From contig CAMWWU010000001.1 of the NCBI GenBank assembly GCA_947178025.1, positions 1 through 47,518 of the forward strand: a stretch of 47,518 nucleotides of DNA, given 5' to 3'. Position numbers and translations under genes: made by a program. This document shows, piece by piece, positions 1-47,518 of the stretch (positions within the stretch are counted from its first letter, which is position 1; the number at the start of each line of letters is the position of its first letter). Under the pieces are notes generated by a model. The model was not told the origin of the DNA, made no database searches, and saw nothing but the letters and a program-made list of their open reading frames with translations. The DNA comes from an uncultured Alistipes sp. GTDB lineage: Bacteria; Bacteroidota; Bacteroidia; Bacteroidales; Rikenellaceae.

Positions 1-60
1 GAGAGCTGGAGGGCTGGAGGGCGGCTGCGGTGGGTGGCTGCGGTTGTGGTTGGTTGGAGG
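1..60. repeat. G-rich degenerate short tandem repeat (about 8-bp period), truncated by window edge
   Basis: gagagctg gagggctg gagggcgg ctgcggtg ggtggctg cggttgtg gttggttg; strong G/T strand skew. Confidence 0.5.
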
Positions 61-80
61 TCAGAGGTCGGTGATGACGG

Positions 81-660
81 GTCGCAGCCTGCGGAGGATT
101 CGCGAACGGAGTGATGCGGGCCTCCGCGGGGCGAAGGCTGCGGCCCGCCGGCTCCAAAAGAGCCGAAAAAAGAGCGAAGCGACTTGCTGATTGTTGCGGA
201 CGCAGACTACGGGGACTGCATCGACAGATGCGGCCCTCCGCCGCCCCAAGGCTGCGGCCCGCCGGCCCGAGGGGCCAGGAAAGACAGCCGCAACCAATAG
301 ACAAACGGCTCGAAGAGCCACCGAGCATCCCGACTCGATTCCGAGGCGTCGAACGCAGGGCGGACTAAAAGCACGAGCGAAGGGGCCGGTTTGCTTGCAA
401 ACCCGCGAATAGGCGCCCGGAGCCAGCGTTAGGACGCCCGAAGTAGCCGAGGAAGCCGTCGGGAGAGTTTTTGGTACTTTTTGCGGCCAAAAAGTACGAA
501 CAAAAAACGAAGTCTCGGGCAGCAGACTGCGGGGACTGCATCGACAGATGAGCCCGCCTCCCGGCGCAGAGGCCCGCTCTCTCCGTTCGCGGAGCCTTTC
601 GCAGGCTGCAACCCGCAACAACCGACACGCCGCTCGCAGCATCCTCCGCAGATTGCCAGT
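81..660. repeat. Composite intergenic REP/BIME-like mosaic element (modules A, A', B, A'')
   Basis: 29-bp direct repeat GCAGACTRCGGGGACTGCATCGACAGATG at 202-230 and 522-550. Module A (..ATGCGGGCCTCCG..AGGCTGCGGCCCGC-CGGCTCC..GAGCCG) at ~84-170 and ~202-280. Module B at 416-526 contains hairpin GTACTTTTTG-CGGC-CAAAAAGTAC (474-497). Homologous to 4331-4520. Confidence 0.8.
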
Positions 661-734
661 CCGCATTTTTTCAGCTCCTCGGCATAGGCACCCGCCTGCA
701 TCCCGAAAAATTAGGCATTCTCGAAAATTTTCGC

Positions 735-742
735 TATTTTTG
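735..742 (+). promoter_or_regulatory. Bacteroidota sigma-A -7 element for the PqqD/RAPP/TBDR operon
   Basis: TATTTTTG matches TAnnTTTG, 21 nt before ATG 764. Confidence 0.6.
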
Positions 743-763
743 TGCCGATCGATCATTCGAACC

Positions 764-1030
764 ATGAAAATCGGCGAACAATACAAGGTCCGCGAAATGG
801 CGGGCGAACACGTGATCGTCATGCCGGGCCGTTACGGAGCCGACATGACCCGCGTCGTGGCACTCAACGAAACGTCGTGTTTCCTCTGGGAGCAGCTCCG
901 GGGCCGCGACTTCACCACCGAAGAGGCGGCGCAGCTCCTCACGGAGCACTACGAAGTGGATGCCGAAACGGCGCTCCGCGACGCTGCGGCATGGTGTTCG
1001 CAACTCGCTTCGTGCGGCGTACTGGAATAA
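764..1030 (+). CDS. PqqD-family (RiPP recognition element-like) protein, 88 aa
   Basis: MKIGEQYKVREMAGEHVIV...ALNETSCFLWEQL...LTEHYEVDAETALRDAAAWCSQLASCGVLE fits the stand-alone PqqD pattern (LNETxxxLW, EYEVD, LxxxGxL). True start taken as ATG 764 inside ORF 548..1030. Confidence 0.85.
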   Translation: MKIGEQYKVREMAGEHVIVMPGRYGADMTRVVALNETSCFLWEQLRGRDFTTEEAAQLLTEHYEVDAETALRDAAAWCSQLASCGVLE

Positions 1031-1467
1031 TGCGAAGAAAGAGGTTCATATCCATCCTGCTCCTGACCGTCTATCTGCTGGCGGTCGGCGGACCGGCGTG
1101 GGCCTCTCTGTCGTGCGACTGCGTGACGATGCACGCCCGCACGGTCCACACGCACGCCTGCTGCCACCACTGCCACCACCACGTACAGCACGCCCACGAG
1201 GTGCCCGACGTCGACACGTCGCTGAGCGCCCCCTGCTGCGACGACCTCCACTCCACCGAAATCGAACTCTACACGGCATCGACGGACGACGAGCACACAT
1301 GCAAATGCGTCGTCATCGCCCTGCCCCACTGCCTGGCAGCCGCTCGAACGGCGCGCCTCGCAGCCCCGAAATTCCGCAAACAGGCGCTCGCCCCGCCCGT
1401 CGTTCGGGTTGCGGCCGACCCCCTGATCCGCACCGCGGGCCTCCGCGCCCCTCCCGTATCGGCTTAA
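1030..1467 (+). CDS. Secreted/membrane-anchored Cys/His-rich protein with C-terminal RAPP motif (DUF2946/CruR-like putative arrest peptide), 145 aa
   Basis: N-terminal hydrophobic signal MRRKRFISILLLTVYLLAVGG; CDC, HTHACCHHCHHH, PCC and CKC motifs; ends GLRAPPVSA. ATG overlaps the PqqD stop (TAATG). Confidence 0.8.
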   Translation: MRRKRFISILLLTVYLLAVGGPAWASLSCDCVTMHARTVHTHACCHHCHHHVQHAHEVPDVDTSLSAPCCDDLHSTEIELYTASTDDEHTCKCVVIALPHCLAAARTARLAAPKFRKQALAPPVVRVAADPLIRTAGLRAPPVSA

Positions 1468-1528
1468 AATCCAATTGTGACGGAGCACCCTCCGTCCGCA
1501 ACTGCATTTTAACCGACAACGGAAAATC

Positions 1529-3880
1529 ATGAAAATAGCCAATATTCTTATCTCAACGCTCTGCGCACTTGCCGCCACGGCGGCGCATGCGCAGGACCTG
1601 CGCGGTACGGTCCGCGATACGGAGGGTCAGCCGCTCGTCGGCGCTTCGGTCTACTGGGCCGGCACGACGATCGGCACGAGTACCGACGCCGCAGGCAACT
1701 TCCAACTCCACCGCGTCCGCGGCTACGACCGGCTGGTCGCCTCCTATTTAGGATACGTGAACGACACGCTGCGCGTCGACAACGGCACGACAGCCCCTGC
1801 ATTCACGCTCTCCTCCGAAGGCGTGGCACTCGAAAGCGTCACCATCGACGGCAACCTGAGCGGCAACTACGTGCGCCGCGACGGCATCGTCAAGAACGAG
1901 ATGATCTCGTTCGCGGGCCTCTGCAAAATGGCCTGCTGCAACCTGGCCGAGTCGTTCGAGAACTCGGCGTCGGTAACCGTGGGTTACAGCGACGCCATCT
2001 CGGGAGCCCGTCAGATCAAGATGCTCGGTCTGGCCGGCACCTACACGCAGATTCTCGACGAGAACCGCCCCGTCATGCGCGGCCTGAGCGCCCCCTACGG
2101 CCTGAGCTACACGCCGGGCATGTGGCTCAACTCGATCCAGGTGTCGAAAGGCGTCGCCTCGGTGACGGCCGGACACGAGGCGATCACCGGACAGATCAAC
2201 CTCGAACACCGCAAGCCGACCGACGACGAGCGGCTCTTCGTGAACCTCTACCTCGACGACGAGCTGCGTCCCGAGGCCAACATCTCGACCGCGTTCCCCG
2301 TAACGAAGGACAAGAAGCTCACGAGCATCATCCTGCTCCACGGCTCGGCGGACACCGACGTGCGCAAGATGGACCACAACCACGACCACTTCCGCGACCT
2401 GCCGAAAGCCAACCAGATCAACGTGGCGAACAAGTGGCTCTACGCCGCAGACAACGGCATGCAGATCCGCTGGGGCTGGAAGTTCGTGCAGGAGAACCGT
2501 CTCGGCGGCATGCTCGACTACAAGAACACCGCCGCCATGCGCGAAGCGATGGTCGAGGACTGGAACTGGGAGCAGCGCGACATCCCGATGCCGCTCTACG
2601 GCTCGCACATCCGCAACCGCAACGCCAACGGTTATATTAAAATAGGTATGCCCGTCGGACCGTCGGTCTACGATCCCGACGAGAAGGACGAGATGCGCTC
2701 GAACCTCGCATTCGTGGCCGACTTCGACCACTTCGACGAGAGCGCCTACTTCGGGCTCAACGACTACTCGGGCAACGAGAACGCCTTCTCGGCGAATCTG
2801 ATGTACAACCACTACTTCACCTACCGGTCGTCGCTGATCGTCGGGGCGCAGCTCCACCTGCAATCCTTCCGCGAAAACCTGCTCAACCGCACGCCGTGGC
2901 TCACCGAGCTGTCGGAGCACGACTTCCTCTTCGACCGCAACGAACGCGAAGCGGGCCTCTACGCCGAGTACACCTACGCCATCAAGGACAAGCTCTCGAT
3001 CGTGGCGGGTCTGCGCGGCGACTACAATCACTACTACGACCGCTTCTTCCTCACGCCGCGCGGCCATCTGCGCTGGAACATCACCCCGACGACGACGCTG
3101 CGCGCATCGGCCGGTCTGGGCTACCGCTCGACGAACCTCGTCACCGACAATATCGGCATGCTGGCGACCGGACGGGCGATCCGCCTGCTCGGCGACGTAT
3201 CGTTCGCGGACATCGACCGCATGGAGAAGGCCCTGACCGCAGGCGGCAGCCTGACGCAGACCTTCTCGCTGGCCGGCCACGAAAACGCCACGCTGAGTTT
3301 CGACTACTTCCGCACGCAGTTCTACAACTCGGTGGTCGCCGACCAGGAGTACGATCCCACGACGATCATGCTCTACGCCACCGACGGCCGCTCCTACACG
3401 GACACCTACCAGATCGACTTCTCGTGGACGCCCGTCGAGCGGCTCGATATCTTCGCAACGTTCCGCTACACCGACAGCGAAATGACCGTCAAGCGCCCCG
3501 GAGGCGGCATGGCCCGCGTCGAGCGTCCGCTCGTGAGCGAGTACAAGACGCTGCTCAACATCCAGTATGCCACGAAGTTCCGCCGCTGGGTATTCGACGC
3601 CACGGCCCAGCTCAACGGCCCGGCCCGCATCCCGACGCAGACGGGCGACCTGGCCGACGACAGCTACTCGCCGCGCTACCCCATGTTCTTTGCGCAGGTG
3701 ACCCGCAAGGTGGGCAAATTCGACCTCTACGCCGGCTGCGAAAACATCGGCGACTACCGCCAGAAGGATCCGATCCTCAACGCACAAAACCCCTACGACT
3801 ACCGCTTCAACTCGATGAACGTCTGGGGTCCGCTCATGGGCCGCAAGTTCTACATCGGTCTGCGGCTGAACATCTATTAA
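1529..3880 (+). CDS. TonB-dependent outer-membrane receptor (putative heavy-metal/copper transporter)
   Basis: Signal peptide, N-terminal carboxypeptidase-regulatory-like domain (LRGTVRDTEGQPLVGASVY), plug with LCKMACCNLAESFE, beta-barrel ending GRKFYIGLRLNIY. Confidence 0.92.
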   Translation: MKIANILISTLCALAATAAHAQDLRGTVRDTEGQPLVGASVYWAGTTIGTSTDAAGNFQLHRVRGYDRLVASYLGYVNDTLRVDNGTTAPAFTLSSEGVALESVTIDGNLSGNYVRRDGIVKNEMISFAGLCKMACCNLAESFENSASVTVGYSDAISGARQIKMLGLAGTYTQILDENRPVMRGLSAPYGLSYTPGMWLNSIQVSKGVASVTAGHEAITGQINLEHRKPTDDERLFVNLYLDDELRPEANISTAFPVTKDKKLTSIILLHGSADTDVRKMDHNHDHFRDLPKANQINVANKWLYAADNGMQIRWGWKFVQENRLGGMLDYKNTAAMREAMVEDWNWEQRDIPMPLYGSHIRNRNANGYIKIGMPVGPSVYDPDEKDEMRSNLAFVADFDHFDESAYFGLNDYSGNENAFSANLMYNHYFTYRSSLIVGAQLHLQSFRENLLNRTPWLTELSEHDFLFDRNEREAGLYAEYTYAIKDKLSIVAGLRGDYNHYYDRFFLTPRGHLRWNITPTTTLRASAGLGYRSTNLVTDNIGMLATGRAIRLLGDVSFADIDRMEKALTAGGSLTQTFSLAGHENATLSFDYFRTQFYNSVVADQEYDPTTIMLYATDGRSYTDTYQIDFSWTPVERLDIFATFRYTDSEMTVKRPGGGMARVERPLVSEYKTLLNIQYATKFRRWVFDATAQLNGPARIPTQTGDLADDSYSPRYPMFFAQVTRKVGKFDLYAGCENIGDYRQKDPILNAQNPYDYRFNSMNVWGPLMGRKFYIGLRLNIY

Positions 3881-3906
3881 CCGAAACACCAAAAATCATC
3901 GCACAC

Positions 3907-4221
3907 ATGAAAAAACTCGCAATGATCTGCCTGGCCCTCGTGATGGGTGCAGGCATCGCGCTGGCCGAGAAGCCCGTCGCAGACAAGAAGAACACGACCG
4001 CCGTATTCGTCACCGACATCGACTGCGAACACTGCGCCAAGAAGATCATGAACAACGTGCCGTCGCTCGGCAAGGGTATCAAGGACGTCCGGGTGGATCT
4101 TCCGACCAAGGAGGTCACGGTGGTCTACGACGCCACGAAGAACAACGAGGCCAACATCATCCGCGGCTTCGCGTCGATCAAGGTCAAGGCCGAACCCAAG
4201 CCCGTCGCGGAGAAGAAATAA
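3907..4221 (+). CDS. Exported heavy-metal-associated (HMA) domain protein, 104 aa
   Basis: Signal peptide, then IDCEHCAKKI (CxxC) and GIKDVRVDLPTKEVTVVYD typical of the HMA/CopZ fold; ATG at 3907. Confidence 0.9.
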   Translation: MKKLAMICLALVMGAGIALAEKPVADKKNTTAVFVTDIDCEHCAKKIMNNVPSLGKGIKDVRVDLPTKEVTVVYDATKNNEANIIRGFASIKVKAEPKPVAEKK

Positions 4222-4246
4222 TCCGTCGCGAACGACTGCGAAAGAG

Positions 4247-4278
4247 AGGTGCCCGGGAGAAACCCGGGCACCTTTTTT
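4247..4278 (+). terminator. Intrinsic terminator of the TBDR-HMA operon
   Basis: AGGTGCCCGGG-agaaa-CCCGGGCACCT followed by T run. Confidence 0.8.
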
Positions 4279-4330
4279 CAATAGGACGACTTACGATACC
4301 CCTTGCGCCTGCTGGCCGCAGCCTGCGAAG

Positions 4331-4520
4331 CCCGAAGCCAGCGTTAGAACACCCGGAGTAGCCGAGGAATCCGGCGGGAGAGTTGTCGGTACTTTTTGCG
4401 GCCAAAAAGTACGAAGAGAAAAGGATTTCGGGCAGCAGCCTGAGGAGTGCGCGCAAACGCAGTGATGCGAGCCTCCGCCGGGGGAGGCTGCGGCCCGCAC
4501 GGCTCCGATGGAGCCGAAAA
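4331..4520. repeat. Second copy of the intergenic mosaic element (module B then module A)
   Basis: 4331-4415 aligns ungapped to 416-500 with 8 mismatches in 85 nt, including an identical GTACTTTTTGCGGCCAAAAAGTAC hairpin (4389-4412). 4435-4520 resembles 84-170. Confidence 0.85.
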
Positions 4521-4673
4521 TATGCAAAACGAAAGGACAACAGCCTGCGCATATAGTAAACAAGCACGTCGGCAGGGCTCGGCCCGCCCAGCCCGAGGGC
4601 TCGAAAACTCGTTCGGGCTGCGGCCCGAAAAAGAGCGTGCCCGCTTTGCAGGAGCCCCTCCTGCTACCCCGGC

Positions 4674-4712
4674 AAAAGAGACGAGGTGCCCGGAAACCCG
4701 GACACCTCGTTT
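4674..4712 (-). terminator. Intrinsic terminator downstream of yidC
   Basis: ACGAGGTGCCCGG-aaa-CCCGGACACCTCGT hairpin with A/T-rich flanks, just past the yidC stop. Confidence 0.65.
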
Positions 4713-4730
4713 TCTTGCGCACGCTCGGCG

Positions 4731-6674
4731 CTACTTGCGCTTGGCACGCTGCTGCGCCTCCTGCTGCCGCAACAGCTCCTCGTAGCGCAGCTGGAACTTC
4801 GACTTCTTGCCCTTGGACTTCTTGGCCGCATTGGCCTGCATGATCGCCTGAATCTTGTCGTCGTCGACCATGCGGCGGATGACGAGCGTCTGACCGATCG
4901 TGATGAGGTTCGAGAGCAGGTAGTAGTAGCACAGACCGCTCGAATAGTCGTTGAACCAGCAGAGCATCATCAGCGGCATCATGTAGAGCATCATGAACTT
5001 CATGCCCGCCATCTGCGGCTGCGCCGAAGCGGTCTGCTGATAGTTGTAGTACGAATACCCGAAGACCGACACGGCCATCAGCAGGGCGAACAGCGATACG
5101 TGGTCGCCGTAGAACGGCAGAGCGAAGGGCAGGTTCGCGATGCTGTCGTAGGACGACAGGTCCTCGGCCCAGAGGAACGACTGTCCGCGCAGCTCGATCG
5201 AGGCGGGGAAGAAGCGGAACATCGCATAGAGAATCGGCAGCTGGATGAGCATCGGGATGCAGCCGCCCATCGGGTTGATGCCGGCCTTCTTGTAGAGCTC
5301 CATCGTCGCCTGCTGACGCTTCATGGCGTCCTCCTGCTTGGGGTACTTCTTGTTCAGCTCGTCGACCTGCGGCTTGATCAGACGCATCTTGGCCATCGAG
5401 ACGTAACTCTTGTAGGTGAGCGGCGAGATGACCAGCTTGACCAGAATGACCAGAATCAGGATGATGATGCCGAAGCTGGCGATGTAGTTGCGCAGGAAGT
5501 CGAACACGGGGATCACGCACCAGCGGTTGATCCACCCGAAGATGCCCCAGCCCAGCGGCACGAGGCGTTCGAGTGCCAGATCGCCGAACTCCTCGCCGCC
5601 GACCTTGCGCAGGATCGAGTACTTGTTGGGGCCGAAGTAGAACGCGAAGTCATACCCTTCGGTCTGGGCATCGTAGGGCACCGTCATGCGGGCCGCGAAG
5701 TCCTTGACGAATCCCGATCCGGGCTGCTCGGTGCGGAATCCCAGCTTGGCATAGTCGAAATCCTTCGGAGCGATCAGCACCGACGAGAAATACTGCTGCT
5801 TGAAAGCGACCCAGTTGACCTTCGAGGCGATCTCCTTCGATTTCTCCTTATCGCTCATGCCGAGCTCCTCGATCGAGCTCTCGCCCGGAACGCGGTAGGC
5901 CAGCGTCGTGTACATGTTCTCGTTCTTGAAGCCGCGCTCGTTCTGGTAGGAGGTGTTCGACCAGTCGATGGCGATCGAGGTCTGGTTAGCCATCTCGGCC
6001 GCCATGCCGATCAGCCGCACGTCGAAGTCTACCAGGTAGTTGCGCTCGGGAGCTTCGCCCTCATGAATCAGATAGCGGTACTCCAGGGCCGACTGTTCGG
6101 CGACGCGCAGACGCATCGTCACGGCACGTGCCCCGTCGGGGGTCGTCACGACGGGATCGGCCTCGAACGTGTAGTCCATCGTGTTGACGGGCACCGTATT
6201 GAACCCGTTGCGCACGGAGAAGTTGAGCGAGAACTGCGACGTCGCAGGGTCGAAGAGTTCGACGAGTTCGTTGCGCGCATCGCGGGGGCCGTACTTGGTG
6301 TACTCCTTGAGCGTCACGCCGACGATCCGGCCGCCGCGGGTCGAGAAGCGCACCTTCATCACCTCGTTCTCCACGACGAACTCCTCGGCCGCCGCCTCGC
6401 GCGCCTCGGCCAGCCACTCGCCGACCAGCGCCACGCGCTGCTCGCGCAAAGCCGCGGCGACCTCCTCCGAAGAGGCGGCCAGGGCGGGTGCGACACCCGC
6501 GGAATCCGGCGTCGCGGGCAGTTCGGGACGCGCCGCCGCAGCGAGCGAATCCTGATAGGCCTGCCATTCGGCCTTCGCTTTTTCGTATTTCTGTTGCTCC
6601 TTGCCGTTGATGAACGCGAATCCCAGGAAGAGGAGCGCGGCGACGGCAATTCCGATTATCGATTTTTTATCCAT
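4731..6674 (-). CDS. yidC: Membrane protein insertase YidC
   Basis: N-terminal TM, large periplasmic domain, YFGPN, MELYKKAGINPMGGCIPMLIQLPI, FLWAEDLS motifs. Confidence 0.97.
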   Translation of the reverse strand: MDKKSIIGIAVAALLFLGFAFINGKEQQKYEKAKAEWQAYQDSLAAAARPELPATPDSAGVAPALAASSEEVAAALREQRVALVGEWLAEAREAAAEEFVVENEVMKVRFSTRGGRIVGVTLKEYTKYGPRDARNELVELFDPATSQFSLNFSVRNGFNTVPVNTMDYTFEADPVVTTPDGARAVTMRLRVAEQSALEYRYLIHEGEAPERNYLVDFDVRLIGMAAEMANQTSIAIDWSNTSYQNERGFKNENMYTTLAYRVPGESSIEELGMSDKEKSKEIASKVNWVAFKQQYFSSVLIAPKDFDYAKLGFRTEQPGSGFVKDFAARMTVPYDAQTEGYDFAFYFGPNKYSILRKVGGEEFGDLALERLVPLGWGIFGWINRWCVIPVFDFLRNYIASFGIIILILVILVKLVISPLTYKSYVSMAKMRLIKPQVDELNKKYPKQEDAMKRQQATMELYKKAGINPMGGCIPMLIQLPILYAMFRFFPASIELRGQSFLWAEDLSSYDSIANLPFALPFYGDHVSLFALLMAVSVFGYSYYNYQQTASAQPQMAGMKFMMLYMMPLMMLCWFNDYSSGLCYYYLLSNLITIGQTLVIRRMVDDDKIQAIMQANAAKKSKGKKSKFQLRYEELLRQQEAQQRAKRK

Positions 6675-6703
6675 TTATCTCTTTGCGGACACTTTTGCGG
6701 TTA

Positions 6704-8323
6704 TTACTTCTTCTCGGTGTACTCGATGGCGGCCTTCACGAACGCCACGAAGAGCGGCGAGGGATTCTGCACCGTACTCTTGTACTCGGGGTGGTACTGC
6801 GTACCCACGAACCAGCGGTGCGTCGGAATCTCCACGACCTCTACCAGCCCCGTATCGGGGTTGACGCCCACGGGCTGCATGCCGGCGGCCTCGAACTGCG
6901 CGAGGTAGTCGTTGTTGAACTCGTAGCGGTGACGGTGACGCTCCGAAATCTGGAGCTTGCCGTAGGCTTCGGCGACCTTCGAGCCCTTGCGCAGCGAGCA
7001 GGGATAGGCGCCCAGACGCATCGTGCCGCCCTTGGCCGTGACGCTCTTCTGCTCCTCCATCAGGTCGATGACCGGATGGGGCGTCTGCTCCATCTCGCTC
7101 GAATTGGCATCGGCGAATCCCAGCACGTTGCGGGCGAACTCGATCACGGCGCACTGCATGCCGAGGCAGATGCCCAGGAACGGGATGTCGTGCTCGCGGG
7201 CGAAGCGCACGGCCTCGATCTTACCCTCGATGCCGCGGTTGCCGAAGCCCGGGGCGACCAGAATGCCGGCCATGCCGCCCAGCTTCCCGCCGACGCTCTC
7301 CGCGTCGAGCTTCTCCGAATTGACGTAGCGCAGCTTGACCTTGCAGCGGTTGACCGCGCCGGCGTGGATGAACGACTCGCTGATCGACTTGTAGGCGTCG
7401 GGCAGCTCGGTGTATTTGCCCACGAGCGCGATCTCGATCTGCTTCTCGGGGTTCTTGACCCGCTCCACGAAGTCGCTCCAGGCGGCCATGTCGGGCTCCT
7501 TTTCCGACGGAAGGCTCAGTTTGTCGAGCACCACCTCGTCGAGGTGCTGTTCGTGCATGCGCAGGGGCACCTCGTAGATCGTCGGCACGTCGATCGACTC
7601 CATCACGGCGTTGGCGTCGACGTTGCAGAAGAGCGCCACCTTGTTGCGCAGCGACGGCGAGAGCGGATGCTCGGTGCGCAGAACGAGGATGTCGGGTTGC
7701 AGACCGTTTTCGAGCAGCGCCTTGACCGAGTGCTGCGTAGGCTTGGTCTTCAGCTCGCCCGAGGCGGCCATGTAGGGGATCAGCGTGAGGTGTACGAGCG
7801 CCGTATTGCGGTAGCCGAGCTGGTAGCGCAGCTGACGCACCGACTCGATGAAAGGCAGCGACTCGATGTCGCCCACCGTGCCGCCGATCTCGGTGATGAT
7901 GATGTCGAACTCCTTGCGCTGGGCCAGCAGCTGGATGCGACGCTTGATCTCGTCGGTGATGTGCGGGATGACCTGCACGGTCTTGCCCAGATACTCGCCC
8001 TTGCGCTCCTTCTCGATGACGCTCTTGTAGATCTTGCCCGTCGTGACGTTGTTTGCCTTCGACGTGGGTTGGTTCGTGAAGCGCTCGTAGTGGCCCAGGT
8101 CGAGGTCGGTTTCGGCGCCGTCCTCCGTGACGTAGCACTCGCCGTGCTCGTAGGGATTGAGCGTTCCGGGGTCGACGTTGATGTAGGGGTCGAGCTTCTG
8201 AATGGTCACCGAATAGCCGCGGGCCTGCAACAGACGGGCGATCGAGGCCGAGATGATGCCCTTGCCGAGCGACGAGGCGACGCCGCCCGTCACGAATATG
8301 TACTTGGGTTTGGTCAGTTTCAT
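6704..8323 (-). CDS. pyrG: CTP synthase
   Basis: [48 protein letters not shown]; ATG 8323 preferred over GTG 8341. Confidence 0.98.
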
Positions 8324-8337
8324 ATGATTATTTCGTA

Positions 8338-10425
8338 TCACTGTTTTTCGTTATTCTCCGGCTCCTGGGCCTGACGGTCGATCAGTTTCACCTTCTCGAT
8401 CACGGCGGCCATCTCCTCCCGGGCGCGCTCGATCTTGGCCTTCACGTCGGCCACGAGCGCCTCGGCGTTCTTCGACTTGGCGAAGAATCCGATGTTGTTC
8501 TCCAGCAGCGCGATCTCCTGCTCCATCTGACGCACCTTGTTGTAGAGGCGTTCGCGCTCCGAACGCAGCCGCTTGTCGCCCGCGGCGCGCAGCGACGACA
8601 CCTTGTCGCGGAAGCGGTCCATCGAACGGTCGCGCTCCGAGCCGCGCAGGGCGTCGAACAGCGCGTCGACAGCCGCCTTGTAGCGCTTCTGCACCGCCTC
8701 CTTCTGCTTGATGGGCACGAAGCCGATCTCGCCCCAGCGGCGCTGGAAGTCGCGGATCGTCTCGTAGCCGCCGGCCTTGACGTCGGCGGCGGCCATCTCG
8801 TCGAGCAGGGCGAGTTTCTTCTTCAGATTCTCCTCGTGCTCGCTGTCGATGCCCGAGAAGTGGGCCGCCTTGCGCTCGAAGAACTTGTCGCACGCCGTGC
8901 GGAAACGCTTCCAGACGGCATCCGAATGACGGCGCGATACGGCGCCGATCTGCTTCCAGCGAGCCTGGAGGGCGATCAGCTCGTCGGTCGTCTTCTTCCA
9001 CTCCTCGCTTCCCGAGAGCGCCTCGGCAGCCGCGCAGATCTCGTTCTTGAGCTGGAGGTTGTGCTCCATCTCGACCTTGACGTCGGCATAGAAGCGGCGC
9101 TTGGCCTCGAAGAACTTGTCGCACGCCGTGCGGAAACGCTCGTAGATGCGGTTGTTGTCCTTCTTGGGGGCGAAACCGATGGTCTTCCACGTCTTCTGGA
9201 TTTCGAGCAGGCGGTCGCTCGCACGGTTCCACTCCTTGCGCAGCGTCATGGGGCGGGAGCAGAGCTCCTCGGCGGCGGCGCACAGCTCCGTCTTGAGGGC
9301 GAGGTTCTTCACCTGCTCGGCCTTGAGCGCCTCGAAATGCTCCTGATGCTGCTTGTTGATGCGGCTCGAAGCGGCCTTGAAACGCTCCCAGAGCGTCTCC
9401 TTGTATTCATTCGCCACGGGGCCCGTCTCGCGCCACTCGTCGTGGAGCTTCTGCAACTTGCGGAACGCCTCGACGATGGAGGGCTCCAGCACGAGCGCCT
9501 CGGCCTGCTCGCAGAGAGCGACCTTCTGCTCGTAGTTCTTCTTCAGGTCGAGGTCGCGCAACTCCTTGTTGATCTTGATGAAGCCGTAGAAATTCTCGAC
9601 ATGCAGGTTGTAGGTCTCCCACAGATCCTTGACGTGCTGCAAGGGCACCGGTCCCGTCTCCTTCCAGCGCTGCTGCAACTCGCGGAAACGGGTGAACGTA
9701 TGGTTGAGCGTCTCGTCGGAGTTCACCAGCTCCTTGAGCTCTTCGATGATCGCGAGTTTCGTGCGGAGGTTCTGCTCTTTCTCGGCTTCGAGGTTGGCGA
9801 TGAACTCGTCGCGGCGGCGGCGGTACTCCTTGAAGAGCTCCTTGAGCTGCACCTCGGCACCGTCGGCCGCGGGGACGAACTCCTCCTCGGCACCGCCCTC
9901 CTCGACGAAGGCGCGGCGCGCGGCCTCCACCTCGGCGCGACGGATGCGGTAGAAGGCGATCTTGAGCGCCTCCACGTCGCGGCGGAGCGACTGCACAGGC
10001 TGCTCCTCGATCATCCGGCCGAAAACCGACACCAGCTCCTCCTTGCTCTTACCGGCAAAACGCTCCTCGCCTCCGGCATCTGCGGCGGCGAGCTGCTCGG
10101 CCTCCTCGGCCGTCTCCTCGCCGAGATCCAGGCCGGCATCCTGCGCGGCGAGCTCGGCCTCCTCGTCCGCGAAATCGACCTGCGCCGTCGGCTGCGGCTC
10201 CTCGTCGGACTCCGTCTCCACGGCCTCTGCGGTCGCAGCGATACGCGCACGCCGGGGGCGCGACGGTTCCTCCGCCCCGGCGGGGGCAGGCACGGACTCC
10301 TCGACGGAGGCCGTCGTTTCGGGTTGGGCGACCTGTTCGGTCACGGCAGGGGTAGCTTGCACATCTTCGACCCGGGGGTCGACTTGCTCCTCGGGAGCAG
10401 ACAATGTCGATTTTTCAGTAGCCAT
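8338..10425 (-). CDS. DUF349 repeat-containing protein
   Basis: Acidic disordered N-terminus then repeated helical units (LQxxWKxxGPV...LWERF...ACDKFF); start at MATEKST (10425). Confidence 0.88.
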
Positions 10426-10474
10426 CACAGTAGTCTTTTTGGTTCCGGAGATATCGGAAAGAACATAAATCCTG

Positions 10475-10482
10475 CAAATATA
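10475..10482 (-). promoter_or_regulatory. -7 promoter element for the DUF349-pyrG-yidC operon
   Basis: Reverse strand TATATTTG. Confidence 0.6.
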
Positions 10483-10772
10483 ACGATTTTCCGCCGAACT
10501 CCGCAACGAAAACGGGGAAAACGCACGCTTCGGCGCACAAAAGAACGCCGCCCCGGGGCGCAGCCCGCAGAGCGCACGCAGGAATTGCGCCCGGAAGCCC
10601 GGAAGCGGGGGCCCGCACGACATCCGCAGAGCCGCGGCGCATCCGGCGAGGTCTTTTTCCGAACCCGCTGCCGGTCCGGCCCGATCTTTGGGTTTTTGCC
10701 GGAATTTTGCTATCTTCGCACGACCGCCGCGCCGACCCGACCGCCGGCGCGGCCGAACCTGAAACTACCGTC

Positions 10773-11438
10773 ATGAAACACCGCATCCTGCTCGTCGACG
10801 ACGAGATCGACATTCTGGAGTTCGTCCGCTACAACCTCCTCCGGGAGGGCTACGAAGTATATACGGCCGAGAACGGCGCCGAGGCGCTGCGGCTCGCCGC
10901 CGAATGCCGCCCGCACCTGATTCTGCTCGACATGATGATGCCCGTGATGGACGGCGCGCAGACCTGCCGCGCCATCCGCGAGAACCCCGAGCTGAAAGAT
11001 ACGATGGTCGTCTTCCTCTCGGCGCTCGGCGAAGAGGAGCAGCAGCTCGCGGGATTCGGCGTCGGCGCCGACGACTACCTGACCAAGCCCATCAAGATGA
11101 AGCTGCTGGTCAGCCGCGTGCAGGCGATCCTCAAGCGCGTGGACCCCGTACCGCAGCCCGTGGCGGCACCGGGCATCGCCATCGACCCCGAGAGCCACAC
11201 GGCGACCTGCGACGGCCGCGTGATCCCGCTTCCGCGCAAGGAGTTCGCCCTGCTCGAACTGCTCTGCTCGTCGCCCGGACGGCTGATCCCGCGCGAGGAG
11301 ATCTACGCCAAGATCTGGGGGTCGGAGGTCGTGGTCGGCGACCGCACCATCGACGTGCATATCCGCAAGTTGCGCCAGAAAATCGGCGAGGGACGCATCA
11401 CCACCGTCAAGGGCGTCGGCTACCGCTACGAAGCCTGA
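10773..11438 (+). CDS. OmpR/PhoB-family response regulator
   Basis: RILLVDDE, LILLDMMMPVMDG, GADDYLTKP, winged-helix RTIDVHIRKLRQKI...TVKGVGYR; ATG 10773. Confidence 0.95.
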   Translation: MKHRILLVDDEIDILEFVRYNLLREGYEVYTAENGAEALRLAAECRPHLILLDMMMPVMDGAQTCRAIRENPELKDTMVVFLSALGEEEQQLAGFGVGADDYLTKPIKMKLLVSRVQAILKRVDPVPQPVAAPGIAIDPESHTATCDGRVIPLPRKEFALLELLCSSPGRLIPREEIYAKIWGSEVVVGDRTIDVHIRKLRQKIGEGRITTVKGVGYRYEA

Positions 11439-11509
11439 CAAAGAGCGGAGCGGATAATTTATCCCGAAAAAATGTCGGAAAGTCCGTCGAACCGTAACCT
11501 TTTTTTGCG

Positions 11510-11517
11510 TAAATTTG
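11510..11517 (+). promoter_or_regulatory. -7 promoter element for crcB-ackA-ptb-buk
   Basis: TAAATTTG in an AT-rich intergenic stretch before 11550. Confidence 0.55.
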
Positions 11518-11549
11518 CGCAACTGTAAAATAATTCCTATATTTAACTG

Positions 11550-11930
11550 ATGATTCGTGAATTTCTCGCCGTCGGAAGCGGCGGTGCTTTGGGCTGCATG
11601 ATCCGCTACGCGCTCTCCGGCCTCCTGCTCGCAGGATACGCCCCCGCAGGCTTTCCGCTCGGGACGTTCGCGGTCAATGCCGCGGGGTCGCTGCTGATCG
11701 GCTTCCTGCTCGCGACGCTGCGCGACGGAGGGCTCCCGCTGCTCCTCGTCACGGGCTTCTGCGGAGGATTCACGACTTTCTCGACCTTTTCGGCCGACGC
11801 CGTGCGGCTGCTGCGCGACGGTGCGTGGGGTACGGCGGGGCTGTACGTCGCACTGAGCGTCGCGATCTGCATCGCCGGAGCGGCCCTGGGCCTTTGGATC
11901 GGTACAACTGTTACGAAACTAAACGCATAA
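11550..11930 (+). CDS. crcB: Fluoride efflux channel CrcB/FluC
   Basis: GGALG..RY, FPLGTFAVN..GS, TGFCGGFTTFSTF signature. Confidence 0.95.
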   Translation: MIREFLAVGSGGALGCMIRYALSGLLLAGYAPAGFPLGTFAVNAAGSLLIGFLLATLRDGGLPLLLVTGFCGGFTTFSTFSADAVRLLRDGAWGTAGLYVALSVAICIAGAALGLWIGTTVTKLNA

Positions 11931-11939
11931 AACAAAACT

Positions 11940-13142
11940 ATGGTAATCTTGGTTCTCAACTGCGGCTCGTCGTCGATCAAATATCAGGTGATCGACATGT
12001 CGGACGCATCGAGCGAACTGCTCGCAAAAGGTATCGTCGAACGCATCGGCCTGTCGGAAGGCGACCTCATCCACAAGCCCGTAGGCAAGCAGCCCTTCGA
12101 GCTGCGCCAGCCCATTCCCGACCACACGACCGGCATCGAGCTGGTGATGCAGGCACTGACCGACTCCGAGCACGGCGTCATCGCATCGCTCGACGAGGTG
12201 AAGGCCGTCGGCCACCGCGTCGCCCACGGCGGCGAGTTCTTCCCCGCGAGCGCCCTGGTCGACGAGGATGTCAAGGAGAAGATCCGGTCGCTCTGCCAGA
12301 TCGCCCCGCTGCACAACCCCGCCAGCCTCGAAGGCATCCACGCCATCGAGAAGGTGCTGCCCGGCGTGCCGCAGGTCACGGTCTTCGACACCTCGTTCCA
12401 CCAGACGATCCCCGCCGTCAACTACCTGTTCGCCCTGCCCTACGCCTACTATGAGAAGTATCGCGTGCGCAAGTACGGCTTCCACGGCACCAGCCACAAG
12501 TACGTGGCCCGCGTCGGCGCCGAACTGGCCGGCCTCGATCTCGCCGATTCGAAGATCATCACCTGCCACATCGGCAACGGCGGTTCGGTGACGGCCGTTC
12601 TGAACGGCAAGTCCTACGACACGTCGATGGGCTTCTCGCCGCTCGACGGTCTGGTGATGGGCACCCGCTGCGGCTCGGTCGACGCGAGCGCCATCACGTT
12701 CATCGGCGCCAAGGAGGGCATGAGCTACGCCGAACTCGACACGATGATGAACAAGAAATCGGGCGTAATGGGTCTCACGAACCTTTCGAGCGACATGCGC
12801 GACATCGACCGCGCCTACGACGAGGGGAACGAGCGCGCCATCCTGGCCCGCGACATGTACTACGGCCGCATCAAGAAGTTCATCGGCGAATACGCCGCCG
12901 AGATGGGCGGCGTCGACCTGATCGTCTTCACGGGCGGTGTCGGCGAGAACTCGGCCGAAATGCGCGAATCGGTCTGCTCGAACATGGAGTTCCTGGGTCT
13001 GACGTTCGACGCCGAGGCCAACAAGGGCGCGCGAGGCGTAGACAAGATCCTCTCGGCCGCCGACTCGAAAGTCAAGGTCGCCGTCGTGTCGACCAACGAA
13101 GAACTCGTGATCGCGACGGACACCTACAACCTGGTAAAATAA
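11940..13142 (+). CDS. ackA: Acetate kinase
   Basis: LVLNCGSSSIKY, GHRVAHGG, APLHN, FDTSFHQT, YGFHGTSH, FTGGVGEN. Confidence 0.96.
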   Translation: MVILVLNCGSSSIKYQVIDMSDASSELLAKGIVERIGLSEGDLIHKPVGKQPFELRQPIPDHTTGIELVMQALTDSEHGVIASLDEVKAVGHRVAHGGEFFPASALVDEDVKEKIRSLCQIAPLHNPASLEGIHAIEKVLPGVPQVTVFDTSFHQTIPAVNYLFALPYAYYEKYRVRKYGFHGTSHKYVARVGAELAGLDLADSKIITCHIGNGGSVTAVLNGKSYDTSMGFSPLDGLVMGTRCGSVDASAITFIGAKEGMSYAELDTMMNKKSGVMGLTNLSSDMRDIDRAYDEGNERAILARDMYYGRIKKFIGEYAAEMGGVDLIVFTGGVGENSAEMRESVCSNMEFLGLTFDAEANKGARGVDKILSAADSKVKVAVVSTNEELVIATDTYNLVK

Positions 13143-13176
13143 TTCCGATACGACAACTCAAAAACATACGAACGTC

Positions 13177-14082
13177 ATGATTCAGAATCTCAACGGTATC
13201 GTCGAAGAGGCGAGAAAAAGAGGCAAAAAACGTCTGGCCGTAGCCTACGGTCAGGATTCGCACACGCTGGCCGCCGTCTACGGGGCCTACAAGGAGGGAC
13301 TCGTGGAGCCCACGCTCTACGGCGACAAGGCGGTCATCGAGCAGGTGTGCCGCGAAGAGGGCATCGACATCGCGGCCTTCAACATCGTCGACGAACCCAA
13401 CGACGTGAAGTGCGTGCAGCAGGCCGTAGCAGCCGTCGTTGCGGGTAACGCCGACGTGCTGATGAAGGGTCTCGTGTCGACCGACAAGTACATGCGCGGC
13501 ATCCTCAACAAGGAGGCCGGCCTCTTCCCCCCGAAGGGCGTGCTGAGCCACGTCTCGATCATCGAGATGCCCTGCTACCACAAACTGCTGATCATCTCCG
13601 ACGTGGCGGTGATCCCGCAGCCCGACTTCAAACAGAAGATGAAGCAGATCGGCTACCTCGCGCAGACGGCCTCGCTGCTCGGCATCAAGAACCCGAAGAT
13701 CGCCTGCATCGCCCCCTCGGAGCAGCTGCTGCCCAACGTGATCTCCTCGACCGAGGGCGCCCTGCTCGCCAAGATGGCCGACCGCGGCCAGCTGGGCAAC
13801 GTGACCGTAGACGGTCCGCTGTCGCTCGACGTAGCCCTCTTCAAGGAGGTCGCCGAGCACAAAAAGGTGAAGGGCTCCTCCGTAGCCGGCGATCCCGACT
13901 GCCTGCTCTTCCCGAACCTGGAGTCGGCCAACGTCTTCTTCAAGTCGACGACGCACCTGTGCGGCGGCGAACTGGCTGCGATGGTGATGGGCACGAAGGT
14001 TCCCTGCGTCCTCACCTCGCGCGGCGATTCGAGCAAGACCAAGCTCTACTCCATCGCCCTGGCCTGCCTGGCAGCCAAATAG
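13177..14082 (+). CDS. ptb: Phosphate butyryl/acyltransferase (Ptb-type)
   Basis: ADVLMKGLVST, LSHV, DGPLSLDVA, LLFPNLESAN, LTSRGDS; adjacent to buk. Confidence 0.85.
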   Translation: MIQNLNGIVEEARKRGKKRLAVAYGQDSHTLAAVYGAYKEGLVEPTLYGDKAVIEQVCREEGIDIAAFNIVDEPNDVKCVQQAVAAVVAGNADVLMKGLVSTDKYMRGILNKEAGLFPPKGVLSHVSIIEMPCYHKLLIISDVAVIPQPDFKQKMKQIGYLAQTASLLGIKNPKIACIAPSEQLLPNVISSTEGALLAKMADRGQLGNVTVDGPLSLDVALFKEVAEHKKVKGSSVAGDPDCLLFPNLESANVFFKSTTHLCGGELAAMVMGTKVPCVLTSRGDSSKTKLYSIALACLAAK

Positions 14083-14115
14083 TTTTCAATCCGAAACCCA
14101 AAGAACCGAGACATT

Positions 14116-15183
14116 ATGAGCTACAATATCTTAGCGATAAATCCCGGCTCTACCTCCACGAAGGTCGCCCTCTACGAAGAGGAGCGGCCTTTGTTGGAAC
14201 TGACCCTGCGTCACACCACGGAAGAGCTCTCCGGATTCGCCGACGTCATCGACCAGCTCGACTGGCGCCGCGGTCTGATCCTCAACGCGCTGCACGAACA
14301 CGGATTCGAAATCCGCAACCTCTCGGCCGTCATCGGCCGGGGCGGCCTGATCCGTCCCGTCCCTTCGGGCGTCTACGAGGTCAACTCCCGCATGCGCCAC
14401 GACCTGCGCAACGCCCGCATGAAGCACGCCTGCAACCTCGGCGGACTGCTGGCGGCCCAGATCGCCCACATGGCCGGAGTCAAGGCCTACATCGCCGACC
14501 CGCCCGTCGTGGACGAGATGGACGACGTGGCCCGCATCACCGGCATGCCGATGTGCGTGCGCAAACCGATTTTCCACGCTCTCAACCAGAAGACGATCGC
14601 CCGGCTGCACTGCGACCGCCAAGGCATCGTCTACGACCGCTCGAATCTGATCGTGGCCCACATGGGCGGCGGCATTTCGATAGCGGCGCACAAGCAGGGG
14701 CGCATCGTCGACGTGAACAACGCCCTCGACGGCGACGGGCCGTTCGCCCCCGACCGTGCGGGCAACATCCCGTCGAGCGAACTGATCAAGATCTGCTTCT
14801 CGGGGCAGTACACCCAGGAGGAGCTGCTCAAATTCGTATCGAGCAAGGGCGGACTGGTCGCCTACCTCGGCACGAACTCCGTACTCCAGACCGTCGAGCG
14901 GATCCAGGCGGGCGACGAACGGGCCCGCAAGATCCTCGAAGCGATGTGCTACAACACCGCCAAGCAGATCGGCGCCATGGCCGCGACGCTCTCGGGACGG
15001 GTCGACGGCATCCTGCTCACGGGCGGCATCGCCTACTGCGATTTCGTAGTCGACTACCTGCGCGAGCACTGCGGATTCATCGCCCCCGTCGCGGTGTACC
15101 CCGGCGAGAACGAGCTGAAATCCTTGGTGCTGAATGCGCTGATGATTCTGCGGGGCACTGCCGTGCCGCAGGCCTATCTGTAA
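14116..15183 (+). CDS. buk: Butyrate/branched-chain carboxylate kinase
   Basis: ILAINPGSTSTK, GRGG, HACNLG, HALNQK, AHMGGGIS, LTGGIA, YPGENE. Confidence 0.95.
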   Translation: MSYNILAINPGSTSTKVALYEEERPLLELTLRHTTEELSGFADVIDQLDWRRGLILNALHEHGFEIRNLSAVIGRGGLIRPVPSGVYEVNSRMRHDLRNARMKHACNLGGLLAAQIAHMAGVKAYIADPPVVDEMDDVARITGMPMCVRKPIFHALNQKTIARLHCDRQGIVYDRSNLIVAHMGGGISIAAHKQGRIVDVNNALDGDGPFAPDRAGNIPSSELIKICFSGQYTQEELLKFVSSKGGLVAYLGTNSVLQTVERIQAGDERARKILEAMCYNTAKQIGAMAATLSGRVDGILLTGGIAYCDFVVDYLREHCGFIAPVAVYPGENELKSLVLNALMILRGTAVPQAYL

Positions 15184-15205
15184 CCCGCTCCAAGAAAAAG
15201 AGAGA

Positions 15206-15235
15206 AAGCCGCCCCCGAGGGGCGGCTTCTTTTTT
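15206..15235 (+). terminator. Intrinsic terminator after buk
   Basis: AAGCCGCCCC-cga-GGGGCGGCTT followed by CTTTTTT. Confidence 0.8.
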
Positions 15236-15488
15236 GGCGGAGTCCCGTGCGCCGGGGCCGGCCCTCCGGGCCGAAAGTGCAAAAGCCTCCGGCATCGGGA
15301 ATCGGGAGGCCGCTGCCGCCCCGCCGAAGGCCGCTGCCGCCCATGCCGCCTCCGCAGGCAGCGCCCCGCGAACCTGGATTTACCCCTATTCCGATTTTTC
15401 CGCACGCTTTTTTGATCGAAAGATTCTTTTTCTTGCGAGCAAATCGTTATTTTTGCGACAGGATTCACAAAAAAAATCCGCAATCCGC

Positions 15489-16031
15489 ATGGAGAAAATC
15501 ATAAAACTGCACGACAGAACCTTCCGGATCATGATCCCCGCTGAGAAGATCGACGAGGCTGTCACCGCCGTAGCGGCCCGCATCAATGCCGACTACGCCG
15601 AAAAGGAGACGCCGATCTTCCTCGGCATTCTCAACGGTTCGTTCATGTTCATGAGCGACCTGATCAAGAAGATCGAGTTCAACAACGAACTCTCGTTCGT
15701 CAAGCTCGCCTCCTACGAAGGAACCTCGACCACGGGGCAGGTCAAGACGCTCATCGGGCTGAACAACAGCCTCAAGGGGCGCCATGTCATCATCGTCGAG
15801 GACATCGTGGACACGGGCGAAAGCATCGAACACATGCTCTGCGAGCTGGAGAAGTACGAACCCGCGAGCGTCGAGGTCTGCACGCTCTTCTTCAAGCCGG
15901 GCTCCTACCGCAAGCAGCGTCCGATCAGATACCGCGCGATGGAGATCGGCAACGAGTTCATCGTGGGCTACGGACTGGACTACGACCAGCTGGGCCGCAG
16001 TCTGAAAGACATTTACGTCGTCACGGAGTAA
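15489..16031 (+). CDS. hpt: Hypoxanthine phosphoribosyltransferase
   Basis: GILNGSFMFMSDL, VIIVEDIVDTG (PRPP-binding), FIVGYGLDY; ATG 15489 with TATTTTTG promoter at 15448-15455. Confidence 0.95.
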   Translation: MEKIIKLHDRTFRIMIPAEKIDEAVTAVAARINADYAEKETPIFLGILNGSFMFMSDLIKKIEFNNELSFVKLASYEGTSTTGQVKTLIGLNNSLKGRHVIIVEDIVDTGESIEHMLCELEKYEPASVEVCTLFFKPGSYRKQRPIRYRAMEIGNEFIVGYGLDYDQLGRSLKDIYVVTE

Positions 16032-16660
16032 TGCACACCGATCTCACGCTGCTCGACGGCGGACGGCTGCTTCCGCTCGTCGAGGATTTCTATACCATCC
16101 AGGGCGAGGGGTACCACGCCGGCAAACCCGCCTACTTCATCCGCCTGGGCGGGTGCGACGTCGGCTGCCGATGGTGCGACGCCAAGTACACGTGGAACCC
16201 GAAGCTCTACCCGCCCGTCGACGTGCGGACGATCGTCGACCGCGCGACGGCATGCCCTGCGCAGGCCATCGTCATCACGGGCGGTGAGCCGCTGCTCTAC
16301 CCGCTGGAGGTGCTGACCGGAACGTTGCGGGAGCGGGGCCTGGAGATCTTTCTCGAAACCTCGGGCTCGCATCCGTTCAGCGGCTGCTTCGACTGGGTAT
16401 GTCTGTCGCCCAAACGGCAGCAGGCTCCGCTGGAGGAGGCGTTCGGACGGGCCGACGAGCTGAAGGTGATCGTCGAAACGGAGGAGGATTTCGACTGGGC
16501 CGAGCGGAACGCCGCACGGGTCCGCCCCGGCTGCAAACTCTACCTGCAACCCGAGTGGAGCGTCGCCGAACAGATGATGCCGGCCATCGTGGAGTACGCC
16601 AAGGCGCACCCCGAGTGGAACATCTCGATCCAGACGCACAAATACATGCGCATTCCCTGA
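16031..16660 (+). CDS. queE: 7-carboxy-7-deazaguanine synthase (radical SAM)
   Basis: FYTIQGEG, FIRLGGCDVGCRWCD (CxxxCxxC), ITGGEP, LETSG, SIQTHK. Confidence 0.93.
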   Translation: MHTDLTLLDGGRLLPLVEDFYTIQGEGYHAGKPAYFIRLGGCDVGCRWCDAKYTWNPKLYPPVDVRTIVDRATACPAQAIVITGGEPLLYPLEVLTGTLRERGLEIFLETSGSHPFSGCFDWVCLSPKRQQAPLEEAFGRADELKVIVETEEDFDWAERNAARVRPGCKLYLQPEWSVAEQMMPAIVEYAKAHPEWNISIQTHKYMRIP

Positions 16661-16666
16661 CGGATC

Positions 16667-16945
16667 ATGAACATTCGGCTCGGCAAAAGGTTCTGGATAG
16701 GCGCCACGGCGATCATCGTCGTATTCACGGCGTTCGTCGTGGTGCGCAATCTGGTGCATGCCGTGAAGATCCGACGTCAGATCTCACAGCTCGACCGCGA
16801 AAAGCGGGCTTTCGAGCATCGGATCGCACAGGACAGCGCGCTGCTCGAACGGCTGCGCTACGACGACTACCTCGAAGAGTACGCCCGCGAGCACTACCGG
16901 ATGCAGCGGCGCGACGAACACGTCTACCTCATCGAAGAGAATTGA
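16667..16945 (+). CDS. ftsB: FtsB/DivIC septum formation initiator family protein
   Basis: Single TM plus coiled coil, LEEYAREHYRM..DEHVY motif. Confidence 0.75.
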   Translation: MNIRLGKRFWIGATAIIVVFTAFVVVRNLVHAVKIRRQISQLDREKRAFEHRIAQDSALLERLRYDDYLEEYAREHYRMQRRDEHVYLIEEN

Positions 16946-16976
16946 AAAAGGACCCGCATGCGGGTCCTTTTTCAAT
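16941..16976. terminator. Bidirectional terminator, perfect 36-bp palindrome
   Basis: ATTGAAAAAGGACCCGCA|TGCGGGTCCTTTTTCAAT between convergent ftsB and thiL. Confidence 0.85.
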
Positions 16977-17000
16977 AAATCGGCACACTCCGTGTCGGGC

Positions 17001-17080
17001 GGCAGCTGCGGACAGCACGCGAACGAAGCGATGCGGTCCTCCGGCCGGGAGGCTGCAGCCCGTCCGGCTCCAGGGAGCCG
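17001..17080 (+). repeat. Diverged module-A copy of the intergenic repeat
   Basis: GCGAACGAAGCGATGCGGTCCTCCGGCCGGGAGGCTGCAGCCCGTCCGGCTCCAGGGAGCCG resembles 101-165 and 4451-4516. Confidence 0.7.
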
Positions 17081-17091
17081 CGGCCATAAAC

Positions 17092-18030
17092 TCAGTAGTG
17101 CGTGAATCCCTGCCAGTCGAGTTCCGCAGGCACCCCGTCCCGCAGCCAGACGAGCCCCCCGCCGTCGGTGATGCGGCCGATCGGATGGAGCGGCGCACCG
17201 AATGCCGTCCGGAAATCGGCGGCCAGCCGATCGGCCTGCCGGGCATCGGCCGTGAAGAGCAATTTGTAATCCTCGCCGCCGCAGGCCGCCGTGCGCAGGT
17301 CGGCCCCGGAGGCGACGGGAATCCGCTCGACCTCGATCCGGGCCCCGACGCCCGAACGGTCGAGGATGTGGCGGATGTCCGAGGCCAGCCCGTCGGAGAG
17401 GTCCATCATGGCATGCACCTCCCGCCGGGCCCCGAGCCAGAGGCCCTCGGCCACCTGAGGCCGGGGATTGCGATGCACGACGGCGGTCGGCGCATCGAGC
17501 CGCCCCGCGAAGATCTCCCGCAGTCCGGCCCCCGAAGCCCCGAGCTCGCCCGCCACGAAGATCGCATCCCCCGGACGGGCGGCGCTGCGGCGCTTGACAT
17601 GCGTCTCGGGCGCGCGTCCGATCGCCGTGACGTTGATCGTGATGCCGGCTTCCGAACGGGTGGTGTCGCCGCCGATGAGCGCCGCTCCGAACTCGGCGCT
17701 GAACTCCCGGTAGCCCTCCATGAACTCCGCGGCCCACTCCCCCGCAGCATCGGCCGGCAGCGACAGCGACAGCAGCGTCGCCACGGGGCGCGCCCCCATC
17801 GCCGCGACGTCGCTCAGGTTGACGGCGAGCGCCTTGCGCCCCAGTTCGCGGGCCGAGGTCGCGGCACGGAGGAAATGCACCCCCTCCGTCAGCAGATCGG
17901 CCGTAAAGAGCAATGCCTCCCCGCCGCCGAACGGGAATACGGCGCAGTCGTCGCCGATTCCCTCGAACCCGTTTCCGGGCAGGTCGGCGAAACGCCGGGC
18001 GATATGGTCGATAAAACCGAACTCAGTCAT
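17092..18030 (-). CDS. thiL: Thiamine-phosphate kinase
   Basis: MTEFGFI, GIGDDCA, EGVHF, NLSDVAAMG, GGDT, MDLSDGL, GGEDY. Confidence 0.96.
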   Translation of the reverse strand: MTEFGFIDHIARRFADLPGNGFEGIGDDCAVFPFGGGEALLFTADLLTEGVHFLRAATSARELGRKALAVNLSDVAAMGARPVATLLSLSLPADAAGEWAAEFMEGYREFSAEFGAALIGGDTTRSEAGITINVTAIGRAPETHVKRRSAARPGDAIFVAGELGASGAGLREIFAGRLDAPTAVVHRNPRPQVAEGLWLGARREVHAMMDLSDGLASDIRHILDRSGVGARIEVERIPVASGADLRTAACGGEDYKLLFTADARQADRLAADFRTAFGAPLHPIGRITDGGGLVWLRDGVPAELDWQGFTHY

Positions 18031-18195
18031 GATCGTGCGGATTGCGACGGCAAAGGTACCAAAAAATCCGGAGATCGCTACGCACCGTGCGCTTTCGTCG
18101 CCATACGAACGTTTTTAATTTGCCATTCCGGCCCGGTTGCACTATCTTTGCGAAGCAAATGCGGCAACACCCGCACCGATGCAAACATCCCTACT

Positions 18196-18624
18196 ATGAA
18201 GATATTGATAATCAACGGCCCGAATCTCAATCTGCAAGGGCGGCGCGACACGGGGATCTACGGAACGAAGAGCTTCGAAACGTTTTTCGAGGAGCTGCGG
18301 AACGCCTACCCGACGATCGCATTCGACTATTTCCAGTCCAACATCGAGGGCGAACTGATCGACGCCGTACAGCGTGCCGACGGCACCTTCGACGGCGCAG
18401 TTCTCAACGCCGGCGGATACACCCACACTTCGGTGGCTCTGCGCGACGCCGTGGCAGCGGTGTCGCTCCCCGTGGTCGAGGTGCATATCTCCTCGATCCT
18501 GGCACGCGAAGAGTTCCGCCACGTCTCGCTGCTGGCCCCGGTCGCCGTGGGCTCGATCATGGGTTTCGGCCTCGACTCCTACCGACTGGGCGTCGAAGCG
18601 CTGTTGTTATCGAAAAATAAATAA
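18196..18624 (+). CDS. aroQ: Type II 3-dehydroquinate dehydratase
   Basis: IINGPNLN, QSNIEGELID, NAGGYTHTSVALRDA, EVHIS; promoter TATCTTTG at 18143-18150. Confidence 0.96.
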   Translation: MKILIINGPNLNLQGRRDTGIYGTKSFETFFEELRNAYPTIAFDYFQSNIEGELIDAVQRADGTFDGAVLNAGGYTHTSVALRDAVAAVSLPVVEVHISSILAREEFRHVSLLAPVAVGSIMGFGLDSYRLGVEALLLSKNK

Positions 18625-18636
18625 AGTTTTCCGCAC

Positions 18637-20109
18637 ATGTACAGAATGAAAAAGACCAAAGTCGTGGCCACGATGTCCGACTTCCGCTGCACCGAACAAT
18701 TCGTCGCCGATCTCTTCGACGCCGGCATGGACGTAATCCGCATCAACTCGGCCCACGTGACCGAAGAGGGCGCCACCCGGATCGTGGAGATCGTGCACAA
18801 GGTCAACCCCTCGATTCCCATCATGATCGACACCAAGGGTCCCGAGATCCGCGTGACGACCATCGCCGACGAATACGGCAACGCCATCAATTTCCGCGTC
18901 GGCGACCGCGTAGCGGTCCGCGGCTCGGACGGCAAGGACCTCACCACGCGCAAGATCGTCTACATGAACGTCCCGTCGATCGTCCGCGACATCCCCGTCG
19001 GCGCCCGCATGCTGATCGCCGACGGCGAGCTGGAGATCCGCGTCGTCGAGAAGAACGACGAGGAGCTCATCTGCGAATTCGTCGTGGGCGGCGCCATGCG
19101 TTCGCGCAAGAGCGTCAACGTCCCGGGCGTCTCGATCGACCTGCCGTCGGTGACCGAGAAGGACCGCCGGTTCATCGAATGGGCCGTCCGCAACGACGTG
19201 GACTTCATCGCCCACTCGTTCGTGCGTTCGGCACGCGACATCGCGGCCGTGCAGCAGATCCTCGACGCCCACCGAAGCCCGATCAAGATCATCTCGAAGA
19301 TCGAGAATCAGGAGGGACTGGACAACATCGACGAGATCATCGAGGCCTCCTACGGCATCATGGTCGCCCGCGGCGACCTGGGCGTGGAGCTCCCGGCCGA
19401 GGCGATTCCCAACACGCAGCGCCGCATCGTCGAGAAGTGCATCGCCGCGAAGCGCCCGGTCATCATCGCCACGCAGATGCTCTACTCGATGGTCAAGTCG
19501 CCGCGCCCGACACGCGCCGAGGTGAGCGACGTCGCGAGCGCCATCTACGAGCGCGTCGACGCCATCATGCTGAGCGACGAAACGGCCATGGGCGACTACC
19601 CGGTGGAGGCCGTGCAGACGATGGCCCGCATCGCCCGCGAGATCGAGCGCGACGAGACGCACTTCAAACCGATGATCGACATGGACATGGTTTCGGTGAA
19701 CCACGAAATCACGGCCCAGCTCGCCCGCTCGGCCGTGCGCGCCTCGGCCAACCTGCCGATCCGCTACGTGGTGCTCGACACCAAGACGGGCCGCACGGGA
19801 CGTTACCTGGCGGCGTTCCGCGGCCGCAAGACGGTCATGGCGGTCTGCTACCAACGTCATGCGCAGCGCATCCTGGCCCTCTCCTACGGCGTGGTCCCCA
19901 TCCTGCGCAACCAGGAGCTGCACGACCGCTACCACTTCCTGGTCGACGCCCTCGAATTTCTCGATCAGTACCGCAAACTGAACGACGACGACCTGATGGC
20001 CATCGTCGGCGGCAGCTTCGGCCCCGATGCCGGAGCATCCTACGTCGAGATCGCCGACGTGAAGAACATCCGCATGCGCAACGCCCGGATCACGGCCGGC
20101 GAACAATAG
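18637..20109 (+). CDS. pyk: Pyruvate kinase
   Basis: KTKVVAT, DTKGPEIR, ISKIEN, IMVARGDLG, ATQML, PTRAEVSDV, MLSDETA; start may be 18646. Confidence 0.96.
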   Translation: MYRMKKTKVVATMSDFRCTEQFVADLFDAGMDVIRINSAHVTEEGATRIVEIVHKVNPSIPIMIDTKGPEIRVTTIADEYGNAINFRVGDRVAVRGSDGKDLTTRKIVYMNVPSIVRDIPVGARMLIADGELEIRVVEKNDEELICEFVVGGAMRSRKSVNVPGVSIDLPSVTEKDRRFIEWAVRNDVDFIAHSFVRSARDIAAVQQILDAHRSPIKIISKIENQEGLDNIDEIIEASYGIMVARGDLGVELPAEAIPNTQRRIVEKCIAAKRPVIIATQMLYSMVKSPRPTRAEVSDVASAIYERVDAIMLSDETAMGDYPVEAVQTMARIAREIERDETHFKPMIDMDMVSVNHEITAQLARSAVRASANLPIRYVVLDTKTGRTGRYLAAFRGRKTVMAVCYQRHAQRILALSYGVVPILRNQELHDRYHFLVDALEFLDQYRKLNDDDLMAIVGGSFGPDAGASYVEIADVKNIRMRNARITAGEQ

Positions 20110-20113
20110 CCCG

Positions 20114-21583
20114 ATGGAGCGCCGGACGACACCGCAGCGGGGCGAACTCAAGGGCCAGGTCGCGCGCAGCGTGGCCTGGAGCCTGGCCGAGAAGATCGGC
20201 TCGATGCTCCTGCAAATGGCCGTGAGCCTCACCATCCTGCGTCTGCTGACGCGCGAGGATCTGGGAATCATGGCCATCCTCACGGCGGTGTCGGCCGTGG
20301 CGCTCGTCATCGCGGACAGCGGCTTCTCGCAGACGCTGATCCGCAAGGCGGACCCCACGCCGAGCGACTTCAAGTCGGTATTCGGCTTCAACGTCGGGGT
20401 GTCGCTCCTGCTCTATGCCGTTTTCGTGGCGCTGGCTCCGGCAGCCGGACGCTACTACGACATGCCCGAGCTGGGGCGGCTGGCCCCCGTCTTCTTCCTG
20501 CTGCTGCCCGTCAATGCGCTGTGCGCCGTACAGAACACGCTTTTCGTGCGAGAGTTCCGGTTCGCACTGCTCTCGAAGGTCACCTTCGCAGCGGCGCTCG
20601 CGAGCGGCCTGGCCGCCATCGGCCTCGCCCTGGCCGGCTGCGGCGTCTGGAGCGTCGTCGCACAGCGCGTATTGCAGATGGCCGTGCGCGCAGCGCTGCT
20701 CTGGTGGCTGAGCGACTGGCGGCCGCGCGGCTCCTGGGACGGCAGCGCCCTGCGACGCATGGCCCCGTACAGCCTCAGTCTGATGTCCACCGAACTGATC
20801 TCGACCTTCTACAACAAGATCCCGCAGTTCTTCCTCGGACGCCTCTACCCCGCCGATACGCTCGGCGCTTTCGACCAGGCCGTCAAACTCAAGGACCAAC
20901 CCGTGACCTCGGCCATGCAGGCCGTGCAGGGGGTTACGTTCCCCGCCCTGTCGAAGATCGCCCACGACCCGCAGCGCTTCGCCGAGAGCTACCGGCAGGT
21001 GGTGATGGTCGTCGCCTACGTCCTCTTCCCGATCATGCTCGGACTGTCGGCCGTCGCGCACGATCTGTTCGAGGTGCTGCTCGGCGAGAAGTGGATGCCG
21101 ACGGTCCCCTACTTCGAAGCGATCTGCCTGACAGGGCTCTGCTACCCCGTGGCGATGATCGCCCTCAACGTGCTCAAGGCCCGGAGCGACGGCCGCATCA
21201 TCCTCCGCATCGAGATCCTCAAGAAAGTGCTCATGACGGGGATCTTCGCCTGCACGATTCCCGTGAGCGTGCAGGCCGTCGTATGGGGGCTGGTGGCGAT
21301 CTCCGCCTGCGAAGCGGTCGTCAACGTCGGGGCATCGATGCGCTATACCACCCTCGGCCTACGGCGTCTGCTGCGCACGCTGCTGCCCGTGACACTCGTA
21401 TCGGCCGCGATGTACGCCGTCGTCCGCACCACGCAGGCGCTGCTCCCGGACGACGCCCTGCTGCGGCTGAGCGTCGGCATCGCCGCAGGCGCAGGCTGCT
21501 ACCTCCTGCTCTCGGCACTCTGCCGTCTGGAGGCGTTCGGCGAGGTGATCGGCATCGTCCGCAAGCAGTTGCGCCGAAAATAA
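20114..21583 (+). CDS. Polysaccharide flippase (Wzx/WzxC-like, MOP superfamily)
   Basis: About 12-14 hydrophobic segments; LRLLTREDLG, DSGFSQTLIR, FPALSK, LLGEKW. Confidence 0.85.
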   Translation: MERRTTPQRGELKGQVARSVAWSLAEKIGSMLLQMAVSLTILRLLTREDLGIMAILTAVSAVALVIADSGFSQTLIRKADPTPSDFKSVFGFNVGVSLLLYAVFVALAPAAGRYYDMPELGRLAPVFFLLLPVNALCAVQNTLFVREFRFALLSKVTFAAALASGLAAIGLALAGCGVWSVVAQRVLQMAVRAALLWWLSDWRPRGSWDGSALRRMAPYSLSLMSTELISTFYNKIPQFFLGRLYPADTLGAFDQAVKLKDQPVTSAMQAVQGVTFPALSKIAHDPQRFAESYRQVVMVVAYVLFPIMLGLSAVAHDLFEVLLGEKWMPTVPYFEAICLTGLCYPVAMIALNVLKARSDGRIILRIEILKKVLMTGIFACTIPVSVQAVVWGLVAISACEAVVNVGASMRYTTLGLRRLLRTLLPVTLVSAAMYAVVRTTQALLPDDALLRLSVGIAAGAGCYLLLSALCRLEAFGEVIGIVRKQLRRK

Positions 21584-21623
21584 AAAGGGTAACCTCTACA
21601 GCTTTGCGGCTCTTCGAACCGCA

Positions 21624-21745
21624 GCGGGCCGCAGCCTTCCCCGGCGGAGGCCCGCATTGTCCGGGGACTGCGGACGGCAAGAAGCCAATTCGGCTGCCAT
21701 CTCCGCCCAAACCCCGGTTCTTAGCCGGGCTCCGCAGGCTGCGAC
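21624..21745 (-). repeat. Module-A repeat copy on the reverse strand
   Basis: Reverse complement of 21624-21657 is ATGCGGGCCTCCGCCGGGGAAGGCTGCGGCCCGC. Reverse complement of ~21728-21745 matches GTCGCAGCCTGCGGAG at 81-96. Confidence 0.75.
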
Positions 21746-21763
21746 TCGCGACCAATGCGTACT

Positions 21764-21801
21764 GAAAAAATCCGCACCCTTTCGAGGGTGCGGATTTTTC
21801 A
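21764..21801. terminator. Bidirectional terminator between the flippase gene and rnfA
   Basis: AAAAATCCGCACCCT-ttcg-AGGGTGCGGATTTTT. Confidence 0.85.
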
Positions 21802-21855
21802 ATACCCGGCTCGCTCGGAGCCGTGCGGGCCGCATGACTGCGGCACCCGGCCATG

Positions 21856-22434
21856 CTATACCAGTCCCGAGAATCCCATGAATGCCATAGCGAGGATACC
21901 GGCCGTCACCAGAGCGATCGGAATACCCTTGAATGCCTGGGGGACGTCCTCGAAATCGAGACGCTCGCGGATACCGGCGAAGAGCACCAGCGCCAGCGCG
22001 AAGCCGATGGCCGTAGCCACCGAGTAGGCGACGCTCTGAAGCAGCGAGAACTCCTTCTGAATCATCAGGATGGCAACGCCCAGCACGGCGCAGTTGGTCG
22101 TGATGAGCGGCAGGAAGATACCCAGCGCCTGATAGAGCGAGGGCGAGGTCTTCTTGAGGATGATCTCGACCATCTGCACCAGCGCTGCGATCACCAGGAT
22201 GAAGACGATCGTCTGCATGTAGACGATATCCAGCGGCACGAGGACATAGGTCTGAATCAGCCAGGCCACGACCGAAGCGATGGCCATGACGAACGTTACG
22301 GCAGCACCCATACCGAGCGAGGTATCGACCTTCGACGACACGCCCAGGAAGGGGCAGATGCCGAGGAACTGCGCCAGCACGACGTTGTTGACGAAGATGG
22401 CGCCGATGATGATTGCGAAATATGAAAGCTCCAT
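21856..22434 (-). CDS. rnfA: Rnf electron transport complex subunit A
   Basis: [23 protein letters not shown]. Confidence 0.95.
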
Positions 22435-22436
22435 AA

Positions 22437-23021
22437 CTATTTCTTGGCTAATTTGTTAAACAGAACCATCAGATAGCCGAGCACCAGGAACGCACCCGGA
22501 GCCAGCACGAAGATCAGCGGCATGTAGTCGGCGATGCCGAAGCTGTAGCCGAAGATGGCGCCGCTGCCCAGCACCTCGCGCACGGCACCGATCGCCGTGA
22601 GCGACAAGGTGAAGCCCAGGCCGATGCCGATACCGTCGAGGATCGAGTCGAACGGCGAGTTCTTCGAGGCGAAGGCCTCGGCGCGGCCGAGGATGATGCA
22701 GTTCACCACGATGAGCGGGATGAAGACGCCCAGCGAGGCGTACAGCGCCGGCACGTAGGCCTGCATCAGCATCTGGATAATGGTCACGAACGATGCGATG
22801 ACGACGATGAATGCGGGGATACGCACCTTGTCGGGAATGATGTTCTTGATGAGCGAAATCACCAGGTTCGACATGATGAGCACGGCCATCGTCGCCAGTC
22901 CCATACCCATACCGTTGGCGGCGGAAGTCGTCGTACCCAGCGTGGGACACATACCCAGCACCAGCACGAACGTCGGGTTGTTCTTGACGATACCGCTCAA
23001 GATAATATTCAGCTTATTCAT
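22437..23021 (-). CDS. rnfE: Rnf complex subunit E
   Basis: [29 protein letters not shown]. Confidence 0.95.
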
Positions 23022-23658
23022 TTTGACCTCCTTCCTGAGCCTCCGGCTCTACTGCTTCGCCTGCGGTCTCCCCGGCGGGTTCCGCCTTCGCGGACACGCT
23101 CTTGTAGGCCACCCAGGCACGGTTGATCGCATCGACATAGGCGCGCGACGAGATCGTCGCGGCGGTCAGCGCGTCGACATCGCCGCCGTCTTTCGTCACG
23201 GCCAGCTTGCCGTCCACCAGTTTCTTATCGGCGAGCTGCTGTCCCTGAATGCTCTTGATGAGCGGGTTGCCCTCATCGGCCATCTTGGTGCCGAGACCCG
23301 GCGTTTCCGACTGCTCCAGCACATTGACGTTGATGACCTCGCCCGCAGGGGTGAAGCCCACCATCAGCCGCACGACGCCGCCGAAGCCCTGCTTGGTCAT
23401 CGTCTGCACGGCATAGCCGGCCACGTCGCCCGCCTTGGTCGCAGTGTAGACCACGATGGGCAGCTCGTCGATCGAGAGCTCCTCGGTCGCAGCTTCGTCG
23501 AACTCCGGAAGCACCTCCTTCAGAGCGGCCTCGGTAGCAGCCTGCTTGGCCTGGGCGATCGGCTCCATGGTAATCATGTTCACGACACCGACCCCGGCCG
23601 AAGCCACGAGCGTGATGCCCAGAAGGACGGCCGTCATGTTAAAAAGCGTACTTTTCAT
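23014..23658 (-). CDS. rnfG: Rnf complex subunit G (FMN-binding)
   Basis: N-terminal TM, ETPGLG, DALTAATISS FMNylation motif. Confidence 0.93.
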   Translation of the reverse strand: MKSTLFNMTAVLLGITLVASAGVGVVNMITMEPIAQAKQAATEAALKEVLPEFDEAATEELSIDELPIVVYTATKAGDVAGYAVQTMTKQGFGGVVRLMVGFTPAGEVINVNVLEQSETPGLGTKMADEGNPLIKSIQGQQLADKKLVDGKLAVTKDGGDVDALTAATISSRAYVDAINRAWVAYKSVSAKAEPAGETAGEAVEPEAQEGGQNE

Positions 23659-23674
23659 CTTTCTCTCCTCCTTC

Positions 23675-24664
23675 TTATTTCACGCCGAAGCGCTTGGGTT
23701 TGACATACTTGTTGATGAGGGGCACGCACGAGTTCATGATCAGGATCGCGAACGACATACCCTCGGGATAGGCGCCCCACAGACGGATGCACATCGTAAT
23801 CAGACCGATGCCGACGCCGAAGATCACGCCGCCCTTGACCGTCATCGGCGAGGTCGAGTAGTCGGTAGCCATGAAGATGGCGCCGAGCATCGCACCGCCG
23901 GCGAAGATGTGGAAGAGCGGGAACTGCCACAGCAGCGAGGTCTCCATGCCCGAAGCGGCGCCGACGATCAGTGCGAAGATCGCCATCGTGGCGAGGATCG
24001 TCACGGGAACATGCCACGTGATGACCTTGCGCCAGAGCAGGTAGACGAAGCCGCAGAGCAGTGCCAGCGCGGCCACCTCGCCCAGCGAACCGGGCATGTT
24101 GCCGAGCGTCAGGTCCTGCATCAGATTCTCCGGCAGCACGCCGTACTGCTTATAAGCGGCCAGCGGCGTGGCACCCGACACCGCATCGGGATTCACATCG
24201 CCGAACACCTTGTAGGCGAAGCCCTCGACCTTGGAGAACGAAGTCATCTGCACGGGATAGGCGATCAGCAGGAAGACGCGGCCCACCAATGCGGGGTTGA
24301 AGGGGTTTTTGCCCAGGCCGCCGAAGGTCATCTTGGCGATGGCGATGGCGACGAAAGCACCCATCACGACGATCCACCAGGGAATCGACGCCGGGAGGTT
24401 GAAGGCCAGCAGCACGCCCGTAACCACCGCCGACCAGTTGCCGACGGTCACGGCGCCGCGGACCAGAAATTTCTGGATCAGGTACTCGAACGCCACGCAC
24501 GAAAGCACCGAAAGGGCCGTGACGCACAGTACGTCGACTCCGAACACCACGGTCGAGACGACCAGCGCGGGCAGCAGCGCGATCACCACGTCGCGCATGA
24601 TGCTCGAAGTGGATTGCAGCGTCTGCACGTGGGGCGCAGGAGCGACAAGGATTTTATTTGCCAT
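23675..24664 (-). CDS. rnfD: Rnf complex subunit D
   Basis: FGGLGKNPFNPA, DAVSGATPL (FMN Thr), GSLGE, FMATD. Confidence 0.95.
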   Translation of the reverse strand: MANKILVAPAPHVQTLQSTSSIMRDVVIALLPALVVSTVVFGVDVLCVTALSVLSCVAFEYLIQKFLVRGAVTVGNWSAVVTGVLLAFNLPASIPWWIVVMGAFVAIAIAKMTFGGLGKNPFNPALVGRVFLLIAYPVQMTSFSKVEGFAYKVFGDVNPDAVSGATPLAAYKQYGVLPENLMQDLTLGNMPGSLGEVAALALLCGFVYLLWRKVITWHVPVTILATMAIFALIVGAASGMETSLLWQFPLFHIFAGGAMLGAIFMATDYSTSPMTVKGGVIFGVGIGLITMCIRLWGAYPEGMSFAILIMNSCVPLINKYVKPKRFGVK

Positions 24665-24695
24665 AGTCGTATTCTGTTTTTTGTTCTACGATGCG

Positions 24696-26051
24696 TTACT
24701 TCTTCGGTGCGGCGGCAGCGGCGCGTGCGCGGATGATGCCCATCACCGACTGTTTGCCCAGACGGATCCAGTCCAGCAGCGGCAGGTAGGCCGGGCAGGT
24801 CGACTGGCAGCAGCCGCACTCGATGCACGAGGTGATCATCTGCGCCTCCAGTTCGTCGAAGTTCTTCTTCTGCGTCATCTTCGAGAGGTAGTAGGGCTCC
24901 AGACCCATCGGGCAGGCCGAAACGCACTTGGCGCACTTGATGCACTGCGAGGCCTCGCGACGCTCGGCATCGCGGCCGCTCATGACGGTGATGCCCGAGC
25001 AGCCCTTCGTCACGGGCGATGCGAAGTTGATCATCGCACGACCCATCATCGGACCGCCGTTGATCACCTTGCCCGCATCCTCGGGAAGCCCGCCGGCAGC
25101 GTCGAGCAGCGTCGTGATCGGCGTACCCATGCGCGTCAGCAGGTTCTTGGGCTCCTTGACGCCCTTGCCCGTGACGGTCACCACGCGCTCGATCAGCGGC
25201 TTGTTCTTCTGCACGGCCTCGTAGACCGCCACGGTCGTCGAAGCGTTGCATACCACGGCCCCCACGTCGATCGGCAGTGCGGGCGGAGGCGGCACCTGAC
25301 GGCCCGTGACGGCCGCGATGAGCTGCTTCTCACCGCCCTGCGGATACTTGACCCGAAGCGGCGTGACCTCCACGCCCTTGTAACCGCCCTCGGCGATCAC
25401 CCGGCGCAGATGCTCGATGGCATCGGGCTTGTTGTTCTCGATGCCGATGTAGGCGCTGTCCACGCCGATGGCCTTCATCAGGATCGTGACGCCCACGACG
25501 AGCTCCTCGCCCCGTTCGAGCATCGTGCGGTGGTCGGAGGTCAGATAGGGCTCGCACTCCACGCCGTTGATAATCAGCGCCTCGGCCTTCTTGCCGGGAG
25601 GCACCGACAGCTTGACGTGCGTGGGGAACGTGGCACCGCCCATACCGACGATGCCGGCCTCCTTGATCTTCGCGATGATCTCCTGCGACGAGAGTGCGCA
25701 CTCCTTGACGAGCGTCTTCGAGCGGTCGATGCCCTCAACCCACTCGTCACCCTCGCGCTTGATCGTAATCATCGGCTGACGCAGCCCCTGACCGTTGGCC
25801 ACGAGCTCCACGGCCGTCACCGTACCCGAGATGGGCGAGTGGATATTGGCCGACATGAAACTGCCCGCCTCGGCGATGAGCTGGCCCGTAAGCACCTTGT
25901 CGCCCTTGGCGACCTTGGCCACGGCCGGAGCTCCGATGTGCTGCGAGAGGGGAATGCAGACCGCCTCGGGCAGCGGAAGCACCTCGATGGGCTTGGCGCT
26001 GCTCAGCTTGTTTTCCGACGGATGAACACCGCCTATTGGAAATGTCTTCAT
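24696..26051 (-). CDS. rnfC: Rnf complex subunit C
   Basis: QHIGAP, GIVGMGGATFPT, ECEPYLT, YPQGGEK, two CxxCxxCxxxCP clusters. Confidence 0.96.
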   Translation of the reverse strand: MKTFPIGGVHPSENKLSSAKPIEVLPLPEAVCIPLSQHIGAPAVAKVAKGDKVLTGQLIAEAGSFMSANIHSPISGTVTAVELVANGQGLRQPMITIKREGDEWVEGIDRSKTLVKECALSSQEIIAKIKEAGIVGMGGATFPTHVKLSVPPGKKAEALIINGVECEPYLTSDHRTMLERGEELVVGVTILMKAIGVDSAYIGIENNKPDAIEHLRRVIAEGGYKGVEVTPLRVKYPQGGEKQLIAAVTGRQVPPPPALPIDVGAVVCNASTTVAVYEAVQKNKPLIERVVTVTGKGVKEPKNLLTRMGTPITTLLDAAGGLPEDAGKVINGGPMMGRAMINFASPVTKGCSGITVMSGRDAERREASQCIKCAKCVSACPMGLEPYYLSKMTQKKNFDELEAQMITSCIECGCCQSTCPAYLPLLDWIRLGKQSVMGIIRARAAAAAPKK

Positions 26052-26076
26052 ATTTCGGATTTGATTTTACGTTGGA

Positions 26077-26970
26077 TTACTTCTCGGCGGGCTTTTCAGC
26101 GGCAGGCGCTGCGGCGGGTTTCGGAGCGGCCGGAGCCTTGGGCTCCTTGGGCAGCGGATCCATGCCGACGAGCTTGATGGCACCCGTGGGGCACTCGTTC
26201 ACGCACTTGCGGCAGAGCTTGCACTTCTGCGAGTCGATGAAGGCGAGGTTGTTCTCCACCGTGATGGCCTCGAACGCGCAGACCTTGGCGCACTTGCCGC
26301 AGCCGATACATCCGGCCTTGCAGGCCTTCATCACGGCGGCGCCCTTCTCCTTCGAAACGCACGACACGTAGACCGCACGGTTCTTGGGCCACTTCTTGCG
26401 CAGCTCGATGATGAGCTTCGGACAAGCCTTCACGCAGGCGCCGCAGGCCGTACACTTGTCGGGATCGACCACCGGCAGCCCCGTAGCGGGGTCGATGGCG
26501 ATCGCTCCGAACGAGCAGACCTTCACGCAGTCGCCGAAGCCCAGGCAGCCGAACGAGCAGCCCGTCTCGCCCGCATAGAGCGACGAAGCCACGGCGCACG
26601 ACTTGACACCGTTGTATTCGTTGGTGCGAGGACGTTTCTCGCACGTACCGCCGCAACGGACCGTTGCGACCTGCGGCCCCTTCTCCGCAGCGGCCTTGCC
26701 CAGGTATCCGGCAATGGCCTTCATGCAGTCGCCGCCGCCCACCGGGCAGAAGAGCGACGAGATATCGTCGTTCTTCACGAGTGCGTCGGCCATACCGCGA
26801 CATCCGGCGAATCCGCAGCCGCCGCAGTTCGCGCCGGGCAGCATTTTCTCCACCTCGTCGATCCGCGGATCCTCCTCGACCCGGAATTTCTGGGCCACGA
26901 AGTAGAGAATAACCGCGGAGAGTACTCCCAACACGCACAGCGTCAGGATAGTGTTAAGTAATACTTCCAT
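26077..26970 (-). CDS. rnfB: Rnf complex subunit B (polyferredoxin)
   Basis: LPGANCGGCGFAGC and multiple CxxCxxCxxxCP motifs. Confidence 0.95.
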   Translation of the reverse strand: MEVLLNTILTLCVLGVLSAVILYFVAQKFRVEEDPRIDEVEKMLPGANCGGCGFAGCRGMADALVKNDDISSLFCPVGGGDCMKAIAGYLGKAAAEKGPQVATVRCGGTCEKRPRTNEYNGVKSCAVASSLYAGETGCSFGCLGFGDCVKVCSFGAIAIDPATGLPVVDPDKCTACGACVKACPKLIIELRKKWPKNRAVYVSCVSKEKGAAVMKACKAGCIGCGKCAKVCAFEAITVENNLAFIDSQKCKLCRKCVNECPTGAIKLVGMDPLPKEPKAPAAPKPAAAPAAEKPAEK

Positions 26971-27389
26971 TAGTTTTTAAAGATTGTGAAATGAATTGTG
27001 TGTTCGATTCCGCGTCGCGCCACCCACAGCACGACATAATAGAGGGCCACCGCGGCCAATGCCGACAAGGCCCCCTGCGCTTCGCTCCAGCCGAGCAGTC
27101 CGACCGTTGCGACCAGCGTCGCCAGCAGCACGACCAGCGCACCGCCGTAGGCCAGCGCCACGGCCAGCGCCCCCGCACTGCGGCGCACGCCCACCGTCAC
27201 CGCGTCGCCCGGAGCGTAGGACGCCGCATCGGGCGTCGCCACGGCGACGATCTTCTCCTGCGTTTCGGCCAGGCCGCATGCCTGACGGGCCTTGCAGGAG
27301 CCGCAGGCGCTCGACGAGGTGATCGTCACGTAGACCGTGCCGCCCTCGACGCGATCCACCCGACCGCTATGTTCGATCCGTTCCGACAC
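26970..27389 (-). CDS. rseC: RseC/MucC family protein
   Basis: SSACGSCKARQAC plus two C-terminal TMs; usual position before rnfB in Bacteroidota. Confidence 0.85.
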   Translation of the reverse strand: MSERIEHSGRVDRVEGGTVYVTITSSSACGSCKARQACGLAETQEKIVAVATPDAASYAPGDAVTVGVRRSAGALAVALAYGGALVVLLATLVATVGLLGWSEAQGALSALAAVALYYVVLWVARRGIEHTIHFTIFKN

Positions 27390-27393
27390 CTCG

Positions 27394-28971
27394 CTAATCG
27401 CCGTATTTATTGGTGAGCGGCATGAGCCGTTCGTGTCCGAAGGAGCACATCGACAGACGCAGCACGGGCGGGAACTGATAACGTTTCTTCTCGTTTCGCA
27501 TGATCATGCCGTGGATCTTCTCCACGACCTGGGAGTCGAAGCCCGCGTTGATGATCTCCTCGCGGTGCTGCCCCTCCTCGATCATGCGGAAGAGGATGGC
27601 GTCGACCACCTCGTAGGGAGGCAGGATATCGCTGTCCTTCTGACCGGGATGCAGCTCCGAAGAGGGCTCCTTGTCGAGGATGTTTTCGGGAATCACGTCG
27701 TCGTGCGTGCGGTTGATATAACGGGCCAGGTCGTACATCTCGCTCTTGTAGAGGTCGCCCGTGGGGCTGAAGGCTCCGGCCGTATCGCCGTAGAGCGTAC
27801 AGAGGCCGAGAGCGTTCTCGCTCTTGTTCGACGAATTGAGCAGGATGTAGCCGGTTTTGTTCTGGAGCGCCATGAGCAGCACCGTGCGGATACGGGTCTG
27901 GATGTTCTCCTCCGTAGCGTCGAACTCCGTACCGCCGATGACGGGCTTGAGCGTGTCGACGACGCTCCGGTAGATCTCCGAGATCGGAATCACGTCGTAG
28001 GCGATGCCGAGCCGCTCGGCCAGCAGCCGGGCGTCCTCGACCGAGTGGTCCGACGAGAACTGCGACGGCATGAGCAGCGCCCGGACGTTCTCGCGTCCCA
28101 GCGCATCGGCGGCCAGCACGGCCACCACGGCCGAGTCGATACCGCCCGACAGACCCACGCAGGCCTTCTGGTAGCCGTTCTTGCGGAAAAAGTCCTTCAG
28201 GCCGCAGCAGGCGGCGCCGTAGACCATGCGCGTCCGGTCGCCGGACGACGGAATCGTCACCGGAACGGCCGTCGCCTCCGTGTCGAAGATCCGGAAATCC
28301 TCCTCGAAATGCTTCATCAGCAGCACCAGCTCGCCGCGGGCGTTGAAAGCTCCCGACGTACCGTCGTACACGATGTCCGTCGCACCGCCCACCTGGTTGA
28401 CCAGCACGAGGTTCTTGCCCTCGACGAAGGCCAGACGGCGCATCAGTTCGTAGCGGTAGGTCATCGTGCCCTTGCCGTACTTGCGGGCGTTGATGGAGAC
28501 GATGGTTTCGACCGAGCAGTCGAAATCGTGTTCGCGACTCAGGTCGTCGCCGACGATGATCACGCACTTGTGTCCGCCGATGGTGGCGTATTCATACCCT
28601 TTCGAGGGGACCAGGAAACCCATTTCGCGGCGCGCCGTGATGTACTTTTTGCCCACATAGCGCTGCACCTTGCCCTGCTGGATGAGGGCTGCGGCGCTGA
28701 CCGTGCCGTCGTTCGTAAGGATCGGCAGGCCCACGATGGCCGCGATGCCGTCGCAGCAGGCGGCGATCTTGGCGAGCGCCTCCTCGCAGAGTTCGAGAAA
28801 AGTCGTCTTCCGCAACAGGTCGAAAGCGGGCGTTCCGCTCAGCGCCTGCTCGGCGAAAACCACCAGATCGGCGTGCTGTGCCTTGGCTTTGTTGATGGCG
28901 TCGATGATCTTCGAGGCATTGCCCTCCACGTCACCGATAGTGTAGTTCAACTGGGCGATGGCTATTTTCAT
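27394..28971 (-). CDS. nadE: NAD+ synthetase, two-domain (nitrilase-fold + synthetase)
   Basis: MKIAIAQLN..GD, GLSGGIDS, ENIQTRIR, NKSE, TLYGD, PSSELHPGQKD. Confidence 0.93.
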   Translation of the reverse strand: MKIAIAQLNYTIGDVEGNASKIIDAINKAKAQHADLVVFAEQALSGTPAFDLLRKTTFLELCEEALAKIAACCDGIAAIVGLPILTNDGTVSAAALIQQGKVQRYVGKKYITARREMGFLVPSKGYEYATIGGHKCVIIVGDDLSREHDFDCSVETIVSINARKYGKGTMTYRYELMRRLAFVEGKNLVLVNQVGGATDIVYDGTSGAFNARGELVLLMKHFEEDFRIFDTEATAVPVTIPSSGDRTRMVYGAACCGLKDFFRKNGYQKACVGLSGGIDSAVVAVLAADALGRENVRALLMPSQFSSDHSVEDARLLAERLGIAYDVIPISEIYRSVVDTLKPVIGGTEFDATEENIQTRIRTVLLMALQNKTGYILLNSSNKSENALGLCTLYGDTAGAFSPTGDLYKSEMYDLARYINRTHDDVIPENILDKEPSSELHPGQKDSDILPPYEVVDAILFRMIEEGQHREEIINAGFDSQVVEKIHGMIMRNEKKRYQFPPVLRLSMCSFGHERLMPLTNKYGD

Positions 28972-29005
28972 TGGGTAGTGCTTTAGTCGGCGTTTTATAA
29001 CTCCG

Positions 29006-29013
29006 CAAAGTTA
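29006..29013 (-). promoter_or_regulatory. -7 promoter element for nadE-rseC-rnf
   Basis: Reverse strand TAACTTTG, 34 nt upstream of the nadE ATG. Confidence 0.6.
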
Positions 29014-29229
29014 AGGATTATTTGCAAAAGTCGGAAAAAATTTCGATGTTAATAAATTAACATGGGTATCGGAGCGACCGAACGCGTCATGCGGAGTGTC
29101 CCGGCAGCGGGTTCGGCATATCATTTGCATCACGACACCACGACCGCGCGCCTCGCCGCGTGCAGGCGGACGGTCGGGCTTCCGGCCCGAAACGCCGGGG
29201 CGCAATGTTCAACTAAATTCTTTACAGTC

Positions 29230-29421
29230 ATGAAAGAGACTACCAGCAAGTCGTCCGGCCGCACGGCATCGGGCCAGAAATCGGAAAAAACGTCGCGCAG
29301 CACCACGTCGCGCGCCAGCAGCACGTCGAGCCGCGGTACGGCAAGCAGCCGTTCGTCGCAGTCGGGCCGCACGTCGCACAACAACAATCCCGAGGGTCAC
29401 AACCAGTATACGAAGAAGTAG
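29230..29421 (+). CDS. Small basic Ser/Thr/Arg-rich disordered protein, 63 aa
   Basis: AT-rich start context, MKETTSKSSGR...HNNNPEGHNQYTKK, followed by its own terminator. Confidence 0.7.
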   Translation: MKETTSKSSGRTASGQKSEKTSRSTTSRASSTSSRGTASSRSSQSGRTSHNNNPEGHNQYTKK

Positions 29422-29461
29422 CCCCTCCCGCCCGGGGCCGAGACGCCGCCGGGAGATAACG

Positions 29462-29501
29462 ACGCGAGAGCCTGCTTTGCGGCAGGCTCTCGCGTTTTTT
29501 T
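29462..29501 (+). terminator. Intrinsic terminator
   Basis: ACGCGAGAGCCTGC-loop-GCAGGCTCTCGCGT followed by T run. Confidence 0.85.
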
Positions 29502-29513
29502 CGCGGCGTCGGA

Positions 29514-31097
29514 TCAGAACTCCGACGTGAAGTGGAAGCGGATCTCCTTGAAGTTGTCCTGCGCGAGCGCGAGCGCATAGCTCGTATCGGCCAGGAAGAC
29601 GTCGCGGCCGTGCTTGTCGACCGCCATGTTGGTGTGCTTGCGCCGCTTGAAGTCGGCCAGCTGCGCGGCGTTGTCGCTGTCGATCCAGCAGGCCTTGTGG
29701 ATCGAGATCGGCTCCCAGCGGCAGGAGGCGTTGTACTCGTGTTCGAGGCGGTACTGAATCACTTCGAACTGGAGCGCACCGACCGTGCCGATGATCTTGC
29801 GGCCGTTGAGCGACGAGGTGAAGAGCTGCGCCACACCCTCGTCCATCAGCTGATCGATGCCCTTGGCCAGCTGCTTGAACTTCATCGGATCGGCGTTCTC
29901 GATGTAGCGGAACTGCTCGGGCGAGAAGGAGGGGATGCCCGTGAAACGGAGCTGCTCGCCCTCGGAGAAGGTGTCGCCGATCTTGAAGTTGCCCGTGTCG
30001 TGCAGGCCCACGATATCGCCCGGATAGGCCAGGTCGATCACCGACTTCTTCTCGGCCATGAAGGCCGTCGGCGACGAGAACTTCATCTGCTTGCCGCTGC
30101 GCACGTGCAGGTAGTTGCGGTTGCGCTCGAACGTTCCCGAACAGATCTTCAGGAAGGCGATGCGGTCGCGGTGGTTGGGATCCATGTTGGCGTGGATCTT
30201 GAAGACGAAACCCGTCATCTTCGCCTCGGCGGGCTCCACGGTGCGCGTCTCAGCGGGCGCCGGGCGCGGCGAGGGGGCGATGCGGATGAAGCATTCGAGC
30301 AGCTCGCGCACGCCGAAGTTGTTCACGGCCGAGCCGAAGAAGACCGGAGCCAGCTCGCCCGCCAGGTAGGCGTCGCGGTCGAAATCGTCGTAGACGCCCT
30401 CGACCAGCTCGACGTCCGAGCGCAGCTGCTCGGCGAACTTCGCACCGATCTGGCGGTCGAGCTCGTCCGACGCGAGGTCGGCGATCTCGACGGTCGAAGC
30501 ATCGGCCGTGAGGCGTTCGTCGGAGGTAAAGAGCGACAGATTCTTCTCGTAGAGGTTGTAAACGCCCTTGAAGTCGGGTCCGTTGGAGATGGGGAACGCC
30601 AGCGGACGCACGCGGATGCGCAGCTCCTTCTCCACCTCGTCCAGCAGGTCGAACGGCTCCTTCGAGGGGCGGTCCAGCTTGTTGACGAAGACGATCACCG
30701 GCGTGCGGCGCATGCGGCAGACATCCATCAGCTTGCGCGTCTGCGCCTCGACGCCCTTGGCGCCGTCGATGACGATGATGACCGAATCGACGGCCGACAG
30801 CGTGCGGTAGGTATCCTCGGCGAAGTCCTCGTGGCCCGGCGTGTCGAGGATGTTGATCTTCACCCCCTTGTACTCGAAGCCCATGACGGCCGTAGCGACC
30901 GAGATACCGCGCTGGCGCTCGATCTCCATGAAGTCCGAGGTGGCGCCTTTCTTGATCTTGTTGCTCTTGACGGCTCCGGCCACGTGGATGGCGCCGCCGA
31001 AGAGGAGCAGTTTCTCGGTAAGGGTCGTCTTACCGGCATCGGGGTGAGCGATCACCGCAAAGGTGCGGCGCCGCAATATTTCGTCCTGTTGTGTCAT
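29514..31097 (-). CDS. prfC: Peptide chain release factor 3
   Basis: [52 protein letters not shown]. Confidence 0.98.
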
Positions 31098-31225
31098 AAC
31101 TGTTCAACCAATGGCCCCGGCAGGTGGCAAAAGGGGCTCTTTTCGGTCGGCAAAAATACACAAAACTTTTTGGAAAATCGGATAATTCATCTATTTTTGC
31201 AAAAACCTCATCATCCTTTACGACC

Positions 31226-31795
31226 ATGAAACGACTCCTGACGATCGGCCTGCTGGCCGCATGCTGCCTATTCGCAGGCTGCGACAAAGAAGAGAACGGC
31301 GAAGACCTGATATGGGATTTCGTGCCCTTTTCGGTCGGATTCTACGTGCAAGACGCTGCGACGGGTGCGGACCTGCTCGACCCCGCCTCCCCATCGAATA
31401 TTCTCGGACAACCGATTGCGGTGACCTATGCCGGCAACCGTTACGAACTCGATCCGTCGCAGGCGACCGATTTTTACCAGCACAAGTCGGTCCTCACACG
31501 GGCTCTTCCGACCATGCCACTGGACTTGAGATTGCATCATTCCTACTCGCTGAAGGAAGAAAACGGCGAGATGAAGAAGGTTTATCAGAACTACCGGCTC
31601 GATTTCGGCGAGTTCACCCCGTGCTCCGACTGGCACAATCAGGAATTTACGATCGACTGGGGCGACGGGAGTTCGAATACCGTCCGTTTCGACTGCTACA
31701 TCGTGTGGAAAAGCAACACGGATCCGAACGTGCTGCATCCGATCTGGTTCGATGGAAAGCAGCAGACCGAATGGACGATGACGCTCCTCAAATAA
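31226..31795 (+). CDS. Uncharacterised lipoprotein, 189 aa
   Basis: Lipobox LFAG-C followed by acidic DKEENGED; promoter TATTTTTG at 31192-31199. Confidence 0.8.
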   Translation: MKRLLTIGLLAACCLFAGCDKEENGEDLIWDFVPFSVGFYVQDAATGADLLDPASPSNILGQPIAVTYAGNRYELDPSQATDFYQHKSVLTRALPTMPLDLRLHHSYSLKEENGEMKKVYQNYRLDFGEFTPCSDWHNQEFTIDWGDGSSNTVRFDCYIVWKSNTDPNVLHPIWFDGKQQTEWTMTLLK

Positions 31796-31812
31796 CCGGC
31801 GAAACGAAACGA

Positions 31813-31854
31813 CGACGAGGCGAAACTCCCACGGGTTTCGCCTCGTCGCTTTTT
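31813..31854. terminator. Intrinsic terminator between convergent genes
   Basis: CGACGAGGCGAAAC-loop-GTTTCGCCTCGTCG followed by CTTTTT. Confidence 0.8.
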
Positions 31855-31873
31855 CACAGACAACGGCCGGTCG

Positions 31874-33430
31874 TCACGCTTTCGGATAGTCCATATTGAA
31901 GTGGCAGCCGACCGACTCCTTGAGTTCGCGCCCCTGTTTGATGACCAGGTAGGCCGTGGCGATCATGTTGCGCAGCTCGCACAGCTCGCGGTTGGGCTTG
32001 GTCTTGTTGTAGAGCTCTTCGGTCTCCTCGTAGATGATCTCCAGCCGGCGCATGGCCCGCTTGAGCGAGAGGTTCGAGCGGACGATCCCCACGTAGTTGG
32101 ACATGATGCTCTGCATCTCGCGCTTCGACTGAATGATCATGAGCATCTCCTCGGTGTGCTGCGTACCCTCGAAATCCCAGTCGGGAATCCCCTCCTGGAA
32201 CTCCGTCCGGTCGAGCTGCGCCGCCGCATGGCGCGCCGCCTGGTCGGCATAGACCAGCGCCTCGATCAGCGAGTTGGACGCCAGCCGATTGGCCCCGTGC
32301 AGCCCCGTGCAGGAGGTTTCGCCCAGGGCGTAGAGCCGCTTGACGGAGGTCTCGCCGTTGGTGTCGACCTTCACGCCGCCGCAGCAATAGTGAGCCGCCG
32401 GAGTCACGGGGATCAGGTCGCGCGTGATGTCGATGCCGATCGAAAGACACTTTTCGTAGATATTCGGGAAGTGGCTGCGGACCGACGCCGGATCCTTGTG
32501 CCGCACGTCGAGGTAGACGAACTCCTCGCCGCGCTTCGACATCTCGCGGTGGATGGCGCGGGCCACGACGTCGCGCGGCGCCAGCGACTTCATCGGGTGG
32601 TAGCGATCCATGAACTCCTCGCCGTTTTGCAGGCGCAGGATGGCCCCGAAGCCGCGCATCGCCTCGGTAATCAGGAAACTGGGCTTCTCGCCCGGATGGT
32701 AGAGCGTCGTGGGGTGGAACTGAATGAACTCCATGTTCTCGGTGATCGCCTTGGCGCGGTGGCACATGGCGATGCCGTCGCCCGTGGCGACCACGGGGTT
32801 CGAGGTCGTGGAGTAGATGTTGCCGCAGCCGCCCGTCGCCACGACCGTGCACTTCGCGAGCATGGTCTCGATCTCGTTGGTATCCAGATCGAGGACATAG
32901 GCGCCGAAGCAGGCCAGGCCGCGCGTGTGGCGCGTGACGAACTCGCCCAGGTGGTGCTGCGTCAGCAGGTCGAGGGCGAAGTGGCGCTCCAGCACCGTGA
33001 TGTTGGGGTGCTGCCGCACCGACTCGACGAGCGCCCGCTCGATCTCGGCGCCCGTGAGATCCTCGTGGTGGAGGATCCGGTGCTCCGAATGACCGCCCTC
33101 GCGGTTGAGCTCGAACCGTCCGTCGGGGGTCTTGTCGAACCGCGTGCCCCAGGCGATCAGATCGCGGATCAGCTCCGGAGCCCGTCTGACGACCAGCTCG
33201 ACGGCCTCGCGGCCGCACTTGCCGGCACCGCAGACGAGCGTATCCTCGATATGTTTCTCGAATGTGTCGGGCGCATAGGTCACCGAACAGATGCCCCCCT
33301 GGGCATAGTTGGTGTTGCACTCGTTCATCTCGCCTTTCGTCACGACGGTGACGCGGCCGTAAGCGGCGGCCTTGAGGGCGAACGTGAGCCCCGCGGCGCC
33401 GGAACCGATGACCAGGAAGTCGGTTTTCAT
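31874..33430 (-). CDS. nadB: L-aspartate oxidase
   Basis: VIGSGAAG, YAQGGI, REGGHS, QFHPT, ITEAMRG, GLHGANRLASNSL. Confidence 0.97.
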   Translation of the reverse strand: MKTDFLVIGSGAAGLTFALKAAAYGRVTVVTKGEMNECNTNYAQGGICSVTYAPDTFEKHIEDTLVCGAGKCGREAVELVVRRAPELIRDLIAWGTRFDKTPDGRFELNREGGHSEHRILHHEDLTGAEIERALVESVRQHPNITVLERHFALDLLTQHHLGEFVTRHTRGLACFGAYVLDLDTNEIETMLAKCTVVATGGCGNIYSTTSNPVVATGDGIAMCHRAKAITENMEFIQFHPTTLYHPGEKPSFLITEAMRGFGAILRLQNGEEFMDRYHPMKSLAPRDVVARAIHREMSKRGEEFVYLDVRHKDPASVRSHFPNIYEKCLSIGIDITRDLIPVTPAAHYCCGGVKVDTNGETSVKRLYALGETSCTGLHGANRLASNSLIEALVYADQAARHAAAQLDRTEFQEGIPDWDFEGTQHTEEMLMIIQSKREMQSIMSNYVGIVRSNLSLKRAMRRLEIIYEETEELYNKTKPNRELCELRNMIATAYLVIKQGRELKESVGCHFNMDYPKA

Positions 33431-33452
33431 TGTTTCTTGAGCGTTAAGCGCC

Positions 33453-33480
33453 GCAAAGTTACAAAAAATAGTAACTTTGC
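33453..33480. promoter_or_regulatory. Back-to-back divergent -7 elements (nadB / queA)
   Basis: GCAAAGTTAC-N8-GTAACTTTGC; each arm reads TAACTTTG on its own strand. Confidence 0.7.
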
Positions 33481-33498
33481 CGCAAAATTACGACAAAA

Positions 33499-34707
33499 AT
33501 GGAGCGACATATCCGCATAAACGATTTCGACTATCCGCTGCCCGAGGAGCGGATCGCCAAATTTCCGCTCGCCGAGCGCAGCGCCTCGAAACTGCTCGTA
33601 TGGAATCGGGGCGAGATCTCGGAGCGGCGGTTCCGCGATCTGGGCGACGTGCTGCCCGCGGGGCAGCTGCTCGTCTTCAACAACACGAAGGTGATCCGCG
33701 CCCGCATCATCCTGCACAAACCCTCGGGGGCCCGCATCGAGGTCTTCTGTCTCGAACCGCTCGACCCGGCCGACTACGAGCGGGCATTCTCCGTGACGGG
33801 CAGCTGCGAATGGAGCTGCATCGTCGGCAACCTCAAGAAGTGGAAAGAGGGCTATGTGGCCATCGACTTCGACTTCGAGGGCCGCACCGAACAGCTGCGG
33901 GCCTGGCGCATCGGCGAGGGGGGCCGCGAGCAGCGCGTGCGCTTCGAATGGAGCGCCCCGATGACCTTCGGCCAGCTGCTCGAACACCTGGGGCGGATTC
34001 CGATCCCGCCCTACCTCAACCGCGAGAGCGAGGAGATCGACACCACGCGCTACCAGACCGTCTACTCGAAGTTCGAGGGGTCGGTAGCGGCCCCGACGGC
34101 CGGTCTGCACTTCACGCCCGAGCTGATCGACTCGATGCGCGAGCGGGGCTTCGGATTCGAGGAGGTGACGCTCCACGTCGGCGCAGGCACGTTCCTGCCC
34201 GTCAAGGAGGAGGACGCCGTGCGGCACACGATGCACACCGAGCACTTCGAGATCCGGCGCTCGACCCTCGCGGCGCTGCTCGCCAAATGGGGCGAGATCA
34301 CGGCCGTGGGGACCACCTCGGTGCGCACGCTCGAATCGCTCGCGGCCCTGGGCTGGCGCATCCGCCGCGACGGATCGCCCGCGGCGGATCGGGTCGTCGG
34401 GCAGTGGGAGCTCTACGACCTCCCGGCCGACTTCACCGGCCGCGAAGCGCTGGAGGAGCTGCTCGCCTACCTGGATCGCGAGGGCCTCGACCGGTTGAAA
34501 GCCGCGACGCAGATCATGATCACGCCGCTCGGCTACGAGTTCCGCATCGTCCGCAACATCGTCACCAACTTCCACCAGCCCGCATCGACGCTCCTGCTGC
34601 TCGTCTCGGCCTACGTCGGCGACGACTGGCACCGCATCTACGACTACGCCCTCGGGCACGACTTCCGCTTCCTGAGCTACGGCGACTCGTCGGTGCTGAT
34701 GCGGTAG
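33499..34707 (+). CDS. queA: S-adenosylmethionine:tRNA ribosyltransferase-isomerase
   Basis: FDYPLPEERIA, VFNNTKVI, PIPPY, GSVAAPTAGLHF, LHVGAGTF, AVGTTSVRTLES, TNFHQP, FLSYGD. Confidence 0.96.
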   Translation: MERHIRINDFDYPLPEERIAKFPLAERSASKLLVWNRGEISERRFRDLGDVLPAGQLLVFNNTKVIRARIILHKPSGARIEVFCLEPLDPADYERAFSVTGSCEWSCIVGNLKKWKEGYVAIDFDFEGRTEQLRAWRIGEGGREQRVRFEWSAPMTFGQLLEHLGRIPIPPYLNRESEEIDTTRYQTVYSKFEGSVAAPTAGLHFTPELIDSMRERGFGFEEVTLHVGAGTFLPVKEEDAVRHTMHTEHFEIRRSTLAALLAKWGEITAVGTTSVRTLESLAALGWRIRRDGSPAADRVVGQWELYDLPADFTGREALEELLAYLDREGLDRLKAATQIMITPLGYEFRIVRNIVTNFHQPASTLLLLVSAYVGDDWHRIYDYALGHDFRFLSYGDSSVLMR

Positions 34708-34725
34708 CTCCGGCCAAACGTCCAT

Positions 34726-34761
34726 AAAAAAGGCGGTGTCCCATCATGGAACACCGCCTTT
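34726..34761. terminator. Terminator shared by queA and the convergent exported-protein operon
   Basis: AAAGGCGGTGT-loop-ACACCGCCTTT with A/T flanks. Confidence 0.75.
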
Positions 34762-34845
34762 CGCATCGGGATCGAAACATCAGGTCGCAGCATACGGTCC
34801 CGACACGCCGTTCGACTTGCCCAAACCCCGGTCCTCGAAGCGGAC

Positions 34846-35280
34846 CTACTGAATACGGACGTAATACTCCTTCTCGACCCAGCGGTCGCCGTCTTCTTCG
34901 CAAAAGACACTGAAAACGAGCTCCTCTTGCGTGAGCGTCTCGACATTCCAGACGCTCTCCCGGCTATCATCGCTCCGGCTGAACACGAACCGGTTGCCCT
35001 CGCATCGCCACACGATCCGATCGTATGTCGAAATCTGCGCAGGCGACGAGAGCCCCCGGGCGCCCGTGCCGTCGGCGTTCAACACCATATAGTTGGGATA
35101 TCGCTCGAAATCGTCGTAATACCACTCGTCGTCCTCACCGTCGTACTCGGCGACCTGACGCCACACGCCGGGCAGCAGCGTACCGTCGACGGGAGTCTCC
35201 TCATCGTCCGAACACCCGGCGAAACCGCATACCGTCGCGGCGTAGAGCAGGAAAGCAAAAAAATCTTTTATGAGGTTCAT
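34846..35280 (-). CDS. Lipocalin-like lipoprotein
   Basis: Lipobox GFAG-C, CSDDEE, then LLPGVW (lipocalin GxW), LNADGTG, VETLTQEELV. Confidence 0.75.
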   Translation of the reverse strand: MNLIKDFFAFLLYAATVCGFAGCSDDEETPVDGTLLPGVWRQVAEYDGEDDEWYYDDFERYPNYMVLNADGTGARGLSSPAQISTYDRIVWRCEGNRFVFSRSDDSRESVWNVETLTQEELVFSVFCEEDGDRWVEKEYYVRIQ

Positions 35281-35283
35281 CTT

Positions 35284-35643
35284 CTAAAGATCGAAATAAT
35301 AGGTAAGCACATAAATTTTAGCGCAATACTTGTATTTCTTCTTGGGGTCGCGCCCAGTATAAGACGAACTGTATCCGGAATTTTTCGAACAGAGACTATA
35401 CGTATCGCCGCTCGTCACCTTTGCATAATAGCTCCCGCCCTTTCGATAGATTTTCAGATAAGCGGATGTCACGGCAGCCGAAGAACCGGTATACCCGGTA
35501 ACGTTTTTAACAAACGTATATCCGTCGTCCGAACCGCCCCCGGCATGTTCGATATCCGGGCCGATACCGTCGGAAGATTTTTCCGAGCAACCGCCCCACA
35601 CGAGGGCGGTTGCACAGATCAGCATCGCAATAATCCGCGACAT
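35284..35643 (-). CDS. Uncharacterised small lipoprotein
   Basis: Lipobox VWGG-C, SEKSSD; Tyr/Ser/Gly-rich with two Cys; tight spacing within the operon. Confidence 0.72.
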   Translation of the reverse strand: MSRIIAMLICATALVWGGCSEKSSDGIGPDIEHAGGGSDDGYTFVKNVTGYTGSSAAVTSAYLKIYRKGGSYYAKVTSGDTYSLCSKNSGYSSSYTGRDPKKKYKYCAKIYVLTYYFDL

Positions 35644-35650
35644 CGCATCA

Positions 35651-36265
35651 TCAGAATTTCACACCGACTTTCACGAAGAACGAGTTGATGCTGAAGCCGT
35701 CGCTCTTCTCGCCGTCCCACTCGTAGTGGAAACCCTGATGCTGCCAGCCCAACCCGAAGTTGAGCTTCTTGTAGTTCAGACCGATGCCGTAGGAGGCGTA
35801 GAATCCGCCCTTGAGCTTCTCGTCATACTCGCCCGACGCACCGATGACCGGCATGCCGTAGCCGAGATCGATCGCTACATAGGGTGCGAAGGTCTCCGTC
35901 ACGGGATAGTAGCCCTTCAGGTCGAGGAAGAGGGGGATCATACCCACACCGCCCTCTTCGAGGCCGACGGCATTTTTGTCATCGTAGGCATACTGAAATC
36001 CGAAACCGACACCAGCGAAAGCATACTGATTGATACGCATGCCGTGGATCGTTTCGATGAACGCACGCGAGAACTTGGCATCCTCCGACTCGCCGTCGTA
36101 CTTGAGCTTGCCGCCGAGGCCGTAGCCGAAATTCAGCTCGCCCTGATAGCGGGTCGCCTGCTTCTGTTTCTTCTCCACGACCATCGTAGAGCTCTTGAGA
36201 ATCTGTCCGTAGCTTGCCGACGAACAGAAAACAGCCGCGAGGGCCAACACGAAAATCTTTTTCAT
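35651..36265 (-). CDS. Small outer-membrane beta-barrel protein
   Basis: Signal peptide, alternating aromatic beta-strands, C-terminal VKVGVKF BAM signal. Confidence 0.85.
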   Translation of the reverse strand: MKKIFVLALAAVFCSSASYGQILKSSTMVVEKKQKQATRYQGELNFGYGLGGKLKYDGESEDAKFSRAFIETIHGMRINQYAFAGVGFGFQYAYDDKNAVGLEEGGVGMIPLFLDLKGYYPVTETFAPYVAIDLGYGMPVIGASGEYDEKLKGGFYASYGIGLNYKKLNFGLGWQHQGFHYEWDGEKSDGFSINSFFVKVGVKF

Positions 36266-36304
36266 GATCTGTTGAATTTAAGTTTATTATAAAAAGGTGA
36301 TCTG

Positions 36305-36862
36305 TTACTGTTGCGGAATGACGACAGCCGTCTTGTCAGTCCGGGCACGGTCGACGATGGCAGCATTGCGGACGGAGTTGTCGACACGCGGATAGGTGTC
36401 GATGATCCATTTGTCCTCGTAGCGGGCGGGACGAAAATTCGTGTAGTAGGCCGGATAGCCGACGATCTTCACGCGCACCATATAGTAGCCGGTCTGCTTG
36501 TCGACCACTGTATTGCCCCGGTCGTCGGGATAGGTATTGACCTGATAGAGCGATCCGACGATGACGTCGGCGCCGCGCACGCCCGTCTGCTCGTCGACAC
36601 AGCGCTGCGAAAAGTCGAACATGGCGCGCTTGATGATCTCGCTAATATCCGAATAGGCGACGTAAACGCTGTCGAAGACCTGACGGTCCCGATACATCAT
36701 CTTCAGATCCGCAAGCATCGGCGTGGCATAGACGTCCTGACGGGGTTCGAGGTTGCGAGTTGTCGTTTCGTTGAACCATAAATTGTCCTTTTTCTGTGCT
36801 GAGGCAGAACCGATGCCTACACCGAATGCACAGACGGCGAGCACGACGAAAAGTTTCTTCAT
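36305..36862 (-). CDS. Uncharacterised exported protein, 185 aa
   Basis: Signal peptide MKKLFVVLAVCAFGVGIGSASA-Q; ADVIVG...VKIVGYPAYYTNFR; ATG 36862 chosen over the ORF-track start. Confidence 0.8.
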   Translation of the reverse strand: MKKLFVVLAVCAFGVGIGSASAQKKDNLWFNETTTRNLEPRQDVYATPMLADLKMMYRDRQVFDSVYVAYSDISEIIKRAMFDFSQRCVDEQTGVRGADVIVGSLYQVNTYPDDRGNTVVDKQTGYYMVRVKIVGYPAYYTNFRPARYEDKWIIDTYPRVDNSVRNAAIVDRARTDKTAVVIPQQ

Positions 36863-36904
36863 GACGAAAAAAGTTTGGGTGTAGCCCGCTCCCCGGATAC
36901 GATT

Positions 36905-37130
36905 ATAAAAAAGAAAGTGTGGAGCCGTTCGTTTATCTGACGGGAGGTTCTGGAATACCTTGGAACAAATAAACAATACCCCACACTTGTACAGCATGAG
37001 GCAGAGCACCTCGTATGCCAATACAAGTGATGAGTGTCGTCGTTTACCTTGTTCCGTTAAATTTTCCAGATTTCCCGTCAAGGATAAAAGCGAAACACTT
37101 TCATCAATATGTCGTCCGTCGCACGAAAGC
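36905..37130 (-). promoter_or_regulatory. Structured 5' leader RNA with alternative antiterminator/terminator folds (putative attenuator)
   Basis: Nested inverted repeats 36913-37102, plus a competing hairpin 36917-36986 followed on the transcript by UUUCUUUUUU; promoter TATCTTTG at 37138-37145 (minus strand). Confidence 0.65.
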
Positions 37131-37226
37131 GACGCGACAAAGATAGAAAATGTTTTGCAAAACGCAACACCCGCGGGGTATTGTGACGACAAATTTCGGT
37201 CTAATTTTGTTGAAAATCAATATTGA

Positions 37227-38687
<1,461 letters not shown>

Positions 38688-38708
38688 TCCGGACCTCCGG
38701 ATTCACCG

Positions 38709-38743
38709 CGTCCCCTTCCGGAAACGGGAGGGGACGTTTTTTT
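38709..38743 (+). terminator. Intrinsic terminator after eno
   Basis: CGTCCCCTTCCG-gaaa-CGGGAGGGGACG followed by T7. Confidence 0.85.
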
Positions 38744-38781
38744 CGGTCATCCGAACACTTCGCCGGAGCGGGACCGCCAAT

Positions 38782-38957
38782 CCGCCGAGCAGCGGGGCCG
38801 CCGAGCAGCGGGGCCGCCGAGCAGCGGGGTTGCCGAGCTGCGGGATTGCCGAGCTGCGGGGGCGCGGGGCCGCCGAGCTGCGGGATTGCGGGAGCGCGGG
38901 AGCACGGGAGCACGGGGCCGCCGAGCTGCGGGATTGCCGAGCTGCGGGGGCGCGGGG
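38782..38957. repeat. Degenerate tandem repeat built on 8/16-bp units
   Basis: (CCGCCGAGCAGCGGGG)x3, then TTGCCGAGCTGCGGGR, GCGCGGGR and GCACGGGR units. Confidence 0.9.
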
Positions 38958-38983
38958 CTCGAATCGTCTCCCCCCCGAAATGC

Positions 38984-39020
38984 AGCGCGGGTTCCCGAAT
39001 CAGATTCGGGAACCCGCGCT
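38984..39020. terminator. Perfect 17-bp stem-loop downstream of the zinc-ribbon gene
   Basis: AGCGCGGGTTCCCGAAT-cag-ATTCGGGAACCCGCGCT; lacks a strong U tract. Confidence 0.5.
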
Positions 39021-39041
39021 CGTTCGTTACGGGAGCGATTG

Positions 39042-39797
39042 CTACTCCTGCTCGGGATCAGCCACCAGGATACGTCCGCAGTACTCGCAGACGATGATCT
39101 TCTTACCCTGGCGGATGTCGGCCTGACGCTGGGGCGGGATGCGGTTGAAGCAGCCGCCGCAGGCATCGCGACGCACGGTCACCACAGCCAGTCCGTTGCG
39201 GACGTTGCGGCGGATACGCTCGTAGGCAGCCAGCAGGCGCTCGTCGATCTTGGCCTTGGCACGCTCGGCCTGCGCTTCGTACTCGGCGACCTGCGGAGCG
39301 GTCTCGGCCTCGATGCTCTCCAGCTCGTTCTTCTTGGCAGCCAGGTCGGCGGCACGCTCGTTCATCACAGCCTCGGCCTCCTCCAGCTGGAGCTTCTTGG
39401 CCTTGACACCGGCGGCATACTCTTTCAGACGCTTCTCGGCCAGCTCGATTTCGAGCTCCTGATACTCGATCTCCTTGGTTATGGCATCGAACTCGCGGTT
39501 GTTGCGCACGTTGTTCTGCTGCTCCTTGTAATTGCCGATCTGAATCCGGGACTGATCCACCTCGCGCTTACGCTGCTTGGTGAGCGTGTTGAACTCCTCG
39601 ATCTCGCCGTTGATGTTGTCGATGCGGGTCTTCAGACCGACCAGCTCGTCTTCGAGCCCCTCGACCGCCAGCGGCAGTTCGCCCTTCACCTTGTTGATCC
39701 CGTCGATCTTGCTGTCGATCTTCTGCAAATCATAGAGTGCCAGAATCTTCTCCTGCATCGAATAATCGACTTCGGCTGTCTTTTTCTGCGTTGCCAT
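39042..39797 (-). CDS. Coiled-coil C4 zinc-ribbon protein (DUF164 type)
   Basis: Long coiled coil, ACGGCF...VCEYCGRIL; usual partner downstream of Nif3. Confidence 0.9.
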   Translation of the reverse strand: MATQKKTAEVDYSMQEKILALYDLQKIDSKIDGINKVKGELPLAVEGLEDELVGLKTRIDNINGEIEEFNTLTKQRKREVDQSRIQIGNYKEQQNNVRNNREFDAITKEIEYQELEIELAEKRLKEYAAGVKAKKLQLEEAEAVMNERAADLAAKKNELESIEAETAPQVAEYEAQAERAKAKIDERLLAAYERIRRNVRNGLAVVTVRRDACGGCFNRIPPQRQADIRQGKKIIVCEYCGRILVADPEQE

Positions 39798-39819
39798 ATG
39801 TTGTCTTTATAGTTTAGAC

Positions 39820-40605
39820 TTAAACCAAATAGTTTACGGGATTGCGCGAGCATCCACTCTTGCGAACCGCAAAGGTAATCAAATTTTTCGACAAAACGTC
39901 AAATAAAATGTCAATTACGCAATATTCGCTCTCGAAATGGCCGATATCGGCGACCGTAAGCGCTCCGTCGGGGGTCATGAAGTCGTTATACTTCATGTCC
40001 GCAGTGACATAGATGTCGGCCCCGGCCCGCCGGGCGTCGCCGATGAGCGAGGCGCCGGAGCCCGTGCAGACTGCCACGCGGCGCACCTCGGGAGAAGCGA
40101 TGTCGCTGTGCCGCACGACCCGCACGCCGAGCCGCTGCCGGATCCGCTGCATGAACGCCACGGTGTCCGTCGCCTCGGGCAGCTCGCCCACAACGCCGAA
40201 GCCTACCCTCGGATCGGCGGCCGAGGGTTGCAGCACCCGCAGGTTCCCGACGCCCAGCATCGTCGCCAGCCGCCAGCTCATCCCCTCCGGGGCGCTGTCG
40301 AGGTTCGTATGGCAGGCGTAGAGCGCGATGCCGCGGCGGATGGCCCGCTCGACGCACCGCTGCACGGCATCCGCCGAATTGAACCGCTTGAGGGGCCGGA
40401 AGACGATCGGATGGTGCGTGATGACCAGATCGCACCCCTCGCGTTCGGCCTCGTCGAGCACCTCCTCCGTAACGTCCACGGCCAGCAGCGCCCGATGCAC
40501 CTCGTCGTCGGGACGTCCGACGACGAGCCCGGCATTGTCGTAATCCTCCTGCCATCCGAGCGGCGCGAACCGCTCGATGACATCCGTTATTTCACTGATT
40601 TTCAT
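39820..40605 (-). CDS. Nif3-like dinuclear metal center protein (YbgI/DUF34)
   Basis: DNAGLVVG, ITHHP, HTNLD, GHFESE motifs. Confidence 0.93.
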   Translation of the reverse strand: MKISEITDVIERFAPLGWQEDYDNAGLVVGRPDDEVHRALLAVDVTEEVLDEAEREGCDLVITHHPIVFRPLKRFNSADAVQRCVERAIRRGIALYACHTNLDSAPEGMSWRLATMLGVGNLRVLQPSAADPRVGFGVVGELPEATDTVAFMQRIRQRLGVRVVRHSDIASPEVRRVAVCTGSGASLIGDARRAGADIYVTADMKYNDFMTPDGALTVADIGHFESEYCVIDILFDVLSKNLITFAVRKSGCSRNPVNYLV

Positions 40606-40633
40606 ATTCGCCAATCGTTTTGCACGCCGCCCG

Positions 40634-41179
40634 TCAGAAGAGCGACTGTTCGTAGAACGCGAAGAGCTCCTTGTGCTCCGGCTCCTCCGATTTCTTGCGG
40701 CGGGGCTTGCGGACGGGTTTGGCGACCGGCTGTTCCGGCTCCGCCCCGCCCTCCTCGGCGATCTTCACCACCGCCTTGCGGCCGCGTCTCGGCGCAGGGG
40801 CCGCTGCGGACTCGCCCGCAGCCGACTCCCGGTCGGCGTAGACTTCGCCCTCGGGCTCCTTCAGGTCCTCGCGCACCTCGACCAGCAGAGCCCGGATGCG
40901 TTGCAGCCGCTCGGCCAGCTCCGCGTCGCGCGACACCTCGTCGGTCCGCCGCTGCCGGAGCGCCTTGCGGGCCCCGTCGAGGGTCATGCCCCGCTCCTTG
41001 ACCAGATGATAGATCAACTTGAGATGCTCGACGTCCTGCGGCGAGAAGAGGCGGTTGCCTTTCTTGTTCCGCTTGGGGCGCAGGACACTGAACTGCGCCT
41101 CCCAGTGACGGAGCAGCGACTGATTGACGTCGAACATCTCGGCGACCTCGCCCATCGAATAAAATAGCTTTTCGGCCAT
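40634..41179 (-). CDS. MerR-family HTH transcriptional regulator
   Basis: KLFYSMGEVAEMFDVNQSLLRHWE...KGNRLF; low-complexity C-terminal tail. Confidence 0.88.
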   Translation of the reverse strand: MAEKLFYSMGEVAEMFDVNQSLLRHWEAQFSVLRPKRNKKGNRLFSPQDVEHLKLIYHLVKERGMTLDGARKALRQRRTDEVSRDAELAERLQRIRALLVEVREDLKEPEGEVYADRESAAGESAAAPAPRRGRKAVVKIAEEGGAEPEQPVAKPVRKPRRKKSEEPEHKELFAFYEQSLF

Positions 41180-41200
41180 CGGTTTTTCAATTTGATTTTT

Positions 41201-42580
41201 TTACAGTTTCATGATCCGCAGCGAATTGGGATACAGATTATTCACCCGGTTCCCGATCCGCTTGGCGAAGCCCAGCGCCCGACCGCGCGCCGTCACCAGG
41301 TTCATCCCCTCGGCGAAACGGCCCGCCGCGACCTCCTGCCGGCGCAGGTAGCGCAGCGCCTCCTCCCCGTCGAGCTCCGTCGCGGGCAGCGCCCGCCGAT
41401 CGAGCCCCGTGAAGAACGCCAGCGCGGGGTCGGGCTTCAGCTTCCCCTTGAAGAGCTGCCCCATCGCCACGCCCGAGTAGATCACGGGAAGCGTTTCGGA
41501 GAGCGTCCGCACGGCATCGGCCTGCGCGGCATACCACCCGTAGCAGGTCTCGCCGGCCATGCCGAAGCGCATCCGTTCGGGCTCCCTCACCCAGCGGCCG
41601 AGTTCGGCTGCAGCCGCCCGGTCAGCCGGGACGATCGCCGACCGCCGCGCCTTGGGCGTGCGGCTCCGGCCTCCCGCATCGGGAGCCTTGCGGGCTACGG
41701 CGGCGAAAAATCCCTCGCCGCAGGCCCGGTGCGGATAGAAGCGGTAGGTGCGGAAAGCGCCGACCCGTCCGCAGACGATGCCCCACGCCGCATCGACCGG
41801 AATCTCCTCCGCCTCGACGGCCTCCTCCCCGACCCGTTCGAGGAGCCGTTCGAGCGACCCCTCGTCTTCGTCGCGATTGAAGGTGCAGGTGCTGTATATC
41901 AGCATGCCTCCGGGGCGCAGCGTCCGCCATGCCGCTTGCAGGATCTCCTCCTGCCGCGCCGCACAGAGCCGCACGTTGCCCTCGCTCCACTCCGTGCAGG
42001 CCTCCGCATCCTTGCGGAACATCCCCTCGCCCGAGCAGGGGGCATCCACGGCCACCACGTCGAACCACGCCTCGCGGTCGCCGAACTGCGCGGCGTCGCA
42101 GGCCGTGACGACGACATTGCCCGTGCCCCACTTGCGCACGTTGTCGGCGAGCACCTGCGCCCGACGACGGTCGACCTCATTGGCGACGACCAGTCCGTCG
42201 GCCCCCGCGAGCGACGCGTAGAGCGTCGTCTTGCCGCCCGGGGCGGCGCAGAGGTCGAGGATCCGCGCCCCCTCGCACGGCACATCGCGCAGCAGATACC
42301 CCACGAACTGCGACGACGCCTCCTGTACGTAGTAGGCTCCGGCATGGAAATCGGTGTCCAGCGTAAACTGCGGCCGCTCCGCGAGGTAATACCCCGCCCC
42401 GCACCACGGCACGCGCTCCGTCGGACGGAGCTCCGCGAGCTCCTCCGGCACAGCCGCCTTCGCGGGATTCAGCCGCACGGAGACGGGAGGCGTCCCTCCG
42501 AGCGCATCGCAGAGCGCCCGGCCCTCCACCGGCCCCAGATCGCGGAGTACGCGATCGACGAACTTTTCGGGCAGCGCCAT
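41201..42580 (-). CDS. rsmF: RsmF/NOL1/NOP2/Sun family rRNA cytosine-C5 methyltransferase
   Basis: YVQEASS, LDLCAAPGGKT, VDAPCSGEGMFRK, YSTCT; C-terminal NNLYP. Confidence 0.85.
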   Translation of the reverse strand: MALPEKFVDRVLRDLGPVEGRALCDALGGTPPVSVRLNPAKAAVPEELAELRPTERVPWCGAGYYLAERPQFTLDTDFHAGAYYVQEASSQFVGYLLRDVPCEGARILDLCAAPGGKTTLYASLAGADGLVVANEVDRRRAQVLADNVRKWGTGNVVVTACDAAQFGDREAWFDVVAVDAPCSGEGMFRKDAEACTEWSEGNVRLCAARQEEILQAAWRTLRPGGMLIYSTCTFNRDEDEGSLERLLERVGEEAVEAEEIPVDAAWGIVCGRVGAFRTYRFYPHRACGEGFFAAVARKAPDAGGRSRTPKARRSAIVPADRAAAAELGRWVREPERMRFGMAGETCYGWYAAQADAVRTLSETLPVIYSGVAMGQLFKGKLKPDPALAFFTGLDRRALPATELDGEEALRYLRRQEVAAGRFAEGMNLVTARGRALGFAKRIGNRVNNLYPNSLRIMKL

Positions 42581-42582
42581 GT

Positions 42583-43197
42583 CTACTCGCCGGCCTTGAG
42601 TGCATCCAGACGGGCGCAGATCGCCTCGAAGACCGAAGCGTCCTCCACGAAATCCTCGCGATCCTTGTCGATCGTGAGCACCTCGCCGTCGTAGATCGTA
42701 TCCATCCAGTGATTGTACTTGTCGTTGAGCCGCTGGAGATAGGCCGCGTCGATGTTCATCTCGTACTCGCGTCCGCGCTTGCGGATCTGGGAGATGAGCG
42801 TCGGGACGCTCGCCTTGAGGTAGATCAGCAGGTCGGGCTTCGGGATGAGCTCCGTGACCAGGCCGAAGATCTTCATGTAGGTCTCGATGTCGCGGCCCGA
42901 CATCAGCCCCATTTCGTGCAGGTTGCCGGCGAAGATGTGGGCATCCTCGTAGATGGTGCGGTCCTGGAGAATCACGCCCGAACGGTTATCCTTGAGCATC
43001 TCCATCGTCTGACGGATGCGGTTACCCAGGAAGCAGATCTGGAGGTTGAACGACCAGCGGTTCATGTCCTCGTAGAAGTCCCCGATGTAGGGGTTGTCCA
43101 CCTCTTCGAGGTAGGCCTTGGCGCGGTAGCGCTCGGTGAGCATCTGCGTCAGCGTGGTCTTGCCGCTGCCGATATTTCCTGCAATAGCTATATACAT
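42583..43197 (-). CDS. Deoxynucleoside kinase
   Basis: IAIAGNIGSGKTT P-loop, QDRTIYED, PDLLIYL, RKRGREYE lid; ATG 43197. Confidence 0.92.
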   Translation of the reverse strand: MYIAIAGNIGSGKTTLTQMLTERYRAKAYLEEVDNPYIGDFYEDMNRWSFNLQICFLGNRIRQTMEMLKDNRSGVILQDRTIYEDAHIFAGNLHEMGLMSGRDIETYMKIFGLVTELIPKPDLLIYLKASVPTLISQIRKRGREYEMNIDAAYLQRLNDKYNHWMDTIYDGEVLTIDKDREDFVEDASVFEAICARLDALKAGE

Positions 43198-44693
43198 GGT
43201 TGTGGGGTTTGGGTTTTCTGTCGTTGTTCTCCGGCGCCGAAGGCGAGGATCTCGCCGGCTATCCGGCGGTCGTTGGCCAGCCGGGGCACCTTGTTCTTGC
43301 CGCGGGCCCGCATCCAGGCCAGGAAGCGCCCGGCCTCGACCACCGTCAGGTGCTGACGCTCCAGCGTCGTGCGGCGCTTGGCGTCGTAGTCCGAATTGAC
43401 GGCCCGCAGCTCGCGGTCGAGCGCCTCGGCGAACCGCTCGCGGCTGTCGGGCTCGCGCTCGAACTCCACGATCCACTCGTGGGCGCCCCGCTCGCGCAGG
43501 GTCATGTAGCGCGGCGCGACGGTGTACTCGCCCACGACAGCGCCCGTCGCGGCGCAGGCCCGGTCGAGGGCCCGGTCGGCATTGTCGACGATCAGCTCCT
43601 CGCCGAAGACGTTGATATATTGTTTGGTGCGCCCGGCGAAGCGGATGCGGTAGGGATTCGTCGAAGTGAAAGTCACGCGGTCGCCGATCTCGTAGCGCCA
43701 CAGTCCGTTGTTCGAGGTGACGAGCAGGGCGTAGCTCCGGCCGCAAACCACCCCTTCGAGGGGGACGATCCGCTCGCCGTCGCGGAACTCGAAGAAGGTG
43801 CCGTAGTCGAGCATCAGCAGCATGTCGTCGCGCGACGGGTCGTCGGCCAGGGCGAAGAAGCCCTCCGAGGCGTTGTAGGTCTCCATGTAACGCATCGTCG
43901 GCGAAGGGATCAGCGCCTCGAACGCCCGCCGGTAGGGGGCGAACTCCACGCCGCCGTGGGCGAAGAGCTGCAAATCGGGCCACACCTCCAGCAGATTGCT
44001 CTTGCCGGTATACTCCAGCACGCGGCGCATCAGGGCGAGGTTCCACGACGGCACCCCCGCGAACGAGGTGATATGCTCCCGCGCGCACTCGCGACAGATG
44101 GCGTCGGCCTTCTGCCAGAAGTCGGGGATCACCGCCGTTTCGGTCCGCGGAGCCCGAAACCAACCGCTCCAGAGTCCCATTTCGCGGATGAGCAGCGCCG
44201 AGAGGTCGCCCGCGACGCAGCCGTTCTCCTCGCGGCACGAACCGCCGAGGGTCAGCGTCTTTCCCTCGAAAATACGGCTCCGGGGATCGGTCGCGGCGAA
44301 GAGCGTCGCCACGTCGCGCATTCCGAGCGTGTGGTTCCACAGCACCGACGCCCGCGTGACGGGGATGTATTTGCTGCGGTCCGAAGTGGTTCCCGACGAG
44401 CGGGCGAAGAGCCGCACGCGCCCGGGCGCCGCAACGTTGCATTCGCCGGCCATCATGCGCTCGACGTAGGGCTTGAAGGTCTCGTAGTCGAACCGTTCGA
44501 CCTGCGACTGGAACTGCTCGATGCTCCGCACGCGCCGCAAGTCGTAGCGCCACCCGAACTCGGTGCGGCGCCCCTCGCGGAGCCGTTCGCGCAGCATCCG
44601 CTCCTGCGTCTGTGCCGGATAGCGGCAGAAACGCTCGATCGCCCGCATGCGCGGAGCGAAGAAAGCCCGTAGTATGGTGTTGCGCAACGACAT
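43188..44693 (-). CDS. GH3 family (acyl-acid amido synthetase-like) protein
   Basis: SSGTT..SKYIP, YNASEGFF, GLWRYEIGD, GRTKQYINVFGEE, NSDYDAKR. Confidence 0.9.
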   Translation of the reverse strand: MSLRNTILRAFFAPRMRAIERFCRYPAQTQERMLRERLREGRRTEFGWRYDLRRVRSIEQFQSQVERFDYETFKPYVERMMAGECNVAAPGRVRLFARSSGTTSDRSKYIPVTRASVLWNHTLGMRDVATLFAATDPRSRIFEGKTLTLGGSCREENGCVAGDLSALLIREMGLWSGWFRAPRTETAVIPDFWQKADAICRECAREHITSFAGVPSWNLALMRRVLEYTGKSNLLEVWPDLQLFAHGGVEFAPYRRAFEALIPSPTMRYMETYNASEGFFALADDPSRDDMLLMLDYGTFFEFRDGERIVPLEGVVCGRSYALLVTSNNGLWRYEIGDRVTFTSTNPYRIRFAGRTKQYINVFGEELIVDNADRALDRACAATGAVVGEYTVAPRYMTLRERGAHEWIVEFEREPDSRERFAEALDRELRAVNSDYDAKRRTTLERQHLTVVEAGRFLAWMRARGKNKVPRLANDRRIAGEILAFGAGEQRQKTQTPQPCI

Positions 44694-44875
44694 GTTTGCC
44701 GCGAAATTCGTTTTTAAGGTTGTTGCATAGACTCTTTACCGATCTCTCGTCCGAATCGCCCGAGGGAAAGGGACCGATTTACCCGCGCGGCCGGAGGCTG
44801 CGGGCCGTCGGACCGTCCTGTGCGGAGATCCGGCCGGAAACCCGATCGGGTGGCAGGTCGTATGCGGCTGCCATG

Positions 44876-46216
44876 CTAATTGAAGTAGTAGCCTATCTTT
44901 CCCACGGCCTCGGGCATGGCGAACACCACCACGCGGTCGTAGGCATTTATCTCCATATTGTCCACGGCGATGAACACCTTGTCGCCGCGCACCACCCCGC
45001 CGATGATCGCATCGCCCGGAAGCCCCAGATCGCGGATCCGGGCCTTGGTAGCCGGCGAATTGGGCTTGACGATGAACTCCAGCACCTCGGCGTCGCTGCC
45101 CGTGAGGCACTTGATGGCCTGCACGTCGGTCGACATCGTGAAGCGGAAGATGTTCGAAGCCGTAATGAGCTTCTTGTTGATGATCGTGTCGATACCGATC
45201 GACTCGGCGAGGTTGATGTAGTTGAGATTCTCCACCTCGGCGATCACCTTCTTCACGCCCAGCCGCTTGGCGAGCATCGCCGCGAGAATGTTGGTCTCGC
45301 TGCGCCCCGTCACGGCGACGAAGGCGTCCATATTGGAGAGCCCCTCCTCCATCATGGCCTCCGTATTACGGCCGTCCTCGTTGATGATCAGCGTCTTGTC
45401 GAGCATCTCCGCCAGGCGGTAGGCCTTCTCGGCGTTGTAATCGACCAACTTGACATTCAGCTCGTCCTGCAACTCGGTGGCGATCCGGATGCCGATCCGC
45501 GAGCCGCCGAGGATCATCACGTTCTTGATCTCGATGTTCGACCGCCCCGAGAACTCCATCACCTCCCGCATGGCATCCTGCCGGGCGATGACGTAGATCA
45601 CGTCGCCCTCCAGGAAGCGCTCCTCGCGGCGCGGGATGATCGTCTGTCCGCCGCGCGCGATGGCCACCGTGCGGTAATTCAGCTGCGCGGGGTCCTCGTC
45701 GAACCCGGTCAGCTCGCGCCCGACGAGCGGCGACGAGGGCTCCAGACGGAAGACCACCAGCGAGAGCTTGCCGCTCGAAAAGTCGACGTACTCGGTGGTC
45801 GAGGTGTGGCCCAGCAGGTTGATGACCTCGCGCGCCGCCACCTTCTCGGGGTAGAACAGGTAGTCGATGCCCATGTCGATGAACATCTCCTTGTTGTTCG
45901 GTTCGAGATATTCGTTGTTGTCGATGCGGGCGATCGACTTGCGGGCCCCGAGCTTCTTGGCCAGCATCGCCGCCACGATGTTGTCGTTCTCCTCGTGGTT
46001 CACGGCGATGAAGAGGTCGCACTTGCGCACCGCGGCGCGGCGCAGCACGTCGAAAGTCGTCGAGTCGCCCTCGACGGCGATGACATCGGCCAGACTCCCC
46101 ACCTCCGAGAGGAGTTTCTGATCGGCATCGATCACGGTGATATCGTGCCCGTTGCCGCTCAACATACGTGCCAGATGGCTTCCCATTTCGCCGGCACCCG
46201 CTATGACGATTTTCAT
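44876..46216 (-). CDS. trkA: Trk K+ transport NAD-binding subunit
   Basis: Two RCK domains, MKIVIAGAGEMG and ILGGSRIG; ATG 46216; promoter TACATTTG at 46291-46298 (minus strand). Confidence 0.93.
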   Translation of the reverse strand: MKIVIAGAGEMGSHLARMLSGNGHDITVIDADQKLLSEVGSLADVIAVEGDSTTFDVLRRAAVRKCDLFIAVNHEENDNIVAAMLAKKLGARKSIARIDNNEYLEPNNKEMFIDMGIDYLFYPEKVAAREVINLLGHTSTTEYVDFSSGKLSLVVFRLEPSSPLVGRELTGFDEDPAQLNYRTVAIARGGQTIIPRREERFLEGDVIYVIARQDAMREVMEFSGRSNIEIKNVMILGGSRIGIRIATELQDELNVKLVDYNAEKAYRLAEMLDKTLIINEDGRNTEAMMEEGLSNMDAFVAVTGRSETNILAAMLAKRLGVKKVIAEVENLNYINLAESIGIDTIINKKLITASNIFRFTMSTDVQAIKCLTGSDAEVLEFIVKPNSPATKARIRDLGLPGDAIIGGVVRGDKVFIAVDNMEINAYDRVVVFAMPEAVGKIGYYFN

Positions 46217-46417
46217 GATTCGACAGGTTGTTCGCGCCTCTTGCGCACACCGCCCTTCGAGGCAGGCGCACAATGAGGCAATTTATCCTACAAATGTACG
46301 CATTTAGGAGCGAACGCCCAAATTTCGGCCGCCAAAATACGCGCGGCTGCGCGTCGGCTTGCAAATTCGCCGGCAAATCCATACATTTGCGTTCGGAAAC
46401 CCGCTAAAACACATCGT

Positions 46418-46684
46418 ATGCCACTTTGGTCAATCGTCCTGCTCTGTTCGGTCGGCGCTGTCGCGCTCTTCGTCATCGGCATGTCGCTCACGCTGATGTT
46501 CAAGGGGCATCACATCGACTCGGAGATCTCGACCAACGAAAACATGCGGCGCCTGGGCATCAAATGCGCCGTGCAGGAGACGCGCGAAGCCGACGGCACG
46601 GCGGTCTGCGCCGACGACGCCTCCCCGCTGTCGGGCTGCACGGGCAACTGCTCGGCCTGCGACATCGAACCCGGCAAGGAGTAA
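46418..46684 (+). CDS. Small single-TM protein with Cys-rich C-terminus
   Basis: N-terminal TM, NENMRRLGIKCA, GCTGNCSAC; own promoter TACATTTG at 46382-46389. Confidence 0.75.
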   Translation: MPLWSIVLLCSVGAVALFVIGMSLTLMFKGHHIDSEISTNENMRRLGIKCAVQETREADGTAVCADDASPLSGCTGNCSACDIEPGKE

Positions 46685-46695
46685 CTCCCCCGCAG

Positions 46696-47518
46696 TCAGA
46701 TCCGGCATCCGCGGGCCCGGCACTCGAACCAGGGGTTGTGCAGATCGGCCTCGTTGTAGCACAGCGCGGCCCCGTCGGGCAGCGAACGGGTCGAGCCGCC
46801 TGCCTCGGACAGAATCAGCTCCCCGGCCGCCGTATCCCACTCGTAGGTGTGCGTCGTGCGGACATAATAGTCCACCCGCCCCTCGGCCAGCATGCAGAAC
46901 TTATAGGAACTCCCCTGCTCCACCACCTCCAGATCGGGATGGCTTTCGCGCAGCGCCGCGATGCGCGCATGCGTCTCGGGCGTCTGGTGCGAACGCGACA
47001 CGGCCACGCGCAGCGGTCCGTCGGAAGCCGTTCCGGCCAGCGGCAGCCGCTCCAGCCCGCCGACGATCTCGTCGTAGGTGTACTCGGCGTCGGCATCGGG
47101 CCGCACGTGCTGCTTGAGATAGGCACCGTCCCCGCGTCCGGCCAGATACATCTTGCCGTAATAGGGCACGTAGATGACCGCCCCGCGGCAGACGTTGTCC
47201 TCCATGAGCGCGATGTTCACCGTGAACTCGTTGTTGCCCTTGATGAACTCCACCGTGCCGTCCAGCGGATCCACCAGCCAGTAAAGCTCCCAGTTGCGGC
47301 GTTCGTCGTAGCCCATCTCGCGCCCCTCCTCCGAGAGGATCGGAATGCGCGTGGGGCCCAGGTATTCGCGGATGACCTTGTGCGCCAGCCGGTCGGCCAT
47401 CGTGATGGGCGTGCGGTCGTTCTTGAGGCTTATGTCGTAATCGTCTCTGTTCTTGTAAATACGCATGATCGCGGCGCCGGCCCGGACCGCGGCATTGAAA
47501 AGCGGCGGCAGCAAGTAC
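46696..47518 (-). CDS. cysQ: 3'(2'),5'-bisphosphate nucleotidase (5' end outside window)
   Basis: ILSEEG, WLVDPLDGTVEF, VSRSH, GSSYKFC, EWDTAAG. Confidence 0.9.
   Translation of the reverse strand, partial: YLLPPLFNAAVRAGAAIMRIYKNRDDYDISLKNDRTPITMADRLAHKVIREYLGPTRIPILSEEGREMGYDERRNWELYWLVDPLDGTVEFIKGNNEFTVNIALMEDNVCRGAVIYVPYYGKMYLAGRGDGAYLKQHVRPDADAEYTYDEIVGGLERLPLAGTASDGPLRVAVSRSHQTPETHARIAALRESHPDLEVVEQGSSYKFCMLAEGRVDYYVRTTHTYEWDTAAGELILSEAGGSTRSLPDGAALCYNEADLHNPWFECRARGCRI

What the first reader, a model, noticed from the sequence alone, without database searches (positions are those of the whole stretch)
1030..4221. Putative metal-sensing RAPP ribosome-arrest leader controlling a TonB receptor and HMA chaperone
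Seen: a 145-aa ORF with an export signal, dense metal ligands (CDC, HTHACCHHCHHH, CC, CKC) and RAPP (1444-1455) three residues before its stop. It lies 61 nt upstream of a TBDR carrying a Cys-rich plug (CKMACC), followed by an exported CxxC HMA protein. Established: RAPP/RAGP motifs stall ribosomes (ApdA/ApdP/SecM class), and the Bordetella DUF2946 uORF CruR (signal + CxxC + RAPP) couples copper availability to expression of a downstream TBDR. Inference: this is a Bacteroidota analogue in which the nascent chain senses periplasmic Cu/Zn/Ni during export and gates a metal-uptake operon. The His-rich tract suggests the metal may differ from that of CruR.
Basis: partly seen in the sequence, partly recalled or inferred. 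Interest (0 to 1): 0.85.

Follow-up and report, generated by a model that had tools for sequence, protein, structure and literature searches.

The report
Ribosome-stall switch on a metal importer
A small cysteine- and histidine-rich gene ending in a known ribosome-stalling motif sits before an outer-membrane receptor in a gut bacterium, and its last codons are predicted to base-pair over the receptor's start site, so a stalled ribosome would likely switch the receptor on when a metal, more likely zinc than copper, is scarce.

Summary
In detail: a 145-aa ORF (1030-1467) with a signal-like N-terminus, Cys/His clusters and RAPP (1444-1455), then a TonB-dependent receptor (TBDR) and an HMA protein. 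RAPP-type leaders precede this TBDR in 73 of 77 same-genus loci. (1) The leader's last codons and stop pair with the TBDR start region (-23 to -7), with compensatory changes across orthologues. This points to SecM/CutF-type translational unmasking rather than CruR's Rho termination. (2) It is not DUF2946. Its N-terminal half is homologous to HYC_CC_PP leaders, which head the same TBDR elsewhere in the phylum without RAPP. (3) A PqqD gene lies between the promoter-like site and the leader. Copper is doubtful: the three copper-enzyme families I searched were absent from the genus genomes tested. Stalling, metal binding, the metal and the direction of control are inferred, not shown. The class is in print (RAPP/CutF-like uORFs before TBDRs, Bacteroidota included), and this scan noted similar loci in two other genomes. 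Verdict: new variant of a known kind.

The parts
735..742 (+). Promoter-like -7 element TATTTTTG (Bacteroidota TAnnTTTG consensus recalled, no call); probable start of a pqqD-leader-TBDR-HMA transcript
   Evidence: Only match in 601-1030; a similar match sits at the like position in most genus loci; function inferred
764..1030 (+). Stand-alone PqqD/RRE-family gene, 88 aa; its stop overlaps the leader's ATG (TAATG); role unknown
   Evidence: PF05402 E=3.4e-17; upstream of the leader in 57 of 77 genus loci; only PqqD match in this assembly
1030..1467 (+). Leader ORF, 145 aa: signal-like N-terminus, conserved C29, C31, H42-x-C44, C48, C69-C70, H74, spacer, RAPP
   Evidence: no Pfam or NCBIfam hit; N-terminal half matches HYC_CC_PP-type leaders, hhalign probability 97%
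1444..1455 (+). RAPP arrest motif, three codons before the stop
   Evidence: RAPP plus 3 residues in 32 of 34 phmmer homologues and 137 of 150 profile hits; all six Arg codons used across 86 loci
1454..1522 (+). Predicted long hairpin: 1454-1470 (last codons and stop of the leader) pairs with 1506-1522 (-23 to -7 of the TBDR start), enclosing an inner hairpin of variable sequence
   Evidence: MFE -33.4 kcal/mol, z -5.13, 0 of 200 shuffles; 13-bp consensus with 6 compensated pairs in 21 close loci; arm-swap test
1529..3880 (+). TonB-dependent receptor, 783 aa, with KMACC at the start of the plug; substrate unknown, probably a metal
   Evidence: xxACC motif conserved across the phylum; matched in 75 of 80 genus genomes
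3907..4221 (+). Exported HMA-domain protein (CxxC), probable periplasmic metal chaperone
   Evidence: PF00403 E=3.6e-10; only HMA match in this assembly
4247..4278 (+). Intrinsic-terminator-like hairpin with T run closing the unit
   Evidence: Sequence and fold; not listed by the pattern scan

Best explanation
The 145-aa gene is likely a metal-gated ribosome-arrest leader: a ribosome predicted to stall at RAPP would cover the left arm of a hairpin that otherwise hides the receptor's start region, so that stalling would turn on translation of the receptor and its chaperone. In detail: the nascent chain is likely targeted to the Sec translocon. With the ribosome at RAPP, its conserved Cys/His clusters (the last is 66-73 residues upstream) would lie outside the ribosome and probably in the periplasm. 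When metal is scarce the arrest would persist, the hairpin would stay open and the TBDR and HMA protein would be made. Metal binding would fold or pull the chain, release the arrest and let the hairpin close. My rough split for the metal is Zn 45%, Cu 25%, Ni/Co/Fe 30%. Shown here: the anatomy, conservation, synteny and covariation of the pairing. Inferred: stalling, export, metal binding, the metal and the sign of the response.
For: RAPP-like leader upstream of the TBDR in 73 of 77 genus loci chosen by the TBDR alone, and in 12 of 20 other loci of the family. Exactly 3 residues follow the motif in 82 of 86, which fixes the stall site relative to the hairpin. Expected pairs between leader end and TBDR start region are 6 or more in 72 of 81 directly adjacent loci. 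The real spacer beat spacer shuffles (at most 1 of 30) in 45 of 54 loci and 0 of 12 in 18 of 27. Arm-swap test: own partner -12.9 versus foreign -6.9 kcal/mol, own partner in the top tenth in 62 of 81; two control regions gave 12 and 10 of 81. In 21 close loci 91.9% of cells pair, with 12 double changes, 0 of 500 shuffles, and slid registers at 50% or less. Masking the stalled-ribosome footprint lowers the cost of opening -16..+13 from 8.3 to 3.4 kcal/mol here (median 9.6 to 3.6 over 81 loci). RAPP stalls ribosomes in CruR (PMC12992588), and RAPP-like uORFs from Bacteroidales arrest in vitro (PMC10987492). Bacteroidia initiation depends on upstream adenines and low structure (PMC13000457); A-13 lies in the stem. 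In 6 family loci a Fur-family gene followed by a TGCAAC-N3-GTTGCA palindrome lies upstream of the same TBDR, as expected of an importer repressed by metal. Against copper: COX1 0 of 41, Cu/Zn SOD 0 of 5, multicopper oxidase 0 of 5, P1B ATPase over cut-off 1 of 5; ZnuA-family 5 of 5. These leaders are His-richer (median 9) than HYC_CC_PP-type ones (median 3).
Against: No experiment on any member. A ribosome terminating at the stop opens the region almost as well (4.3 kcal/mol), so the hairpin alone does not prove regulated stalling. RNAalifold found no consensus on the wider 49-sequence alignment. Nine of 81 loci have fewer than 3 predicted cross pairs. The loci are kin, so the counts are not independent. 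Four of 126 crudely called gene pairs in this genome give as strong a duplex. A second RAPP leader-TBDR pair in the same genome shows no such opening effect (2.7 versus 2.7). No conserved metal transporter or enzyme neighbours name the metal. Six family loci carry the TBDR with no called leader. CutF, which has the same hairpin logic, has the opposite sign (metal on).
Confidence: 0.6

Rival explanations
1. Same stall-and-hairpin switch but with CutF's sign: metal prolongs the arrest and induces a metal-binding or detoxifying TBDR-HMA pair.
For: Signal peptide, short spacer and start-masking stem match CutF (PMC9973294). Sec pulling releases SecM-type arrest by default. The HMA protein resembles CopZ-type chaperones below cut-off, and most genus genomes tested lack a P1B ATPase.
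Against: TBDRs are importers as a rule (recalled). RAPP stalls without ligand in CruR, whereas CutF's motif does not. A Fur-family module precedes the same TBDR in 6 loci.
Confidence: 0.15
2. CruR-type control: arrest blocks Rho-dependent termination in the spacer, and the hairpin is a pause or stability element.
For: The window's leader is C-rich over G through its 3' two-thirds. C93 lies 45 residues before R139, the CruR spacing. Polarity could add to translational control.
Against: C-G skew above 0.1 in only 14 of 81 loci. C93 is conserved in 18 of 85. The spacer is short and nearly fully paired, and the stem covaries specifically with the TBDR start region.
Confidence: 0.08
3. The leader monitors Sec export or periplasmic thiol/disulphide state rather than metal, or simply gives constitutive translational coupling.
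For: RAPP uORFs also precede sec and Dsb/thioredoxin genes (PMC12992588). A terminating ribosome also opens the stem. Cys pairs could form disulphides.
Against: His residues are conserved with the Cys (H42 67 of 85, H74 71 of 85). The downstream genes carry CC and CxxC metal-type motifs. Plain coupling needs no arrest motif.
Confidence: 0.12
4. The ORF is a RiPP-like metallophore precursor recognised by the upstream PqqD/RRE protein, and the TBDR imports its metal complex.
For: PqqD sits directly upstream in 57 of 77 genus loci, often with a gap under 20 nt, and stays with the leader in rearranged loci L008 and L091.
Against: No modifying enzyme among the neighbours scanned. PqqD is absent at 17 of the 73 genus loci with a called leader and at all non-genus loci. 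The strict RAPP plus 3 residues and the covarying stem are unexplained by a precursor role.
Confidence: 0.05

Closest known systems
CruR (Bp2923, DUF2946/PF11162) upstream of bfrG (Roy et al. 2022, PMC9426467; arrest shown in PMC12992588)
   Same: About 145 aa, predicted export signal, Cys ligands, RAPP three residues from the C-terminus, upstream of a TBDR; metal proposed to release the arrest and shut off an importer.
   Different: No DUF2946 match, no CxxC 45 residues from RAPP, spacer about 68 versus 162 nt, start-masking stem instead of a conserved rut-like tract, second gene of its unit, organism without detected copper enzymes.
CutF-cutO of Rhodobacter capsulatus and the 'CutF-like' set (Ozturk et al. 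2023, PMC9973294; bioRxiv 10.1101/2025.02.05.636593)
   Same: Exported Cys-bearing uORF whose stall melts a stem-loop over the next gene's start. The published CutF-like list is 19% Bacteroidota and has TonB-like neighbours.
   Different: CutF uses a polyproline motif and CxxxC, masks a Shine-Dalgarno sequence, and is switched on by copper to induce an oxidase. Here the motif is RAPP, the masked region is an SD-less A-rich start, and the target is an importer.
SecM, ApdA/ApdP and RQH-family arrest peptides (Fujiwara et al. 2024, PMC10987492)
   Same: Signal sequence, RAPP/RAGP arrest, and stem-loop unmasking of the downstream start.
   Different: They monitor Sec/YidC and control sec genes; they are not described with a Cys/His sensor in the passages read.
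HYC_CC_PP family (NCBIfam NF047658)
   Same: Same position before the same TBDR subfamily; homologous signal and Cys-rich N-terminal half (hhalign 97%); pairing between the stop region and the TBDR start also seen (17 of 27).
   Different: Ends in PP plus about 10-22 residues, not RAPP plus 3; fewer His; no function found in print; none of 85 RAPP-type leaders hits the model.

Membership tests
CruR / DUF2946 | Match to PF11162 | tested here: not met
   No hit for the protein at E up to 1 or for 85 orthologues at E up to 0.1; 0 of 61 genomes of the class over cut-off
CruR / DUF2946 | C-terminal RAPP | tested here: met
CruR / DUF2946 | CxxC about 45 residues before RAPP | tested here: not met
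   0 of 86 have CxxC 40-52 residues before R; 21 of 86 have any Cys at 42-48; the last conserved CC lies 66-73 residues upstream
CruR / DUF2946 | First gene of the operon with a long spacer and C>G bubble (Rho termination) | tested here: not met
   PqqD gene precedes it in 57 of 77 genus loci; median spacer 68 nt; C-G skew above 0.1 in 14 of 81, though present in this window
CruR / DUF2946 | Copper-dependent release of arrest | not testable with these tools
   Needs reporter and toeprint assays
CutF-like proteins (rule-based set of PMC9973294) | Under 150 aa, PP within the last 15 residues, N-terminal signal, Cys/His motifs | tested here: met
   145 aa, PP at 141-142, signal by inspection; rules read. 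Whether this family is in their list could not be seen (File S1 not held)
CutF-like proteins (rule-based set of PMC9973294) | Stem-loop masking the downstream start, reachable by the stalled ribosome | tested here: met
   Predicted and covarying; not probed experimentally
HYC_CC_PP (NF047658) | Score over the 28-bit cut-off | tested here: not met
   0 of 85 hit at E up to 0.1; 20 of 29 leaders of the same TBDR without RAPP hit it, 13 over cut-off
HYC_CC_PP (NF047658) | Homologous signal plus Cys-rich N-terminal region | tested here: met
   hhalign probability 97.1, E 6.8e-11 over 75 columns; part of the score is shared signal peptide and Cys richness
RAPP arrest peptides (SecM/ApdA/ApdP class) | Motif-dependent ribosome stalling | not testable with these tools
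   Motif, position and codon-independent conservation fit; stalling itself needs in vitro translation

The most novel reading that the evidence does not exclude
This is a zinc-sensing (non-copper) arrest-peptide switch working on a Shine-Dalgarno-less start. It is the RAPP-bearing branch of a phylum-wide set of metal-sensor leaders: the uncharacterised HYC_CC_PP family would be the ancestral form, coupled to the same receptor by a stem at its stop codon, and one gut lineage swapped in RAPP as the arrest module, while other lineages replaced the leader with a Fur-family repressor.
Probability: 0.3. Interest if true: 0.75.

Novelty: new variant of a known kind. Interest (0 to 1): 0.5.

Why it matters
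The two metal-responsive arrest leaders with experiments in the papers I read, CruR and CutF, are proteobacterial and copper-specific. This locus gives a testable Bacteroidota case in a common gut genus. It has a predicted, covariation-backed coupling mechanism that needs no Shine-Dalgarno sequence, and the host seems to have little use for copper. It also suggests a function for the HYC_CC_PP family and marks a widespread xxACC-plug TBDR subfamily as probable metal importers, which bears on how gut anaerobes compete for metals. The general class is already predicted in print, which caps the surprise.

Tried and rejected
RNAalifold on 49 diverse spacers gave no consensus; the arms shift by indels, so a close subset of 21 and an alignment-free swap test were used instead. 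The C93-to-RAPP spacing of 45 looked like CruR's but is not conserved. An intrinsic terminator in the spacer was rejected: the stem is followed by an A-rich tract, T-rich in 7 of 81. No Rfam match in 600-4400. AlphaFold model of the leader: only the N-terminal helix is confident (pLDDT 65.7, pTM 0.36). The single-sequence TBDR model failed (pLDDT 29.5), so no fold search was run. The PDB sequence search matched only the N-terminal domain of SusC-like proteins. Complex prediction of PqqD with the leader returned no verdict. Public runs: one RNA run holds a relative's contig across pqqD, leader and TBDR start, but contigs show neither strand nor transcription. The Fur-box search gave no regulon: the best palindrome in each of 5 genomes is at this locus (perfect in 4, one mismatch in 1), so the metal could not be named that way; the Fur-family proteins score below every subfamily cut-off. 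The Atlas gave unnamed Bacteroidota clusters and a DUF6769 cluster at 0.95, a lead only; 1 of 85 leaders hits DUF6769 at E 0.098. Literature searches for HYC_CC_PP or for this TBDR subfamily found nothing specific.
Full report
OBSERVATION. The ORF 1030-1467 encodes 145 aa with a basic and hydrophobic N-terminus, Cys/His clusters and RAPP-VSA-stop. The TBDR starts 61 nt later (1529-3880, CKMACC). An exported HMA protein follows (3907-4221), closed by a terminator-like hairpin at 4247-4278. The only TAnnTTTG-like element (consensus recalled) in 601-1030 is upstream of pqqD, so the leader is probably gene two of four. Named homologues of the leader are Alistipes proteins. I infer that genus; the family name Rikenellaceae is recalled.

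CONSERVATION. The TBDR was found in 75 of 80 genus genomes, 38 of 120 family genomes, 124 of 200 order genomes and 54 of 250 phylum genomes. I examined the upstream DNA of 77 of the 83 genus genomes with a match. A rule (signal-like stretch, at least 4 Cys, RAPP-like end) called a leader in 73. Of the other four, one ends RAPS, one has RAPP but is cut by the contig end, one has too little DNA and one is broken. Of 20 loci from other genera of the family (29 had a match), 12 had RAPP-type leaders, 2 a PP-type leader and 6 none. Over all 86 RAPP-type calls the tail after the motif is 3 residues in 82 and all six Arg codons are used, so selection is on the peptide. Homologues found by protein search agree: RAPP plus 3 in 32 of 34 and in 137 of the best 150 of 536 profile hits (the profile contains the motif). 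Conserved candidate ligands among 85 aligned leaders (one of the 86, L008, was left out of the alignment) are C29 (80), C31 (55), H42 (67), C44 (79), C48 (72), C69 (70), C70 (73) and H74 (71). CKC is not conserved.

FAMILY. Neither the protein nor 85 orthologues hit DUF2946 or HYC_CC_PP. Outside the family the same TBDR is headed by a different small exported Cys-rich gene. Among 57 order, class and phylum loci the rule called 1 RAPP-type and 31 PP-type leaders (one a mis-call, L072), and several uncalled loci show similar ORFs by eye. Of 29 PP-type leaders scanned, 20 hit NF047658 HYC_CC_PP and 13 pass its cut-off. The profiles of the two types align over their first 75 columns (probability 97%). 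In a midpoint-rooted FastTree of 90 TBDRs (genus thinned to a third, partial sequences left out), all RAPP-type loci fall in one clade (support 0.987) nested among PP-type loci. This is consistent with one change of C-terminal module; no clade test was run. The same three-gene layout is annotated in Parabacteroides distasonis and Bernardetia records.

COUPLING. The stretch 1438-1545 folds into a long hairpin (-33.4 kcal/mol, z -5.13). In it 1454-1470 pairs with 1506-1522, that is -23 to -7 of the TBDR start. Bacteroidia do not use Shine-Dalgarno pairing and rely on adenines at -3, -6, -12 and -13 and on low structure (PMC13000457, passages); A-13 is in the stem. Among 81 loci with spacers of 38-160 nt (5 longer ones set aside), 72 have 6 or more expected cross pairs and 9 have fewer than 3. 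Spacer shuffles seldom match this (45 of 54 loci at 1 of 30 or fewer; 18 of 27 at 0 of 12). Each left arm prefers its own right arm (-12.9 versus -6.9 kcal/mol; top tenth in 62 of 81, against 12 and 10 of 81 for control regions), and the loss grows as arms diverge. In 21 close loci RNAalifold finds 13 pairs, 6 with compensatory changes, beating all 500 shuffles on four of five measures (1 of 500 on the fifth) and all slid registers. The wider alignment gave no consensus, and kinship inflates all these counts. CruR stalls with the two prolines in the P and A sites (PMC12992588, passages). Masking such a footprint (+12 to +15, recalled) cuts the opening cost of -16..+13 from 8.3 to 3.4-3.8 kcal/mol here, and by 3 or more in 64 of 81 loci. 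A terminating ribosome opens it similarly (4.3), so what RAPP would add is dwell time. Four of 126 crudely called gene pairs of the genome give as strong a duplex. A rut-like C>G tract is present in this window but in only 14 of 81 loci.

METAL AND SIGN. Neighbours do not name the metal: HMA is the only recurrent partner among 82 neighbour proteins scanned from 40 extended loci (82 of 195 listed). COX1 was found in 0 of 41 genus genomes, Cu/Zn SOD and multicopper oxidase in 0 of 5, a P1B ATPase over cut-off in 1 of 5, and ZnuA-family proteins in 5 of 5. Copper import would serve little that I could detect, though other copper proteins were not searched. RAPP-type leaders carry more His than PP-type ones (median 9 versus 3). 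In 6 family loci a Fur-family gene plus a palindrome precedes the same TBDR. Fur-family proteins usually repress when metal-bound (recalled), which favours 'starved = on'. The last conserved Cys pair lies 66-73 residues before the arrest site (10th-90th percentile), far enough to clear the ribosome tunnel and membrane (lengths recalled). That fits periplasmic sensing better than CruR's 45.

PRIOR ART. Roy et al. 2022 (PMC9426467; parts 1-4 of 7 read: abstract to early methods): CruR acts through Rho and does not need its signal peptide. Ozturk et al. 2023 (PMC9973294; passages and section 11): CutF stalling melts a stem-loop, and their 5,334 CutF-like proteins are 19% Bacteroidota, with TonB-like neighbours and some proposed for other metals. 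Their list (File S1) is not held; the 3 held files lack Alistipes. PMC12992588 (passages, section 13) states that RAPP uORFs of the TonB class occur throughout Gram-negative bacteria and that the Cu-related class is missing in Bacteroidota. Nine supplementary files searched lack Alistipes or Rikenellaceae; one held file and four oversized files were not seen, so this family may be listed there. PMC10987492: passages only. bioRxiv 10.1101/2025.02.05.636593: abstract and outline only. Searches found no study of this family, of HYC_CC_PP or of this TBDR subfamily in the held library. Two earlier notes of this scan describe similar loci in other genomes; I had reached the hairpin reading before seeing them and did not test them.

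VERDICT. A real, strongly conserved leader that works most likely like SecM/CutF in its coupling and like CruR in its sign, but is a member of neither DUF2946 nor, by score, HYC_CC_PP. My confidence is about 0.85 for arrest plus hairpin coupling and 0.6 for the whole model with metal gating and 'starved = on'. New variant of a known kind; interest 0.5.

Noticed in passing
L005, L007, L091 (between leader and TBDR); L008 (upstream of pqqD); L027, L028 (in place of a leader); L110 (box only): A Fur-family gene followed by a TGCAAC-N3-GTTGCA palindrome lies upstream of the same TBDR, in several loci just before a TAnnTTTG-like element. The best copy in each of 5 genomes searched is at this locus. 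It looks like a mobile local repressor module that overrides or replaces the leader.
   Followed up: partly
L213:4285-4620 (-) and L213:1903-4209 (-), own genome contig C25: A second small RAPP-ending exported ORF (111 aa, RAPP plus 2) lies 75 nt before another TBDR with a CQNC plug; no start-masking stem is predicted there.
   Followed up: partly
window 764-1030: Stand-alone PqqD/RRE gene tied to the leader in most of the genus, with no RiPP enzyme seen nearby; unexplained.
   Followed up: partly
27 loci among L025-L085; L224:6785-6940 (Parabacteroides distasonis plasmid record): HYC_CC_PP-type leaders also show cognate pairing between their stop region and the TBDR start (17 of 27 in the top tenth; z -2.93), suggesting they couple to the receptor too.
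   Followed up: partly
L100, upstream of the TBDR: The leader is shortened, with its signal region and RAPP in different frames; natural loss or assembly error.
   Followed up: no
L031: A genome of another family carries a RAPP-type locus nested among this genus in the TBDR tree, a possible transfer; no clade test was run.
   Followed up: no
window about 200-630 and 4330-4520: Intergenic repeats flank the unit on both sides and match 19 contigs of the genome; REP- or MITE-like.
   Followed up: no
own genome G000: No Fur-family match and no P1B ATPase over cut-off in an assembly 88.7% complete.
   Followed up: no
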